64,000 bases of DNA from positions 512,001 to 576,000 of the forward strand of contig OZ219865.1 of the NCBI GenBank assembly GCA_964291675.2, written 5' to 3'. This stretch comes from Alphaproteobacteria bacterium (GTDB taxonomy: Bacteria > Pseudomonadota > Alphaproteobacteria > MPNO01). Made by a program: the position numbers and the translations under genes. Positions 1 through 64,000 of this stretch are shown piece by piece. Every line of letters begins with the position of its first letter. The first letter of the stretch is position 1. Under the pieces are notes generated by a model that ran no database searches, had not been told where the DNA came from, and was given only the letters and a program-made list of their open reading frames with translations.

Positions 1-33
1 GGTGGTGAGGTAGAAGCGCTTTTCGTCGGACAT
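1..33 (-). CDS. metG: methionine--tRNA ligase, N-terminus only (runs off the window)
   Basis: Reverse strand reads MSDEKRFYLTT, the usual MetRS N-terminal motif; lies directly after holB, the conserved order. Confidence 0.75.
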   Translation of the reverse strand, partial: MSDEKRFYLTT

Positions 34-58
34 CTCGCCCTTCCGAGTTGGGGCGCGG

Positions 59-1096
59 TCAGACGCGCATCGCGGATTGGAGTTGCCGGAACGCGCCGAG
101 CACGACCTGCTTGCGGTCGAGGTTGACGCTGTCCGCCTGGTCGATGAGCCGCGCACACTTCTCCCATAGCTCGGCGAGGCGATCAAGCCCGGCACGGGAC
201 GCGATTCGCCGGGCCGCCTCCCCTTCCCCGCCGACGACCCCGGGCTCGGGGAGCCCGCCATCGGCGGCCGCGCGCGCGACGCGGGCGATCCACCACAGCA
301 GGATCCGCATCGCAATCCGGTAGGCCGCCTCGGCGTCGCGCCGGGCGAGACGGTCGGCGAACTCGTGCAGCGCCGGCAGGTCGATATCGGGCAGGGCGGC
401 GGCGAACCCGACCAGGGATTCGAGCAGCGCGACCCCGTCCGCCTCCATGAGGGCGAAGGCGCGCCCCGGGCTGCCGTCGGCGATCGCCGACAGCGTCGCG
501 AGACCGCCCGCCTCCACCCCGGCGCGCCGCATGACGTCCTCCATCGCACGGTCCGGAAGCCGCCGGAGCGGCAGCCGGCAGCAGCGCGAGCGAAGCGTCG
601 GCAACAGGCGGTTGGGAGAATGGGAAACCAGCAATATCAGCGTTCTGTCGGAGGGTTCTTCGAGTATTTTGAGAAGCGCGTTGGCCGCGTTCGCGTTGAG
701 CTCGTCGGCGGTATCGACGACCAGCACCCGCCACGCCCCCTCCCCCGCCGTCAGGTGAACGAAGGCGCCGGCCGCCCGCACCGCGTCCACCCCGATCACC
801 GTGCTCGGCCCCTGCCCCTCTGGGTCGCGGGCGAGCGTGAGCAGATCGGCGTGCCCGCCCGACGCCACCCGGCGAAACACCGGATGGTCTTGCGCCAGGC
901 CGAGCGAGTCCCCCTCCCCGCCGGCGAGCACGAAGCGCGCGATCCGGTAGGCGAGCGTCGCCTTGCCGATGCCCTGCGGCCCGGCGATCAGCCAGGCATG
1001 CGGGAGCCGTCCGCCGCGCCAGGCGGACAGGAAGATCGCTTCCGCGGCCTCATGGCCGATCAATGCGGGGTTCTCGCGCGGCCGGGGGTGGGTCAC
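59..1096 (-). CDS. holB: DNA polymerase III delta' subunit
   Basis: HAWLIAGPQGIGKAT, AANALLKILEEP, LLPTLRSRC motifs; GTG start overlaps the tmk stop. Confidence 0.95.
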   Translation of the reverse strand: MTHPRPRENPALIGHEAAEAIFLSAWRGGRLPHAWLIAGPQGIGKATLAYRIARFVLAGGEGDSLGLAQDHPVFRRVASGGHADLLTLARDPEGQGPSTVIGVDAVRAAGAFVHLTAGEGAWRVLVVDTADELNANAANALLKILEEPSDRTLILLVSHSPNRLLPTLRSRCCRLPLRRLPDRAMEDVMRRAGVEAGGLATLSAIADGSPGRAFALMEADGVALLESLVGFAAALPDIDLPALHEFADRLARRDAEAAYRIAMRILLWWIARVARAAADGGLPEPGVVGGEGEAARRIASRAGLDRLAELWEKCARLIDQADSVNLDRKQVVLGAFRQLQSAMRV

Positions 1097-1746
1097 GTCG
1101 ATGCCGCCCCGCCGGCCAGCTCCGCGAACCGCGCCGTCGCCGCCGCGAGCACCGCATCCGCCACCCGGTCCGCCGCCTGTGCGGCATCGACGACGACGCA
1201 GCGCGCCGGCGCGTCCGCGGCGATCTTGAGAAAGCCGTCCCTCACCCGCCGATGATAGTCGAGCGGGCGGCTCTCGTAGGGGTCGCTCGCGGCCGAGCGC
1301 GACCTTGTGCGGGCGAGGCCGAGCTCCGGGTCGATGTCGAGGATCAGGGTCAGATCGGGGCGGAAGCCGCCGAGCGCGGCATCGGCGATCGCCCGGATCG
1401 ACGCGAGCGGCACGCCCGTCCCAAAACCCTGATAGGCCAGCGTCGAGTCGGCGAAGCGGTCGCAGATGACGATGCGGCCCCCGGCGAGCGCGGGCTCCAC
1501 CGTTTTCGCCACGTTCTCCACCCTTCCCGCGAAATGGAGCAGGACCTCGGTCGAGCCCTCCCACCCGGCCTCGCCCGGATCGAGCAGCAGCGCGCGAATC
1601 CGCTCCGCCTCCGGCGTGCCGCCCGGCTCCCGCGTGACCAGGGTCGCGATGCCGCGCCGTTCGAGGGTCTCGGCGAGCCGGGCCGCCTGGGTGGTCTTGC
1701 CGGCCCCCTCCCCGCCCTCGACGGTGATGAAACGCCCTCGTCTCAC
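1093..1746 (-). CDS. tmk: thymidylate kinase
   Basis: FITVEGGEGAGKTTQ, TREPGGT, CDRFADSTLAYQG. Confidence 0.97.
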   Translation of the reverse strand: MRRGRFITVEGGEGAGKTTQAARLAETLERRGIATLVTREPGGTPEAERIRALLLDPGEAGWEGSTEVLLHFAGRVENVAKTVEPALAGGRIVICDRFADSTLAYQGFGTGVPLASIRAIADAALGGFRPDLTLILDIDPELGLARTRSRSAASDPYESRPLDYHRRVRDGFLKIAADAPARCVVVDAAQAADRVADAVLAAATARFAELAGGAAST

Positions 1747-1768
1747 GCGGTTTGGCCGGGCATGGAGA

Positions 1769-2614
1769 TCAATCCGACACGATCTTGGCGTCGCTCCGGC
1801 TGCGTGCCGTCACGGCGGGCAGGAGGCTGCGCGCCCGGGCGATGTCGGCGAAGGGGCCGAGCAGGACGCGGTAGAGCAGCGGTGCGCCGCGCGGCGCGAC
1901 CACAGCCCGGCCGAGCGGCGCGAGCGACTCCTTCAGCCTGTCCGCGTTCTCCGGGTCGAGGAAGGCGCCGGCCTGGATATACACCCGACCGCCCGGCGCG
2001 CCGGGCGCCGGCAGGGCGGCCGTCTCGACGGGGCCGATGCGCCCCGGAAGCGGCTCGAACACCACCCCGTCCGCCGGCACCGCCGCGGCGGCGGCGGGCG
2101 GCGTCCGCTTGGCGATCTCCACGGCCCGGCGGCTCTCTTCGCGCATGATCTTCACCCGGACGTTGGCCGTGCCCTTGTAGCGGAAGCCGAGGAGCTGCGC
2201 GCCGCGGCGCGACATGTCGATGATGCGCCCGCGCACGAACGGGCCGCGGTCGTTGACCCGGACGGCGAGCGAACGCCCGTTCTCCAGGTTGACGACGCGC
2301 ACCATCGAGGGCATCGGCAGCGTCCGATGCGCGGCCGAGACGGCGTTCATGTCGAAGAACTCACCGTTGGCGGTGCGCTGGCCGTGGAATTTCGGCCCGT
2401 ACCAGGACGCGATGCCGATCTCGTCGTAGTCCTCGTCGACCGCCGGGCGATAGACGATCCCGTCGATGTCGTAGGGCTCGCCGACCTTGTAGGTGCCTTC
2501 CTGCGGCGGCGGCGGCGCGACGTCGACCGTCTTGCGCTCGCCGCTGCCGCAGGCGGATACGGCAAGGGCCGCCGCCACGACCGGCACGGAGATCCGCAGG
2601 CCGGCAGGGTCCAT
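1769..2614 (-). CDS. rlpA: septal ring lytic transglycosylase RlpA with SPOR domain (lipoprotein)
   Basis: Lipobox VSAC; ASWYG, AAHRTLP, VNDRGPF; C-terminal IQAGAF SPOR motif. Confidence 0.95.
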   Translation of the reverse strand: MDPAGLRISVPVVAAALAVSACGSGERKTVDVAPPPPQEGTYKVGEPYDIDGIVYRPAVDEDYDEIGIASWYGPKFHGQRTANGEFFDMNAVSAAHRTLPMPSMVRVVNLENGRSLAVRVNDRGPFVRGRIIDMSRRGAQLLGFRYKGTANVRVKIMREESRRAVEIAKRTPPAAAAAVPADGVVFEPLPGRIGPVETAALPAPGAPGGRVYIQAGAFLDPENADRLKESLAPLGRAVVAPRGAPLLYRVLLGPFADIARARSLLPAVTARSRSDAKIVSD

Positions 2615-2620
2615 CGCCCG

Positions 2621-3607
2621 TCAGCCGCCCGCGATGCGGTCGGCCAGGGTGCCAACCGCGGTCGCGAACAGGTTGGAACGGTTCCACCTGAGGATCGCGC
2701 GGAAATTGTCGTAGACCACGTAGGGCGGCCCGTTCGCCCCGCCCGGCAGCAGGATCGAGGAGCGCAGATTGCGCCGCGGCAGGTCGCTGCCGTCCGGCCG
2801 GCGCACGCCGAGCCGCTGCCAGTCGTTGAGCCCCTTGCGGGTCTTGAGCCCGGCCAGCGACCGGTCGAAGCCTTCCGGCAGCCGCACCCGGCGGCCCCAG
2901 GTCTGGTCGCCGCGCCAGCCCACCTTGCTGAGATAGTTGGCGCTCGAGGCGAAGATGTCGGCATGGGTGCCCCAGATGTCGCGCCGGCCGTCGCCGTCGT
3001 AATCCACCGCGTAGCGCAGGAAAGACGACGGCATGAACTGGTTCTGCCCCATCGCGCCGGCCCAGGAGCCCATCATCGCCCGGGCCGCGATATGGCCCTG
3101 GTCGACGATGGTGAGCGCGTTGAACAGCTCCTTGCGGAAATAGGCCGAACGCCGCCCGTCGAAGGCCAGCGAGGCGAGCGCCTGGATGACCGGGAAGCCG
3201 CCGAGATGGCGCCCGAAATCGGTCTCGATCCCCCACAGCGCGACCAGGAAGCGGGGCTGCACCCTGTACCTCGCCGAGACCTCGCGCAGCAGGTCCCGGT
3301 GCCGGGCGAGCCGCGCCCTGCCCTTGTCGACCCGCGCCTTCGACACCACCCGCGCGAGGTACCGGTCGAGCGTGAGCTTGAACTCCGGCTGCCTGCGGTC
3401 GAGCTCGACCACCCGCGCGATCGGGCGGATGTCCGACAGCGCGGAGACGATCGTCGCCTCCTTGAGGCCGCGCTCGCGCGCCTCCTTGCGAACGCCTTCG
3501 AGCCAGGCGTCGAAACCGCTCGCGGCGGCGGGCGCGCCGGCGAGCGCGAAGGCGGCGACAAGAACGCCGCAGGCGAGCTTCGGCCGCCGGTGGGGTCGAT
3601 CTGTCAT
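2621..3607 (-). CDS. lytic murein transglycosylase (MltB/SLT_2 family)
   Basis: ALWGIETDFG, GSWAGAMGQNQFMPS, YDGDGRRDIW; signal peptide. Confidence 0.93.
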   Translation of the reverse strand: MTDRPHRRPKLACGVLVAAFALAGAPAAASGFDAWLEGVRKEARERGLKEATIVSALSDIRPIARVVELDRRQPEFKLTLDRYLARVVSKARVDKGRARLARHRDLLREVSARYRVQPRFLVALWGIETDFGRHLGGFPVIQALASLAFDGRRSAYFRKELFNALTIVDQGHIAARAMMGSWAGAMGQNQFMPSSFLRYAVDYDGDGRRDIWGTHADIFASSANYLSKVGWRGDQTWGRRVRLPEGFDRSLAGLKTRKGLNDWQRLGVRRPDGSDLPRRNLRSSILLPGGANGPPYVVYDNFRAILRWNRSNLFATAVGTLADRIAGG

Positions 3608-3790
3608 CGGCTCCTCTCCGCATCCTCGACCGGGCCGGGAGCTCGTTAGTGCCACAGCTTCGGACGACTCGGCAACGAAGATCGCCCGGCTCAGGCCCAG
3701 AGCCAGTCCAGCTCGGAGAAGGCGAGCTTGCGGTCGACATTCGCGGATCGTGTCCCGCCGCGCGGTGCAAGGGCCCGGCGCCGCTCGCGC

Positions 3791-5122
3791 TCAGGACGAC
3801 CTCGCCGAGCTCTTCCTTCGACCTGAGTTCGGCCGCGGCTCGCCGCCCGGGCCGGGAACGAATTGCCGTTCCTGCAGACGGGACAACAGGCGCTCGCGAA
3901 GCCGAACGCTGTGCTCGGCATCGCCCGATTCCTCCCCGCGCGGCAGCGCGTCCGGATGCCGGGCGGGATCGTCCGCCGTTGCGAGTTCGTGCAGGTTCTC
4001 GGCGATCATGCCCGCCGCCGCGTCGATCAGCTCGTCGTTGTACCGCCCCGGCAGCAGGTTCCGGCGGTCTTCGTCGGTCTTCCACGGCGCGTTCAGGATG
4101 CCGGCGACCGGGCTCGCGGTCCCGGTCGGGAAGAACGCCCAGAACCGTCCGGGCTCGTCCAGACGGTCCAGCGGGACGGCCCAGCGGATCGGCACCTCGC
4201 CGCCCTCGTCGTGCGGCGGCCGGTCGCTGCGCGCTTCGGCGGAAAGGCGATGGGCGGTGTCGAACCGCCGCCAGCGGGAGAACCCTTCCCCGGTATCGAG
4301 ACGAAGCTCACCCCGCCACTTCTCCAGAACGAACTCGCGGGCGGCCTCCACCTTGTCGAGGGTAAGGTAACGGACGCCGTCGACCAGCAGGAGGAACTCC
4401 GGCGGGAAGCTCGCAATCTGCGCTTCGAGGCTCTTGTGGGCGCCGGGCTTCAGAGGCAGGCGGACGATGTTCGTCGCCCAGCTCATGAATTCGCGCAACT
4501 CCTCGTCCGTGTCCCTCGCCTCGTGGGGGTCGATGGGCTCGGGCAAACTCAGCACCGGGTAGCGCTCGGCGGGCGCGATTTCCGCTATGCGCTCGGCCGA
4601 GCGGGCTCCGTCGCAACGGAACGAGACCGGGCGGCTGTAAAACTCGGGCGCATCGCTCACGCGCAGGACGGACTTGAAACCGGGGCCGAACCTGCCGATC
4701 GCGCCGGTGTTTCGCTTGCTCGACATGCGGGAGAACATGAGCCCGTCGATACCACGCTCGTCGATTGGGTTTCCGTTGTCGGCGCAGTAGAGGAAGCCTT
4801 CCGTCAAGCGAATCAGGATGCTCTTGCCCTTCGGCGCCCCGCGCAAGGCGTCCGCGCTGTTCTGCGCGAGCTCGAACAGCTGGCGATGGGCATACCCGCC
4901 ATGGGCCGTGTCGTGCTCTTCGTTTGCGTCCCGGGCGATGAGCTCGGGCTGCGCGCGGTATGCGTCGAGGGTCTTTTCGGCTGCTTCGGCAACGAACCTG
5001 GCGAGCGGACCCCCGGAGCCACTCCAGTCGGGTTGCCCGCCGGAAGTCGGAAAGCGTGACTTGGCATTCGCGCGGAAGAACTTGCCGCGCTCGCTATTCG
5101 AGAAATCGTATTCTTGCTTCAT
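3791..5122 (-). CDS. BrnA-like N-terminus fused to a sacsin-type GHKL ATPase domain; probably a truncated ATPase-helicase
   Basis: MKQEYDFSNSERGKFF resembles BrnA antitoxin starts; ELAQNSADA, ADNG and IGRFGPGFKSV are GHKL/sacsin motifs; FFPT and ILNAPW motifs; the tail looks out of frame. Confidence 0.7.
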   Translation of the reverse strand: MKQEYDFSNSERGKFFRANAKSRFPTSGGQPDWSGSGGPLARFVAEAAEKTLDAYRAQPELIARDANEEHDTAHGGYAHRQLFELAQNSADALRGAPKGKSILIRLTEGFLYCADNGNPIDERGIDGLMFSRMSSKRNTGAIGRFGPGFKSVLRVSDAPEFYSRPVSFRCDGARSAERIAEIAPAERYPVLSLPEPIDPHEARDTDEELREFMSWATNIVRLPLKPGAHKSLEAQIASFPPEFLLLVDGVRYLTLDKVEAAREFVLEKWRGELRLDTGEGFSRWRRFDTAHRLSAEARSDRPPHDEGGEVPIRWAVPLDRLDEPGRFWAFFPTGTASPVAGILNAPWKTDEDRRNLLPGRYNDELIDAAAGMIAENLHELATADDPARHPDALPRGEESGDAEHSVRLRERLLSRLQERQFVPGPGGEPRPNSGRRKSSARSS

Positions 5123-5418
5123 TCTCCAGACTCGTAGTGGCGCCGCTCCTCAGGGGTTGCGGAACGGGCCGAAATGAGCCGCACCGAGTCCTCGCCCTCG
5201 TCGGTCACCCGATCCGTATGGCATACGACCAGCAGCCTGCCGTCCGGGGTGCAGCCCATGGTTATCCAGCGCTGTTCGAACTGGCTGTGTTCTTCATCGG
5301 CGATCGTCCGCCTGAACGGATCCCAAAAGACTGTCCGCGCATCCTCGAATTCGATCCCGTGCTTGCGGCGGTTGTCCGCCGCCTTGGCGGGGTCCCACTC
5401 GAACTCGAACTCGAACAT
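5119..5418 (-). CDS. BrnT family ribonuclease toxin
   Basis: FEWDPAKAADNRRKHGIEFEDA ... VRLISARSAT..ERR.YE. Confidence 0.93.
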   Translation of the reverse strand: MFEFEFEWDPAKAADNRRKHGIEFEDARTVFWDPFRRTIADEEHSQFEQRWITMGCTPDGRLLVVCHTDRVTDEGEDSVRLISARSATPEERRHYESGE

Positions 5419-5635
5419 GCGACGCCGCTCCTGCCCCGCCCGGATCGGCCCATGAGTCCGTGGCCGGGGCGATCAACCGGGCTGAATACACGCGGACTCG
5501 AAGGAAACCCCGGTATCGGCATTGCGGGATGTGGCGTTCGGTGGCCCCTGTCGCATATCCGAGCCTAGCACAGTTCCATGTGACTTTGATATGACGTCGC
5601 CCCCGGCGCTGGCCAGCGCCATCGTCCGGCTCTAT

Positions 5636-7516
5636 ATGAGCGCGCATGCGCAACATGCAATCCGACCGGACGTGACGGAGGCGGCGCGCAGCGGGGCGGG
5701 CCGCAAGCTGGAGGACGGGTTCGAGTGGCGCGCGCTGGCCGCGCTGCTGCCCTATCTCTGGCCGCGCGGCGAGCTCGAGATCAAGCTGCGGGTGGCGGCG
5801 GCGCTTGCTTTGCTGGCGCTCGCCAAGCTCGCCACGGTCTACATACCGGTGCTCTACAAGCAGGCCGTCGACATTCTCGGCGGCGAGGCCGGGGCGGCGG
5901 TGGCGGTGCCGGTCGGCGTGATCGTCGGCTACGGGATCGCCCGGCTGCTGGCGACCGCCTTCGGCGAGCTGCGCGACGCGGTGTTCGCCAAGGTCGGCCA
6001 GCGCGCGATCCGCCGGGTCGCGCTCGCCACCTTCCGCCATCTGCACGGGCTCGCGCTCCGCTTCCATCTGGAGCGCCAGACCGGCGGGCTGTCGCGCGCC
6101 ATCGAGCGCGGCACCAAGGCGATCGACTTCCTGCTGCGCTTCGCCCTGTTCCACATCATCCCGACCCTGCTCGAGCTCGCCATGGTCTGCGGCATATTGT
6201 GGACCCTGTTCAATGTCTGGTTCGCGCTGGTGACCCTGGTCACCATCGTCGGCTTCGTCGCCTACACGATGGTCGTCACCGAGTGGCGCCTGAAGTACCG
6301 AAGGCGCATGAACGAGACCGACCAGGAGGCGAACACGCGGGCGATCGACAGCCTGCTCAACTACGAGACCGTCAAGTATTTCGGCAACGAGGCCTACGAG
6401 GCGCGCCGCTTCGATGCCGCGCTCAGGCGCTACGAGCGGGCGGCGGTGACCAGCAACGCCTCGCTGTCGCTGCTCAATATCGGCCAGGCGGTGATCGTCG
6501 GCTCCGGGCTCGCCGCGATCATGCTCATGGCGGGCTACGGCGTCGCCGGCGGCACCATGACCGTGGGCGATTTCGTCATGGTCAACACCTATTTGATCCA
6601 GCTCTATCTGCCGCTCAACTATCTCGGCTTCGTCTACCGCGAGATCAAGCAGTCGCTGACCGACATGGAGGCGATGTTCTACCTGCTCGGCGTCGCGCCC
6701 GAGGTCGAGGACGCGCCCGGCGCGAAGCCGCTCGCCGACGGCCCGGGCGAGATCGTCTTCGCCGGGGTCTCGTTCGCCTACGACCCCCGGCGCCGCATCC
6801 TGCACGACGTGAGCTTCGCCGTGCCGGCCGGGCGCCGCACGGCGATCGTCGGCCCGACCGGCGCCGGCAAGTCGACGCTGTCGCGCCTGCTCTACCGGTT
6901 CTACGACGCGACCGAGGGCGCGATCGCCATCGACGGCCAGGACATCCGCAGCGTCACCCAGGCCAGCGTCCGCGCGGCGATCGGGATCGTCCCGCAGGAC
7001 ACCGTGCTGTTCAACGACACCGTCTACTACAACATCGCCTACGGGCGGCCGGACGCGACGCCGACGGACGTCGAGGCGGCGGCGCGGAGCGCGGCGATCC
7101 ACGACCAGATCATGGCGATGCCGGACGGCTACCAGACCGTGGTCGGCGAGCGCGGCCTAAAACTGTCGGGCGGCGAGAAGCAGCGCGTGGCGATCGCGCG
7201 GACCATCCTCAAGCGGCCCCGCATCCTGATGTTCGACGAGGCCACCTCGGCGCTCGATACCCGCACCGAGCGCGAGATCCAGGTCGCGCTGAAGGAGATC
7301 TCGCGCAACCGCACGACGCTGGTGATCGCGCACCGGCTGTCCACCGTGGTCGACGCCGACGAGATCCTGGTGCTGGAGCACGGCCGTATCGTCGAGCGCG
7401 GCACCCACGCGGCATTGCTGGCGCAACACGGCACCTACGCGCAGATGTGGGCGCGCCAGCAGGAGGCGGGCGAGGCCGCGCCCGCGCCGGACGGCGGGGC
7501 GCGGCTGCCGGCGTGA
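5636..7516 (+). CDS. Atm1/ABCB7-type ABC transporter (fused permease-ATPase)
   Basis: FHLERQTG, DSLLNYETVKYF, GPTGAGKST, LSGGEKQRVAIAR; start codon uncertain. Confidence 0.93.
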   Translation: MSAHAQHAIRPDVTEAARSGAGRKLEDGFEWRALAALLPYLWPRGELEIKLRVAAALALLALAKLATVYIPVLYKQAVDILGGEAGAAVAVPVGVIVGYGIARLLATAFGELRDAVFAKVGQRAIRRVALATFRHLHGLALRFHLERQTGGLSRAIERGTKAIDFLLRFALFHIIPTLLELAMVCGILWTLFNVWFALVTLVTIVGFVAYTMVVTEWRLKYRRRMNETDQEANTRAIDSLLNYETVKYFGNEAYEARRFDAALRRYERAAVTSNASLSLLNIGQAVIVGSGLAAIMLMAGYGVAGGTMTVGDFVMVNTYLIQLYLPLNYLGFVYREIKQSLTDMEAMFYLLGVAPEVEDAPGAKPLADGPGEIVFAGVSFAYDPRRRILHDVSFAVPAGRRTAIVGPTGAGKSTLSRLLYRFYDATEGAIAIDGQDIRSVTQASVRAAIGIVPQDTVLFNDTVYYNIAYGRPDATPTDVEAAARSAAIHDQIMAMPDGYQTVVGERGLKLSGGEKQRVAIARTILKRPRILMFDEATSALDTRTEREIQVALKEISRNRTTLVIAHRLSTVVDADEILVLEHGRIVERGTHAALLAQHGTYAQMWARQQEAGEAAPAPDGGARLPA

Positions 7517-7673
7517 TCGGCGGCCGGGCCGTTCCGGATGCAACCGACGGGGAGCGGCGTCCCTCGATACGCCTCCGCGCCCCCACCGTCATGCCCGGCC
7601 TCCGCCTCGACCGTCGAACGGCATCGAAGCTCGGCCCGCGACCGGAGTGGGCCGGACTTCCGTCGCGCCGCGC

Positions 7674-7997
7674 CTAAAACTGCGATACGTAACGCAGCGG
7701 GTCGCAGGCGTTGACGGCCTCTCGCCGCTTGTAGAACTCGACGAGGGTGGCGATCTCGGCCAGCGACAGCGACATCAGGTAGAGCCGGTGTGCTTCGATC
7801 GGCATGTCGCCGCCGAAATCGTCTTCCAGATAGGCGAGGATGTCGTCGATCCGCCGTATCATCGCATCGTAAAAGGCACGGATTTCGTCCATCGAGGCCG
7901 CCGCCCTCTTCTCGGTCCGGGCGCGCTCCGGCTCCAGCGCCCAGTCCGCAAACGGTGCCAGCTCCCCGAATGCCTCGGGCAATGGCGGCTCATTCAT
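7674..7997 (-). CDS. small hypothetical protein downstream of the Rieske oxygenase
   Basis: 107 aa with ordinary globular composition; 33 bp after the oxygenase, same strand. Confidence 0.75.
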   Translation of the reverse strand: MNEPPLPEAFGELAPFADWALEPERARTEKRAAASMDEIRAFYDAMIRRIDDILAYLEDDFGGDMPIEAHRLYLMSLSLAEIATLVEFYKRREAVNACDPLRYVSQF

Positions 7998-8030
7998 CGC
8001 CTGCGCTCCGCCGCCTCCCGGCCGGACCGT

Positions 8031-9209
8031 TCATGCGCATCGACCGTACCCGGCATAATCGGCCAGGACCTTGTGGAAATGACGGATCGGCAGCTCGTCG
8101 TCCTGAAGGATGAGGTGGCTCCGCACACGGGAGGCAATGCCCGCCTGGATGCTCTCGTGTGCCAGCGTATCCTCCTGAAGCGTATCCCGAATAAAACACT
8201 TGAAGAATTCCTGCTGGAGCCGTTCGCGCCGGGTTGCCGGCGCGCTGAAATGCATCCGAATCTCCCAGACCGTGCGGTCGACCGCGACCGGCCACAACAT
8301 GTATGTGATGCACCCCATCCAGCGACCGACCTTGAACAGCGAAAGAATGCCGTTGGGGAAAAGCAGATAGTGGTCAAGGTCGCCAATCATGTCCGGAACC
8401 TGGAAATCCCCGGCGGCATCGCCGCCGTGAAAGAGGGCGATTTTCAGCGGTGTCAGCTTTTGGAAGGACCGGTAATCGCACGACCAGAAGCTGTGATAGT
8501 CGAAAAGAACGAGCTCCTTGAAGTAGCAGTTCCCGGTATCGTCCTTCGCGAACGACTCGCCGAGCGTCCAGCGATGCTGATAGGGCAAGTGGTACACTTC
8601 GTTCTGGGCATCGAGCACGACCTTCCAGTTGGCGCGCTCCTCCACCCTGTAGACTTGGGACAGCTTCATTTCGTGGAACGGGCAGCCGTCGAGCCGGTCG
8701 GCGACGCCGCCGAGATAGTCCCGCAGCGTCTCGGCGGGGTCGGGGGCCAGATGAACGAAGATGAAGCCTTCCCAGAAGTCGGTATCGACCGGCGTCAAAC
8801 CGTGATCCCGCCGGTCCAGGCCGACGAAATTCTCTTCGTTCGGGACGCCGAACAGCTCGCCCGTGTCGCTGTACGCCCAGTTGTGGAGGCGGCAGAAGAG
8901 CGGGCCGCGGCAGGAGCCCCGTTCGTCCGCCACCAGCCGGTTGCTGCGATGGGAGCAGACATTGTGAAAGCCGCGCACGACGCCGTCCGAACCCCGGATG
9001 ACCAGTATCGAGGCGTGGCAAATGGCGATATCCCGGACGAAATAGTCGCCCGCATGGGGAATTTCCTCGACACGGCCGACCTGGAGCCATGACCTGCGGA
9101 AGACCCGCTCGCGCTCGAGGACGAAATGCTCTTCGGAAAGGTAGGGCTCGGTGGGCAGCGGATCGGTGCCCAGGTCCGGATATTTGTCGGACCACAGCTC
9201 CTGGCGCAT
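8031..9209 (-). CDS. Rieske aromatic ring-hydroxylating oxygenase, alpha subunit
   Basis: CSH...CRLH Rieske motif; ANWK..D...EVYH..YQH mononuclear iron motif. Confidence 0.93.
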   Translation of the reverse strand: MRQELWSDKYPDLGTDPLPTEPYLSEEHFVLERERVFRRSWLQVGRVEEIPHAGDYFVRDIAICHASILVIRGSDGVVRGFHNVCSHRSNRLVADERGSCRGPLFCRLHNWAYSDTGELFGVPNEENFVGLDRRDHGLTPVDTDFWEGFIFVHLAPDPAETLRDYLGGVADRLDGCPFHEMKLSQVYRVEERANWKVVLDAQNEVYHLPYQHRWTLGESFAKDDTGNCYFKELVLFDYHSFWSCDYRSFQKLTPLKIALFHGGDAAGDFQVPDMIGDLDHYLLFPNGILSLFKVGRWMGCITYMLWPVAVDRTVWEIRMHFSAPATRRERLQQEFFKCFIRDTLQEDTLAHESIQAGIASRVRSHLILQDDELPIRHFHKVLADYAGYGRCA

Positions 9210-9731
9210 ACCTGTCTCCCTTGCCTGTTCTTCCGACAGTCGCGACGCTTCGTCCGCCCGGTCGACCGTCAGCCCGGCCACCTCTCCGGGACGAGCCGGT
9301 TCCCTGTCGCAGCCGTGGCTGCGCCGGCCCACCCGACGCATTCGATGCGCACCGTCAACTTGAGACCTCGTTCAATGGCCGCAGGCACAAGAGGATAGAC
9401 GCTGTCCTTGCCGAGGCGCCTCCCCAAGATCGGGGAGATTCGTGAACAATTTCCGGCGGTGTTCAGGGAAGCCGGCGATGCAGATGGGCGAGGAAGAGCG
9501 ACGCCCGAGGCGGTGGCCGGCCGAGCGGAACGCCCGCGGCGAATTGCCTTTGCCGAAACCGTAGACCGCGAAACCGCCTTCCCGGAACCGCTGCGCAAGC
9601 CGGTTGGTGTCCCGTGGTCTCTTCGGTCCGGTCATGGCCGGACCATGGCCATTGCCGTCCGGTTCGGATGGGCCGGGCGGGGAGCAAGCCCTCGGTACGG
9701 GCGGGACATCGGCGCATCCGCCGGGATCGGG

Positions 9732-9824
9732 CGTTGTGTCCCCAGACGTGGTGCAGGAGTTCTGGCCTTGGTTCGTAGCTGTGGGCAAGCAGCGCGCCGC
9801 CGCGACCGGCGCGAGTCCGGCGGC
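9732..9824 (+). mobile_element. orphan left-end fragment of the IS256 element at 18329
   Basis: gtgtccccagacgtggtg...gcgagtccggcggc aligns with few mismatches to 18333-18421. Confidence 0.85.
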
Positions 9825-9984
9825 ATCGTCGCGCGGGCGATGAAAGCTTGATTCGCCGGCAAACGCACTGTTAGCTGCTGCGGCACCATAGGTGCGTGGA
9901 ATCCGGCCGAACGCGGCACTTCTTCCAGACAGTCGCCGCCTCGGTCGGTCCACCCTGTCGAACAGGCCGGTTACGGAGAATCCG

Positions 9985-10980
9985 ATGCTACCGAACCTCA
10001 AGGCAGCGGCGGCCCTTGCCGCTCTGGCGTTGATCGCGTTGACCGGCGGGGCTGCCGGAGCCCAGACGACCGCCGCCCAGGTCAGGGACGATGAAACCCT
10101 CAAGGCCTTCGTCGAAGGGGCGAAGGCGCGGATCGAGGCGATCACGGACATGAACGAAGGCGCGAAGCTCAGGGAGAGGCTGAGAACGGAGGGCGACTGG
10201 AAGTCGGGATCGATGTTCCTCGTCATCTTCCTCAAGAGCGGGGAGCCGTTCATCCACGGGAACGATCGCACGGCGGAAAGCAAGAACCTGCTCGGCGTCG
10301 AGGACGAACGCGGAGCCAAGGTGGTCGAGGAGCTCTTCGCGGCCGCCGCCCGGGGTGGCGGCTTCGTCAAGTACCAGGACGGCGGGTCGAAGACGGCATA
10401 CGCCGTCGAATACACGTCGGGGATCACCGCGAGACGATTCGTGCTGGTCGGCGGCTACGCGCAGGACGTCTCGCATGTCCCGGTCCGGATGGCGGATCTG
10501 CCGAAGCCGGCCGTCACCGCCTCGCAGGTCGTGGACCGCGAGACACTCATCGGCTTCGTTGAGCAAGCGACCGAGGCATACCGCAAAGCGGTCATGTCCG
10601 AAGGCTACCGCGCCCTCACCGGGGTCAGGAATGCCTTCCGGGCGGAAGGAGGGGACTGGAAATCGGGCTCCGTCTACCTGTGGGTCGTGAGTGGCGGGGG
10701 CATCATCCTGTTTCACGGATCGGAGCCGTTTCGCGAAGGCAGGCGCACGAATATGGAGAGGACGGACATCAACGGGGTGAAGTTCGCCGAGGAGCTGATC
10801 GGGGGTGCGCGGCGCGAAGGCCGAAAGTTCCTTCGCTATCACTACGACGACCCGACCGTCGAGGGAGACGAGGACACCGGCTCCCCGAAGCTCGGCTACG
10901 CGGTGAGCTTCCCGGCGCCCAACTCGGACCAGAGGGCCGTCATCGGCTCCGGCATATACCTCGGCAGGGACGACCGATGA
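9985..10980 (+). CDS. secreted protein with two tandem Cache-like domains
   Basis: Signal peptide (AAGA-Q); internal repeat ETLKAFV...GDWKSGSMFL / ETLIGFV...GDWKSGSVYL; ends in IGSGIY. Confidence 0.8.
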   Translation: MLPNLKAAAALAALALIALTGGAAGAQTTAAQVRDDETLKAFVEGAKARIEAITDMNEGAKLRERLRTEGDWKSGSMFLVIFLKSGEPFIHGNDRTAESKNLLGVEDERGAKVVEELFAAAARGGGFVKYQDGGSKTAYAVEYTSGITARRFVLVGGYAQDVSHVPVRMADLPKPAVTASQVVDRETLIGFVEQATEAYRKAVMSEGYRALTGVRNAFRAEGGDWKSGSVYLWVVSGGGIILFHGSEPFREGRRTNMERTDINGVKFAEELIGGARREGRKFLRYHYDDPTVEGDEDTGSPKLGYAVSFPAPNSDQRAVIGSGIYLGRDDR

Positions 10981-11430
10981 CCCCTGGCTTCGATTGCATG
11001 CATGTGCGGGGCCGGGGCGCGAGCGCCGGACTCTCGCGGGCTCGGTGCCGTTCGGTGCTGCCGTCCATGGCATGGACCTGAATCGCTCGAAGAACCCCAA
11101 CATGGCGTCAAGGGCGAAGGCGGCTCCAGCGGCTCGACGACGAAAAACGAACTCGCTTCGCCGACGATACAGCGGACTGTGCGAGCGACCCTCCCCTTCG
11201 GCGCCTCCACCTGCATCGAATTGTCACCTCGTGTCCCCATAGCGCCGCCCGGACGCCGCGCGCCGGTTCGGGGACTGTCTCCGCAAGTGCGCGGCGGGCG
11301 CTGCCGCTCAAGCGCCGCTCGGGCTGACTGCCGGTTGCACTTCGGCTTTCATCGCCCGACGGGTTGAGCGGTCAGGAAGCGGGTTGACGACGCCCTTCGG
11401 CGGTTTGCGTGTCACACCCCACGCACTCCC

Positions 11431-12105
11431 CGTCATGGCCGGACTTGATCCGGGGGCCGGGCATGACGATGGGGGGAGGCATGGTGATGGGGCGGGAAAC
11501 GCCGGGCGCGACGCGCGTCGAAGGCTAAACCGGACAGCAGTGGGGCAAGTCCACTGCTGTCCGGTTTATGTGAGCTGGACCGGGCGCAAAGCCTTGTTCC
11601 GGGCGGGATATCGGCGCGTCCGCCGGATCGGGACACGGATCGCCGCACGCCCGCACTTGCCGTCCCTGCCCCTCCGTTGTCACACCGGCCTCGTTCCGGG
11701 CACCCACGGGCGGGGCGGGCCGCACCCGGCTCCCGTACTCCTCCACCGCCACCACCACCCCGTCATGGCCGGACTTGATCCGGCCACCCATGCGCGGACT
11801 TGATCCGCGCAACCACTGGCGCCACCGCTACAACGCCCCGTCGGGAGAGGCGGCGGCGCCAGTGGATGCCCGGATCAAGTCCGGGCATGACGACGGGTGG
11901 GGGACGCCGGGGGAAGGACCCGCGGGCCGCCGTCCCCACACCCCACGCACTCCCCGTCATGCCCGGACTTGCCCCGGATCACAGTCCGGGGCTTGATCCG
12001 GGCATCCATGGGCGCCGCCACCGCTCCCGCCCCGCTGCCATGCGCGCGGAGGCCGCGTGGATGGCCGGATCGCCCCCGGACTTGATCCGGGGGCCAGCCA
12101 TGACG
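11431..12105. repeat. cluster of REP-like palindromes holding a permuted copy of the 330-bp MITE unit
   Basis: Several gtcatg(g/c)ccggacttgatccgg / ggatgcccggatcaagtccgggcatgac hairpins; 11553-11880 is nearly identical to the units at 33889-34878. Confidence 0.9.
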
Positions 12106-12194
12106 GGAGGGGGACGGCGGCCGATGACGACTTGCCCCCCTTCCCCCGCCCGATCCCGTTGCGAGCCCGCGCGGCCGGCGGCACTATGTGCGCC

Positions 12195-13022
12195 ATGAAC
12201 CGGCCGGCCGAGACCACCGTCGAGGACATCGCCCGGGCGATCGGCGACGGGGCGCTGCTCGCTTTGCCCAAGCCCGAGGCGGGGGCGGCGATGGCGGCGG
12301 TGCGCGCGCTGGTCCGCCGTGGCGCGAAGGGGCTGCGGCTCTGGTGCCTGCCGGCGTCGGGGCTGCCGGTCGATTTGCTGGTCGGCGCCGGCTGCGTCTC
12401 CTCGGTCGAGTGCAGCGGCGTCTCGCTCGGCGAGCTGGGCGCCGCGCCCCGCTTCCGCCTTGCGGCGGAGTCGGGCGCCGTCCGGGTCGTCGATTCCACC
12501 TGCCAGGCGATGTACGCCGCCGCGCAGGCGGGCGAGAAGGGGATGCCGTTCGTCGCGCTGCGCGGCATCGTCGGCTCCGACATTCTCACCCACCGCGACG
12601 ACTGGCGGGTGATGCAGAACCCGTTCGCCTCCGGCGAGGACCCGGTGGTCGTGCTGCCGGCAATTCGGCCCGACATGGCGCTGATCCACGCAAGGCTCCG
12701 CGATTCCTGCGGCAATCTCTGGGTCGGCAACGCGCGCGAGGCGATCGTGCTCGCCCATGCGGCGAGGCGCACCGTCGCCACCTTCGAGGCGCATCACGAG
12801 GGCAATCTGCTCGACGACGACCGCATGGCGGCCGGCACCATCGCGCCGGTCTATGTCGAGGCCGCGGCGCACGCGCCGCGCGGCGCCTGGCCGCTGGCGC
12901 TTCCCGGCGCGTATGCGGCCGACCGGGACTGCCTCGCCGAGTACGCCGCCGCCGCCGCGAGCGAGGACGGGTTCGCCGCCTGGCTGGCGCGCCACCTGCC
13001 GGGCGCCGGCGCGGCGGCGTGA
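12195..13022 (+). CDS. family I CoA-transferase subunit A
   Basis: DLLVGAG, QAGEKGMPF, GIVGSDIL, NPF, LPAIRPDMALIHA. Confidence 0.88.
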   Translation: MNRPAETTVEDIARAIGDGALLALPKPEAGAAMAAVRALVRRGAKGLRLWCLPASGLPVDLLVGAGCVSSVECSGVSLGELGAAPRFRLAAESGAVRVVDSTCQAMYAAAQAGEKGMPFVALRGIVGSDILTHRDDWRVMQNPFASGEDPVVVLPAIRPDMALIHARLRDSCGNLWVGNAREAIVLAHAARRTVATFEAHHEGNLLDDDRMAAGTIAPVYVEAAAHAPRGAWPLALPGAYAADRDCLAEYAAAAASEDGFAAWLARHLPGAGAAA

Positions 13023-13753
13023 GCGCGCCGCCGACGCGGGACGAGTTCTTGGCCTGCGTGCTGGCGCGCGAGATCGAGGGGCTCGACAACGTCGCCGTCG
13101 GCACCGCCTCCCCGGTCGCGGCGACCGCGGCGCTGCTGGTCGAGGCCGAGAGCGGCGGGCGGACCCGGGCCAGCATTCTGGGCAGCCGGCGCCACAACCC
13201 GTTCAACGACGGCGGCAGCGAGCTGCACGACCGCGCCGCGCAGGGCCGCATCGACGCGTTCTTCCTGGGCGGCGGGCAGATCGACGGGGCGGGCAATATC
13301 AACCTCGTCGGCACCGGGCCTTATCCCGACACAAAAGTCCGGTTTCCAGGGAGTTACGGGTCGGCCTTCCTCTATTTTCTTATCCCGCGCGTGATCCTGT
13401 TCCGCGCCGAGCACAGCCGCCGGGTGCTGGTGCCGAAGGTCGACTTCGTGAGCGCGCCCGGCACCGGCCCGCCCTCCGTCCACCGCACCGGCGGCCCGCA
13501 CGCCCTGGTCACCCGGCTGTGCGCGATGGCGTTCGACCGCAAGCAAGGCGGGTTCCGCCTGCAAAGCCTGCATCCGGGGGTGCGGCTGGAGGAGGTGCGC
13601 GACGCGACGGGGTTCGCCTTCGACATCCCCGCCGAGGTGCCGGAGACGCCGCCGCCCGAGCCCGGGCGGCTCGCGCTGATCCGCGGCGCCGTGCGCGAGC
13701 GCGTGGCCGAGACCTACCCCGAGTTCGCGGCGACGCGGATCGCCGCCTTCTAG
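13019..13753 (+). CDS. family I CoA-transferase subunit B
   Basis: FFLGGGQIDGAGNINLV, FPGSYGS, FVSAPG; GTGA overlap with subunit A. Confidence 0.88.
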   Translation: MSAPPTRDEFLACVLAREIEGLDNVAVGTASPVAATAALLVEAESGGRTRASILGSRRHNPFNDGGSELHDRAAQGRIDAFFLGGGQIDGAGNINLVGTGPYPDTKVRFPGSYGSAFLYFLIPRVILFRAEHSRRVLVPKVDFVSAPGTGPPSVHRTGGPHALVTRLCAMAFDRKQGGFRLQSLHPGVRLEEVRDATGFAFDIPAEVPETPPPEPGRLALIRGAVRERVAETYPEFAATRIAAF

Positions 13754-14145
13754 CCCCCGCCGACCGGCCCGGCGACGGCGGCGAGCGCCGAATCGAATGT
13801 CTTGATGTCCCCGACGCCGCGCCGGCGGCAGCTCGCGAGATGGCAGAGGTCGCGGGCGCCCAGCGTCGGAAAGCGGTCGTGCAGCCGGCGGGCGAGCGTC
13901 ACGTCTTCCCGGGTCAACGGCCAGATCTCGATTTCGCAGCTCTCGATCAGCCGGAGCGCCGCATCGAGCGTCGCCACCCTGCCGACCCGCAGATAGGCAT
14001 GCATCAGCTCCTGCACCGCCTCCGCGGAAGTGACGAGGGGGGTGCGGTCGCGGTTGCAGGCGACGAAGAAGGTCCGCGCCGGCTCGCGCAGCGGATGCGG
14101 ACGGCCGACCGCGTAGATGAAGACGTCGGTGTCGACGAAGATCAT
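13750..14145 (-). CDS. VapC/PIN toxin
   Basis: MIFVDTDVFIYA, QELMH, ARDLCHLA, TFD: PIN acidic residues. Confidence 0.92.
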   Translation of the reverse strand: MIFVDTDVFIYAVGRPHPLREPARTFFVACNRDRTPLVTSAEAVQELMHAYLRVGRVATLDAALRLIESCEIEIWPLTREDVTLARRLHDRFPTLGARDLCHLASCRRRGVGDIKTFDSALAAVAGPVGGG

Positions 14146-14417
14146 GTATCGGCCGCGCCGCGGCGCCGGGATTCGTCGATCGCGGCCAGGTGCTCGTCCC
14201 AGCCCGGCTCGGTGGCCGGCCCGTCCAGCGCGTCGCATTGCCGAAAGAACGCTTCCACGTCGGCCGGCGAGCGGAACGGGCGGCCTTGTTCCCGCCTGAG
14301 CAGCCGTTCCCGGGCGGCGGCCCGGAGCCACGCGCTGAGCGACAGGCCTTCTCGCCGCGCCTGGTGGGCGTAGCGTTCCCGATCTTCGTCGGGAATGACG
14401 AGTTGAACGCGGGCCAT
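14142..14417 (-). CDS. ribbon-helix-helix antitoxin (VapB-like)
   Basis: MARVQLVIPDE...ARREGLSLSAWLRAAA; ATGA overlap with vapC. Confidence 0.85.
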   Translation of the reverse strand: MARVQLVIPDEDRERYAHQARREGLSLSAWLRAAARERLLRREQGRPFRSPADVEAFFRQCDALDGPATEPGWDEHLAAIDESRRRGAADT

Positions 14418-14593
14418 TGGATGTGCACAACGGGTATGTATGTGTAAGTATCTTACACAACTTTCTCGAACGATCAATCCGCGTCGCCGCGCGCCCAACG
14501 GCCGCGTTTACACGGGCCGGCCGTTGGGCGAAAATCCGGCGGCCGCGCGGCGTTCGCCGGGCCGGTCGGATGATCAACGAGGAGACTGTCACC

Positions 14594-15619
14594 ATGGGGA
14601 CCAGACGTCTGGGAGCCTGCGCGCTCGCGCTCGCCCTCCCCGCCCTCGCCCTTCTCGCCGGCGCCGCGCCGGCGGCGGCGCAGGGCAAGCATGTGATGAA
14701 GCTCGCGATCGTGGTCGCGAACGATCCGCTGCACGAGTTCATCAGGGAGTACAAGCGCCAGATCGAGATCAAGTCGGGCGGCAAGATCGCCGCCGAGCTC
14801 TACCCGTCCGCCCAGCTCGGCAAGATTCCGCGCCTCATCGAGGGGCTCCAGCTCGGCACGGTCGAGCTGTTCGGCACCCCGGCCGGCTTCCTCAAGGGCG
14901 TCGATCCGCGCTTCCAGGTGCTCGAGGTGCCGGGCGTGTTCAACTCGAACGCGCACGCCCACAAGACGATCACCGACCCGAGGTTCCGCGACAGGTTCTT
15001 GAACGTCGCGGTCAAGAAGGGCGTCAAGGGCGTCAGCATCTGGATGTACGGCCCGACGTCGTATGCCTCGCTCACCCCGGTGCGCAAGCTCGGCGACTTC
15101 AAGGGCATGAAGTTCCGCGTGCTCGCCACCAAGGTGGAGACCGAGGTGATGGCGCGCCTCGGCGCGACCGGCGTGCCGATGCCCTATTCCGAGACCCTGC
15201 CGGCGCTGCAGCGCAAGCTGATCGACGGCATCCGTTCAAACATCACAGTCATGGCCGCCACCAAGCACTTCACCGAGGCCAAATTCATAACTGTCGTAAA
15301 TGACACGTATATCCCCTGCATCGGCTTTGTCTCGATGGCGTTCTACAACAAGCTGCCGCGCGAGCTGCAGCAGGCGGTGGAGGATGCCGGGAAGGCGGTC
15401 GAGAGCTTCATGTTCAAGACCGCGCAGGATTACGGCTCGCGCGCCGAGCAGAAATGGCGCGACGGCGGGGCCGAGGTTATCCGCCTGTCGGCGGCGGACC
15501 AGAAGAAGTTCATGCAGACCGTGGCGCCGATCGGCGACGACGTGCTGGGCCAGCGCAAGGACACCAAGGAGATGTTCGAGCTGATGAAGGCCGTCGCCAA
15601 GTCGCACGCCGGCGCCTGA
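14594..15619 (+). CDS. TRAP transporter substrate-binding protein (DctP family)
   Basis: Signal peptide; YPSAQLG, LQLGTVE, DFKGMKFRV, PMPYSETLPALQ. Confidence 0.93.
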   Translation: MGTRRLGACALALALPALALLAGAAPAAAQGKHVMKLAIVVANDPLHEFIREYKRQIEIKSGGKIAAELYPSAQLGKIPRLIEGLQLGTVELFGTPAGFLKGVDPRFQVLEVPGVFNSNAHAHKTITDPRFRDRFLNVAVKKGVKGVSIWMYGPTSYASLTPVRKLGDFKGMKFRVLATKVETEVMARLGATGVPMPYSETLPALQRKLIDGIRSNITVMAATKHFTEAKFITVVNDTYIPCIGFVSMAFYNKLPRELQQAVEDAGKAVESFMFKTAQDYGSRAEQKWRDGGAEVIRLSAADQKKFMQTVAPIGDDVLGQRKDTKEMFELMKAVAKSHAGA

Positions 15620-15679
15620 CAGCGCAGCGCGGGGCCGCCGTCGCCGGCGGCGGCCCCGCTTCCGGGGGAGAGCGAGGCG

Positions 15680-16789
15680 ATGGCGGAGAAGGCCGACGCG
15701 GCGGTGCTCACCGCGCCGCGCAGCTTCGAGTTCCGCGACTTCGCCCTGCCCGATATCGGGCCGGACGAGGGCGTGCTCAGGGTCGAGGCGGCGGGGCTGT
15801 GCGGCACCGATTACGAGCAATATACCGGCCACCTCGCGGGCACGCCGTGGGACGTCACCCCGATCGTCCCGGGGCACGAGATCGCAGGCTGGCTCGACCG
15901 GGTGGGGCGCGAGGCCGCCCGGCGCTGGAACGCCAAAGAGGGCGACCGGGTGGTGGTCGAATCGATCATCCCCTGCGGCCACTGCTTCCAGTGCGCGATC
16001 GGCAAGACGACGCTCTGCGAGAGCAACATGGGCTACGGGCTCTACGCCTCGACCGAGCAGGCGCCCGGCCTCTGGGGCGGCTATGCGAGCCACATGTATC
16101 TCCACCCCAAGACCCAGGTGCACAAGGTCTCCGACGACATCCCGCGCGATATTCTGTCGCTGTTCAACCCGCTCGCCAACGGGGTGCGCTGGGCCTACGA
16201 GGCGCCCAACACGCGGATCGGCGAGACCGTGGTCGTCGAGGGTCCGGGCCAGCGCGGGCTGCTCTCGGTGGTCGCCGCGCGGGAGGCCGGCGCCGGCACG
16301 ATCATCGTCACCGGCACGTCCAACGACGCCCACCGGCTCGACCTCGCGCAGCGGCTCGGCGCCGACATCGCGATCGACGTGGACGCCGAGAACGCGGTCG
16401 AGCGGGTGCGCGAGGCGACCGGCGGCCGCGGCGCCGATGTCGTGGTCGAGGTCTCGGCCGGCGCCACCCAGCCGATCGTCGATGCGGTCGACATGGTCAG
16501 GCGCGGCGGGCGCATCGTGCTCGCCGGTCTCAAGAGTTTCAGGCCGGTCGGCAACCTGGTCACCGACAAGATCGTGATCAACGAGATCCAGCTCATCGGC
16601 CTCTTGTCCGCCGGCTGGGTGTCGATCGAGCGCTCGCTCGACATCCTCAGGCGGCGCGGCGAGGAGCTCCGCCCGCTGTGCTCGCACATGTTCCCGCTGG
16701 CGGACGCGGACACGGCGGTACGCGCGCTCGGCCGCGAGGTCGACGACGGCAAGGAGGTCGTCCACATCGCGCTCGACGTCGCGGGCTAG
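15680..16789 (+). CDS. zinc-dependent (MDR) dehydrogenase
   Basis: GLCGTD, PGHEIAG, CGHCFQC...C, GPGQRG. Confidence 0.93.
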   Translation: MAEKADAAVLTAPRSFEFRDFALPDIGPDEGVLRVEAAGLCGTDYEQYTGHLAGTPWDVTPIVPGHEIAGWLDRVGREAARRWNAKEGDRVVVESIIPCGHCFQCAIGKTTLCESNMGYGLYASTEQAPGLWGGYASHMYLHPKTQVHKVSDDIPRDILSLFNPLANGVRWAYEAPNTRIGETVVVEGPGQRGLLSVVAAREAGAGTIIVTGTSNDAHRLDLAQRLGADIAIDVDAENAVERVREATGGRGADVVVEVSAGATQPIVDAVDMVRRGGRIVLAGLKSFRPVGNLVTDKIVINEIQLIGLLSAGWVSIERSLDILRRRGEELRPLCSHMFPLADADTAVRALGREVDDGKEVVHIALDVAG

Positions 16790-16959
16790 AGCATTATCCG
16801 ATCTAATTGAATCTCTAGTATGTTCAACGGATTAGACCTCCCTCGACCGCTGCGGACGCGTCTCTGGCAGGTTTGGCGGCTGACGCGTTGCCCGTGTCAG
16901 CCAAGTTTGGCCACCATTCGGAACAGGCTGCGATCCAACTTGATCGGATAGTGCTCTAG
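16786..16959. mobile_element. CTAG-ended MITE (IS630-type ends)
   Basis: ctagagcattatccgatctaattgaat ... atccaacttgatcggatagtgctctag: 27-bp inverted ends with 4 mismatches. Confidence 0.75.
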
Positions 16960-17790
16960 ACTTTTTCCGATCGTTTGTAGTCGTAACCTGCCGCAGCGAA
17001 GTAGTTTCGGCACTCGCCGGGGGTGTAGCTGTCGATGGCTTGGGCGATGGCCTCGTCGATTGGGGAGACGGTGCGGGCGGCGCGGCGCTTGAGAAAGGCC
17101 TTGAACTTGGAGTAGGCCATCTCGATCGGGTCGCGGTCGGGCGGGCCGGGCGGCAGGAGGCGGAGTTCGGCACCGGTGCTCTGGATGGCCTGGCGCACGG
17201 CGGCGCCGCGGTGGGCGGAGAGGTTGTCCACGGCCACGATGTCGCCGGGCTTGAGCGCGGGCGCCAGCACTTGCTCGACACAGGCCCGGAAGGCGGCCCC
17301 GTGCATGGCGCCGTCGAGCGTCATCGGGGCGGTCATGCCGCTGCGCCGCAAGGCGCCGACGAAGGCGGTGGTTTTCCAGTGCCCGTGCGGCACCGGGGCG
17401 CGGCAGCGCTGGCCGCGTCGCCTGGACATCTCGGTGGATGCCCCGTTCGGCGGCTTACGCGGCCTTCGGCCACGGTCCGCCTCACCATCGACGAAGACCA
17501 GCCTGTCGGGGTCGAGGTCGGGCTGGGCCTCGAACCAGGCCTGCCGGCGGCGCATCACGTCCGGGCGTTGCCGCTCGCCGGCATGCGCGGTTTTCTTCAA
17601 CGTGATGCCGCGGCGGTGGAAGAGGCGCCACACCGTGCTCTGCGAGACCCGCAGCCCGTGCGCGTCCTCCAGATGCGCCGCGACCTCCGCCAGCGTCAAG
17701 TCCGGCGTCTCCCGACCAGCGCGAGGAGCACCGCCGCATGCGCCTCGATCCGCCCCGAGCGCCGGTCGCCACCCTGTCGCCCGGGCGGCC
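16956..17790 (-). pseudogene. degraded IS630-family transposase
   Basis: ITLKKT, DRLVFVD, PHGHWKTT, VAVDNLSAH, PIEMAYSKFKA; N-terminus broken and conserved motifs altered. Confidence 0.88.
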
Positions 17791-17887
17791 GGCTGCGCGG
17801 AGCCGCGTCGCCCCGCGCGCGGGGCCCTCTCGTGGACTACGGGGACAAGCTACCGCCGCGCCACTGGTAGATTTTTGCTCCGCCGCC

Positions 17888-18070
17888 TGGCGTGGACCCC
17901 TGGGGCCGGACAGTTTCATGGCGCAGCCTTGACCGGCCTGCGGGACTGTCCCGCCTCGAAACGGTTGGGGCTCAGGTAACGGAGAGCCGAGTGCAGGCGT
18001 CTCTCGTCGTCGCTGTCGATGAAGCGGGGCGGGTGTGAGGATCGCCGGAGGAGGCGCCGCGCACTCGATC
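17888..18070 (-). mobile_element. IS3-family remnant (transposase C-terminus and right end)
   Basis: RRLHSALRYLSPNRFE motif followed by ctgtccggccccaggggtccacgcca. Confidence 0.7.
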
Positions 18071-18328
18071 GAGAGGGTCCGAATCGGTATTGATCGACTT
18101 TTCGGCCACGATTGTGCAGAACAGATGGCAGATCCGGTTCGGGCGTCCTCCGCTGTCGGGCAGGCCTGCGGGTCCACCACACGGCCGCACGGAGAGGCGA
18201 TGTTCCCATGAGCAACGGCACGCACGACGGAGCTGCACCGGGGACGCCAGTGTCCGCCCCGCCCGAGCCGTTCCAGCGGCTGAAGAGCCTCTTGCGGGAG
18301 ATGTTCCAGCTCGACCGCGGCGATCTCG

Positions 18329-19778
18329 GGTCGTGTCCCCAGACGTGGTGTAGGAGCTCTGGCCTTGGTTTGTAGCTGTGGGTAAGCAGCGCGCCGCCGC
18401 GACCGCCGCGAGTCTGGCGGCGGCGGGCTGCTTATCCACAGCGGAGGCCATCGCGGTTCCGGTTTAGGGTTGGGTCGTGCAACGCCAACCCGAACCTGAG
18501 GAGGAACCGCGATGACCGACGACATGATGGCCCTGCGCGGGCTTTTGGAGAAGAGTTCCGACGCCGATCTGCTGCGCGAGATGATCGGCTTCTCGGCCGA
18601 GCGTCTGATGGCGCTGGAGGTGGAAGGGCTGACCGGCGCCGCCCATGGCGAGCGCACGCCGGAGCGGATCACGCAGCGCAACGGCTACCGCGAGCGGGCC
18701 TGGGAGACCCGCGCCGGCACGGTGGCGCTGAGGATCCCGAAGCTCAGGACGGGGAGCTACTTCCCCGGCTTCCTGGAACCGCGCCGGATGGCGGAGAAGG
18801 CACTCACGGCGGTGATCCAGGAGGCCTACATCCAGGGCGTGTCGACGCGCTCGGTCGACGACCTGGTGCAGGCGATGGGCATGTCGGGCATCTCCAAGAG
18901 CCAGGTGTCCAGGCTGTGCGCCGAGATCGACGACAAGATCGAGAGCTTCCTCGACCGGCCGCTGGAGGGCGAGTGGCCCTATCTGTGGCTGGATGCGACC
19001 TATATCAAGATGCGCGAGATCGGGCGCATCGTCCCGGTCGCGGTGACCGTCGCGGTGGCGGTCAACGACCAGGGCCGGCGCGAGGTGCTCGGCATGGCGA
19101 TCGGCCACTCCGAGGCCGAGACCTTCTGGACCGCCTTCCTGCGCGCGCTGACCGGCCGCGGGCTCAAGGGCGTCAAGCTGGTGATCTCCGACGACCACAA
19201 GGGGTTGAAGGCCGCCGCGACCCGCATCCTCGGCGCCACCTGGCAGCGCTGCCGCATCCACTTCATGCGCAACCTGCTGGCCCATGCCGGCCGTCAGGGA
19301 AGGCGCGTCGTGTCTGCCTTCGTCGCCACCGCCTTCGCCCAGGACGACGCCCAGGCCGCGAGCGCCCAGTGGCGCCTGGTCGCCGACCAGCTCAGGCCCA
19401 AGGCGCCCAAGCTCGCCACCCTCATGGACGACGCCGAGCACGACGTCCTCGCCTACATGACCTTCCCCAGGGAGCACCGAACCAAGCTCCACTCGACCAA
19501 CCCCATCGAGCGGGTCCATGCCGAGATCAAGCGCCGAACCAACGTCGTCGGCATCTTCCCCAACGAAGACGCCGTCACCCGCCTGGTCGGCGCCATCCTG
19601 CTCGAGCAGAACGACGAGTGGGCCGTCGCAAGGAGATACATGACACTGGAATCCATCGCTCAGACCAGCGACAATCTCACCGTCAAGCCGCCCGCCGTGG
19701 CAGCCTGACCCTACCGGCCCAACACGCCGGATACCGCGATCGGCGCCGGGCTCTTACACCACGTGGCGGGACACGATC
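18329..19778 (+). mobile_element. intact IS256-family element
   Basis: Imperfect ~29-bp terminal inverted repeats; 8-bp duplication CGATCTCG at 18321-18328 and 19779-19786. Confidence 0.95.
18512..19708 (+). CDS. IS256-family transposase
   Basis: [46 protein letters not shown]. Confidence 0.97.
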
Positions 19779-20619
19779 CGATCTCGATTTCGGCCTCTAC
19801 CGGATCATGGCCATGAAGGCGGGCGAGATCGAGGCGTTTCTCGATCGCGACCTGCTGCCCCAGGTGAAGGAGGTCCTGGCGGGAGTCGCGGACGAGGATC
19901 GGATCGCGCTGGAAGAAGCGCTCGCGGAAGCGCGGCAGCGGGCGCGGCAGTTGGGAGTCGACCCCGAGGAGACACCGAAGGTCCGGAAGCTTCGAGCCAA
20001 ATTGGCGGCGCCGAAGGCCGACGCGGACGCCGAGGCCGCCGTCTACGGCCATCTCGCCACCTTCTTCGCCCGCTACTACCGCGAGGGCGACTTCATGTCG
20101 CTGCGGCGCTATGCGGGCGGCGGGCGGACGACCTATCTGATCCCCTACGACGGCGAGGAAGTGAAGCTGCACTGGGCCAACGCCGACCAGTACTACATCA
20201 AGACGACCGAGAGCTACGCTTCCTACGCCTTCGCCGCCGGCGAGGGCGAGGCCGCGCGGCGCGTCCGATTGGAGATCGCGGCCGCCGACAACGAGAAGGA
20301 CAACGTCAAGGCGGCCGAAGGCAAGCAGCGCCGCTTCGTGCTCGCGCAAGGCGGCGACGCCATCGCCCACGACGGTGCCGATCTGGTCGTCCGCTTCGAG
20401 CACAGGCCGCTCACGGACGCCGAGAAGAAGACGTGGCCCGGCAACGGCGCGCGGCAGCAGGAACGGATCGACGAGGCGTCTGCGGCGCGGGTGCTCGGTA
20501 CGCTCGATGGGGACTGGCGGGCGCTGCTGGCCGCACCGGCGCCGACCGAGACCGATCCCGAACGCACGCTGCTGGCAAAGCACATCGCGCGCTACACGGC
20601 GAAGAACAGCTTCGACTAC

Positions 20620-20651
<32 letters not shown>

Positions 20652-22910
20652 CCGCGAGTTCGATCTCTACCTGAAGACCGAGGTCCTGAACCTCGACGAC
20701 CTCGCGGCGGGCGACGCCGACCGGCTGCGCCGCGCGCTGGCGCGGATGCGCGCCGTCCGCCACGTGGCGGAGAAGATCGTCGCCTTCCTCGCGCAGTTGG
20801 AGGATTTTCAGAAGCGCCTCTGGCTCAAGAAGAAGTTCGTGCTGGAGACGCAGTGGTGCGTGACGCTGGACCGCGTGCCCGAGGCGCTCTGGCCCGAGAT
20901 CGCCGCCAACGAGGCGCAGCGCCGGGAATGGGTGGAGCTGTTCGCCATCGACGAGGTCGCGGGCGATCCTGACGGCCGCGGTTCGGGCGATGGGCCGTTT
21001 CTGTTCGAGGACGCGTCCGCGCGCTACGGCGACGAGATTGGCGACGGCGAGCCGCTGAGCGCGGCGTTCCTGAAGGGCAACACACATCTGGTGTTGGACA
21101 CGCGCCATTTCGACACGGGCTTCCGCGACCGGCTGCTGGCGGCGCTTTCCGATGCCGGGCCGCTCGACGAGCAGACCGATGGGCTGCTGATCCACGGAGA
21201 GAACTTCCAGGCGCTGAACCTGTTGCAGGCGCGGTATGCGGGGCAGGTGAAGTGCGTGTATGTCGATCCGCCGTACAATACAGATTCGTCACCCATAATG
21301 TACAAGAACGATCTAAAGGATTCATCCTATTTGTCATTGATGGAAGATCGCTTACGCCTTGCAAAATCGATTCTTATGAACAATGGGATTCTGTGCTGTG
21401 CGATAGATGATGAAGAGGTAAATAATCTACGTATCCTGTTGAGTCAGGTATTCGATAAGGAGATCGGCATTGCTCCTGTTCGTTCCACACCAATTGGTCG
21501 GACTTCCCGTGGCAAGTTATCACCAACGCATGAGTACGCATTATTTTATGGAAGCAACGGTGCTGTTCCTGGATCGCTAGAGAAAACAGAAAAACAAAAG
21601 GACCGCTATCCTTATTCCGATCGGCAAGGAAGATATGCTTGGCGTAATCTTATTCGTACCGGGACAAATGATCTTCGGGTTGACAGGCCGAAACAGTACT
21701 ATCCGATCTATGTCGGTGCTGACAACAAGCTACGTATTCCCAAAATGAAGTGGCGCGAAGATGAATTAAAATATGAAATCCTGGAGCATGCTGCCGAGAA
21801 TGAGACCGTGGTTTGGCCTATTGGCGGCAACGGTGGAGAGAAAATAGAAAAGCGCTGGGAGCGCGGTTGGGAACGAGTAGCGAAAGAAATAGAGATTCCA
21901 AATGAGTATCGCGTACGAAGAGAGGTGGACGACACTGGAGAGGAGAGGGTGCACATTGACTTCGTTCAACGCATGGATCCATCTTCAGCACCCAAGACCT
22001 GGTGGGGGGATGCAAAATACGCGTCATCCAACTACGGTGCCATGGTCCTAAAGGACCTTTTTGGGGCGAGCTCATTCGACTTCGCCAAGTCGGTATCCTT
22101 AGTGAAGGATTGCATTCTCGCATCTGGAGGCGGTGAAGAGAGGACTCAAGTAGTCGACTTTTTTGCCGGCTCCGGCACCACCGGCCAAGCGGTCATAGAC
22201 TTGAATCGGGAGAACGGCGGTGAACGCAAGTACATCCTAGTGGAGATGGGCAACCATTTCGACACTGTAATGCTTCCGCGTCTCAAGAAGGTCGCCTATT
22301 CCCCTGACTGGAACGCAGGCAAGCCCGTCGCGCGCGACAAGGGCGTGTCGCACCTCGTCCGCTATGTCCGCCTCGAATCCTACGAGGACACGCTGGACGG
22401 GCTGGTCCTGGCGCCGCCGGAGGGCGACCTGCTGGCCGGGAGCGCTCCCGCGTTGGCAGAGGACTATCGACTGCGCTACGCGCTGGGCGCGGAAACTGCT
22501 GCCAGCCCCTGCCTGCTGGGCGGCGCCTTCGCCGATCCCTTTGCCTACACCCTCTCCGTAGTGCGCGACGGCGCGCGCCGCGAGACGCCGGCCGACCTCC
22601 CCGAGACCTTCAACCTCCTGCTCGGCCTGCGCGTCGAGTCCCGCCGCCGCATCGACGGCGTGCTCGCCATCGCCGGCCGGGATTCCCAGGGGCAACGCTG
22701 CCTCATCCTCTGGCGCAACCTGAAGACCATGGACAACGACGCGCTGGAGGGGTGGTTCGCCGGGCACAGGGCGTACCTCCCCGACGCGCTCGATCTTGTC
22801 TACGTCAACGGCGACCACACCCTGAACGCCATCCGCCAAGAGGACGAAACCTGGACCGCCGAGACCATCGAACCGCTGTTTCGCGAACTGATGTTCGAGG
22901 CCAACGAGCG

Positions 22911-23798
22911 ATGACGGCAGACAAGAATGGGGATTTCTACAAGCTGACCTTCTCCCAGCGTGAAGGAAAAGCGCCGTTACCCGAGGCTATGAAACTGGAA
23001 TATATCCCACGAAAATTCAGGCAACTCGTTTGGCTTTGTGTTGATAGATGTATAGGCGATGCAACTGATCTATTTACGTCGTCCTACAGAACAAACGAGA
23101 GTATAGCTGGGATACTATGGCGGTTTAGGTTTGAATTACAAGAGATTCCTCATGATGAGATTCCTGGTCCAAACCCAAAGAGTGACAGGAAATTTTGTCG
23201 AGATATAATTTTGCACGGAGATTATCACGGACTTCTGACATTTGTGGAGTACATTCTTCGCCAGGATGATTGTCCCGAGAAACTGCGGGAGTCACTGGTG
23301 AGCGAATTCGAGCGGACTCCGATTGCTTACTATGTGGATGCTGACGGTATGTCAACGATCATGCCGCGGATCAGTCGCGAGGCCGGTGAGGCAACACGAA
23401 AAGCCGTCGAGACAATCCGCGGAGGCGGCATGGACGGTGCGGCAGCGCATCTGCGTGATGCAGCAGAACACATTAGCGCCGGACAACATGCCGATTCGAT
23501 TACCGACAGCATTCACGCGGTCGAATCCGTCGCTCGCACGATCGACCCGAAGTCCAGCAAGACCTTGGGACCGGCGCTGGACTCCCTGGAGAAGGCGGGA
23601 GTCCTGAAACATCCGGCGCTCAAGCAAGCATTCGACAGGTTGTACGGCTACACGAACACCGAACAAGGCATCCGCCACGCCTTGCTCGACAAGGGCGCTG
23701 CCGATGTCGGCCTCAACGAGGCCATCTTCATGTTCGGAGCCTGCGCGTCCTTTGCAGCTTATCTCACCGAGAAGCACCGGCAGGCCGGTGGCGCATGA
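22911..23798 (+). CDS. AbiJ-NTD4-like protein
   Basis: N-terminal FSQREG; C-terminal SIHAVES...TLGPAL...HPALKQAFDRLYGYT...GIRHAL; overlaps mod and res by ATGA. Confidence 0.75.
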   Translation: MTADKNGDFYKLTFSQREGKAPLPEAMKLEYIPRKFRQLVWLCVDRCIGDATDLFTSSYRTNESIAGILWRFRFELQEIPHDEIPGPNPKSDRKFCRDIILHGDYHGLLTFVEYILRQDDCPEKLRESLVSEFERTPIAYYVDADGMSTIMPRISREAGEATRKAVETIRGGGMDGAAAHLRDAAEHISAGQHADSITDSIHAVESVARTIDPKSSKTLGPALDSLEKAGVLKHPALKQAFDRLYGYTNTEQGIRHALLDKGAADVGLNEAIFMFGACASFAAYLTEKHRQAGGA

Positions 23799-26700
23799 CG
23801 CCCCTCGAAAACCGCCTTGTCCTGCACAGCTTCCTCTGCCGCGAGTTCGGCCACGGCGACCTGGACGCCATGCTCGACCGACTGCGGGACGTACCGGCCG
23901 GGTTCGCCACGGGCGGAGAGAGCGAGTATGCGAAAGCACTCTACCTGAACCCGGAACGGGCCGAGGTCGCTCCTGACCGCTTCGCCGATTACGACGCGGA
24001 GATCGCAACGCTGAGCCAGCGGCTGCGCATGACCGCCGAGCACGGACGGGGTTGGAAGCCGCACCAGTGGCTCGCCCTGCTGTTCGCCGAGCACTACCTG
24101 CGCCGCTACTTCGACGACCCGGAGGCGCTGCGCGACGCGCTGAACGACGCGAAGCGGCAAGACCCGCTTACCCGGCCAATGCCGGACTACACGGTGGCGG
24201 ATCTGCGCACTGTCGCCGTGCAGTCCGCCACCGGCTCGGGCAAGACGCTGGTCATGCACGCGCACATCCTGCAATACCGCCGTCTCGCACGCGCGGCGGG
24301 ACGCCCGCCCAACAACGTCATCCTCGTGACGCCGAACGAGCAGCTTTCGGCACAGCACGAACGCGAGCTGCTGGCGAGCAACCTGCCCGCCCGGCTGTTC
24401 TCCAGCGAGGTCGGCGCCGACCTGCTGGCACCCATCGAGATCATCGACCTCAACAAGCTCGCGGAGAAGAAGGGCGTGAAGCGCGTCGCCGTGAGCGACT
24501 TCGGGGACAATAACCTCGTGCTGGTGGACGAAGGGCACCTCGGCGCCTCGGGCAAGGTCTGGCGCCAGCGCCGGGCGGAGCTCGCGCGCGGCGGCTTCGC
24601 GTTCGAGTACTCCGCCACCTTCAACCAGATCGTCAGCAGCGACGAGAGCCTGCGCGACGCCTACGGCAAGTGCCTGCTGTTCGACTACCCCTACCGCGCC
24701 TTCCACCGGGACGGCTACGGCAAGGACTACGCCATCTCCAACCTGCCGCAGGGGGCGGAGGACGAGAACAGCGACATGTACCTGCTGGGCTGTCTGCTGA
24801 GCTTCTATCGCCAATGCCGGATATGGCGCGAGGGGCACGCCGGCTGGACGGACTTCAACGTGACCCGACCGCTCTGGGTGTTCCTCGGCAAGACGGTGAC
24901 CGGCAGCGCCAAGGCGGATCGGGAGACCAGATCGGACGTCGTGCGGATTCTCGGCTTTCTCGGCTGGATGCTGGCCCGCAGCAACGCGGTGCAGCCGATG
25001 ATCGCACGGCTTCTGGCCGGCGAATCGGGCTTGGCCGACGACGCGGGCAGCGACTTCTTTGCGGGCCGCTTCGACGACCTGAAGGGCGACGGCACGGCGT
25101 CCCTCTACGACGACATCTGCGAGACCCTGTTCCACGGTCCAGGGCGGCTGCATGTCCGCTATTTGACCCAAGGCGAGGGCGAGCTCCACCTGCGCACCGC
25201 CGACAACGCGCCCTTCGGCGTGGTCAATGTCGGGGACTCGGCGGCGCTCTACAGGTTGCTGGCGGAGGGAAACCACCCCGATCTCGACCTCGAACGCGAG
25301 GTCGGGTTCGCCCGGCGGCTGTTCGCCGACGTGGACCGGACCGATTCGACCGTTAACGTGGTGATCGGTGCGCGGCGCTTCATCGCCGGCTGGAACTCCT
25401 GGCGCGTGAGCACCATGGGGCTGATGCATGTCGGCGTCGGCGAGGGGCCGGAAATCATCCAGATGTTCGGCCGCGGGGTGCGCCTGAAAGGCCGGGACAT
25501 GAGCCTGAAGCGCCACCGCGAGAGCGGCGTCGAGCCGCCCGCCGACGGCGACCGGCTGGCGGAGTTGGAGACGCTGCGTATCTTCGGCCTGCGCGCCACC
25601 TACATGCAGACCTTCCGCGAGCTGTTGCAAAAGGACGGAATCGGCGTGGAGCGGGAGACCGTCGTCCTGCCCGTGACCTGGAACTTCGCGCGGAAGGACC
25701 TGAAGATCATCCGGCTCAGGGAGGGCGCGAAGTACGACTGTTCCGACGACCGGGCCGTCCTGCCGGAACCCGGCGGCAGGGACAGCCCGACCGCCGAGCT
25801 GGACCTTTATTCGCGGTTGCAAGCCGTCGAGTCCGGCGTCGGGCCGGCCGCCGAGCGAGCGGAGAAGGCGCCGGTCACGCTCGCACGGCATCATGTCGCC
25901 CTGTTCGACCGGACGCGCGTCTACGACGCCCTGCTGGCGCGCAAGCGGCGGATGGGCTGGCACAACCTGGCCATCGACCGCGCGACTGTGGATGCGCTGC
26001 TGGACCGGGACGACTGGTACACGCTCTATCTGCCGCCGGAGCGATGCGCGCCGAAGAGCTACGCGGACCTGCGGAAGCTGGAGGAGGTCGCGGTCGATCT
26101 GATCGCCGAGTACGCTGCCCGATTCTGGACGGGCCGGCGCCGACGCTGGGAGCACGAGAACATCGAGGTCGTGACGCTCGACGAGGACGACCCCAACAAC
26201 ATCCGGGAATACCGGCTCTCGGTGGACGCGGCGGACGAGCGGTTGGTCGACGACGTCCGCTCCCTCGCCGCCAACCTGCGGGAGGGAGAGGACCGCAAGC
26301 TGAAGCTCGGCGTCGTCATGGCCGACAACCACGCGTACAAGCCCCTCCTGTACGCGACCGGGAAAGGCGAGGTCACCGTGCAGCCCGTGCCGCTGGACTG
26401 CAACGAGCGGAAGGTCGTCGACGGGCTGGTCGCGCTGGCGCGGGCGGCGGACCCCTGCCTGCGTGGGCGGGAGCTCTTCCTGATCCGCAACCTCACGCGA
26501 GGCCGGGGCGTGTCGTTCTTCGACGACTATGCCTACTACCCCGACTTCATCGTCTGGCTGAAGGACGACGCGTGCCAGCACGTCGCCTTCCTCGACCCGA
26601 AGGGCCTGGCCCGCTACGGCCCGGCGGAGCGCGGCAAGGTCGCATTGCACACCACCATCAAGGAGACCGAGGCGCGGGTGCGCATGACCGACCCGGACTT

Positions 26701-26848
26701 GCGCTTGCACGCCTTCGTCCTCTCCGTCACGGCGCCCGGCGAAATCGGCGACGAACCGCGTACAGTGAGCGAGTGGCAGGATCGGGGCGTCCATTTCCTG
26801 GAGCGTCCGGATTGGGCGCAACGGTTGATCGGGTGCATGCTCGATTGA
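23795..26848 (+). CDS. res: type III restriction endonuclease/helicase subunit (Res)
   Basis: ATGSGKT, VDEGH, YSATF, GWNSWRVS, QMFGRGVRL; C-terminal YPDFIVW...LDPKG nuclease motif. Confidence 0.93.
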   Translation: MTPLENRLVLHSFLCREFGHGDLDAMLDRLRDVPAGFATGGESEYAKALYLNPERAEVAPDRFADYDAEIATLSQRLRMTAEHGRGWKPHQWLALLFAEHYLRRYFDDPEALRDALNDAKRQDPLTRPMPDYTVADLRTVAVQSATGSGKTLVMHAHILQYRRLARAAGRPPNNVILVTPNEQLSAQHERELLASNLPARLFSSEVGADLLAPIEIIDLNKLAEKKGVKRVAVSDFGDNNLVLVDEGHLGASGKVWRQRRAELARGGFAFEYSATFNQIVSSDESLRDAYGKCLLFDYPYRAFHRDGYGKDYAISNLPQGAEDENSDMYLLGCLLSFYRQCRIWREGHAGWTDFNVTRPLWVFLGKTVTGSAKADRETRSDVVRILGFLGWMLARSNAVQPMIARLLAGESGLADDAGSDFFAGRFDDLKGDGTASLYDDICETLFHGPGRLHVRYLTQGEGELHLRTADNAPFGVVNVGDSAALYRLLAEGNHPDLDLEREVGFARRLFADVDRTDSTVNVVIGARRFIAGWNSWRVSTMGLMHVGVGEGPEIIQMFGRGVRLKGRDMSLKRHRESGVEPPADGDRLAELETLRIFGLRATYMQTFRELLQKDGIGVERETVVLPVTWNFARKDLKIIRLREGAKYDCSDDRAVLPEPGGRDSPTAELDLYSRLQAVESGVGPAAERAEKAPVTLARHHVALFDRTRVYDALLARKRRMGWHNLAIDRATVDALLDRDDWYTLYLPPERCAPKSYADLRKLEEVAVDLIAEYAARFWTGRRRRWEHENIEVVTLDEDDPNNIREYRLSVDAADERLVDDVRSLAANLREGEDRKLKLGVVMADNHAYKPLLYATGKGEVTVQPVPLDCNERKVVDGLVALARAADPCLRGRELFLIRNLTRGRGVSFFDDYAYYPDFIVWLKDDACQHVAFLDPKGLARYGPAERGKVALHTTIKETEARVRMTDPDLRLHAFVLSVTAPGEIGDEPRTVSEWQDRGVHFLERPDWAQRLIGCMLD

Positions 26849-27003
26849 ATCGGCAGTTGCCGCGGCATCGTGTTCCGCATTGTCAGCAATCGGGAAGATG
26901 CGCGACGTCCGGTAAGGGAAGAGCGACATAAACAGACAATCGACCGCGATCGTCGAACGACAGGAAGACGGATACGTCGCGCTTTTCCCGGAAGTGGATT
27001 TCG

Positions 27004-27109
27004 CTAGAGCATTACAGGCTGGCCTCCTTCACCGGCCCGCAGTTTGGACCACGAATCGCAAATTCTTGCGAATTCACAATTGATTCAACTGGATACGATA
27101 ATGCTCTAG
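27004..27109. mobile_element. CTAG-ended MITE related to the one at 16786
   Basis: ctagagcatta ... taatgctctag; the reverse complement of the right end, ctagagcattatcgtatccagttgaatc, resembles 16786-16813. Confidence 0.65.
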
Positions 27110-27149
27110 ACTGCCAACCGAACGATCGAACACCGATGGAGACGACCGA

Positions 27150-27992
27150 ATGAGCGCCGATCTGAGCGGCACATCGATCCTGGTCACCGGCGCCGGCCGC
27201 GGCCTGGGGCGCGAGATGGCGAATGCGCTCGCCGAGGCCGGGGCCAGCGTCGCCCTGATGGAGCGCGACCGGCCCGAGCTCGACGCGGCGGCGGCCGGGA
27301 TCGGCGGGGCGACGGATGCGGCCCGCGTGCTCGCCGTCCAGGGCGACGTGACCGACGCGGACGACGCGGCGCGGGCGGTCGCCGAGGTGAACGGCGCCTT
27401 CGGCAAGCTCGACATGCTGGTCAACAACGCCGCGCTCGGCCCGCAGGAGCACTCGCCCACCAACACCGCGCCGCGCCGGCCGATCTGGGAGGCCGATCTC
27501 GATCTCTGGCTGGCGACGCTCTCGGTCAACGCGTCGGGCCCCTACATCATGACCCGCGCCGCCTTGCCCGGCATGCTGGAACGCAATTGGGGGCGGATCG
27601 TCAACGTGACCACCAGCCTGGACACGATGATCAACCCGGGGCTCGGCCCCTACGGCCCGGCCAAGGCGGCGACCGAGGCGCTCACCTCCATCCTCGCCTT
27701 CGAGCTCGAGGAGACCGGGGTGACGGCCAACGTGCTGGTCCCCGGCGGGCGGGCCAATACGCGGATGATTCCGGCCGACGGCAAGTACACCGACCGCAGC
27801 TACCTGATCCAGCCCGAGGTGATGCGCGCCCCCATCGTCTGGCTCGCCTCGCGGGCGACCGACGAGGTCAACGGAAGGCGCTTCCGCGCGGCGCTGTTCG
27901 ACCCCGACATCCCGCCCGCGGACGCGGCCGAGAAGGCGGGCGCGCCGGTCGCCTGGCGCGACCTGATGGGCCAGACCATCCACTACATCTGA
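27150..27992 (+). CDS. short-chain dehydrogenase/reductase
   Basis: TGAGRGLG, LVNNAA, YGPAK. Confidence 0.95.
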   Translation: MSADLSGTSILVTGAGRGLGREMANALAEAGASVALMERDRPELDAAAAGIGGATDAARVLAVQGDVTDADDAARAVAEVNGAFGKLDMLVNNAALGPQEHSPTNTAPRRPIWEADLDLWLATLSVNASGPYIMTRAALPGMLERNWGRIVNVTTSLDTMINPGLGPYGPAKAATEALTSILAFELEETGVTANVLVPGGRANTRMIPADGKYTDRSYLIQPEVMRAPIVWLASRATDEVNGRRFRAALFDPDIPPADAAEKAGAPVAWRDLMGQTIHYI

Positions 27993-27996
27993 TTCC

Positions 27997-29139
27997 GTGC
28001 CGGGCGGCGGGCGCATCCTCACCACCCATGTCGGCAGCCTGCCGCGCCCCGACGCCCTGGCCTCGCTCCTGCTCAGGAAGGAGCGCGGCGAGGATTACGA
28101 CCCCGGGGAGCTCGACCGGCTGACCGACGCGGCGGTGCGCGAGGCGGTCGCCGGACAGCGCGCCATCGGCCTCGACATCGTCAATGACGGCGAGGTCGGG
28201 CGCACCGGCTACGCCACCTATGTGCAGGACCGGCTCACCGGGTTCTCGGGCGAGAGCCCGTCGCTCCGCTTCGACGATTTGAGCGACTTCCCCGCCTGGC
28301 GCCGCCGCATGGGCGAGGCGGCCGGCACGCGGCGGCTGCACCGCCCGCGCTGCACCGGCCCGGTCGCGCTCGCGGACGCAGCGCCGCTCGCCCGCGAGAT
28401 CGGGCGGCTGAGCGCGGCGCTCGCCGATGCCGGCGCCGCGGCGGGCTTCATGAACGCCGCCTCGCCCGGGGTGATCGCCATCTTCCAGGCGAACGATTTC
28501 TATCCCGACACGGACTCCTATCTCGCCGCGCTCGCCCGGGCGATGAAGCCCGAATACGAGGCCATCGCCGATGCCGGGCTGATCCTGCAGATCGACTGCC
28601 CCGACCTCGCCATGGGACGGCACGTGGTCTACAGCGCGGACGACGACGCAACCTTCCTGCGCCGCGCGGCGATGCAGGTCGAGGTGCTCAACGCGGCGCT
28701 GGAGAACGTGCCCGCCGAGCGCGCCCGGCTGCATGTCTGCTGGGGCAATTACGAGGGGCCGCATCACCGCGACATCCCGCTCGCGGCCATCGCCGACGTG
28801 CTCAAGTCCGCCAGGCCGCAGGGCCTGCTGTTCGAGGCGGCCAACCCGCGCCACGCCCATGAGTGGACCGTGTTCCGCGACCGCCGCGGCTGGGAAGACA
28901 AGGTCCTGATCCCGGGCGTCATCGATTCGACCACCAACTATGTCGAGCACCCCGAGCTGGTCGCCGAGCGAATCGGGCGCTTCGTCGACCTCGCCGGCGC
29001 CGAGCGGGTCGTCGCCGGCACCGATTGCGGCTTCGCCACCTTCGCCGGCATCGGCAAGGTCGACCCGGCGATCGCCCGGCTCAAGCTCGCCGCCCTGGTC
29101 GAGGGCGCGGAGATCGCGAGCCGCCGGCTCAACCGCTGA
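27997..29139 (+). CDS. cobalamin-independent methionine synthase II family protein
   Basis: TTHVGSLPRP, NDGE, HVCWGNY, GTDCGF. Confidence 0.92.
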   Translation: MPGGGRILTTHVGSLPRPDALASLLLRKERGEDYDPGELDRLTDAAVREAVAGQRAIGLDIVNDGEVGRTGYATYVQDRLTGFSGESPSLRFDDLSDFPAWRRRMGEAAGTRRLHRPRCTGPVALADAAPLAREIGRLSAALADAGAAAGFMNAASPGVIAIFQANDFYPDTDSYLAALARAMKPEYEAIADAGLILQIDCPDLAMGRHVVYSADDDATFLRRAAMQVEVLNAALENVPAERARLHVCWGNYEGPHHRDIPLAAIADVLKSARPQGLLFEAANPRHAHEWTVFRDRRGWEDKVLIPGVIDSTTNYVEHPELVAERIGRFVDLAGAERVVAGTDCGFATFAGIGKVDPAIARLKLAALVEGAEIASRRLNR

Positions 29140-29228
29140 TCGCGCGGCGTGGACGACTCTCGCGCGGTTTGCTATCGTGCCCCGGCCATAACGCAGAGAC
29201 ATGGCATGCGCGTGCAGGAGTTCGCGTA

Positions 29229-29555
29229 ATGGACCCGGTGCAGATCACGATGCTGGGCGTGGGCGTGGCGCTGGCCGCGCTGACCGTCACGCTGATCGGA
29301 TCGCTGCGCCGGGACATCGACAAGCGTTTCGACGCCAACGAGAAGCGTTTCGAGGAACGTTTCGACGGCATCGACAAGCGCCTCGACGGCATCGACAAGC
29401 GCCTCGACGGCATCGACAGGCGCATCGACGGCATCGATGCGCGCCTGCGTGCGGTCGAACAGGTCCTGTCCGAGATGAAAGGCAGGTTCGCGTTCGTGGA
29501 GAGCTACATCCTCCGTCGTACCGAGACGGTTGCCGGCGAAGCCCCGGTCGAGTAG
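29229..29555 (+). CDS. small N-terminal TM + coiled-coil protein, copy 1 (108 aa)
   Basis: RBS aggag; MDPVQITMLGVGVALAALTVTLIG; DGIDKRL heptads. Confidence 0.85.
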   Translation: MDPVQITMLGVGVALAALTVTLIGSLRRDIDKRFDANEKRFEERFDGIDKRLDGIDKRLDGIDRRIDGIDARLRAVEQVLSEMKGRFAFVESYILRRTETVAGEAPVE

Positions 29556-29747
29556 CGGCGGCGTGAAGCCCGCCGCGCACGCCGCCCTCCCTTCCGGCTG
29601 AAGCTCGCCGCCTTGGTCGAGGGCGCGGAGATCGCGAGCCGCCGGCTCAACCCCCGATCGCCGCGGCGTGGACGACTCTCGCGCGGTTTGCTATCGTGCC
29701 CCGTCCATGACGAAAAGACATGGCATGCGCGTGCAGGAGTTCGCGTA

Positions 29748-30161
29748 ATGGACCCGGTGCAGATCACGATGCTGGGCGTGGGCGTGGCGCTGGCCGCGCT
29801 GATCGTCACGATGATCGGATCGTTGCGCCGGGATATCGACAGACGGTTCGAAGGCGTCGACAAGCGTTTCGACGCCAACGAGAAGCGCTTCGACGATCGC
29901 TTCGACGCCAACGAGAAGCGCTTCGACGATCGCATCGACGGTATCGAGAAGCGCTTCGAGGAACGTTTCGACGGCATCGACAAGCGCCTCGACGGCATCG
30001 ACAAGCGCATCGACGGCATCGACAAGCGTATCGACGGCATCGATGCGCGCCTGCATTCGGTCGAACAGGTCCTGTCCGAGATGAAAGGCAGGTTCGCGTT
30101 CGTGGAGAGCTACATCCTCCGTCGTACCGAGACGGTCGCCGGCGAAGCCCCGGTCGAGTAG
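29748..30161 (+). CDS. small N-terminal TM + coiled-coil protein, copy 2 (137 aa)
   Basis: Paralog of copy 1 with extra repeat units. Confidence 0.85.
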   Translation: MDPVQITMLGVGVALAALIVTMIGSLRRDIDRRFEGVDKRFDANEKRFDDRFDANEKRFDDRIDGIEKRFEERFDGIDKRLDGIDKRIDGIDKRIDGIDARLHSVEQVLSEMKGRFAFVESYILRRTETVAGEAPVE

Positions 30162-30353
30162 CGGCGGCGTGAAGCCCGCCGCGCACGCCGCCCTCCCTTC
30201 CGGCTGAAGCTCGCCGCCCCGGTCGAGGGCGCGGAGATCGCGAGCCGCCGGCTCAACCCCCGATCGCCGCGGCGTGGACGACTCTCGCGCGGTTTGCTAT
30301 CGTGCCCCGTCCATGACGAAAAGACATGGCATGCGCGTGCAGGAGTTCGCGTA

Positions 30354-30671
30354 ATGGACCCGGTGCAGATCACGATGCTGGGCGTGGGCGTGGCGCTGGC
30401 CGCGCTGACCGTCACGCTGATCGGATCGCTGCGCCGGGACATCGACAAGCGTTTCGACGCCCTCGACAAGCGCTTCGACGATCGCCTCGACCGGTTCGAG
30501 AAGCGTCTTGAGGAACGTTTCGACGGCATGGAGAAGCGCCTCGACGGCATCGATGCGCGCCTGCGCCTGGTCGAACAGGGTCTGGCCGAGATGCTGGGCA
30601 GGCTTGCCTTCGTGCAGAGCTACATCCTCGACCGCGCCGAAACGGCCGCCGGAGAAGCGCCGGCGGGATAG
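30354..30671 (+). CDS. small N-terminal TM + coiled-coil protein, copy 3 (105 aa)
   Basis: Paralog with a more diverged C-terminus. Confidence 0.85.
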   Translation: MDPVQITMLGVGVALAALTVTLIGSLRRDIDKRFDALDKRFDDRLDRFEKRLEERFDGMEKRLDGIDARLRLVEQGLAEMLGRLAFVQSYILDRAETAAGEAPAG

Positions 30672-30855
30672 CGGCGGTGTGACGCCCGCGGCGCTCACCG
30701 ACCGCCCGTTCAGCCCCTCGGCGCGTCCGGCTCGATCCGGCAATCGCGGCGCACCCCGCCTTCCGTCGCACTGCCCTCGGCGAGGTCGCCCGCGATGCGT
30801 TCGGGCGCCCGCCGTGCCGAACCGTCGTAGCCCCCCGCCGGCGCCCCGCATCGCT

Positions 30856-31596
30856 TCAGCTCAGCGCGTCGGGCGGCAGGTCCAGCGCCTTCGCGATGGC
30901 GCTCCGCGTCTTGGGCGCGCCGCGATGCCGGCCCGTCTCGATATGCGACAAATAGGCGTGACTAATTCCGGCGGCGTCGGCAAGCTCTCTTATGGTCATG
31001 CCGCGGCGCCGCCGGCAGGCCCTGATCGGGCTCTCGTCGGATGCCGGGCGGGAAATGGCGTGCGGAAGAAGCAGCGCCGCGCCGGCCCCGGAGATCCGCT
31101 CGGCCACAGCCTCGTCGGCGGGGGCGGCCGGGACGTCGGGTCCGGCGACGAGGGTGAAATCGGGCGCCAGGGGAGAGCCGGCGATCTGCCACAACCGCAT
31201 CTCGACGGCGAAACAGCGAAGCGCGCCGTCGCCGAGCCGGTTCAGGTCCCTGACCACCTCGCGGTGTTCCTCGTGGAACCGGGTGGCGAGCCAGACCGCG
31301 CAGGCCGGCAGCCTGAGGGCATAGGTCAGGACCTGGCCGAGATGGGAGTGGTCGCTGAGCCCGAGCTGGGCCTCGATCACCACCGCTTCGCCGGTGGGGC
31401 GGTCGCGGCACAGGAGGTCGGCGCGGAACCGCCCGACATGGGTCTCCCGGGCCAGCGGCTCCAGATCGAAGCGCAGGGCGAGGCCGAGGCGCCGCAGGTT
31501 CTCCTCCTCCGTGAGCCAGGGGACGAATTCGCCCGGCTCGCTCTGCCAGACGGTTGCCGGCACGACGTGTTCGAGTTGTCCGAAAGACCTGTCCAT
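30856..31596 (-). CDS. PD-(D/E)XK-like domain (like the N-terminus of DUF4268 proteins) fused to a C-terminal XRE HTH
   Basis: FVPWL, VGRFRADLLC, VVIEAQL, DHSHLGQVLTYA; then RRRRGMTIRELADAAGISHAYLSHIETG. Confidence 0.8.
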   Translation of the reverse strand: MDRSFGQLEHVVPATVWQSEPGEFVPWLTEEENLRRLGLALRFDLEPLARETHVGRFRADLLCRDRPTGEAVVIEAQLGLSDHSHLGQVLTYALRLPACAVWLATRFHEEHREVVRDLNRLGDGALRCFAVEMRLWQIAGSPLAPDFTLVAGPDVPAAPADEAVAERISGAGAALLLPHAISRPASDESPIRACRRRRGMTIRELADAAGISHAYLSHIETGRHRGAPKTRSAIAKALDLPPDALS

Positions 31597-31812
31597 CGGG
31601 GCGGTGCTCCGTTGTTCGGGGTTGCGGGCACGAAAAAGGGCGCCGGCAGCTCCGGCGCCCTATTTCTCGACTGTGGTAAATCTACACCAAAACGCGTCCC
31701 ATGTCAAGTAGTTTTTTTCTTATTACGTCATGACCGGGCTCGTTCCGGCCATCCATGCCGCCAGCGAGGCGACGCCCATGGATGCCCGGATCAAGTCCAC
31801 TGCTGTCCGGTT

Positions 31813-33570
31813 GCCGTGAAACAGTTTCGGTGGGGGCGCGCGAGGGCCCCATCCAACGCCGGGAGGGAGTTGGCTGAGATCGCCGGAAGGGGGCGGCGAG
31901 ACGAGCGGTGGACTTCCCCGATGTGGCCCGAAGCGGTCCCGCGCGGCGGTCCGGCGTTATGCGGGCCGGTCAGGTGGCCTTGGGTTCGGCGCGCCGGGGT
32001 TGGATGTAGCCGTAGCGGCGGAGCATTCGGATCCAGCGCGGGGCGTTGCGCTTGACCATCAGCGCGTCGTAGTCGGCGGTGCGGTCGTAGTAGGGCCTGC
32101 CGGTCTTGAGCACGACATAAACGATGCGCAGCATCTTGTGTGCGCCGGCCACGATGGCGCGCTTGTATCCGCGCCGGGCGGCGAGCGCGCGGTGGTGGGC
32201 CTCGAACTGGCACCCCTTGGTTCGGGCCGCGCCGTGGGCACATTCGACGAGGCTGGCGCGCAGCGTCCTGGAGCCCCTTCGGGTGCGCGCGTTGCGGCGC
32301 TTTCCGCCGCTTTCGTTGTTGCCGGGGCAGAGCCCGGCCCAGGCGGCGAAGTGCTGCTTGGAGGCGAACGCCTCGATATCCGGGCCGATCTCGATCAGGA
32401 TGGTCGAGGCGGCGATGCGGTCGATGCCGGGGATGGTGGTCAGCAGGCGGAGCTGTTCCTGCCACGGCGTCATCTGCCGGTCGATCTTCTCGCCGTAGGA
32501 CGCGATGCGCGCCTCGAGCGCGTCATGCTCGTCCAGCAGATCGCCGAGCATGAAGCGGTCGTTGTCGCCCAGGCTCAGGGAGAGCGCCTCGCCGAGCCCC
32601 TCCAGCTTGTTGGCGACGTGGCCGGTGAGCGAGGCGAGGATGACCGCGCGCGGCGTGGCTTGCGCCAGCCCGTCGAGGATCTTGCGGCCGTTGACGCCGA
32701 AGACGTCGGAGAGGATGCCGCCGATGCGCAGGCCGGCGCGGTCGACGATCTTCTGCACCCGGTTGCGCACGGTCGAGCGCTGCCTGACCAGGGTACGCCG
32801 CTGGCGGCTCAGCGAGCGCAGCTCCCGGAACGGCTCGGGGGGAACATGGGAAGGCGTGCAGAGCCCGAACTGGCACACGCAGGCCAGCCACACGCTGTCG
32901 GCGACATCGGTCTTGCGCCCCTTCAATGCTTGACCTGACGCGCGTGCACCAGGATCGCTTCGATCCCCGCCGCCTCCACCGCCGCGAAGGGCGCCTGCCA
33001 GTAGATCCCGGTCCCTTCCATGACAGCGGCCTCGACGCGGCGACCGGTCAGCCAGGCGACCATCTCCGCCAGACCGCTCGGAAGCGAGCTGAAGCAGCGC
33101 GTCTCCACCACCGGCTCGCCCTCGCCCTCGCACAGGCGAACCGTCGCGGTGATCTCCATCTTGTGCACGTCCAGACCCGCCGCGCGCGGCCGCACGACGT
33201 GCAAGCCTTCCGTCTTCATCGCTGTCCTCCTCGTTGCGCTCTCGCCACGGCGGCGTAGGATCGCGCCGTGGCATCGCCACGGTGGAGGCGGGGACAGCGG
33301 TCGGAAAGACACGCACCCGTCGAGCGGGTGCGGTTCGATTTGCCGCGCGTCCACGGCCGCGGGCCGGGCACAGTACGGGGTGCGGAGCCGACCGCCGGAA
33401 GCAGTTTATATCTCGGGAACCACATCACCGATAAACGGAACGCTCACGCGTCGCCGCCTCCACCGTTCCCATCCTGCCACGGCAGACCCGCGCGACGATC
33501 GGCAAACCCTCAGCCGAACGCCCCGAGTTTCATGCCACGGGGTGGCTCAGCACCGCCGAGACCATGACGG
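31813..33570 (-). mobile_element. IS110-family element
   Basis: The flanks rejoin to ctgctgtccggtttatatgagctggaccggg, matching the empty site at 11554-11584; cggtt occurs at both junctions; no terminal inverted repeats. Confidence 0.88.
31970..33219 (-). pseudogene. IS110 recombinase with a 1-nt frameshift near 32925
   Basis: GLDVHK, VMEGTGIYW, GRKTDVADS (DEDD); AWAGLCPGNNESGGK (catalytic Ser loop); reads QVKH* where QVKQLKGRKTD is expected. Confidence 0.9.
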
Positions 33571-34878
33571 TTTATATGAGCTGGACCGGGCGCAAAGCCT
33601 TGTTCCGGGCGGGATATCGGCGCATCCGCCGGATCGGGACACGGATCGCCGCACGCCCGCACTTGCCGTCCCTGCCCCTGTGTTGTCACCCCGGCCGCGT
33701 TCCGGGCACCCACGGGCGGGGCGGGCCGCCCCCGGCTCCCGTACTCCTCCACCGCCACCCCCACCCCGTCATGGCCGGACTTGATCCGGCCATCCATGCG
33801 CAGACTTGATCCGCGCAACCACTGGCGCCACCGGTACAACGCCCCGTCGGGAGGAGCGGCGGCGCCAGTGGATGCCCGGATCGAGGCCACTGCTGTCCGG
33901 TTTGGATCAGCTGGACCGGGCGCAAAGCCTTGTTTCGGGCGGGATATCGGCGCATCCGCCGGATCGGGACACGGATCGCCGCACGCCCGCACTTGCCGTC
34001 CCTGCCCCTCCGTTGTCACCCCGGCCTCGTTCCGGGCACCCACGGGCGGGGCGGGCCGCACCCGGCTCCCGTACTCCTCCACCGCCACCACCACCCCGTC
34101 ATGGCCGGACTTGATCCGGCCACCCATGCGCGGACTTGATCCGCGCAACCACTGGCGCCACCGGTACAACGCCCCGTCGGGAGGAGCGGCGGCGCCAGTG
34201 GATGCCCGGATCAAGTCCACTGCTGTCCGGTTTGGATCAGCTGGACCGGGCGCAAAGCCTTGTTCCGGGCGGGATATCGGCGCATCCGCCGGATCGGGAC
34301 ACGGATCGCCGCACGCCCGCACTTGCCGTCCCTGCCCCTCCGTTGTCACCCCGGCCTCGTTCCGGGCACCCACGGGCGGGGCGGGCCGCACCCGGCTCCC
34401 GTACTCCTCCACCGCCACCACCACCCCGTCATGGCCGGACTTGATCCGGCCACCCATGCGCGGACTTGATCCGCGCAACCACTGGCGCCACCGGTACAAC
34501 GCCCCGTCGGGAGGAGCGGCGGCGCCAGTGGATGCCCGGATCAAGTCCACTGCTGTCCGGTTTGGATCAGCTGGACCGGGCGCAAAGCCTTGTTCCGGGC
34601 GGGATATCGGCGCATCCGCCGGATCGGGACACGGATCGCCGCACGCCCGCACTTGCCGTCCCTGCCCCTCCGTTGTCACCCCGGCCTCGTTCCGGGCACC
34701 CACGGGCGGGGCGGGCCGCACCCGGCTCCCGTGCTCCTCCACCGCGACCCCCACCCCGTCATGGCCGGACTTGATCCGGCCACCCATGCGCGGACTTGAT
34801 CCGCGCAACCACTGGCGCCACCGGTACAACGCCCCGTCGGGAGGAGCGGCGGCGCCAGTGGGTGCCCGGATCAAGTCC
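33571..34878 (+). repeat. tandem array of four 330-bp units
   Basis: Unit starts at 33889, 34219 and 34549; the first unit is split by IS110; near-identical; each contains REP hairpins. Confidence 0.97.
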
Positions 34879-35358
34879 GGGCATGACGATGGGGGGAGGC
34901 ATGGCGCTGGGCGGGGAACGCCGGGCGCGGCCCGCGTCGAAGGCTAAACCGGACAGCAGTGGATCAAGTCCGGGCATGACGGCGGGGGGGTTGGCATGCC
35001 AGGGAAGGCGGCGGCCCGGGCGACCTTCCTCGACGTTCTCCCCACCCCGTCATGGCCGGACTCGTTCCGGCCATCCATGCGGCCCCACCGCGCGCGAGGC
35101 TGCCGGTCGGGAGCGGTGGCGGCGCCCATGGGCGCCCGAAACACGCCCGGACGTGTTCCGGGGGCCGGGCGTTACGGGGAACGGGTTCGTTGGAACCGGA
35201 TGGGCTCCGGCGCGTCGCCGTCCTCGAACTGGCAGAGAACGGCGTCCCGCGCCATCTCCTTCGGATCGTCCCGGTCATCGCCTTGCGTGAAGATGGCGTG
35301 GCCGAGGGCGCGGGCGCCTTAGCCGCCTCCGCTCCCTTCCCCGCCCCTCGCCGGCGGA

Positions 35359-37644
35359 CTACTCGGCGGCCGCCCTGGTCTCGCCGCCGTCCATCAGCGC
35401 CAGCAGCTTGGGCGGCGACATCGGCAGCGACTGCGGCCGGATGCCGATCGCATCGCCGATCGCGTTGCCGATCGCCGCCAGCGTCGGCACCACCGGAACC
35501 TCGCCCACGCCCCTGAGCCCGTAGGGGTGGTTGGGGTTGGGGACCTCGACGATCACGGTGTCGATCATCGGCACGTCGGACGCCACCGGCATGCGGTAGT
35601 CGAGGAAGCTCGGATTGTCGAGGGTTCCGTCCTCGCGGTAGATGTACTCCTCGTTGAGCGCCCAGCCGATCCCCTGCACCGCGCCGCCCTGGTACTGGCC
35701 CTCGACCTGCAGCGGGTGGATCGCCTTGCCGGCATCCTCGACCACGGTGTAGCGGGTCACGTCCACCCGGCCGGTGCCGCGGTCGACCTTGAGGTCGACG
35801 ATATGCACCCCGAAGCCCGGCCCCTCGCCGGTGACGTTCATCTCCGAATGGCCGGCGATGGCGCCGTGGCTGACGCTGGTCCGGGACGCGATGTCCTTGA
35901 TCGAGAGCGGCTCGAAATCGCCCACATTGGCGCTCGCCGGCCGGCAATGGCCGTCCTCGAAGACGACCTCCTCGGGCGAGACGCCCCAGATCTCGGCCGC
36001 GCGCGAGACCATGGTGTCGATCGCCTTGCGCGCCGAGTCGACGATCACCATGCCCGACGAGAAGGTGGTCCGGCTGCCGGCCGTGACCCGGTTGTTGCCG
36101 ATGGCGCTGGTGTCGGCGAAGGTCGCCCGCACCTTGTCGAGCGGCACGCCCAGCTCTTCGGCCGCCATCATGCTGATCGAGACCCGCGAGCCGGCGACGT
36201 CGGAGGTCCCCAGCATGATGTTGACCGAGCCGTCGGGCGTTATCGTGAGCGATCCGGTGGTGTCGCCGCCCCGGTTGAACCAGAACCCGGCGGCGACGCC
36301 GCGCCCCTCGCCCGGCGCGACCGGCGCGTTGTAGTGCTCGGTCGCCTTCGCCGCCTCCAGCGTCTCGACGAAGCCGATCGGCCCGAAGGTCGCGCCGTAC
36401 AGCGTGGTATAGCCCTCGGTGGCGGCGTTCTTGAGCCGGAAGTCGAGCTCGTCCATGCCGATCTTGCCGGCGAGCTCGGTGACGATGGCTTCCACGCCGA
36501 ACACGATCTGCGGCACGCAGGGCGCGCGGAAGGCGTTCACCTTGGGCCGGTTGGAGACCACCTCGTAGGCGGTGGTCTTGATGTTCTCCAGCGCGTAGCG
36601 GGTGAACATCGCGTGCGGCGCGTTGAAGAACATCGAGCCGGTGAAGGCGCCGGTCTGGAAGATCAGCTCGGCCTCGGCCGCGGTGATCCTGCCGTCTTGG
36701 GTGCAGCCCATCCTGATCCGCGAGCGGGTGCCCGAGACCGGGCCGGTGCAGCGAAAAACCTCGTTCCGGGTCAGCACGATCTTGACCGGCCGGCGCGCCT
36801 TCTTGGACAGCAGCGCCGCCAAAGGCTCGCCGTAGAAGCTGGTCTTGCCGCCGAACCCGCCACCCATCTCGGACTGCATCACCTTGATGCGCGAGGAATC
36901 GAGCCTGAGGATGTCGGCCATCCGGTCGCGGAAGACGTGCGTCCCCTGGGTGCAGCACCAGACTTCGATCTCGTCGTTCTCGTTGCAGTTGGCGACGCAG
37001 CCCTGGGGCTCGATATAGCCCTGATGCATGGGCTTTGAGTCGTACTCGCGCTCGACGATGACGTCGGCCGCGGCGAACCCCGCCTCGGTGTCGCCCATCG
37101 CGAGGTCGAGCCGCTCGACGATATTGGTCGGCGTGTCCCCTCCCCCCTCGACGCCCTTGGTGCGCAGATGGTCGTGCAGGATCGGCGCGCCGGGCTGCAT
37201 CGCCTCGACCGGGTCGATGACATGCGGCAGGACCTCGTACTCGACCTCGATCAGCTTGAGCGCCCGCCTGGCGACCGGCTCGCTGGTCGCGGCTACCGCG
37301 GCCACCGGGTGGCCGTCGTAAAACACCTTTTCGCGCGCCATGACGTTGCGCGACAGGTCGCCGCCGGGCGTGCCCTGCGGCAGCTCGGGAAAATCGTCCC
37401 TCGTGACCACCGCCTTGACGCCCGGCAGGGCGTCGGCCTTCGAGATGTCGATCGACTTCAGCACCGCGTGCGGGTGCGGGCTCCTGAGGATCTTGCCGAA
37501 CAGCATGCCCGGCAGGATGAGGTCGGCGCCGAACTTGGCGCGCCCGGTCACCTTGTCCGGCCCGTCATGCTTGACCGGGTTGGTGCCGACGATCTTCAGC
37601 TCGCGATCGGGGTTGAAACCGGAATTCTCCAGAATGCTCGCCAT
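35359..37644 (-). CDS. xanthine dehydrogenase-family molybdopterin-binding subunit
   Basis: HQGYIEP, MGGGFGGK, AGSRT, EGQYQGGAVQGIG, RGVGE. Confidence 0.95.
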   Translation of the reverse strand: MASILENSGFNPDRELKIVGTNPVKHDGPDKVTGRAKFGADLILPGMLFGKILRSPHPHAVLKSIDISKADALPGVKAVVTRDDFPELPQGTPGGDLSRNVMAREKVFYDGHPVAAVAATSEPVARRALKLIEVEYEVLPHVIDPVEAMQPGAPILHDHLRTKGVEGGGDTPTNIVERLDLAMGDTEAGFAAADVIVEREYDSKPMHQGYIEPQGCVANCNENDEIEVWCCTQGTHVFRDRMADILRLDSSRIKVMQSEMGGGFGGKTSFYGEPLAALLSKKARRPVKIVLTRNEVFRCTGPVSGTRSRIRMGCTQDGRITAAEAELIFQTGAFTGSMFFNAPHAMFTRYALENIKTTAYEVVSNRPKVNAFRAPCVPQIVFGVEAIVTELAGKIGMDELDFRLKNAATEGYTTLYGATFGPIGFVETLEAAKATEHYNAPVAPGEGRGVAAGFWFNRGGDTTGSLTITPDGSVNIMLGTSDVAGSRVSISMMAAEELGVPLDKVRATFADTSAIGNNRVTAGSRTTFSSGMVIVDSARKAIDTMVSRAAEIWGVSPEEVVFEDGHCRPASANVGDFEPLSIKDIASRTSVSHGAIAGHSEMNVTGEGPGFGVHIVDLKVDRGTGRVDVTRYTVVEDAGKAIHPLQVEGQYQGGAVQGIGWALNEEYIYREDGTLDNPSFLDYRMPVASDVPMIDTVIVEVPNPNHPYGLRGVGEVPVVPTLAAIGNAIGDAIGIRPQSLPMSPPKLLALMDGGETRAAAE

Positions 37645-37646
37645 CT

Positions 37647-38126
37647 TCAAGCCTCCCTCATCTCTTCCGCCGCCGCCTGGACGGAACGGATGACCTTGTC
37701 ATAGCCGGTGCAGCGGCAGAGATTGCCGGCCAGCCAGAAACGGATCTCGGTCTCGCTGGGGTCGGGGTTGCGCTCCAGCAGCGCCCGCGCGGCGATCAGG
37801 ATGCCGGGGGTGCAGATCCCGCATTGCAGCCCGTTGAGCTCGAGGAAGTGGCGCTGCAGCGGGTGCAGCGCGTCCTCGCCTTCGGCCATCCCCTCGATGG
37901 TCTCGACCGACCCGCCATCGGCCTCGACCGCCAGCACCAGGCACGAGCAGACCAGCTCGCCGTCGAGCACCACCGAGCAGGCGCCGCAATCGCCCGTCGA
38001 GCAGCCCTCCTTGGTGCCGGTGAGCCCGAGCCCGTTGCGCAGCACGTCGACCAGGGTCTGGCCGGGCTCGCACAGCACCTCGTACTCGTCGCCGTTGATC
38101 GTCGTCGTCACATGAGCCTTGGGCAT
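37647..38126 (-). CDS. 2Fe-2S subunit (CoxS/CutS type)
   Basis: GTKEGCSTGDCGAC, QCGICTPG, GNLCRCTGY. Confidence 0.96.
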   Translation of the reverse strand: MPKAHVTTTINGDEYEVLCEPGQTLVDVLRNGLGLTGTKEGCSTGDCGACSVVLDGELVCSCLVLAVEADGGSVETIEGMAEGEDALHPLQRHFLELNGLQCGICTPGILIAARALLERNPDPSETEIRFWLAGNLCRCTGYDKVIRSVQAAAEEMREA

Positions 38127-38995
38127 CAGCCTCTCCTCGCCCGCGCGAGCGCGTTCTCGGCCGCGCGCCTGGCCATCACGCCGGCGGTCCTGATCCGGTA
38201 TGCGATGGTGCCGCGCTTGTCGTCGATCGGATCGCAGGCCGCGCTCGCCGCCGCGGACAGCGCGTCCAGCGCCGCCTCGTCGACCGCCGTTCCGGCCAGC
38301 GCCGCGCCGGCGTCTGCGACCAGCAGCGGCGTCGGCGCCACCGCGCCGAGCGAGACCCGGGCGGCGGTGCAGATTCCGGCATCGTCGAGCGTCAAATTGA
38401 CCGCCGCGCCGACCACCGCGATGTCCATCTCGGTCCGCGGCGTCAGCCTGAGATAGCAATCCCCCGAACGCGGCGGGCGCCGGGGGAAGGTGAAGGAGAC
38501 CACGATCTCGCCTTCCTCCAGCGCGGTCTCGCCCGGACCGGTGATGACGTCCTCGACCGGCAGGTCGCGCGCCCCCGCGGGGCCCGCGATGTTGGCGACG
38601 GCGCCGGCCGCGATCAGCGGCGGGACGCTGTCGGCGGCGGGCGAGGCGTTGCACAGATTGCCGCCGACGCTCGCCCGCCCCTTGACCTGGACCGAGCCGA
38701 TCAGCGCCACCCCCTCGATCACCCCGGGCCAGGCGGCGGCGAAGCCCGCATGGTCCATCAGCTTCATCCCCGAGGCCGCCGCGCCGATGCGCCAGGCGCC
38801 GTCTTGCTCGACGATCTCGGTCAGCTCCGGGATGTGCTTGACGTCGACGATGAGGTGGGGGTCGATCAGGTCGCCGTGCAGCAGGACCAGCACGTCCGTG
38901 CCGCCGGCCAGGATCTTCGCCCCGCCGCCGGCTTCGGCGAGCATGCCCACCGCCGCGTCGAGACTGTCCGGCGCGGCATAGTTCAACTCCGTCAT
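38126..38995 (-). CDS. FAD-binding subunit (CoxM/CutM type)
   Basis: LAGGTD, ASVGGNLCNASPAAD, PIDDKRGTIAYR. Confidence 0.95.
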   Translation of the reverse strand: MTELNYAAPDSLDAAVGMLAEAGGGAKILAGGTDVLVLLHGDLIDPHLIVDVKHIPELTEIVEQDGAWRIGAAASGMKLMDHAGFAAAWPGVIEGVALIGSVQVKGRASVGGNLCNASPAADSVPPLIAAGAVANIAGPAGARDLPVEDVITGPGETALEEGEIVVSFTFPRRPPRSGDCYLRLTPRTEMDIAVVGAAVNLTLDDAGICTAARVSLGAVAPTPLLVADAGAALAGTAVDEAALDALSAAASAACDPIDDKRGTIAYRIRTAGVMARRAAENALARARRG

Positions 38996-39260
38996 CCATT
39001 GCCTCCCAAGCGCTTCGCCCGCATCCGTTGCGATGGTGCAGATTTCGCCCCGATTCGGCAAGCCGCCGCGGGGACGGGACGGCGACGGGACGGGGCGCCG
39101 ATCGGCAAGGAAAAAGGACGCCACCGCCTCCGGCGCCCGATTTCCGCGATCATAGAGTTTGTACCACAAATCGCGTCCCATGTCAAGAAAAATTATCAAA
39201 AAAGACGATTTTCTGTCCGTTCCCGCTTGGCGGCGCCGCGAGCCGTCGGCCCGCCCGGCA

Positions 39261-39288
39261 TTGCGGGATGCGTCGTTTGCCCTATGAT
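39261..39288 (+). promoter_or_regulatory. possible sigma70-family promoter for the SelW-like gene
   Basis: TTGCGG-N16-TATGAT about 80 bp upstream of the ATG; pattern match only. Confidence 0.35.
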
Positions 39289-39369
39289 CCGGCGAATTGC
39301 GGACTCATGGCCAAGGCGTCCGGCCCGGCGACACGCGGGGTCTCGCGCGCCGGTCGCGGGAGGGTGGCG

Positions 39370-39585
39370 ATGGCGATACGGATCGAATACTGCCGGGTGT
39401 GAAACTACGAGCCGCGCGCCCTCCGTGCGAGGGACAGGCTGAAGGCGCTGGGCGCCGGCGATGTCGAGATCGCGCCCGGCGCGGCGGGCGCCTTCGAGAT
39501 CGCGATCGACGGGGAGACGGTGTTCTCCAAGCTCGACACCGGACGCTTCCCGACCGATGCGGAGGTCGACGCGCTGCTCGGCTGA
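39370..39585 (+). CDS. SelT/SelW/SelH (Rdx family) selenoprotein with in-frame UGA
   Basis: MAIRIEYCRV-UGA-NYEPRA...GAFEIAIDGETVFSKLDTGRFP: CxxU and GxFEI/FSK/RFP motifs; hairpin just after the UGA. Confidence 0.88.
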
Positions 39586-39600
39586 TCCCCCGGCCGGGGC

Positions 39601-41061
39601 TCAGTTGGTCGCCGGCGGCTCGCGGCGCGGGGGGCCGAACGCCCGGCTGGCCGCGCTGACCTGCTTCACCCCGTCCGCGCCCACCTCCATGATCGCGTAG
39701 CTCCGTTCCGAGAGCCCGTCGGCGCGGAAGCGGAACAGGCCGGATGCCCCTTCGAAGCCGCGCGCATCGACCAGCGCGGCGGCGCTGAAATCCGCGCCTC
39801 GCTCGCGCCGGCCGAGCAGCGCCGCGATCGCGGCCGCATCGTAGGCGAGCGCGGCCAGCGGGCCGGGGGGCTTGCCGAAGGCGGCCTCGAAGCGGCGCTT
39901 GAACAGGCTCGCGAGCTCGGTCTCGGGGCTCGCATACCAGGCACCCCGCAGCGCCGGTTCGTATCGCAGCTCCAGCCGGTTCCAGGTCGAGATGCCCAGC
40001 GCGCGGACCCGGTCGCTCGGGATGTCGTAATAGGGGAGCCGGGCGGCGATGGCATAGACCGGGCTGCTGCCGGACGGCAGCAGGATGGCGTCGAACCCGA
40101 CATCCCCCATCGTGTCCCGGTGCTCCAGATGCTCCAGGATCGCGCGCGACTCGGCATCGTCCCGGTCGCGGAGTCCCTGGCGGTACTCCTCCAGCTTCGC
40201 CTTGCGGAAATCGTAGTCGGCGAGGCGGCGCACCGCCCGGTCGATCGACGGAATGTCCTCGCCATAGGCAACGACGCTGTGCAGCCTGACCCCGGCCTCC
40301 CAGGCCGCGACGTCGGCGGCGACCGCCGCCTGGGCGCCGAACCTGCCGGTCGGGATCAGGGCGGCGACGCTGCGTATGCCGTTTCTGCCGGCATAGGCCA
40401 CCACCGCCCGGATCTGCGGCTCGGGACGATGGCCGAGCACGAAGACGTGACGTCCCGCCGCGGCGCGGTCGTTGGTGAAGGCGATCAGGTTCACCCCGGC
40501 GCGCGCGGCCAGCGGCGCGACGGCGGCGACCGCCTCGGAGAACAGCGGGCCCAGCAGCAGCCCCGCCCCCTCGTCCAGCGCCTCTCCCGCCGCCCGCGCC
40601 GCGCCGCCCGGCGTGCCCCCGGTGTCGTACGGCTTGAACGTGAAGCCCGCAGCCGCGTGGTCGAACACGGCCATCATCGCGCCGTTCAGCATCGCCCGCC
40701 CGAGCTCGCCGTCATCGCCGGAGAGCGGCAGGAGAATGCCGATGACGCCCCCCTCGCCGGGCGCCGGCCGGGGCGCGGAGGCATCGTCCGCGGCAGTTGC
40801 GGGGACGGGTCCGGCGGTGCGGTTCGCGGGGCGGTCGGCCGGGGTCGGCGGCGCGGCGCGCGCGGTATCCGGCGCGGGGGCCGCGCGCTGCGGCGGCGGG
40901 GCCGTTTCGACGCCGGGCGGCGGCGCCTCGGCATCCGGTGCGCAGGCGGCGAGGCCCAGGGCGGCCGCTATCGCGACCGCGCGGCACAGGGCGGCGCCCC
41001 GGTCCGGGCGCTTTCCGGATCGCCTGCGAGCGGCGGCGTCGATACGGCTACTCCTACTCAT
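39601..41061 (-). CDS. penicillin-binding protein activator (LppC/LpoA-like lipoprotein)
   Basis: Lipobox LAAC; GILLPLSG, LLGPLF, ALAYDA, GFEGASGLFRF; start uncertain. Confidence 0.88.
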   Translation of the reverse strand: MSRSSRIDAAARRRSGKRPDRGAALCRAVAIAAALGLAACAPDAEAPPPGVETAPPPQRAAPAPDTARAAPPTPADRPANRTAGPVPATAADDASAPRPAPGEGGVIGILLPLSGDDGELGRAMLNGAMMAVFDHAAAGFTFKPYDTGGTPGGAARAAGEALDEGAGLLLGPLFSEAVAAVAPLAARAGVNLIAFTNDRAAAGRHVFVLGHRPEPQIRAVVAYAGRNGIRSVAALIPTGRFGAQAAVAADVAAWEAGVRLHSVVAYGEDIPSIDRAVRRLADYDFRKAKLEEYRQGLRDRDDAESRAILEHLEHRDTMGDVGFDAILLPSGSSPVYAIAARLPYYDIPSDRVRALGISTWNRLELRYEPALRGAWYASPETELASLFKRRFEAAFGKPPGPLAALAYDAAAIAALLGRRERGADFSAAALVDARGFEGASGLFRFRADGLSERSYAIMEVGADGVKQVSAASRAFGPPRREPPATN

Positions 41062-41179
41062 ATCTTGTCATAGGAAGATGAGACAAAATATTGTTCTTGT
41101 TGATTTGTCCTTCCATCGCGGCACAACGGCCGCCAACGGATCAGGGACCTGGCGGCGCGCGCCAGACCCCTGATTTCGT

Positions 41180-41256
<77 letters not shown>

Positions 41257-41499
41257 TCGGTATCGAACGCATCCGACCTTATAGCAGCTTCGGGCCGGAT
41301 GACAACGTCCGGGAACGGACCCGGTTCGAGCCCGATTCCTCCATCGGCTCGCAGACGGTGGCGATCCTGCCGGTCGCCCGCATCGGCATCCCTTCGACGA
41401 GCCGGCCGGAAACCTGAACACGCTTGTCCCGGGGCCGCCTGTCCATCCACGGGTACTACAGGAAAACCCTTGCTTTGTAATCGCTTAGTGATCGGACGT

Positions 41500-41772
41500 T
41501 CATCTTCCGGTCGACATCTGCCTGGCCACATGAAGGCCCAGAAGAGCCGACACCGCATCCTTCGCGGTCGGAAAATCAAGCTTTGCGGCCGGACCTCCGA
41601 GGCGCCAGAACTCATTCTTGCAGGCCTCGATCATCAGGTTCGCCATTTCGTCGTCGAACTGCACGACGAATTTCTCGGCCGCGTCGCCGCCTTGGGAAAA
41701 GTCGAGGACGTCCGGTATGCCTTCGACGTTCGGTGTCACCTGGCCAGAATGTCCGGTCTCGTTGCTGGACAT
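41500..41772 (-). CDS. hypothetical protein (90 aa)
   Basis: Strong RBS aaggag; non-shadow composition; follows the small-gene cluster. Confidence 0.6.
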   Translation of the reverse strand: MSSNETGHSGQVTPNVEGIPDVLDFSQGGDAAEKFVVQFDDEMANLMIEACKNEFWRLGGPAAKLDFPTAKDAVSALLGLHVARQMSTGR

Positions 41773-41792
41773 CGCTCCTTCCTTTCAGCGCG

Positions 41793-42035
41793 TCAGAAGA
41801 GCAGCTTGGCAAGACCGAGCCCGACTCCGACAGTGACGCCGGCACCGACCGTCATGCGAATTGTGATCGTCGTCTCGAGCTTGGCAAGTCGGGTTTCGAA
41901 ACTGTCCTGCGTCACCATGCCGCCCCGGGAGGTTCTGGTGGTTTCGACGATCGCCTCGGCTGCCGCCCGCGGAATGCCGGCCGTCTCAAGGGCCCGGACG
42001 GCCCGTTGGGTGTCGAAATGGGGATCCGGAGTCAT
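41793..42035 (-). CDS. CCDC90/DUF1640-like small membrane coiled-coil protein
   Basis: FDTQRAVRALETAGIP...AEAIV...VT head motif, short coiled coil, C-terminal TM helix. Confidence 0.8.
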   Translation of the reverse strand: MTPDPHFDTQRAVRALETAGIPRAAAEAIVETTRTSRGGMVTQDSFETRLAKLETTITIRMTVGAGVTVGVGLGLAKLLF

Positions 42036-42047
42036 GCGCCGGACCGG

Positions 42048-42218
42048 TCACTCCGCGGCCTCGGCGGGGGCGGGCCTTTCCTTGTCTTCGTCCTTCCTGA
42101 ACCGCTCGTCCTTCGTATCCTCGATCCGGCCCGCGACGATCTTCCCGACATGCGCCGCGCATTCGACGGCATCGTCCGGGCGCCATTCTCCTCGGCGTAT
42201 TTCGTCGTCCTCAACCAT
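42048..42218 (-). CDS. small hypothetical protein (56 aa)
   Basis: RGEWRPDDAVECAAHVGKIVAGRIED resembles small mobile-DNA-associated proteins of the KRPxDxxxxAxxVxxIATGE type; overlaps the upstream stop. Confidence 0.5.
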   Translation of the reverse strand: MVEDDEIRRGEWRPDDAVECAAHVGKIVAGRIEDTKDERFRKDEDKERPAPAEAAE

Positions 42219-42441
42219 GAACCGTCTCTGTAGACGACGCGGCCGGAGCTTCGATCGGGCGGCCCCTGATTTCGCCCCGCAACTCGGCGAACTCGCGGGC
42301 GAGAGACTGGAGATCCCGGGCGACGCCATCGACCCTGCCTTCCAGCCGATCGATACGGCGATCGAGCCGGTTCGTGACCTGCCACATGAACAGGGCAAGG
42401 GCGACGCCGACTCCCAGCATGGTGACGATCTCGGGGCTCAT
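42211..42441 (-). CDS. small N-terminal TM + coiled-coil protein
   Basis: MSPEIVTMLGVGVALALF shares TMLGVGVALA with the 29-30 kb paralogs; heptad pattern. Confidence 0.8.
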   Translation of the reverse strand: MSPEIVTMLGVGVALALFMWQVTNRLDRRIDRLEGRVDGVARDLQSLAREFAELRGEIRGRPIEAPAASSTETVHG

Positions 42442-42600
42442 TGTCCCATCCGCCGGTCGCGCGCACCCTAGCACGGGCATTCGTCCATCTACAAATCATG
42501 TATGACGAAATGGAGATATCGCCCCTCCTGCGCCTGCCGACGCATTCCCCGCTACGTCGGCCAGGCCCGCTCTGTCGGGTGGATGCCGAATACAAGAGCC

Positions 42601-42846
42601 TCATCCGGGCGAGGGACAGCTTCCCGCGCCAACTCGCTCGCGTTCGTAGAGGTGGCGGACATCTTCCCGAAGGCTTTGAATGGAGCGCGAAAACTCCGCA
42701 ATCATGCCCTCCAGCCTGGCAACCCGTTCCGCCAGAGCGCCGATCCGCCTGTCGATGTCCCTCATATCGCGATGCAAGGTCCACAGAAACGCCAACACGG
42801 CGACCAGCCCCGCCAAATTCGCGTAGCCCAACGTCTCTGGAGTCAT
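42601..42846 (-). CDS. small N-terminal TM + coiled-coil protein
   Basis: LAGLVAVLAFLW TM helix; IDRRIGALAERVARLEG heptads. Confidence 0.78.
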   Translation of the reverse strand: MTPETLGYANLAGLVAVLAFLWTLHRDMRDIDRRIGALAERVARLEGMIAEFSRSIQSLREDVRHLYERERVGAGSCPSPG

Positions 42847-42993
42847 GGATGCCACTGCTGTCGGCCGCGCGCACCCTAGCACGGGAATTCGTCGGCCTCC
42901 AAACAGGTATGACGAATTGGAGATGACGCCCTTGCCGCGCCAGCCCACGCATTGGATGACCCGCTCGAACCGGGTCGGTACCGGACGCCGGAC

Positions 42994-43488
42994 CTATTCG
43001 AGCGCGTCCCGAAGCCGGCGCCTGATCCGTTCGAGCTCGCCGAGGGTTTCGGCGAGCGCCGCCTTCAGCGCGGCGGCCTCGGACGCTTCGGCCGCGACCG
43101 CCGGGGCCGGGGCGGGGCGGGGCGCCACGACCGCTTGCGTGCGGTCGATCGGCGTGGGCTCGACCGTCGGGCGCGCGGGAAGCTGCCGCTCGGCCAGCGC
43201 CTTCGCGCCGCCCTCGCGCAGCAGCTTCTGCACACCCTTGATGGTGTATCCGTCGGTATACAGCAGGTCGCGGATCGAGCGCAGCAGGTCGATGTCCTCG
43301 GGCCGGTAGTAGCGCCGCCCGCCGCCGCGCTTCATCGGCTTGACCTGGATGAACTTGCTCTCCCAGAACCGCAGCACGTGCTGGGGGACCTCGAGCTCGC
43401 CGGCCACCTCGCTGATGGTGCGGAACGCCGATGCCGACTTGCCGGCCCCGCGGCGCCTGGGCTCGACCGATGGCGCGGCCTCGGCCAT
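42994..43488 (-). CDS. MerR-family regulator
   Basis: AFRTISEVA...HVLRFWE...[10 protein letters not shown]; conserved position after ihfA. Confidence 0.94.
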
Positions 43489-43491
43489 CGC

Positions 43492-43821
43492 TCAGCCGCC
43501 GGACTCGTCGTCGGTGCCGCCGCCGGCCATCGTCTCGTTGATCCGCGACTTCAGCACGTTGGAAGCGCGGAACACCAGCACCTTGCGCGGAAGTATCGGC
43601 ACTTCCTGGCCGGTCTTCGGGTTGCGCCCCACCCGGGGCCCCTTCTGGCGGACCGAGAAGCTGCCGAAGGAGGAAATCTTCACCGGTTCGCCGCGGGTCA
43701 GCGAATCCGAGATCTCCCGCAGCACGGTTTCCACCAGCTCCGCGGACTCGTTTCGCGACAGCCCGATTTCCTGATAGACCGCCTCCGCCAAGTGCGCGCG
43801 CGTCACCGTCGCCGACGCCAT
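43492..43821 (-). CDS. ihfA: integration host factor alpha
   Basis: [25 protein letters not shown]. Confidence 0.97.
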
Positions 43822-43956
43822 GTCCCAAAGCCCTCGCCTGTTCGACCCACAGGGTACGCCGAACGAAGAATTCAGTCAATTATCAATAGGATAGGCGGTT
43901 TGGCTAATGTAAAGCCACGATTTCCGGGGGTTTCCGGCCCCGAAGCGCTTCCCGGC

Positions 43957-44931
43957 TTACCAGCGAACCAGGCTCGCGCCCCAGGCGAAGCCGCCGCCCA
44001 TGGCTTCGAGCAGACAGAGATCGCCGCGCTTTATCCTTCCGTCCGCCACCGCCTCGGCGAGCGCCAGCGGGATCGACGCGGCGGAGGTATTGGCGTGGTG
44101 ATCGACGGTGACGATCACCTTCTCCTCCGGCATGCCGAGCTTGCCCGACGTGCTCTTTATGATCCGCAGATTGGCCTGGTGCGGGACCACCCAGTCGACG
44201 TCGTCCGCGGTCAGGCCGTTGGCCGCCAGGGCCTCCTGCATCACCGAGGCGAGGTTGACCACGGCGTGGCGGAACACGTCGCGGCCGGCCATCCTGAGAT
44301 GGCCGACCGTGCGGGTGCTCGACGGCCCGCCGTCGACGAACAGGAGGTCGTGATGGCGCCCGTCCGAGCGCAGGTGGTTGGAGAGCACGCCGCGGTCGGC
44401 GGCGGTCCCCTCCCCCTGTTCCGCGCGCAGCACCACCGCCCCCGCCCCGTCGCCGAACAGGACGCAGGTGGCGCGGTCCTGCCAGTCGAGAATCCGGGAG
44501 AAGGTCTCCGCGCCGATCACCAGGGCGGAGCCCGCCTGGCCGAGGCGGATGAAATTGTCCGCGACGTTGAGCGCGTAGATGAAGCCCGAGCACACCGCCT
44601 GGACGTCGAACGCGGCGCCCCGGCGCATCTCCAGCGCGTCCTGCACCCGGGTCGCGGTGGCCGGGAAGGTCTCGTCCGGCGTCGCCGTGGCGACGACGAT
44701 GAGGTCGAGTTCGGAGGACGGCATCGCCGCCCGGTCGAGCGCGATGCGGGCGGCGGCGGTCGCCAGATGCGAGGTGAACTCGCCCTCGGCGGCGACCCGG
44801 CGCTCGTGAATGCCGGTGCGCTGGACGATCCAATCGTCCGAGGTGTCGACCATCCGCGCCAAATCGGCGTTGCTGAGCACCTTCTCGGGAAGATACCCGC
44901 CGCAGCCGGCGACGACGGCCCTGGCCACCAT
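43957..44931 (-). CDS. fabH: 3-oxoacyl-ACP synthase III
   Basis: [31 protein letters not shown]. Confidence 0.97.
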
Positions 44932-45980
44932 CAGGATGCGGCCGCGCGGGTGCGGACCGGCATCGACAGCACGCCGCCGTCGAGCTGCGCGGTGATCTTC
45001 TCGTTGAAACGATGCGCCGCCATGTCCACCGCCACCCCGATCGCGTTGGCGAAGCCGAAGGCGTCGGTCGAGCCGTGGCTCTTGACCACGGTTCCGTTGA
45101 GCCCGAGGAACATGGCGCCGTTGTAGCGCCGGGGATCGACCCGGGCGCGCAGCTTGTTGAGGCTGCGCCGGGCCAGAAGGTAGCCGAGGCGTGCGCTCAC
45201 CGAGCTCTTGAACGCCCGGCGCAGGAACTCCGTATAGAGCTTGACCGAACCCTCGATCGTCTTGAGCGCGATATTGCCGGAGAAGCCGTCGGAGACGATC
45301 ACGTCGACCGTCCCCATGGCGATATCGTCGCCCTCGACGAATCCGTGGTAGCGGATGCCGGCGTTCTTCTCGCGCAGGATGGCGGCGGCCTGGCGAACCG
45401 CCTCGTGGCCCTTCACCTCTTCGGTGCCGACATTGAGCAGCCCGATCGAGGGGTCCTTGAGCCCGAGCACGGTGCGGCCGAACTCGGAGCCCATGATCGC
45501 GAACTGGATCAAATTGTCCGCGTCGCACTCGACATTCGCGCCGAGGTCGAGCATCACGCTCTCGCTGCGGTAGTTGGGGAAGACCGCCGCGATCGCCGGG
45601 CGGTCGATGCCGGGCAGGGTCTTGAGGGTGAACTTCGCCATCGCCATCAGCGCGCCGGTATTGCCGGCGGACACCACGCCTTCCGCCTCCCCGTCGCGCA
45701 CGGCGTTGATCGCAAGCCGCATGCTGGAGCGCTTGCCCTGGCGCAGGGCCTGCGACGGCTTGTCGTCGTCGCTGACCGCCTCCTCGGTGTGGTCGATGGC
45801 GATGACCTTGCGCAGCTTGGGCATCCGCTTGAGCAGCGGCGCGATCCGGCGTTCGTCCCCGAACAGGCGGAAGCGCACGCCGGGATAGCGCCGCCGCGCG
45901 ATGTTCGCGCCCCTGACGACGATGCGCGGCGCGTTGTCGCCGCCCATCGCGTCGAGCGCAATTGTCGCCAGCGCAGTCAA
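44931..45980 (-). CDS. plsX: phosphate acyltransferase
   Basis: [25 protein letters not shown]. Confidence 0.97.
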
Positions 45981-46011
45981 CCGGATCCGCCTTCCAGCGA
46001 CGCGACGCGGC

Positions 46012-46194
46012 CTAGGCCGGGCTCGCCTCGGTGACTTCCCGGCCGTCGTAATGTCCGCAGGACGGGCAGACATGGTGGGGGCGCTTGTACTCGCCGCAGT
46101 TCGGGCACTCGCCGTAGGCCGCCGCGCTCAGCGCGTGATGCGAACGCCGCATGTTGCGGCGCGACTTGGACACTTTCTTCTTCGGTACAGCCAT
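46012..46194 (-). CDS. rpmF: 50S ribosomal protein L32
   Basis: [19 protein letters not shown]...CPNC...CPSC. Confidence 0.97.
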
Positions 46195-46280
46195 CGCCAC
46201 AGTCTCTGTTTGGGATGATCGAACGCCGAGCGTGCGGATACCTAGCCAAAGGACGCGCGGCCGGCAAGCCAGAGCGAAGT

Positions 46281-46808
46281 CTAGCTGTTTTCGCTCCGTT
46301 CTTCCAGCGCGCGAAACGGCGAATCGGCGCTGGCCGGGGAAAGCTCCCCGGTCTCGCCCGGGGCGAGCGTCGAATCGGCGTCCGGCGACCGGGGAAAGGG
46401 ATCGAGGGAGAGCGCGAGCTCCACCGCGACGGCCTCGCCGATGTCGATCGCCTCGCCGGCAAAGGGCTCGAAATCCTCGTCGGGCGGGATGACGACCGTC
46501 TTCGGCGCCGGCGCGTCGTCCGGCACCGGGCGCAGCAGAAGCGTCACCTCCTCCTCGATTTCGCCCGGCACCGGTTCCAGCGTCACCACGCAGTCCTGGA
46601 TCGCCCGGGCCGACAGGCGCGCGGCCAGCCGCACGTCGCCGTCGCGGGTGCGGCGCAGCGACACGGTGGCGGAGAGGCGCTCTATCGCGACGATGGCGAA
46701 GCGCCGGGCGAGCGCACGGCGTTCGGCCGCGTCGGCGGCGATCTCGCGGACGATGCCGGATTCCGAAATCCGCTCGAGGCGGACGATGCGCGAGAACTCG
46801 GGCGTCAC
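46281..46808 (-). CDS. YceD/DUF177 protein
   Basis: [26 protein letters not shown]; upstream of rpmF. Confidence 0.9.
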
Positions 46809-47365
46809 GGCGCCTCGCCCGGCGGGGCGGGGTGCGAGAACCCCGTCTCGAAGCGCACCTGGCCTTGCAATAACCGGTCGAGCGGCTGGGCCGCGAGCGC
46901 CGCGGCCTGGTTCCGTGCATAGCACGCCATCGCGGTCGCGCCGTCGGGGGGTGCGGAGACCGTGCCGTAGAGGTTGCGGCAGAGCGCCGAACGGAGGGCT
47001 TCCCGATCGCCATCGAGCCCCCGGTCGTAGGCCTTGACCCGGCCGAGGAACGAGCTCGCCATGAACTTGACGCGACGCCCGACGCCGAGGTCGCCCGCGC
47101 CCATCTCCCTGAGGCAGCGATCCATGTCGTCGAACATCGCATCGAACAGGGACTGCGCGAGGTCGCCGGTCCGCTCCGGATCCTCGCGCAGCCGGCGCAG
47201 GACGAGATAGGCGTGCAGCGCGATGAGCTCGAACCGGCCGTCGAGCGTATCCGGAACCCCGCCCGCGGTGTAGAACTCGGCCGAGCGGGCCCGCTCCACC
47301 GCCGCGGCGTAGAGCGCCTCGGCCGACATCCGGGTCTCCCTCCTGTCGCGCAGACGCTTCAACAT
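46805..47365 (-). CDS. ubiquinol-cytochrome c chaperone (Cbp3 family)
   Basis: [26 protein letters not shown]. Confidence 0.92.
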
Positions 47366-47475
47366 CCCGTCATCGCCCGTGGCTTCGGATTGACAGGCGA
47401 CGAACTTGGTGCATTCTCTGCGCGAGGTCCAGCGATCCGGCCCTCCCGGGCCTGGGACAGCGGAAACCGCAGCCG

Positions 47476-47931
47476 ATGCACCGACGACGGTCCACCCTCC
47501 ATTTCGCCCTCGGCCTCGTCGCGGCCGCGAGCCTGCTCGCCTGCGCGCCGACCCGCGACAATCACGGCAACATCCCGCTCGAACAGAACGCCGAGACCAT
47601 CGCGCCCGGCAAGCAGACCCGCGAGCAGGTACGGGACGCGCTCGGCACCCCCTCCATCCAGGCCACCTTCGAGCAGGACGAGATCTGGTACTATGTCGGC
47701 AAGCGCACCGAGACGACCGCCTTTTTCGCACCCGACGTCCTCGAACATCAGGTCCTCGAAATCCGCTTCGGCGCCGACGGCCGGGTCAGCCGGATCAGGA
47801 CGGTCGATGCCACCAAGGCGGTGAAGCCCCGCCTCGTGGACCGCGAGACGCCGACCGAGGGCAACGAGCTTTCGATCCTCGAACAATTCGTCGGCAATAT
47901 CGGCCGTTTCTCGCCGCCGACGGGCCAGTAG
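47476..47931 (+). CDS. bamE: outer membrane assembly lipoprotein
   Basis: Lipobox LLAC; TREQVRDALGTPS, WYYV, TPTEG. Confidence 0.92.
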   Translation: MHRRRSTLHFALGLVAAASLLACAPTRDNHGNIPLEQNAETIAPGKQTREQVRDALGTPSIQATFEQDEIWYYVGKRTETTAFFAPDVLEHQVLEIRFGADGRVSRIRTVDATKAVKPRLVDRETPTEGNELSILEQFVGNIGRFSPPTGQ

Positions 47932-47947
47932 CGGCCGACCCGTACCG

Positions 47948-50053
47948 TCAGGCGGCCAGCACCGCCAGCAGCAGCAACGCCACGATGTTGATGATCTTGA
48001 TCATCGGATTGACCGCCGGGCCCGCGGTGTCCTTGTAGGGATCGCCCACGGTATCGCCGGTCACCGCCGCCATGTGGGCGTCCGAGCCCTTGCCGCCGTG
48101 ATTGCCGTCCTCGATGAACTTCTTGGCGTTGTCCCAGGCGCCGCCGCCCGAGGTCATCGATATGGCGACGAAGATCCCGGTCACGATGGTGCCGAGCAGC
48201 ATCGCCCCCAGCGTGGTGAACCCGGCCACCGGCCCGCCGATCCACGACATGACGAAATAGATCGCGATGGGCGCCAGCACGGGCAGCATCGAGGGGACGA
48301 TCATCTCGCGGATCGCCGCCCGGGTGAGAAGGTCCACCGCGCGGCCGTATTCCGGCCGGCTGGTCCCCTCCATGATGCCCTCGATCTCGCGGAACTGGCG
48401 CCTGACCTCGACCACCACGGCGGCGCCGGCCCGGCCCACGGCCATCATGCCCAGCGCGCCGAACAGGTAAGGCAGCAGGCCGCCGATGAACAACCCGATC
48501 ACGACATAGGGGTCGGCGAGCTGGAACGAGATGCCCTCGGCGACCTCGGGGAAGTAGTATTTCAGGTCCTGGGTGTAGGCGGCGAACAGCACCAGCGCCG
48601 CGAGACCGGCCGAGCCGATGGCGTAGCCCTTGGTCACCGCCTTGGTGGTGTTGCCCACCGCATCGAGCAGGTCGGTGTGCCGGCGCACGTCTTCGGGGAG
48701 ATCGGCCATCTCGGCGATGCCGCCGGCATTATCGGTCACCGGCCCGTAGGCGTCGAGCGCGACCACCATGCCGGCCAGCGCCAGCATCGTCGTCGCGGCG
48801 ATGGCGATGCCGTAGAGCCCGGCCGCGAAATAGGAGAGAATGATGCCGGCGCAGATCACCAGCACCGGCAGCGCGGTCGCTTCGAGCGAGACCGCGAGGC
48901 CCTGGATCACGTTGGTGGCGTGCCCCGTCTCGGACGCCCTGGCGACGCTCCTTACCGGGCGGTACGCGGTCGAGGTGTAGTATTCGGTGATCCACACCAG
49001 GAGCCCGGTCACGGCCAGGCCGACGAGCGCGCAATAGAGCAAGTGGCGCGGCTGGATGCTGCCGCCCTCGAGCGCGATCTCGGCCGAGAAGCTGCCGAAG
49101 ATCTGCCAGATGGCGAGCGCGATCAGCACCGCCGAGATCGCCGCCGCCGCGACGAAACCCTTGTACAGCGCGGCCATCACGTTGTTGCCGGCGCCGAGGC
49201 GCACGAAGAACGTGCCGATCACCGAGCCGATGATGCAGACCGCGCCGATCACCAGCGGCAGCGCCATCATCGCTTCCTGGGTGGCACCGGTGAAGAAGAT
49301 CGCGCCCAGCAGCATGGTCGCGACCACGGTGACGGCGTAGGTCTCGAACAGGTCGGCCGCCATGCCGGCGCAGTCGCCGACATTGTCGCCCACGTTGTCC
49401 GCGATGACGCCCGCGTTGCGGGGGTCGTCCTCGGGTATTCCGGCCTCGATCTTGCCCACCAGGTCGGCGCCGACATCGGCGCCCTTGGTGAAGATGCCGC
49501 CGCCGAGGCGGGCGAAGATCGAGATCAGCGACGCGCCGAAGCCGAGCGCCACCAGGGCTTCGAGGATATGGCGCAGCCCGGCCGGGTCGGACGGGTCGTG
49601 CACGCCGCGCAGGATCATGTAGTAGACGACGACGCCGAGCAGGCCGAGACCGACGACCAGCATCCCGGTCACCGCGCCCGACTTGAAGGCGACATCGAGC
49701 GCCGGCCTGATGCCGCCCTCCCGGGCCGCGTTCGCGGTCCGGACATTGGCCCGCACCGAGACGTTCATGCCGATATAGCCGGCCACCCCGGACAGGATCG
49801 CGCCGATGAAGAAGCCGAGCCCGACATAGACGTCGAGCAGCAGGCCGAGAATCACGCCGACCGCGACGCCGACGATGCCGATGGTCAGGTACTGGCGGTT
49901 GAGATAGGCGCGCGCGCCCTCCTGGATCGCGCCGGCGATCTCCACCATGCGTTCGGTGCCGGGGCTGGCGGCGAGAATCGATCTGACCGCGTAGAGCCCG
50001 TAGAGGATCGCCAGCACGCCGCAGGCGATGACCATCCAATAGGTTGCCATCAT
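47948..50053 (-). CDS. hppA: membrane pyrophosphatase, likely K+-independent H+ pump
   Basis: [27 protein letters not shown]; Lys in GNTTKA. Confidence 0.96.
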
Positions 50054-50209
50054 GCTTGCAGGATTCCTTGTCTTTTCGAGACGGACACCGCCCGACGCGC
50101 GGCTATGAGCGCAGAGCCGTTTGCTGTTTGGCTGGTGAGGCTCGGATGAGCGCGCGGAACATGCCAGAACTCGATTTGCAAGGCAATATCGCGCCCCGCG
50201 GCGGGCCGC

Positions 50210-51403
50210 TCAGGCCGCCGCCCGGTGGCGCGCCAGATCGAAGCGGAGCCACAGGGTGGCGATCAGCGCGATCGCGATAAACGGCAGGGTCACGGTGTTG
50301 ACGATCGCCCATCCCAGGTGATGGATCGAGGCGCCGGAGAGCAGCGCGCCGACGGCGACGCAGCCCCAGATGCAGAAATCGTTGAATCCCTGGACCTTCG
50401 CCATCTCGGAGGGGCGGTAGCATTCGGTCAGCAGGGTGGTGCTGCCGATAAACAGGAAGTTCCACCCCACGCCCAGCAGGACCAGCGCGCTCACGAAGTT
50501 GAAATACTCGATCCCGGCCAGGTTGATCGCCACGCACACCGCCTGGAGCAGCCCGCCGACGATCATGATATTGGTCGTGCCGAAGCGGGCGATCAGATGG
50601 CCGGTGAAGAAGGACGGCAGGAACATGCCGACGATGTGCCACTGGATCACGCTCGCCGACTCGCCGAAGGCGAAGCCGCAATCGGCCATCGCCAGCGGCG
50701 TCACGGTCATCACGAAGGTCATGACCGCATAGGCCGAGACGGCGCCGAGAATCGCCACCATGCACCGGGTCTGGCCGAGGATTTGCGGCAGCGGACGCTG
50801 CTCCCCGCTCTTGTCCGCCGCGCTCATCGGCGGAATGGTGAGGAACGACAGCACCAGCCCCATCGCGAGATAGATCAGCACGATCACGGCAAAGGTGCCG
50901 GCGAAGACCAGCGGGTCGAACAGATCCCTGGTGAACCGCGCCAGGTTGGGGCCGGTGAAGGCGGCCACCACGCCGCCCAGCAGAACCAGCGAGATCGCGC
51001 GGCTGCGCATGTCGGGGCCGGCCGTGTCGGCGGCGGCGAAGCGGAAGAACTGGCCGAAGGAGAGGAACGAGCCGATCAGCGCGACGCCGAGCGCGAACAG
51101 CCAGAACGACGAGACCGCGATCGCCGCCGTGGCGATCGTCGCGCCCACGGCGCCGATCAGCGCGCCGGTCACGAAGCCGAGCCGCCGCCCGACCCGGCGC
51201 ATGTAAAGCGATGCCGGGATCGAGGTCATCATGGTCGCCACGAACTGGAAGGCGACGGGAACGGTGGCCAGCGCCTTGTCCTCGGCCAGCGCGTATCCGA
51301 TGATCGCCCCCGAGGCGATGATCGCCGAGGTGGTGGTCATCATCAGCGCCTGGCAGAGCGCCAGCAGCGCGACGTTTCGATTGATGCCGGAAAGGAACCG
51401 CAC
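50210..51403 (-). CDS. MFS transporter
   Basis: About 12 hydrophobic segments; FRFAAAD, GMFLPSFFTG. Confidence 0.92.
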   Translation of the reverse strand: MRFLSGINRNVALLALCQALMMTTTSAIIASGAIIGYALAEDKALATVPVAFQFVATMMTSIPASLYMRRVGRRLGFVTGALIGAVGATIATAAIAVSSFWLFALGVALIGSFLSFGQFFRFAAADTAGPDMRSRAISLVLLGGVVAAFTGPNLARFTRDLFDPLVFAGTFAVIVLIYLAMGLVLSFLTIPPMSAADKSGEQRPLPQILGQTRCMVAILGAVSAYAVMTFVMTVTPLAMADCGFAFGESASVIQWHIVGMFLPSFFTGHLIARFGTTNIMIVGGLLQAVCVAINLAGIEYFNFVSALVLLGVGWNFLFIGSTTLLTECYRPSEMAKVQGFNDFCIWGCVAVGALLSGASIHHLGWAIVNTVTLPFIAIALIATLWLRFDLARHRAAA

Positions 51404-51454
51404 GGCGGCAAACTAAACCAAGAGGGCGGGAAGGCGAAACGGCGCGGCGGTGCG

Positions 51455-52438
51455 CTAGAAATGCGCGTAGCCGGCCTTGCCGATCTCCATCGGCGCACCC
51501 TCCCGGTCGAGCACCGACACCCCCTCCCCTTCGGTCATCGTGCCGATCCGGGTGACCGGGACGCGGGCCCGCGCCGCGGCTTCGCGGACCGCGTTGCCGC
51601 GATCCGCCGGCGCGGTGAAGACCAGCTCGTAGTCGTCGCCGCCGGTCAGCACATCGGCGATCCCGACCGCGCCCCGGCCGAGCGCCGCCCGCGCCGCACC
51701 CGAAACCGGGACCCGGCCGGCCTCGATCCGTGCGCCGAGGCCGGAGGCGCGGCAGATATGGCCGAGATCGGCGACCAGCCCGTCGGACACGTCGACCGCC
51801 GCCGAGGCCGGCACCGCCATGCCCAGGCGGAGCCTCGGCTCGGGCAGGCGGTAGCGGGCGATGGCGGCGTCGCGGGCGCGCCCGGCAAGGCCCAAATCCG
51901 CGCCCTGCAGGAGGCGCAGGCCGAGAGCGGCGTCGCCGATGGTGCCGGACACGTAGACGTGCTCGCCGGGCGCGGCGTTCGACCGCAGCAGCGCCCGGCC
52001 GGCTTCGACTTCGCCGATCGCGGTGAGCGAGAGAGTCGGTGGGCCGGTCGTCGCGGTGGTGTCGCCGCCCGCCAGCGCGATGGCGAACCGCTCCTGGTCC
52101 GCCGCGAGCCCGCGCGCAAACTCGCGCAGCCAGTCGAGATCGACCGATTCCGGGACGGCGAGGCCGAGCAGGCAGACGCGCGGCCGCGCGCCCATCGCGG
52201 CGAGGTCGGACAGGTTGACGCGCAGCAGCTTCTGCGCGACCTGGAAGGCCGGATCGTCGGCGAGAAAGTGGACACCTTCGACCAGCATGTCGACGCTGGC
52301 CGCCAGAAGGCAACCCGGCGCGGGCTCGATCAGCGCCGCGTCGTCGAGCAGGCCCAACGCCCCCCGCTCGCCGGCGGCGAGCGGCGCGAACACCTCCCGG
52401 ATCAGCGCGAACTCACCGGGAAGCGGCCGCCCGGGCAC
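51455..52438 (-). CDS. thiL: thiamine-phosphate kinase
   Basis: GEFALI, DDAA, VNLSDLAAMGA, DVSDGL, GGDDYEL. Confidence 0.96.
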   Translation of the reverse strand: MPGRPLPGEFALIREVFAPLAAGERGALGLLDDAALIEPAPGCLLAASVDMLVEGVHFLADDPAFQVAQKLLRVNLSDLAAMGARPRVCLLGLAVPESVDLDWLREFARGLAADQERFAIALAGGDTTATTGPPTLSLTAIGEVEAGRALLRSNAAPGEHVYVSGTIGDAALGLRLLQGADLGLAGRARDAAIARYRLPEPRLRLGMAVPASAAVDVSDGLVADLGHICRASGLGARIEAGRVPVSGAARAALGRGAVGIADVLTGGDDYELVFTAPADRGNAVREAAARARVPVTRIGTMTEGEGVSVLDREGAPMEIGKAGYAHF

Positions 52439-52949
52439 CCGTCGCGCCTCCGGATTCGCCGAGCTCCGCGCCGCGCAGAAGCTGTGCCGCGGCATCGAGG
52501 ACCGCGTTGGCCATGCCCTTCTGTGCCGCGGCGAAGAACGCATCGGCGATGTCGACATACTCGGTTATGACGACGCGGGCGGGGACGTCCGGCCGGGCGA
52601 GCAGCTCGAACACCCCGGCCCGCATGATGCAGGCGAGCAGCACCTCGATCCGCCCGAGCGGCCAGGACGGGCTGAGCGCGGCGCGCAGGATGTCGTCGAT
52701 CTCGCCCCGGCGCAGCGCCGTCCCGCGCAGGATCTGGGCGAAGAGCGACGATTTGGGGCGGACCGGGGTCTGGTCCTCGTCCAGCACGCCGCCGCGATGG
52801 AATTCGAGAAACTGGGACAGCACCTCCTCCAGCGGGGCGCCGGCGATCTCCATCTGGTAGAGCGCCTGCACCGCGGCCAAGCGCGCCGCGCTCAGCGGCG
52901 CCGCCGGGTTCGGACGGGGCCGGTCCGCGCCGGCGCGGGGTTCGGACAT
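52413..52949 (-). CDS. nusB: transcription antitermination factor
   Basis: ARLAAVQALYQ, VITEYVDIA, NAVLD. Confidence 0.95.
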   Translation of the reverse strand: MSEPRAGADRPRPNPAAPLSAARLAAVQALYQMEIAGAPLEEVLSQFLEFHRGGVLDEDQTPVRPKSSLFAQILRGTALRRGEIDDILRAALSPSWPLGRIEVLLACIMRAGVFELLARPDVPARVVITEYVDIADAFFAAAQKGMANAVLDAAAQLLRGAELGESGGATGARAAASR

Positions 52950-52954
52950 GTCCG

Positions 52955-53404
52955 CTACAGCCCGAAGCGCGACTTGAGCTCGATCATCGCCAGACAGGCG
53001 CGCGCCGCCGCGCCGCCGCGGTCCGCCTCCTCCCGCCTCGCGCGATGCATCGCCTGATCGCGGTTCTCGCAGGTGAGGATGCCGTAGCCGATGGCGAGCC
53101 CGCGCTCAAGCGCGAGGTCCTGGAGCCCGCGCGCGCTCTCGGTGCAGACATAGTCGTAATGGGTGGTCTGTCCGCGGATGACGCAGCCCAGCGCGATGAA
53201 GCCGTCGAACCGGTGGGCCGGGTCCGGGCCCTCCATCGCCCTTGCGGCATAGCCGATGGTGGCCGGGATCTCGAACGCGCCCGGCACGGCGAAGCGCTCA
53301 TGGGTCGCGCCGGCCGCGTCCAGCACCGCCGTCGCCCCCTCGACGAGGGCATCGGTAATGGCCTCGTAGAACCGCGCCTCGACGATCATCACATGCGCCG
53401 CCAT
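52955..53404 (-). CDS. ribH: 6,7-dimethyl-8-ribityllumazine synthase
   Basis: VPGAFEIP, LGCVIRGQTTHYDYV. Confidence 0.96.
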   Translation of the reverse strand: MAAHVMIVEARFYEAITDALVEGATAVLDAAGATHERFAVPGAFEIPATIGYAARAMEGPDPAHRFDGFIALGCVIRGQTTHYDYVCTESARGLQDLALERGLAIGYGILTCENRDQAMHRARREEADRGGAAARACLAMIELKSRFGL

Positions 53405-53413
53405 CGCCACCCC

Positions 53414-54640
53414 TCAGAACAGGACCGGCTCGATCGGCCGGTGGCCGACGATCCTGATCCCGTAGCCCTCGAGCCCGACCACGGTGCGGTTGTGGTTGGT
53501 CAGCAGGATCATGTCGGTGACCCCGAGGTCGCGCAGGATCTGCGCGCCGACGCCGTAATCGCGCAGCGCCGGGGTCGCGAAGGCGAGCTCGGCGCCGGTG
53601 GTCACGCTGACCTCCATCGAGGCGGCGCCCGGGTCGTCGGGGATCTCGTGGCGCTGACGCACCTGGTTGACGAAGCTCTGGGCGAAGGAATCGCGGATCA
53701 GCACCGCGACCCCGCGCTCCGCCTCGCCGATGGTGCGGATGCAGGACTCGATCACCCCGGCGCGGCCGCCGGTCTCGTCCTGCAGCACGTCGTCGAGCAC
53801 GTTGATCGCGTGCATGCGCACCAGCACCGGCTCCGGCCCGGAAATGTCGCCCTTGATCACCGCCAGATGCTCCGCGCCGGTGATCCGGTTGACATAGACG
53901 ATCAGCCGGAACTCGCCGCCGCGCTTGCGGATCAGGCGCGTCGCCAGCACCCGCTCGACGAGGCTGTCGTGGCGCAGCCGGTAGGCGATCAGATCGGCGA
54001 TCGTCGCCACCTTGAGGCCGTGGAACTGGGCGAACGGGACGAGATCGGGCAGCCGCGCCATGGTGCCGTCGTCCTTCATGATCTCGCAGATCACGCCGGA
54101 CGGGTTGAGCCCGGCGAGCCGGGCGATGTCGACCGAGGCCTCGGTATGGCCGGCGCGTTCCAGCACACCGCCGTCGCAGGCCACCAGCGGGAACACGTGG
54201 CCCGGCGTGACGATGTCCTCCTCGCCCGAGGTGGGGTCGATCGCGACCGCGACGGTGCGCGCCCGGTCGGGGGCGGAGATGCCCGTCGTCACCCCTTCCC
54301 TGGCCTCGATCGAGACCGTGAAGGCGGTCTGGTGCCGGGTGCGGTTGTTGCGCGACATCAGCGGCAGGCCGAGCTTCTCGATCCGCTCGCGGGTCATCGC
54401 CAGGCAGATCAGTCCGCGCCCGTGGGTGGCCATGAAATTGACCACCTCGGGCGTCGCCATCTGCGCGGCGACGACCAGGTCGCCCTCGTTCTCGCGGTCC
54501 TCGTCGTCGACCAGCACCACCACGCGCCCGTTGCGGATGTCGGCGATCACGTCCTCGATCGGCGACAGGAAGCCGGCGGTGTCGTCCAGCGCCGCCTCCC
54601 GGACCTTGGAAGGCGCCACGCGTTTGAGGCCGTCGCTCAA
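53414..54640 (-). CDS. ribB: DHBP synthase with a degenerate RibA-like C-terminal domain (RibBX type)
   Basis: DDEDRENEGD, PGHVFPL, RAGHTEA; the C-terminal domain lacks the GTP cyclohydrolase zinc cysteines. Confidence 0.92.
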   Translation of the reverse strand: MSDGLKRVAPSKVREAALDDTAGFLSPIEDVIADIRNGRVVVLVDDEDRENEGDLVVAAQMATPEVVNFMATHGRGLICLAMTRERIEKLGLPLMSRNNRTRHQTAFTVSIEAREGVTTGISAPDRARTVAVAIDPTSGEEDIVTPGHVFPLVACDGGVLERAGHTEASVDIARLAGLNPSGVICEIMKDDGTMARLPDLVPFAQFHGLKVATIADLIAYRLRHDSLVERVLATRLIRKRGGEFRLIVYVNRITGAEHLAVIKGDISGPEPVLVRMHAINVLDDVLQDETGGRAGVIESCIRTIGEAERGVAVLIRDSFAQSFVNQVRQRHEIPDDPGAASMEVSVTTGAELAFATPALRDYGVGAQILRDLGVTDMILLTNHNRTVVGLEGYGIRIVGHRPIEPVLF

Positions 54641-54653
54641 GGCAGTCCCCCGT

Positions 54654-55241
54654 TCAGCTTCGCGCCAGCAGCCGGTCGACATAGCGGGCGATGGTGTCGA
54701 CCTCGAAATTGACCCGATCGCCCTCGGCCAGGCCGCCGAACGTCGTATGGCGGCGCGTATGGGGGATGATGTTGACCCCAAAGCCCGCGTCGTCAACCTC
54801 GTTGACGGTCAGCGACACCCCGTCGAGCGCGATCGAGCCCTTGGGCGCGATGTAGCGGCCGAACCCGTCCGGCGCGGCAAGGACGAAGCGCGTCGAATCG
54901 CCCTCGGCGCGCGTCCCGATCACCGTCGCCACGCCGTCGACATGGCCCGACACGATATGCCCGCCCAGCTCGTCGCCGATCCTCAGCGCGCGTTCGAAAT
55001 TGACCGGCGTGCCCACCGTCCAGCTCCCCAGCGTGGTCCGCGCCAGGGTCTCGGCCGAGGCCTGGACGGCGAACCTGCCCGGCCCCTTGTCGACCACCGT
55101 CAGGCAGGGGCCCGAACAGGCGATCGAGGCGCCGATCTCGATCTCGGCGGTGTCGTAGCCGGTGTCGAACTCGAACCGCGTGTCGCCGGCCTTCGAAATC
55201 GCGCGCACGCGGCCCAGATCGGTCACGATTCCGGTAAACAT
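54654..55241 (-). CDS. ribE: riboflavin synthase
   Basis: MFTGI, GGHIVSGHVD, KGSIALDGVSLTV. Confidence 0.96.
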   Translation of the reverse strand: MFTGIVTDLGRVRAISKAGDTRFEFDTGYDTAEIEIGASIACSGPCLTVVDKGPGRFAVQASAETLARTTLGSWTVGTPVNFERALRIGDELGGHIVSGHVDGVATVIGTRAEGDSTRFVLAAPDGFGRYIAPKGSIALDGVSLTVNEVDDAGFGVNIIPHTRRHTTFGGLAEGDRVNFEVDTIARYVDRLLARS

Positions 55242-55249
55242 TCGTCAGC

Positions 55250-56341
55250 TCAACCGCCCGGCTTGCGAGCCGGCCGGTAGATCTCCTCGACATCGTCGCC
55301 CACCGGCCGGCTCGCAATCTTCTCGAAGTGCGGCGCGGCGTCAAGCGCGTCGACCCCGAGCCCGGCGACGGCGGGGCGCCCGTCGCCGCCGAAGGCGAGC
55401 GGCGCGCGGTACCAGACCAGCCGGTCGATCAGACCGGCGCCGAGCAGCGCGGCCGCGATCTTGCCGCCGCCCTCGACCAGCACCGAGGTGATCCCCTTGG
55501 CGGCGAGCGCGCCGAGCGCGGCGGCGAGGTCGACATTGCCGTCGGCGTCGGGCGCGACCGGCTCGACCGCCGCGCCGCTGCCGTCATAGGCGCGCGCGCG
55601 ATCGCCGGCGCGCGGCCGGGCCACCATGAACCAGGTCGGCAGGCGGCCCGCGCCGGCCACCAGCTCATGCGAAGCGGGGAGCGGCTCGCGCCCGTCGACG
55701 ACGACCCGTACCGGGCTGAGGCGATCGAGCCCCGGAAGCCGGCAGGTCAGGCTCGGGTCGTCCGCCCGGGCGGTACCGGCGCCGACCAGGATGGCGTCGT
55801 GGCGGGCGCGCAGCATATGGGCCGAGTGCCGCGCCGCCGCGCCGGTGATCCAGCGGCTCTCGCCGGTCCGCGTGGCGATCCGCCCGTCGAGGGTGGTGGC
55901 GAGCTTGAGGGTGACCGCCGGGCGGCCGCGGCGCACCCTGGTCAGGAAGCCGATCAGCCCGTCTTCCGCCTCGTCCGCGCAAAGCCCGGTCTCGACCGCG
56001 ACCCCCGCCGCCGTCAATCGGTCGACGCCCCGCCCGTCGACGCGCGGGTCGGGGTCGCGGCAGGCGACGACGACACGGGCGATGCCGGCCGCGATCAGCG
56101 CATCCGCGCAGGGCGGCGTCCCGCCATGGTGGGCGCAGGGCTCCAGCGTGACATAGGCGGTCGCGCCCCGCGCCGCCGCTCCGCAGCGGGCCAGCGCCTC
56201 CGTCTCGGCATGCGGGCGCCCGCCCGGCGCGGTCCAGCCGCGCCCCAGCGCAACGCGCTCGCCGACGATCACGCAGCCGACCGCCGGGTTGGGCCAGGCA
56301 TTGCCCAGGGCGCGGCGCCCGAGCGCTATCGCGGCGCGCAT
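55250..56341 (-). CDS. ribD: riboflavin deaminase/reductase
   Basis: PNPAVGC, HAE, LEPCAH..TPPC, LVEGG; start may be slightly upstream. Confidence 0.96.
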   Translation of the reverse strand: MRAAIALGRRALGNAWPNPAVGCVIVGERVALGRGWTAPGGRPHAETEALARCGAAARGATAYVTLEPCAHHGGTPPCADALIAAGIARVVVACRDPDPRVDGRGVDRLTAAGVAVETGLCADEAEDGLIGFLTRVRRGRPAVTLKLATTLDGRIATRTGESRWITGAAARHSAHMLRARHDAILVGAGTARADDPSLTCRLPGLDRLSPVRVVVDGREPLPASHELVAGAGRLPTWFMVARPRAGDRARAYDGSGAAVEPVAPDADGNVDLAAALGALAAKGITSVLVEGGGKIAAALLGAGLIDRLVWYRAPLAFGGDGRPAVAGLGVDALDAAPHFEKIASRPVGDDVEEIYRPARKPGG

Positions 56342-56351
56342 GAAGCGCCGG

Positions 56352-56816
56352 TCACTCGCCGCTCTCGACGACACCGAGATTGCCGATGAAGTCTCCGAAG
56401 TCGCGCGCCTCGCGGAAATTCCGATAGACCGACGCGAAACGCACATAGGCCACCTGGTCCAGCGTGGAGAGCGCGTCCATCACCATCTCGCCGATCGTAT
56501 CGGAGGCGATCTCGGTCTCCCCGGAGCTCTCGAGCCGCCGGATGATGCTGTTGATGACCAGCTCCACCCGCTCGGCCTCGACCGGCCGCTTGCGCAGCGC
56601 GATCCTCATCGAGCGTTCGAGCTTCTCGCGATCGAGCGGCTCGCGCGCGCCGTCCTTCTTGATCACCGTCAGCTCGCGCAGCTGGACCCGCTCGAAGGTG
56701 GTGAACCGCTGGCCGCAGGACTGGCAGGACCGCCGCCGGCGAATCGCGGAGCTGTCCTCCGTCGGGCGCGAGTCCCTGACCTGGGTGTCGCCGTGACCGC
56801 AAAAGGGGCAGCGCAT
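56352..56816 (-). CDS. nrdR: transcriptional repressor NrdR
   Basis: [31 protein letters not shown]. Confidence 0.98.
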
Positions 56817-56835
56817 CAGCCCATCCTAACCCCGC

Positions 56836-58146
56836 CTATTGACGGGGGTATATCGGAAATCGCTTGCACAAGGCGTGCACGCGTTCGCGTACCGACGCCT
56901 CGATGCTGCCGTTGTCGTTGCTGTCCGAGGCGAGACCGTCGAGCACTTCCAGGATCAGCGTCCCTACCCGCGCGAACTCGGCGGGGCCGAAGCCGCGCGT
57001 GGTCGCCGCCGGCGAGCCGAGCCGGACGCCGGACGTGACGGTCGGCTTCTCCGGGTCGAATGGGACCGCGTTCTTGTTGCAGGTGATCCCGGCGCGCTCC
57101 AGGCTCTGCTCGGCGATCTTGCCGGTCAGACCCTTGGGCCGGAGGTCGACCAGCATCAGATGCGTGTCGGTCCCGCCGGAGACGATGTCGAGCCCGCCAT
57201 CGGCCAGAGTCCTCGCCAGGATGCCGGCATTCTCGACCACCGCGGCGGCGTAGTCCCGGAAGGACGGCCGCAGGGCCTCGCCCAGCGCGACCGCCTTGGC
57301 CGCCACGATGTGCATCAGCGGCCCGCCCTGGGTACCCGGGAAGATCGACGAATTGATCTTCTTGGCGATCGCCTCGTCGTCGGTCAGCACCAGACCGCCG
57401 CGCGGCCCGCGCAGGGTCTTGTGGGTGGTCGTCGCCACGACATGGGCATGGGGCAGCGGGCTGGGGTGGACCCCGCCCGCGACGAGTCCGGCGAAATGGG
57501 CCATGTCGACGAACAGATAGGCGCCGACCTCATCGGCGATCGCCCGGAAGGCGGCGAAGTCGATGATCCGCGGATAGGCCGATCCCCCGGCGACGATGAC
57601 CCTGGGACGGCGCGCCTCCGCGAGCCGGGCGACCTCGGCCATGTCGATCCGGCCGTCCTCGGGACGGACCCCGTACTGCACCGCGTCGAACCACTTGCCC
57701 GACAGGTTGGGCGCCGCACCGTGCGTCAGGTGCCCGCCGGCGGCGAGCGACAGGCCGAGTATGGTGTCGCCGGGCCGGCAGAGGGCGAAGTAGACCGCCG
57801 CGTTGGCCTGGGCGCCGGAATGCGGCTGCACGTTGGCGAACCCGCAGTGGAACAGCGCCTTGGCGCGCTGGATGGCCAGCGATTCGGCGACATCGACGAA
57901 TTCGCAACCGCCGTAATATCGGCGGCCGGGATAGCCTTCGGCGTATTTGTTGGTGAGCACGGAGCCGGCGGCTTCGAGCACCGCGCGCGAGACGATGTTC
58001 TCGGACGCGATGAGCTCGATCTGGTCCTGCTGGCGCGCCAGCTCGGCGCGCAGGGCCGCGTCCACCTCGGGGTCCGACACGCCCACTCCGTGTTCGAAGA
58101 ACCCGGACTCGCGATCTCGCGTCTCGTCGAGCGTTCCTACCGCCAT
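56836..58146 (-). CDS. glyA: serine hydroxymethyltransferase
   Basis: [33 protein letters not shown]. Confidence 0.98.
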
Positions 58147-58169
58147 GTCATCTCCGCCAAGCGCATCCC

Positions 58170-58616
58170 CTAGGCCATCCCGGCCGCGATCTTGCCGAGG
58201 CGCCGGCCGTGCCGCCCGCCTTCGAACGTGGCGGCGAGAAACGCGTCCAGGCATGCCTCCGCCTCGGTCTGCGACATCCGGCGCCCCGGCAAGACCAGGA
58301 TGTTCGCGTCGTTGTGCCGGCGCGCGAGACGCGCCGCCTCCGCGTCGAAGGCGAGCGCGGCCCGGACCCCGCGATGACGATTCGCGGCGATCGACATGCC
58401 GATCCCGCTACCGCAGATCAGCACGCCGCAATCCGCGCCTCCGTTACGCAGCACGTCGACCACCGCCGCGGCGAAATCCGGATAGTCGACCGCATCCTCG
58501 CTGTCGGTACCGAGATCCGCCGTGGCGATCCCCCTGCGGGAGAGCCAGCCGACGAGATGCGCCTTCAGCGCGAACCCGGCGTGGTCCGCAGCCAAGGCGA
58601 CGGTCATTCGGGTCAT
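58170..58616 (-). CDS. rpiB: ribose-5-phosphate isomerase B
   Basis: [29 protein letters not shown]. Confidence 0.96.
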
Positions 58617-58975
58617 CGCGGTCCGACTGAAATGCCGAGGTCACCGCCTGATAGCACAGCGCCACGCCGGTTGCCAAGAATCGCGCGGAGGCTCGCCGTT
58701 GGATCGACGAATCCTCAAGCGCCGATCCCCGATCCGACACGCGGTATCGGCAATTCCGCAGTCTTCGCCAAGAGTCGCGAAACCCGGTTAGGTATAATTT
58801 TCTTGATTTCTTGAACAAAAATCTTTTGTACCAAGCCAAATACATGACCGGCTCACAACATGAGCTTGGCCATAAGATTTAGTTTTCTGCGGTTTTCTTT
58901 CGATTTCCTTTGACAATCGACGGGCATCGTGCCATCAGCAAGTCGTTCAACTCTTACGCGAGGCAATCGAGGAAG

Positions 58976-59428
58976 ATGGTGGACAATACCGAATATGCCG
59001 TGGACCGGTCCGAAATGCTCCGCATGGCAGTCCAAATTGTCTCTGCGTATGTCGGCAAGAATCCGGTAGCGGCCGACGAAGTGCCGGATGTCATCAGCAC
59101 GGTCTTCAATGCGCTGCACAGCCTCGATCAGCACGGGGCCCAACAAAGGATCGAGCCGCCGAAGCCGGCCGTCAGCATCCGCCAGTCGATCACGCCGGAC
59201 TTCATCGTCTGCCTGGAGGACGGCAAGAAGCTCAAGATGCTCAAGCGGCATCTGCGGGCCGTCTACGACATGACGCCCGAAGAGTACCGGACCAAGTGGG
59301 GGCTGCCGGCGGACTACCCGATGGTCGCCCCGAACTACGCCGCGAAGCGCTCGGAGTTCGCCAAGCGGATCGGGCTGGGCCGCAAGAAGGGGGAGAGACC
59401 CCGCCAGGCGCATCGCGCCACGGCCTGA
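58976..59428 (+). CDS. mucR: MucR/Ros zinc-finger regulator
   Basis: IVSAYV, IVCLEDGKKLKMLKRHL, YPMVAPNYA; AT-rich upstream region. Confidence 0.96.
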   Translation: MVDNTEYAVDRSEMLRMAVQIVSAYVGKNPVAADEVPDVISTVFNALHSLDQHGAQQRIEPPKPAVSIRQSITPDFIVCLEDGKKLKMLKRHLRAVYDMTPEEYRTKWGLPADYPMVAPNYAAKRSEFAKRIGLGRKKGERPRQAHRATA

Positions 59429-59543
59429 CCGGCTCCTCCGACAGCGGGATCCCGGTCGGAACGAAGCCCGGCGAATTCGCTCCATTTCAGACGATCGCAC
59501 TTCCCACCCTGCCGGTCGCGGAACGCATGGCCCGGCATCGGAT

Positions 59544-60149
59544 TCAGGCCCGGCCGCAATTCCGTATGGCGTCGCTGAGCGCCTCGTAGTCCTCGACCGC
59601 CGCAAAGCCGGGATGGGCCTGCCGGAGCGCGGCCGGAGCGCGGAACAGGATCCCGGCATCGGCCGCCTTCAGCATGGCGATGTCGTTGTGGGAATCGCCG
59701 GCCGCGGTGACGTGGAAGTTCAGCGCGCGGAACGCCTCCACGCTGGCGCGCTTGTGGTCCGGATGCCGCAGCCGGTAGTCGACGATAGCGCCGTCCGGCC
59801 CGACCACCAGCGAATGGCAGAACAGCGCGGCCCCGTCGAGCTGGGCCATCAGGGGGCCGGCGAATTCGCGATAGGTGTCGGACAGGACGATCACCGGGCC
59901 GAGCTCGCGCAGCCAGCGGAGGAATTCGCGCGCACCCGGCAATGGCGCCATGTTCGCCACCACCGCCTCGACGTCGCGCAGCCCGAGGCGGTGTCGTTCC
60001 AGCAGCCGCAGGCGCTGGCGCATCAGGGCGTCGTAGTCGGGGACGTCGCGCGTGGTCGCGCGCAGCGCGTCGATGCCGGTGCGCTCGGCGAGCCCGATCC
60101 AGATTTCCGGGATCAGCACGCCTTCGAGATCGAGACAGAACAGCCGCAC
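59544..60149 (-). CDS. thrH: phosphoserine phosphatase / homoserine phosphotransferase
   Basis: CLDLEGVLIPEIW, ATTRDVPDYD, AGDSHND. Confidence 0.93.
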   Translation of the reverse strand: MRLFCLDLEGVLIPEIWIGLAERTGIDALRATTRDVPDYDALMRQRLRLLERHRLGLRDVEAVVANMAPLPGAREFLRWLRELGPVIVLSDTYREFAGPLMAQLDGAALFCHSLVVGPDGAIVDYRLRHPDHKRASVEAFRALNFHVTAAGDSHNDIAMLKAADAGILFRAPAALRQAHPGFAAVEDYEALSDAIRNCGRA

Positions 60150-60189
60150 GGGGAGCCGCCTCTTCAACCCGCCCGAAGTCCGGTATCGG

Positions 60190-61839
60190 TCACGCTTCCG
60201 AGGGAGGCAGGGTCTCGCGGCCGCGAATCAGGTCCGATGCGCGCTCGGCGATCATGATCACCGGCGCGTTGATGTTGCCGCCCACCAGGTCGGGCATGAC
60301 GGAGGCGTCCACCACGCGCAGCGAGTCGATGCCGCGCAGGCGGAGCTCCGGATCGACCACCGCCATGTCGTCGCTTCCCATGCGGCAGGTCCCGGCGGGG
60401 TGGTGCGCGGTCGCGGCGGTTCGCCGGATATAGGCGTCGATGTCGTCGTCCCCGGTCACCTCCGGCCCGGGGTCGACCTCGATCGCGCCGAACTTCCTCA
60501 GCGGTTCCTGCGCGCCGACCTCGCGCACCAGCTTCACCCCGTCGCGGATGGTCCGCACATCCGCCTCTTCGGAGAGAAAGTTCTGGTGGATCCGGATCTT
60601 GTCGCGGGGGTCCGCCGAGGCGAGTCTGAGCTCCCCCCGGCTCTGCGGGCGCAGCAGCACCGGGCGGCAGCCGAAGCCGTCGGCCCAGGCCGGCTTGACC
60701 ACGGGAAACCACGGCCAGGTGTCGTCCGGCAGGGCGCGGAACAGGAACTGGATGTCGGGCAGATCGACTTCGGGCCGCGACTTGAGGAAGGCCATGATGC
60801 CGCCCGGCAGGTCGGTCGCCGGCCCCGACCCCGCGACATAGGCCCGCGGCATGTCGACGGCGAGCCGGTCGATGCGCATCTGCCGGTGGAACGTGCCGCG
60901 GTCCTCGCGGCTGTAGGTGACCATCGCAGACAGGTGGTCCTGGAGGTTCTTGCCGACGCCCTTGAGGTCGTGCACGGCGTCGATCCCGTGCTCGGCAAGC
61001 TCGTCGGCCGGCCCGATCCCCGACAGCATCAGGACCTGCGGCGAGTTGATGACGCCGCCCGCGAGCAGGACTTCGCGCTCGCAACGGATCTCGTGACGCT
61101 GCCCGCCTCGGGCGAATTCGAGCCCGGCCGCGCGCCCGTTCTCGACGATCAGCCGGGTGACCAGCGCGTCGGTCTCCAGCGTGACGTTGGCGCGCTTCAG
61201 CGCGGGCTTCAGATAGGCGACGGCGGCGCTGCAGCGGCGCCCGTTGCGGATCGTCTGCTGGATCCAGGTAAAGCCTTCCTGGCGTTCGCCGTTGTAATCC
61301 TCGGTGAAGTCGTGGCCGAGCGCCCGCCCCGCCTCGATGAAGGCGTGCAGCACGGGGTCGTCGAAGATTCCCGCCCGCACCGACAGGGGACCGTCGCTGC
61401 CGCGGTAGTCGTCGCCGCCCCTCTCCCACGACTCGGCGCGCTTGAAATAGGGCAGCACGTCGGCGAAGGACCACCCCGGGCAGCCCTTCTGGCGCCAGCG
61501 GTCGTAGTCGCCCCGGTGGCCGCGGACATAGGCCATGGCGTTGATCGACGACGAGCCGCCGACCACCCGCCCGCGCGCGCATTCGATGGACCGGTTGTCC
61601 AGATTGGGCTCGGGCTCGGTGAAATACATCCAGTCGTGGCGCCGCTCTTCCAGGATCTTTCCCCAGCCGAGCGGGATGTGGATCATCGGGTCGCGGTCCC
61701 GGCCGCCGGCCTCGACGACCGCCACACGGACCCCGGCGTCCTCGCTGAGCCGGTTCGCGAGCACGCAGCCGGCCGAGCCGGCGCCGACGATCGCGTAATC
61801 GTATGTCGCTGCTTCGGCCAACCTGCCCTCCCCGGTCAT
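60190..61839 (-). CDS. GMC oxidoreductase (choline dehydrogenase-like)
   Basis: GAGSAG, GGSSSINAM, GKNLQDH, HHPAGTCRMG. Confidence 0.95.
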   Translation of the reverse strand: MTGEGRLAEAATYDYAIVGAGSAGCVLANRLSEDAGVRVAVVEAGGRDRDPMIHIPLGWGKILEERRHDWMYFTEPEPNLDNRSIECARGRVVGGSSSINAMAYVRGHRGDYDRWRQKGCPGWSFADVLPYFKRAESWERGGDDYRGSDGPLSVRAGIFDDPVLHAFIEAGRALGHDFTEDYNGERQEGFTWIQQTIRNGRRCSAAVAYLKPALKRANVTLETDALVTRLIVENGRAAGLEFARGGQRHEIRCEREVLLAGGVINSPQVLMLSGIGPADELAEHGIDAVHDLKGVGKNLQDHLSAMVTYSREDRGTFHRQMRIDRLAVDMPRAYVAGSGPATDLPGGIMAFLKSRPEVDLPDIQFLFRALPDDTWPWFPVVKPAWADGFGCRPVLLRPQSRGELRLASADPRDKIRIHQNFLSEEADVRTIRDGVKLVREVGAQEPLRKFGAIEVDPGPEVTGDDDIDAYIRRTAATAHHPAGTCRMGSDDMAVVDPELRLRGIDSLRVVDASVMPDLVGGNINAPVIMIAERASDLIRGRETLPPSEA

Positions 61840-61889
61840 CGCCTCGCAGCGCCGAACATAGCAGACAGGCCCGGCCGATCCATCCGGGG

Positions 61890-62000
61890 CCGTCCTTCGA
61901 TACGCCCCCTTCGGGGGCTACTCAGGATGAGGGGAGGTTGGCAGGTGTCAAATGCATCCCCTCATCCCGAGTAGGCGCGCAGCGCCGTATCGAGGGACGC
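61890..62000. repeat. paired REP-like palindromes of a second family
   Basis: cgtccttcgatacg...tactcaggatgagggg is inverted against cccctcatcccgagta...cgtatcgagggacg; a half copy lies near 7558. Confidence 0.75.
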
Positions 62001-62035
62001 CGCGCCGCATCGCTTCGATCCAAGACCGGATCGCC

Positions 62036-62959
62036 TCAGTGGGCCGCCGACTGCACCTCCCGATCGACCAGCGAGGTCGGGTCGTCGGTCTCGCGCAGCA
62101 TGCCCCAGCTCCTGATCCAGGCGGCGGTGCGTTCGAGCTCGCGATCCGGGATCGGCGCCGGCTCCACGACGACGATCCGGCTCTCGCGCAGGTCGTCGGC
62201 GCGCAACGCCGCGATCTCCGGGTCGGTGCGGGCGTGGTAGTCGATGAAATAGCGCAGATAGCTGCGCTTGTCGGCGTCGATCCGGCGGACCGCCTCGCAG
62301 ACCGCGCGGTTGAACTGCGCATAGGTCGCCGCGTCGACCCGGTGCGAGGCGACTTCGGTGCCGTGGTAGAACGCCGCGGTGAGGATGCGGCAGCCCTTCT
62401 TCTCGGCCAGCGTGATATAGGGCTCGGTCAGGGTCGTCGCCTCGATCTCTCCCGACATCATCGAGTCCAGGCGAAAGCGCGAGCCCATCGGGGCGCTGCA
62501 AACCCTGATCCGCTCGCGCGGCAGGAAACCCTCGAGCATGTGGAGCGCCAGATAGTGGGTGCCGAAATAGAACGGCACCCCGACCAGGCGGTCGGCGAGC
62601 TGCTGGACGGTGAACACGTCCGACTCCGGGCGCACCGCGATCGCCGCGTAGGTGACGATCGAGCGCCGGCCGATCTGCCGCCCGCTGTCGATGCCGGAAT
62701 CCTGCACCCGGCAGTAGTTTCCCCACTCGCAGGCGTTGTACATGTCCGCCCGGCCCTCTTCGAAGAGCTTGCCGTGGCTCGAATGCGGGTCGAGACCGTC
62801 GGGGCTCAGGACCTCGACGCGGGTGCGCCGGTCCACCCCGGCTTCGCGGTCGACCCATTCGATGCTCAGCCCTTCATCCGCGAACAGCCCCTCGTCGTCG
62901 GCGACCAGCTCGCAAAGCCCCTGGAAGGGGGCGGTGTTCTCCAGCACCAGTGTCTGCAT
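62036..62959 (-). CDS. SsuA/NMT1-like substrate-binding fold protein without a signal peptide
   Basis: VADDEGLFADEGLSIE, VRPESDV..VQQLA, GEIEATTLTEPY. Confidence 0.75.
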   Translation of the reverse strand: MQTLVLENTAPFQGLCELVADDEGLFADEGLSIEWVDREAGVDRRTRVEVLSPDGLDPHSSHGKLFEEGRADMYNACEWGNYCRVQDSGIDSGRQIGRRSIVTYAAIAVRPESDVFTVQQLADRLVGVPFYFGTHYLALHMLEGFLPRERIRVCSAPMGSRFRLDSMMSGEIEATTLTEPYITLAEKKGCRILTAAFYHGTEVASHRVDAATYAQFNRAVCEAVRRIDADKRSYLRYFIDYHARTDPEIAALRADDLRESRIVVVEPAPIPDRELERTAAWIRSWGMLRETDDPTSLVDREVQSAAH

Positions 62960-63086
62960 CGGTTCTCTCCCGGACGCCCCTTCCTATATCGGACGGGCGC
63001 CCGCAGCGCCAGCGCGAGGCGGGTTGCAATCGCGCCGCATCGGGTTCAGCTTTCCGCCAGGCGCGCGTGCTCAAGTCGCCAGCGAC

Positions 63087-63176
63087 GGATGGGTGGCCGA
63101 GCGGTCGAAGGCACCGGTCTTGAAAACCGGCAGGCGCGCGAGCGTCTCGTGGGTTCGAATCCCACCCCATCCGCCA
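63087..63176 (+). tRNA. tRNA-Ser(TGA)
   Basis: ggatgggtggccgagcgg...ccggt ctTGAaa accgg, long variable arm, ggttcgaatcc, CCA end. Confidence 0.97.
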
Positions 63177-63559
63177 CCGCCGGATCGGCGCAAAAAGAGG
63201 CGGAGCCTAGGTCGCGCGAGCGAGATAGGCTCCGCAAGTCACGGGGGGAACACAGGGAGGCATCTGGCAGGACAACCCGATTCCCCCGTCGCACAAGGGA
63301 CTCGCGGAAGGGAGAAACCGCAAATCCAAGAAAAATATTTCACAAATGCTCGGCGATTGTCACCGGAATGTGACCATGCGCAAGCTGTCGTGGGCCGAAA
63401 CAAGAGACCTGTGACTTTTAATCCTAAATCAATATATTATAGATCGTCCCTCACATACGATATTATCGAAGCGTTTCATCGGAAGCGAATCACCCCGTCC
63501 GATTCGGCATCGAGTCGTGCAAATTTGTGAACGCTCGTAAAGATTGAAAACCTCGATCC

Positions 63560-64000
63560 CTATGCGCGCAGATCCAGGAAGCGGGGCGCCTTGACGCTCG
63601 CCTCGAACTCGCGCGCCAGCACGCCGGACTCCACGATCACGATGTCGGGCGAGAGTTCGAACGTCGCCTTGGTCTGCCGCGCCAGCTCCTCGCGCAGGGT
63701 CTCGATGTCGGCGCCGCGCCGGGGCTCGACCGAGACCCGCAGACTCTCCAGCCCGGCGGCATCGCCGATCAGCTCGAGCTTGAAGTCGTTCACCGCGCGG
63801 TGCGCGAACATCATGTCCTCGAACTCCTGGTGGTTGACGTTGACGCCGCGCAGCTTGAAGAACCCGGCGGTCCTGTGGGCGTGGCGCATCGTCGGAAAGA
63901 CCGAGAACGCCCCGTCATCGCCCTCGGCCGGGCTCATGACGACGATATCGCCCGATTCCCAGCGCAGGAACGGCGCCCCGTTATTGCCGAACAGCGAGGT
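63560..64000 (-). CDS. phenylacetate-CoA ligase family protein, C-terminal part
   Basis: TSLFGNNGAPFLRWESGD, KLRGVNV, KAPRFLD; runs off the window. Confidence 0.8.
   Translation of the reverse strand, partial: TSLFGNNGAPFLRWESGDIVVMSPAEGDDGAFSVFPTMRHAHRTAGFFKLRGVNVNHQEFEDMMFAHRAVNDFKLELIGDAAGLESLRVSVEPRRGADIETLREELARQTKATFELSPDIVIVESGVLAREFEASVKAPRFLDLRA

Follow-up and report, generated by a model that had tools for sequence, protein, structure and literature searches.

A frameshifted IS110-family copy inserted into one end of a MITE-like repeat and the probable bridge RNA of its left end

For the locus considered here it has to be asked if the non-coding leader of an IS110-family insertion sequence (IS) encodes a bridge RNA that is programmed against the end of another mobile element. 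The element lies in a window of 64,000 nt (contig OZ219865.1 of an alphaproteobacterium, positions 512,001 to 576,000 of the forward strand), where it interrupts a MITE-like repeat. A first-pass annotation had drawn attention to two short matches, TTGCCG at 31811–31816 and 33340–33345 and GTTTATAT at 33404–33411 and 33570–33577, and both were read correctly. It is very probable that the window holds a frameshifted, non-autonomous IS110 copy whose left end, ~350 nt long, specifies a transposase-strand bridge RNA. The leader RNA belongs to an already known kind that is expected for the IS110 family and, the principle being established, the specialist will find little surprise in it; the window rather offers a clear-cut case, from nature, of how a bridge RNA is programmed.

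Judging from its sequence, the window element is a member of the IS110 family. It occupies 31811–33571 on the minus strand and is one of eight same-ended copies of 1759–1761 bp (~1.76 kb) in the genome, six of which are intact. Its right end (RE) lies at 31811, as had been proposed; its left end (LE) is set here at 33571 instead of 33569, and the ends are ambiguous by 5–6 bases because CGGTT(T) is common to donor and target. The right end of the window copy has one A fewer than that of five of the eight copies. The transposase pseudogene (1250 nt, 31970–33219, minus strand) carries a 1-base deletion after codon 97 (~32926) that brings in a stop at codon 99, past E68 but ahead of D105/D108/S304; the base missing at 32926 is present in the other copies and in public contigs, and the intact protein has 416 aa (P0001). 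Pfam DEDD_Tnp_IS110 (RuvC-like) and Transposase_20 are matched on both halves of the broken gene, while an intact copy scores 266 bits against NCBIfam NF033542 'IS110 family RNA-guided transposase' (cut-off 140). The relatives in the PDB are ISCro4 and IS621 (E ~1e-15), and the catalytic motifs GLDVHK (D17), MEGTG (E68), KTDVADS (D105, D108) and NNESGG (S304) align with those of ISCro4; their equivalence to the IS621 residues D11/E60/D102/D105/S241 follows published text on IS621, not a direct alignment. The window copy is a pseudogene that the intact copies could mobilise in trans. The insertion duplicated no target sequence, the element has no long terminal inverted repeats, and the junctions have only the shared core letters in common. 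As indirect evidence for a circular intermediate with abutted ends, tandem RE-LE junctions of the form CACGGCAAA(A)CAGTCATGG adjoin copies of related elements in genome G001; a search for such junctions in the window's own genome found none.

The host repeat (31799–34960) contains the IS together with a 4 x 330 bp tandem array, and its inverted ends read ACTGCTGTCCGG(TTT) at 31799–31810 and AAACCGGACAGCAGT at 34946–34960. The family has 15-nt terminal inverted repeats, a length of ~400 bp and about 30 units of ~330–350 bp, and it is small, non-coding and multicopy in the manner of a MITE, so that the earlier term 'MITE end' was a reasonable one. Inverted pairs of ACTGCTGTCCGG...CCGGACAGCAGT occur 26 times in the genome; most uninterrupted pairs are spaced 266–444 bp apart, and three of the five longer ones (1201–2309 bp) contain an IS of the window type. 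With regard to a possible target-site duplication of the repeat, 6 of the 26 pairs have identical 11-bp flanks against 50 of 650 non-cognate pairs, a high background because all flanks are REP-like. On the minus strand the insertion site consists of the left target ATAT with the probable core AA (33572–33577, the core taken from homolog and G001 junctions) and the right target CCGGACAGCAG (31800–31810), which is the outer stretch of the terminal inverted repeat. Joining 31800–31810 to 33570 onward gives ctgctgtccggtttatatgagctgg, with the layout of uninterrupted units, which bears out the claim that removal of the IS restores the repeat unit.

All eight copies occupy this same point in the inverted-repeat end. 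Their sites are (A/C)(T/C)... variants of ATATAAAC|CGGACAGCAG, so the fear that other copies might sit at unrelated sites was not realised: every one lies at ATATAAAC or at a one-mismatch variant, the latter in three of the eight, with the gtttatgt type among these variants. Counting both strands, the 4.8-Mb genome has only 16 instances of the octamer ATATAAAC, namely eight guides, five occupied targets and three empty sites, and all five ATATAAACC sites carry the element. The four empty units in the window were read correctly in the first-pass annotation as gtttatgt (after 11554) or gtttggat (after 33890, 34220 and 34550).

The segment at 33404–33411, GTTTATAT in the letters of the window and ATATAAAC in the RNA sense, is the left-target guide; it reads AUAUAAAC and belongs to the 3' side of a target loop encoded by the minus strand. 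Its letters are those of the left flank's top strand, and it would therefore pair with the bottom strand. Among homologs of 58–99% protein identity 16 distinct guide versions occur, and the guide varies in step with the left flank, where invariance would have spoken against programming; two variable columns agree with the flank in 19 of 19 sequences, and the match between guide and flank (150, against 88.8±4.7 under permutation; z=13.1) was reached in none of 1000 shuffles. The bridge-RNA reading, for which chance had been left as an alternative, is upheld by this covariation and chance is excluded. For these comparisons the CATGG anchor hit wrongly or failed in the homolog rows L014, L021, L049, L054, L059, L065, L067 and L068–L074; L014, L067, L070 and L072 were re-derived separately, and L065 has a truncated left end and no left flank. 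L039, L064 and L076 have no right end and hence no right flank, and L050, L060 and L075, in which the pattern gave no guide, were left out. A metagenome scan yielded six loci, three of them usable. In G001 the junctions were located by exact end strings, and the logos exclude IS-IS junctions.

In the sister genome G002 a 99%-identical element has the guide ATCTAAAC, and two of its three copies lie at ATCTAAAC; the change from ATAT to ATCT in the guide is accompanied by the same change in the occupied sites. A guide match is neither sufficient nor strictly necessary for occupancy. It is insufficient because three ATATAAAC sites stand empty, as do perfect ATCTAAAC matches at 7 of the 20 repeat ends examined in G002 (at least seven sites), and it is not strictly necessary because three of the eight copies are at one-mismatch sites and the left guide of L012 agrees at only 6 of 8 positions. 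The earlier idea that empty variants mismatch the guide consequently holds within the window but needs qualifying beyond it.

The rival that survives best accepts the guide and ascribes the common site of the eight copies mainly to copying of repeat and IS as a composite. A single repeat family does harbour all eight copies, with 100 nt of left flank that are 96–100% identical, and the repeat itself looks mobile, having inverted ends and repeated 11-bp flanks. We nevertheless judge such an origin improbable, given that the occupied units differ from one another (ATAT, ACAT, ATCT and other flank changes), that each variant is also found in empty units, that the outer 11-bp flanks vary between IS-bearing units, and that the G001 relatives are inserted at 33 unrelated left flanks with only (G)ACAAAA in common.

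Targeting by a guide RNA, the preferred reading, is accompanied by a conserved RNA structure. The bridge-RNA core comprises 184 nt (33281–33464, minus strand), as modelled by RNAalifold and pair counts over 20 homologs and by independent single-sequence folds. Its closing helix P1 (33454–33464 with 33281–33291) encloses a target-binding and a donor-binding arm. The target-binding arm (33399–33445) has a stem GAGCG/UGCUU around an internal loop of ~10+10 nt and an inner hairpin CGGUGA..UCCCG, and its helices 2 and 3 show compensatory changes with 97–99% of cells paired. The donor-binding arm (33295–33398; helices 4–6 and single-sequence folds) consists of two hairpins in a multiloop that the stem CCGGCGGUCGG/CCGACCGCUG closes off. 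The conserved structure amounts to 37 pairs, with 95.2% of cells paired compared with 37–55% in slid controls, and 14 pairs show two-sided changes compared with 3–4 in the controls. Two of its single-stranded segments copy top strands, that of the left target (AUAUAAAC) and that of the right end (CGGCAAA). In the window's genome the corresponding model, R1, matches at the eight IS copies only, and an Rfam scan of 31000–35500 returned sub-threshold chance matches and no bridge-RNA family.

These features also weigh against the notion that recognition proceeds at the level of DNA or protein, with the leader segments serving as DNA sites or the protein reading the target, and without a guide RNA. 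The conserved left-end CATGG and the inverted hexamers GTTTCA/TGAAAC do resemble protein sites, but the matching segments fall in single-stranded loops, the helices are kept by compensatory changes and strand-specific G-U pairs, and relatives in the same family use such RNAs according to the accounts in PMC11208160 and PMC11187229; we regard recognition of that sort as very unlikely. Even less probable is a functional RNA from the opposite, plus strand of the window. Single-sequence folding of the leader on both strands, as had been proposed, cannot choose the strand: the plus strand (z=-4.9) is marginally ahead of the minus strand (z=-3.5). The conserved helices hold 63 G-U against 14 A-C cells, an excess that assigns the RNA to the transposase strand, and it is the minus strand that carries a -10-like motif and, downstream, the gene. 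This motif is the hexamer CAGGAT preceded by TGG (33471–33476), 7 nt upstream of P1, which read as a promoter is speculative; homologs have GAGAAT, CACAAT or CAGAAT at the position, and a consensus scan for a sigma-70 promoter found none. That the 8- and 6-nt matches arose by chance in a leader that is only a structured 5' UTR can be dismissed, for although short matches are involved and a GC-rich leader will readily fold on either strand, the guide follows its flank through 16 versions beyond the reach of any of the 1000 shuffles, and guides or occupied sites make up 13 of the 16 genomic ATATAAAC.

By score the P6 hairpin with UGUCUUU resembles a terminator, yet it lies within the conserved structure.

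A second, shorter guide may read the other side of the target. The candidate right-target guide UUCCGUUU (33433–33440, minus strand) lies on the 5' side of the target loop, and its GUUU (33433–33436) is complementary, over four contiguous nt in the window element, to the top-strand AAAC at the crossover. Complementarity between loop and right flank is higher for cognate than for shuffled pairs (75.6 versus 64.4±2.8, p=0.0004; p=0.02 in another permutation). The register shifts by 1–3 nt among homologs, clear pairings of 5–7 nt being seen in L077, L149 (6 nt), L147 (5 nt), L069/72/73 and L084. In G001, where 33 unrelated left flanks converge on (G)ACAAAA, the base after the core is always a purine (A at 24 and G at 7 of 31 sites), as would be expected if it paired to U. 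GCUGUCC (33293–33299) was considered as a right-target guide and dropped, as it forms the 3' half of a conserved helix.

The left-donor guide CGGCAAA (33339–33345, minus strand) equals the last right-end bases of the five copies that end in GGCAAA. The TTGCCG singled out earlier as a donor match is part of this 7-nt guide, which tracks the right end: among homologs CGGCAAA or CAGCAAA goes with the corresponding end (permutation z=3.1, p=0.004), and the match is 7–8 nt long in all types. The variation is a single G/A position in about two lineages, with A in L061, L065, L066, L077 and L084 and G in the others. Neither visual inspection nor permutation of the donor-arm linkers J3/4, J4/6 and J6/3 revealed a right-donor guide (p>=0.17); the sole nominal right-donor signal is a weak identity between the 5' loop of the target arm and the start of the left end (p=0.029). 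Alignment column 139 equals the third left-end base in 16 of 19 sequences, which is likely a chance agreement among many tests. The core is probably AA, because right junctions read CACGGC.AA.N and because of the tandem RE-LE junctions in G001.

By homology with IS621, ISEc21 and ISPpu10, the bridge RNA would bind the DEDD/Ser recombinase that intact copies provide in trans, and its left-target and left-donor guides would base-pair with the target's bottom strand and with that of the circular RE-LE junction, respectively. The short right-target guide (GUUU within UUCCGUUU) would pair with the top strand, and strand exchange would take place at the AA core of target ATAT.AA.ACCGG and donor CACGGC.AA.ACCGTCATGG.

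The architecture can be compared with published systems. The window element resembles IS621 in its DEDD and Ser recombinase, in a non-coding RNA of ~180 nt that the left end carries ahead of the gene, in target and donor loops that each hold a left guide with the letters of the top strand, and probably in a short right-target guide, which is 4 nt in IS621 (PMC11208160, PMC11208158). It differs in its distantly related protein of 416 aa (E ~1e-15, C-terminal part), in its core (probably AA, against CT in IS621), and in guide order, which is right guide, stem-loop and left guide in the window RNA, where each left guide lies 3' of its stem-loop, and stem, then LTG, then stem-loop and finally RTG in IS621. 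The window RNA further has one helix that closes both arms and a donor guide in a multiloop, with no right-donor guide found. The seekRNA of ISEc21, which is of the IS110 type, likewise stems from an upstream non-coding region and matches both target strands, the target is again within another mobile element, namely IS3-family transposase genes, and relatives show natural re-programming (PMC11187229). In ISEc21, however, the bottom-strand match comes before the top-strand match, the opposite of the window order. The claim that the RNA is programmed against another mobile element is accordingly supported but not new (PMC11187229).

The IS1111-type RNAs of ISEc11, ISPa11 and ISKpn4 are similar to the window RNA in that the segment pairing with the top strand lies 5' of that pairing with the bottom strand and donor-binding bases are located in a multiloop (PMC11187229, PMC11208160). 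In the same accounts these elements have their RNA downstream of the gene, transposases of 330–350 aa and sub-terminal inverted repeats of 7–17 bp. The window element falls outside the IS1111 group, with a 350-nt left end against a right end of ~160 nt, a 416-aa protein and, as its only sub-terminal inverted repeats, the hexamers GTTTCA/TGAAAC, 6–8 bp at unequal distances from the element ends. Elements are known in the IS1111 group, too, that are aimed at another mobile element's inverted-repeat end, a theme of the title on IS4321/IS5075 cited in PMC11208160; their hosts are large transposons, whereas the window host is a MITE-like repeat of 400 bp. ISPpu10 and ISPpu9 are IS110-family elements that, like the window element, occupy one position of a multicopy palindromic repeat, there a REP (bioRxiv 10.64898/2026.03.19.712850; PMC12288879). 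Unlike the window element with its probable AA core, ISPpu10 is described as having a CT core and the pairing logic of IS621; it is further described as needing the target stem-loop (bioRxiv 10.64898/2026.03.19.712850).

Taken more broadly, the homologs (58–99% identity, 416 aa) might represent a clade with a circularly permuted bridge RNA, upstream of the gene, with an IS1111-like guide order, one helix closing both arms, an AA core, a left guide that reaches into the left end of its own element by 2 nt (AC) and no separate right-donor guide. Such a scaffold would link the IS110-type and IS1111 groups and is absent from the literature examined, and the left-end side of the donor would be read by the protein or through the shared core alone. 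We put this forward tentatively, with somewhat more doubt than confidence. Upstream of relatives of <=43% identity at four plasmid loci, model R1 gave no significant match (best E 0.27–0.94), so that the architecture is not extended to them, and three of these non-significant matches sit in the expected place. So far the 416-aa IS110-type clade has been found only in metagenome-assembled genomes. Guide positions and a probable AA core are hereby documented for the large-transposase IS110 subgroup, for which the literature examined holds no experimental RNA, and the reversed guide order should be useful to collectors of bridge-recombinase scaffolds. For annotation, the leader is to be labelled as a bridge RNA and the window copy as a pseudogene.

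Public-run contigs mapped to the window come from three RNA-library runs and one run of unknown kind; those from RNA libraries overlap 33259–33429 and are uninformative on transcription or strand. In X1, a single contig with a 22-nt side joins 31807 to 33568, an IS-free junction form that is no sign of excision and may equal another repeat unit.

The IS110-family insertion sequence at window positions 31811-33571 carries in its leader a segment, the left-target guide (33404-33411), whose match to the target site is not due to chance; the first-pass annotation had left that explanation open, and both the genomic counts of the segment and its covariation with the left flank across homologs now speak against it. 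On the two strands of the window's own genome (G000), ATATAAAC occurs 16 times, namely in eight leader segments, at five IS-occupied left flanks and at three empty sites, which continue with GA and all lie outside repeats. ATATAAA occurs 21 times outside leaders; when followed by CC it is occupied in five of five cases, and the 16 others are all empty. Relatives with protein identities of 58-99% turned up at 78 loci when 185,579 species genomes were scanned, and the leader remains alignable throughout. The segment homologous to 33404-33411 differs among their lineages and matches each element's own left flank, the covariation that the first-pass annotation had proposed to look for: ATCTAAAC, GCAAAAAAC, GACAAAAC, CGCCAAAAC, CAAAAAC, CACCAAAC, ACTAAAC, CGCTAAAC, CCACAAAC, CACGAAAC, CCTAAAAC, CTCCAAAC, TGAGAAAC, GTTGAAAC and GTCTAAAC, like ATATAAAC in G000, all recur directly left of the left end of their own element. 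Guide and flank agree in 19/19 sequences at two cleanly aligned variable columns, and the summed longest guide-flank match is 150 for cognate pairs against 88.8±4.7 for shuffled ones (z=13.1; 0 of 1000 shuffles). Two metagenome contigs match at 8/8 and 6/8 positions, respectively. The sharpest case of guide and target changing together is the sister genome G002, whose element is 99% identical to that of G000 at the protein level and 98% in the leader. The guide there is ATCTAAAC, and so is the site of two of the three copies, in a repeat end like that in G000; the guide of the third copy matches its site at only 6/8 positions.

The host of these insertions is a MITE-like repeat. Allowing up to two substitutions, G000 has 116 instances of the right flank CCGGACAGCAGTGGA, with several different left neighbours; eight of them are occupied. 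This flank makes up the inner portion of the 15-nt terminal inverted repeat, ACTGCTGTCCGGTTT...AAACCGGACAGCAGT, of elements that mostly measure about 266-444 bp when uninterrupted. Of 26 such pairs of ends, five are 1201-2309 bp apart, and three of those hold the IS. About 30 near-full units are present, and the uninterrupted pairs fall into two main size classes, with end-to-end spacings of about 400 and about 317 bp. The MITE-like elements are inserted in REP-like palindromes, CCGGAyyyrrTCCGG; their 11-bp outer flanks, often direct and sometimes inverted repeats, are identical in 6/26 pairs compared with 50/650 non-cognate pairs (7.7%). In the window the host element spans 31799-34960 and contains a tandem array at 33568-34878, in which the repeat's own left end and interior recur as 4.0 units of 330 bp (98% matches), each unit with a two-mismatch version of the IS target (ATCCAAAC). 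Elsewhere, at 11530-11564, two repeat ends stand head to head, 11 bp (GGGGCAAGTCC) apart. The IS lies 11-12 nt inside the host-element end. Only the end with the inner neighbour ...CAT(A/C)(T/C)AAAC is guide-like, the opposite end being AGGCTAAAC. Every letter and coordinate in the first-pass annotation agrees with the window sequence: removal of the IS restores ctgctgtccgg joined to tttatatgagctgg, the layout of the uninterrupted units, which read gtttatgt once and gtttggat three times.

A site that matches the guide is more likely to be occupied, but a match alone does not settle the matter. The eight G000 copies occupy ATATAAAC (five), ACATAAAC (two) and ATCTAAAC (one), and the empty repeat ends include at least 14 ATCTAAAC and 4-5 ACATAAAC; the three perfect 8-mers outside repeats are empty, as are 7 of 20 examined repeat ends in G002 that match its guide perfectly. 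The proposal that empty sites mismatch the guide is true of the window and is qualified by these results. In G001, another genome with relatives, a REP-like repeat (L089-L118), GGCCGGCTGCCGTGAGCGACAA..., with 68 matches (38 exact), is one recurrent context of the GACAAAA-directed relative; most of its units are empty.

A consensus structure was computed with RNAalifold from 20 diverse leaders. On the minus strand, a closing helix pairs GGAGGCGG... (33454-33464) with ...CCGCCUCC (33281-33291). The predicted target arm has a stem, GAGCG/UGCUU, around an internal loop (UUCCGUUUAU on the 5' side, AG-AUAUAAAC on the 3' side) and a central hairpin, CGGUGA..UCCCG. In the donor arm the stem CCGGCGGUCGG/CCGACCGCUG closes a multiloop with two hairpins, between which CGGCAAA is single-stranded. 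The 37 pairs are paired in 95.2% of cells against 37-55% when partners are slid by 1-3 columns, two-sided changes are seen in 14 pairs (3-4 in the slid controls), and the covariation score of the helices was reached by 0 of 500 shuffles. Independent minimum-energy folds of nine homologs recovered the same plan. Folding of the leader on both strands, as had been suggested, gave single-sequence energies that left the choice of strand undecided. The conserved helices contain 63 G-U cells as opposed to 14 A-C cells, which places the predicted RNA on the transposase strand. A covariance model of the 184-nt core matched exactly the eight IS copies in G000 and no orphan. A -10-like hexamer, CAGGAT here and GAGAAT, CACAAT or CAGAAT in homologs, precedes the closing helix by 7 nt; a consensus scan found no promoter. 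RNA-library contigs overlap the leader, although contigs are by nature no proof of transcription. Between the core and the ribosome-binding site (33220-33280), alphaproteobacterial copies have extra hairpins such as CCGTGGC-GAT-GCCACGG, which shorter homologs lack; a role in processing or attenuation is possible.

Support for the donor guide (33339-33345) is weaker than for the target guide, because its variation is confined to a single position in about two lineages: CGGCAAA goes with right ends CGGCAA(A), and CAGCAAA with CAGCAA(A) (z=3.1, p=0.004). The 6-nt donor match of the first-pass annotation holds for the window copy, which ends GGCAAC on its own strand; 5/8 copies end GGCAAAC, and there the match to CGGCAAA is therefore 7 nt. 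A permutation over homologs found no loop with cognate complementarity to the left-end start, that is, no right-donor guide.

Complementarity between the 5' side of the target loop and the top strand immediately right of the crossover is more frequent in cognate than in shuffled pairs (75.6 against 64.4±2.8 over all sites, p=0.0004; one site per type, p=0.02). In the clear cases among relatives, CCGCAU pairs with ATGCGG (L077 type), GAAGGU with ACCUUC (L149), GCGGU with ACCGC (L147), GUCUU with AAGAC (L069/72/73) and CCUUU with AAAGG (L084); the sole contiguous pairing of the window element is GUUU with AAAC. One G001 element, with 33 different left and 31 right junctions, gives the target logo (G)ACA-AA. 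The base after CACGGC-AA is A in 24/31, G in 7/31 and never a pyrimidine (0/31), and beyond it the sequence is close to random. This pattern fits a short right guide ending in U, an AA-core crossover and a left end starting AC. With such a left end, the final C of the guide would copy the element's own left end rather than the target. With an AA core, the target here would be ATAT.AA.ACCGG and the donor CACGGC.AA.ACCGTCATGG. In G001, tandem IS-IS junctions (L020, L023, L028, L030, L036, L075) have the sequence CACGGCAAA(A)CAGTCATGG; the 3-A form is identical to the circle junction that is predicted, and the 4-A form fits insertion beside a resident copy with a target-like right junction.

Read on the minus strand, the element itself (1759-1761 bp) begins with 350 nt of non-coding left end, followed by the transposase gene (33219-31970) and about 160 nt of right end. 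Its ends are ambiguous by 5-6 bases because CGGTT(T) is common to donor and target. In G000 (4.8 Mb; two contigs) there are eight full copies, 99-100% identical. A 1-base deletion common to the window copy and one other stops the frame at codon 99, and the two halves of the broken gene match Pfam DEDD_Tnp_IS110 and Transposase_20; the remaining 6/8 encode an intact 416-aa transposase, P0001. It scores 266 bits (cut-off 140) against NCBIfam NF033542, 'IS110 family RNA-guided transposase', has the ISCro4 and IS621 transposases as solved relatives (E about 1e-15), and retains the D, E, D, D and SG motifs. Plasmid-borne relatives reach at most 43% identity to it.

The existence of bridge RNAs (IS621) and seekRNAs (ISEc11, ISEc21 and others) is established; of the IS110 elements in ISfinder, 85.7% were predicted to have a bridge RNA (PMC11208160). 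The target loop of IS621 runs stem, LTG, stem-loop, RTG, with a CT core (PMC11208158), and the same logic holds for ISPpu10, which has a CT core and REP targets (bioRxiv 10.64898/2026.03.19.712850); the putative core here is AA, unlike either, and the donor guide lies within a predicted multiloop. In the ISEc21 RNA the bottom-strand match comes first, whereas here, as in IS1111-type RNAs, the top-strand guide does; the IS1111-type RNA lies downstream of the gene (PMC11187229), the predicted RNA here upstream. At 416 aa, the transposase is within the range of the IS110-proper subgroup (395-455 aa). A literature search over the running text of papers found no description of a permuted or MITE-directed bridge RNA; given that scope, we assign the element to the established bridge-RNA kind, a permuted scaffold being the bolder reading.

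Some copies bear further marks. Behind one of them (L008/L009; G000:C2:1938017-1939923) lies a second partial right end (about 147 bp), and the junction, GGCAA followed by CGCCGGACC, is the expected trace of insertion into a target-like site (GCATAA.CGCCGGAC) within another copy's right end. In another (L003; G000:C1:1046197-1047955), 16 bp of the right-end tip are duplicated in tandem. A sub-terminal inverted hexamer, GTTTCA near the right end (31819-31825) and TGAAAC some 40 nt into the left end (about 33525-33532), lies at unequal distances from the ends and changes jointly to ATTTCA/TGAAAT in the relatives from acidobacteria and in some from gammaproteobacteria; a protein site and an RNA helix in a junction transcript are both possible readings.
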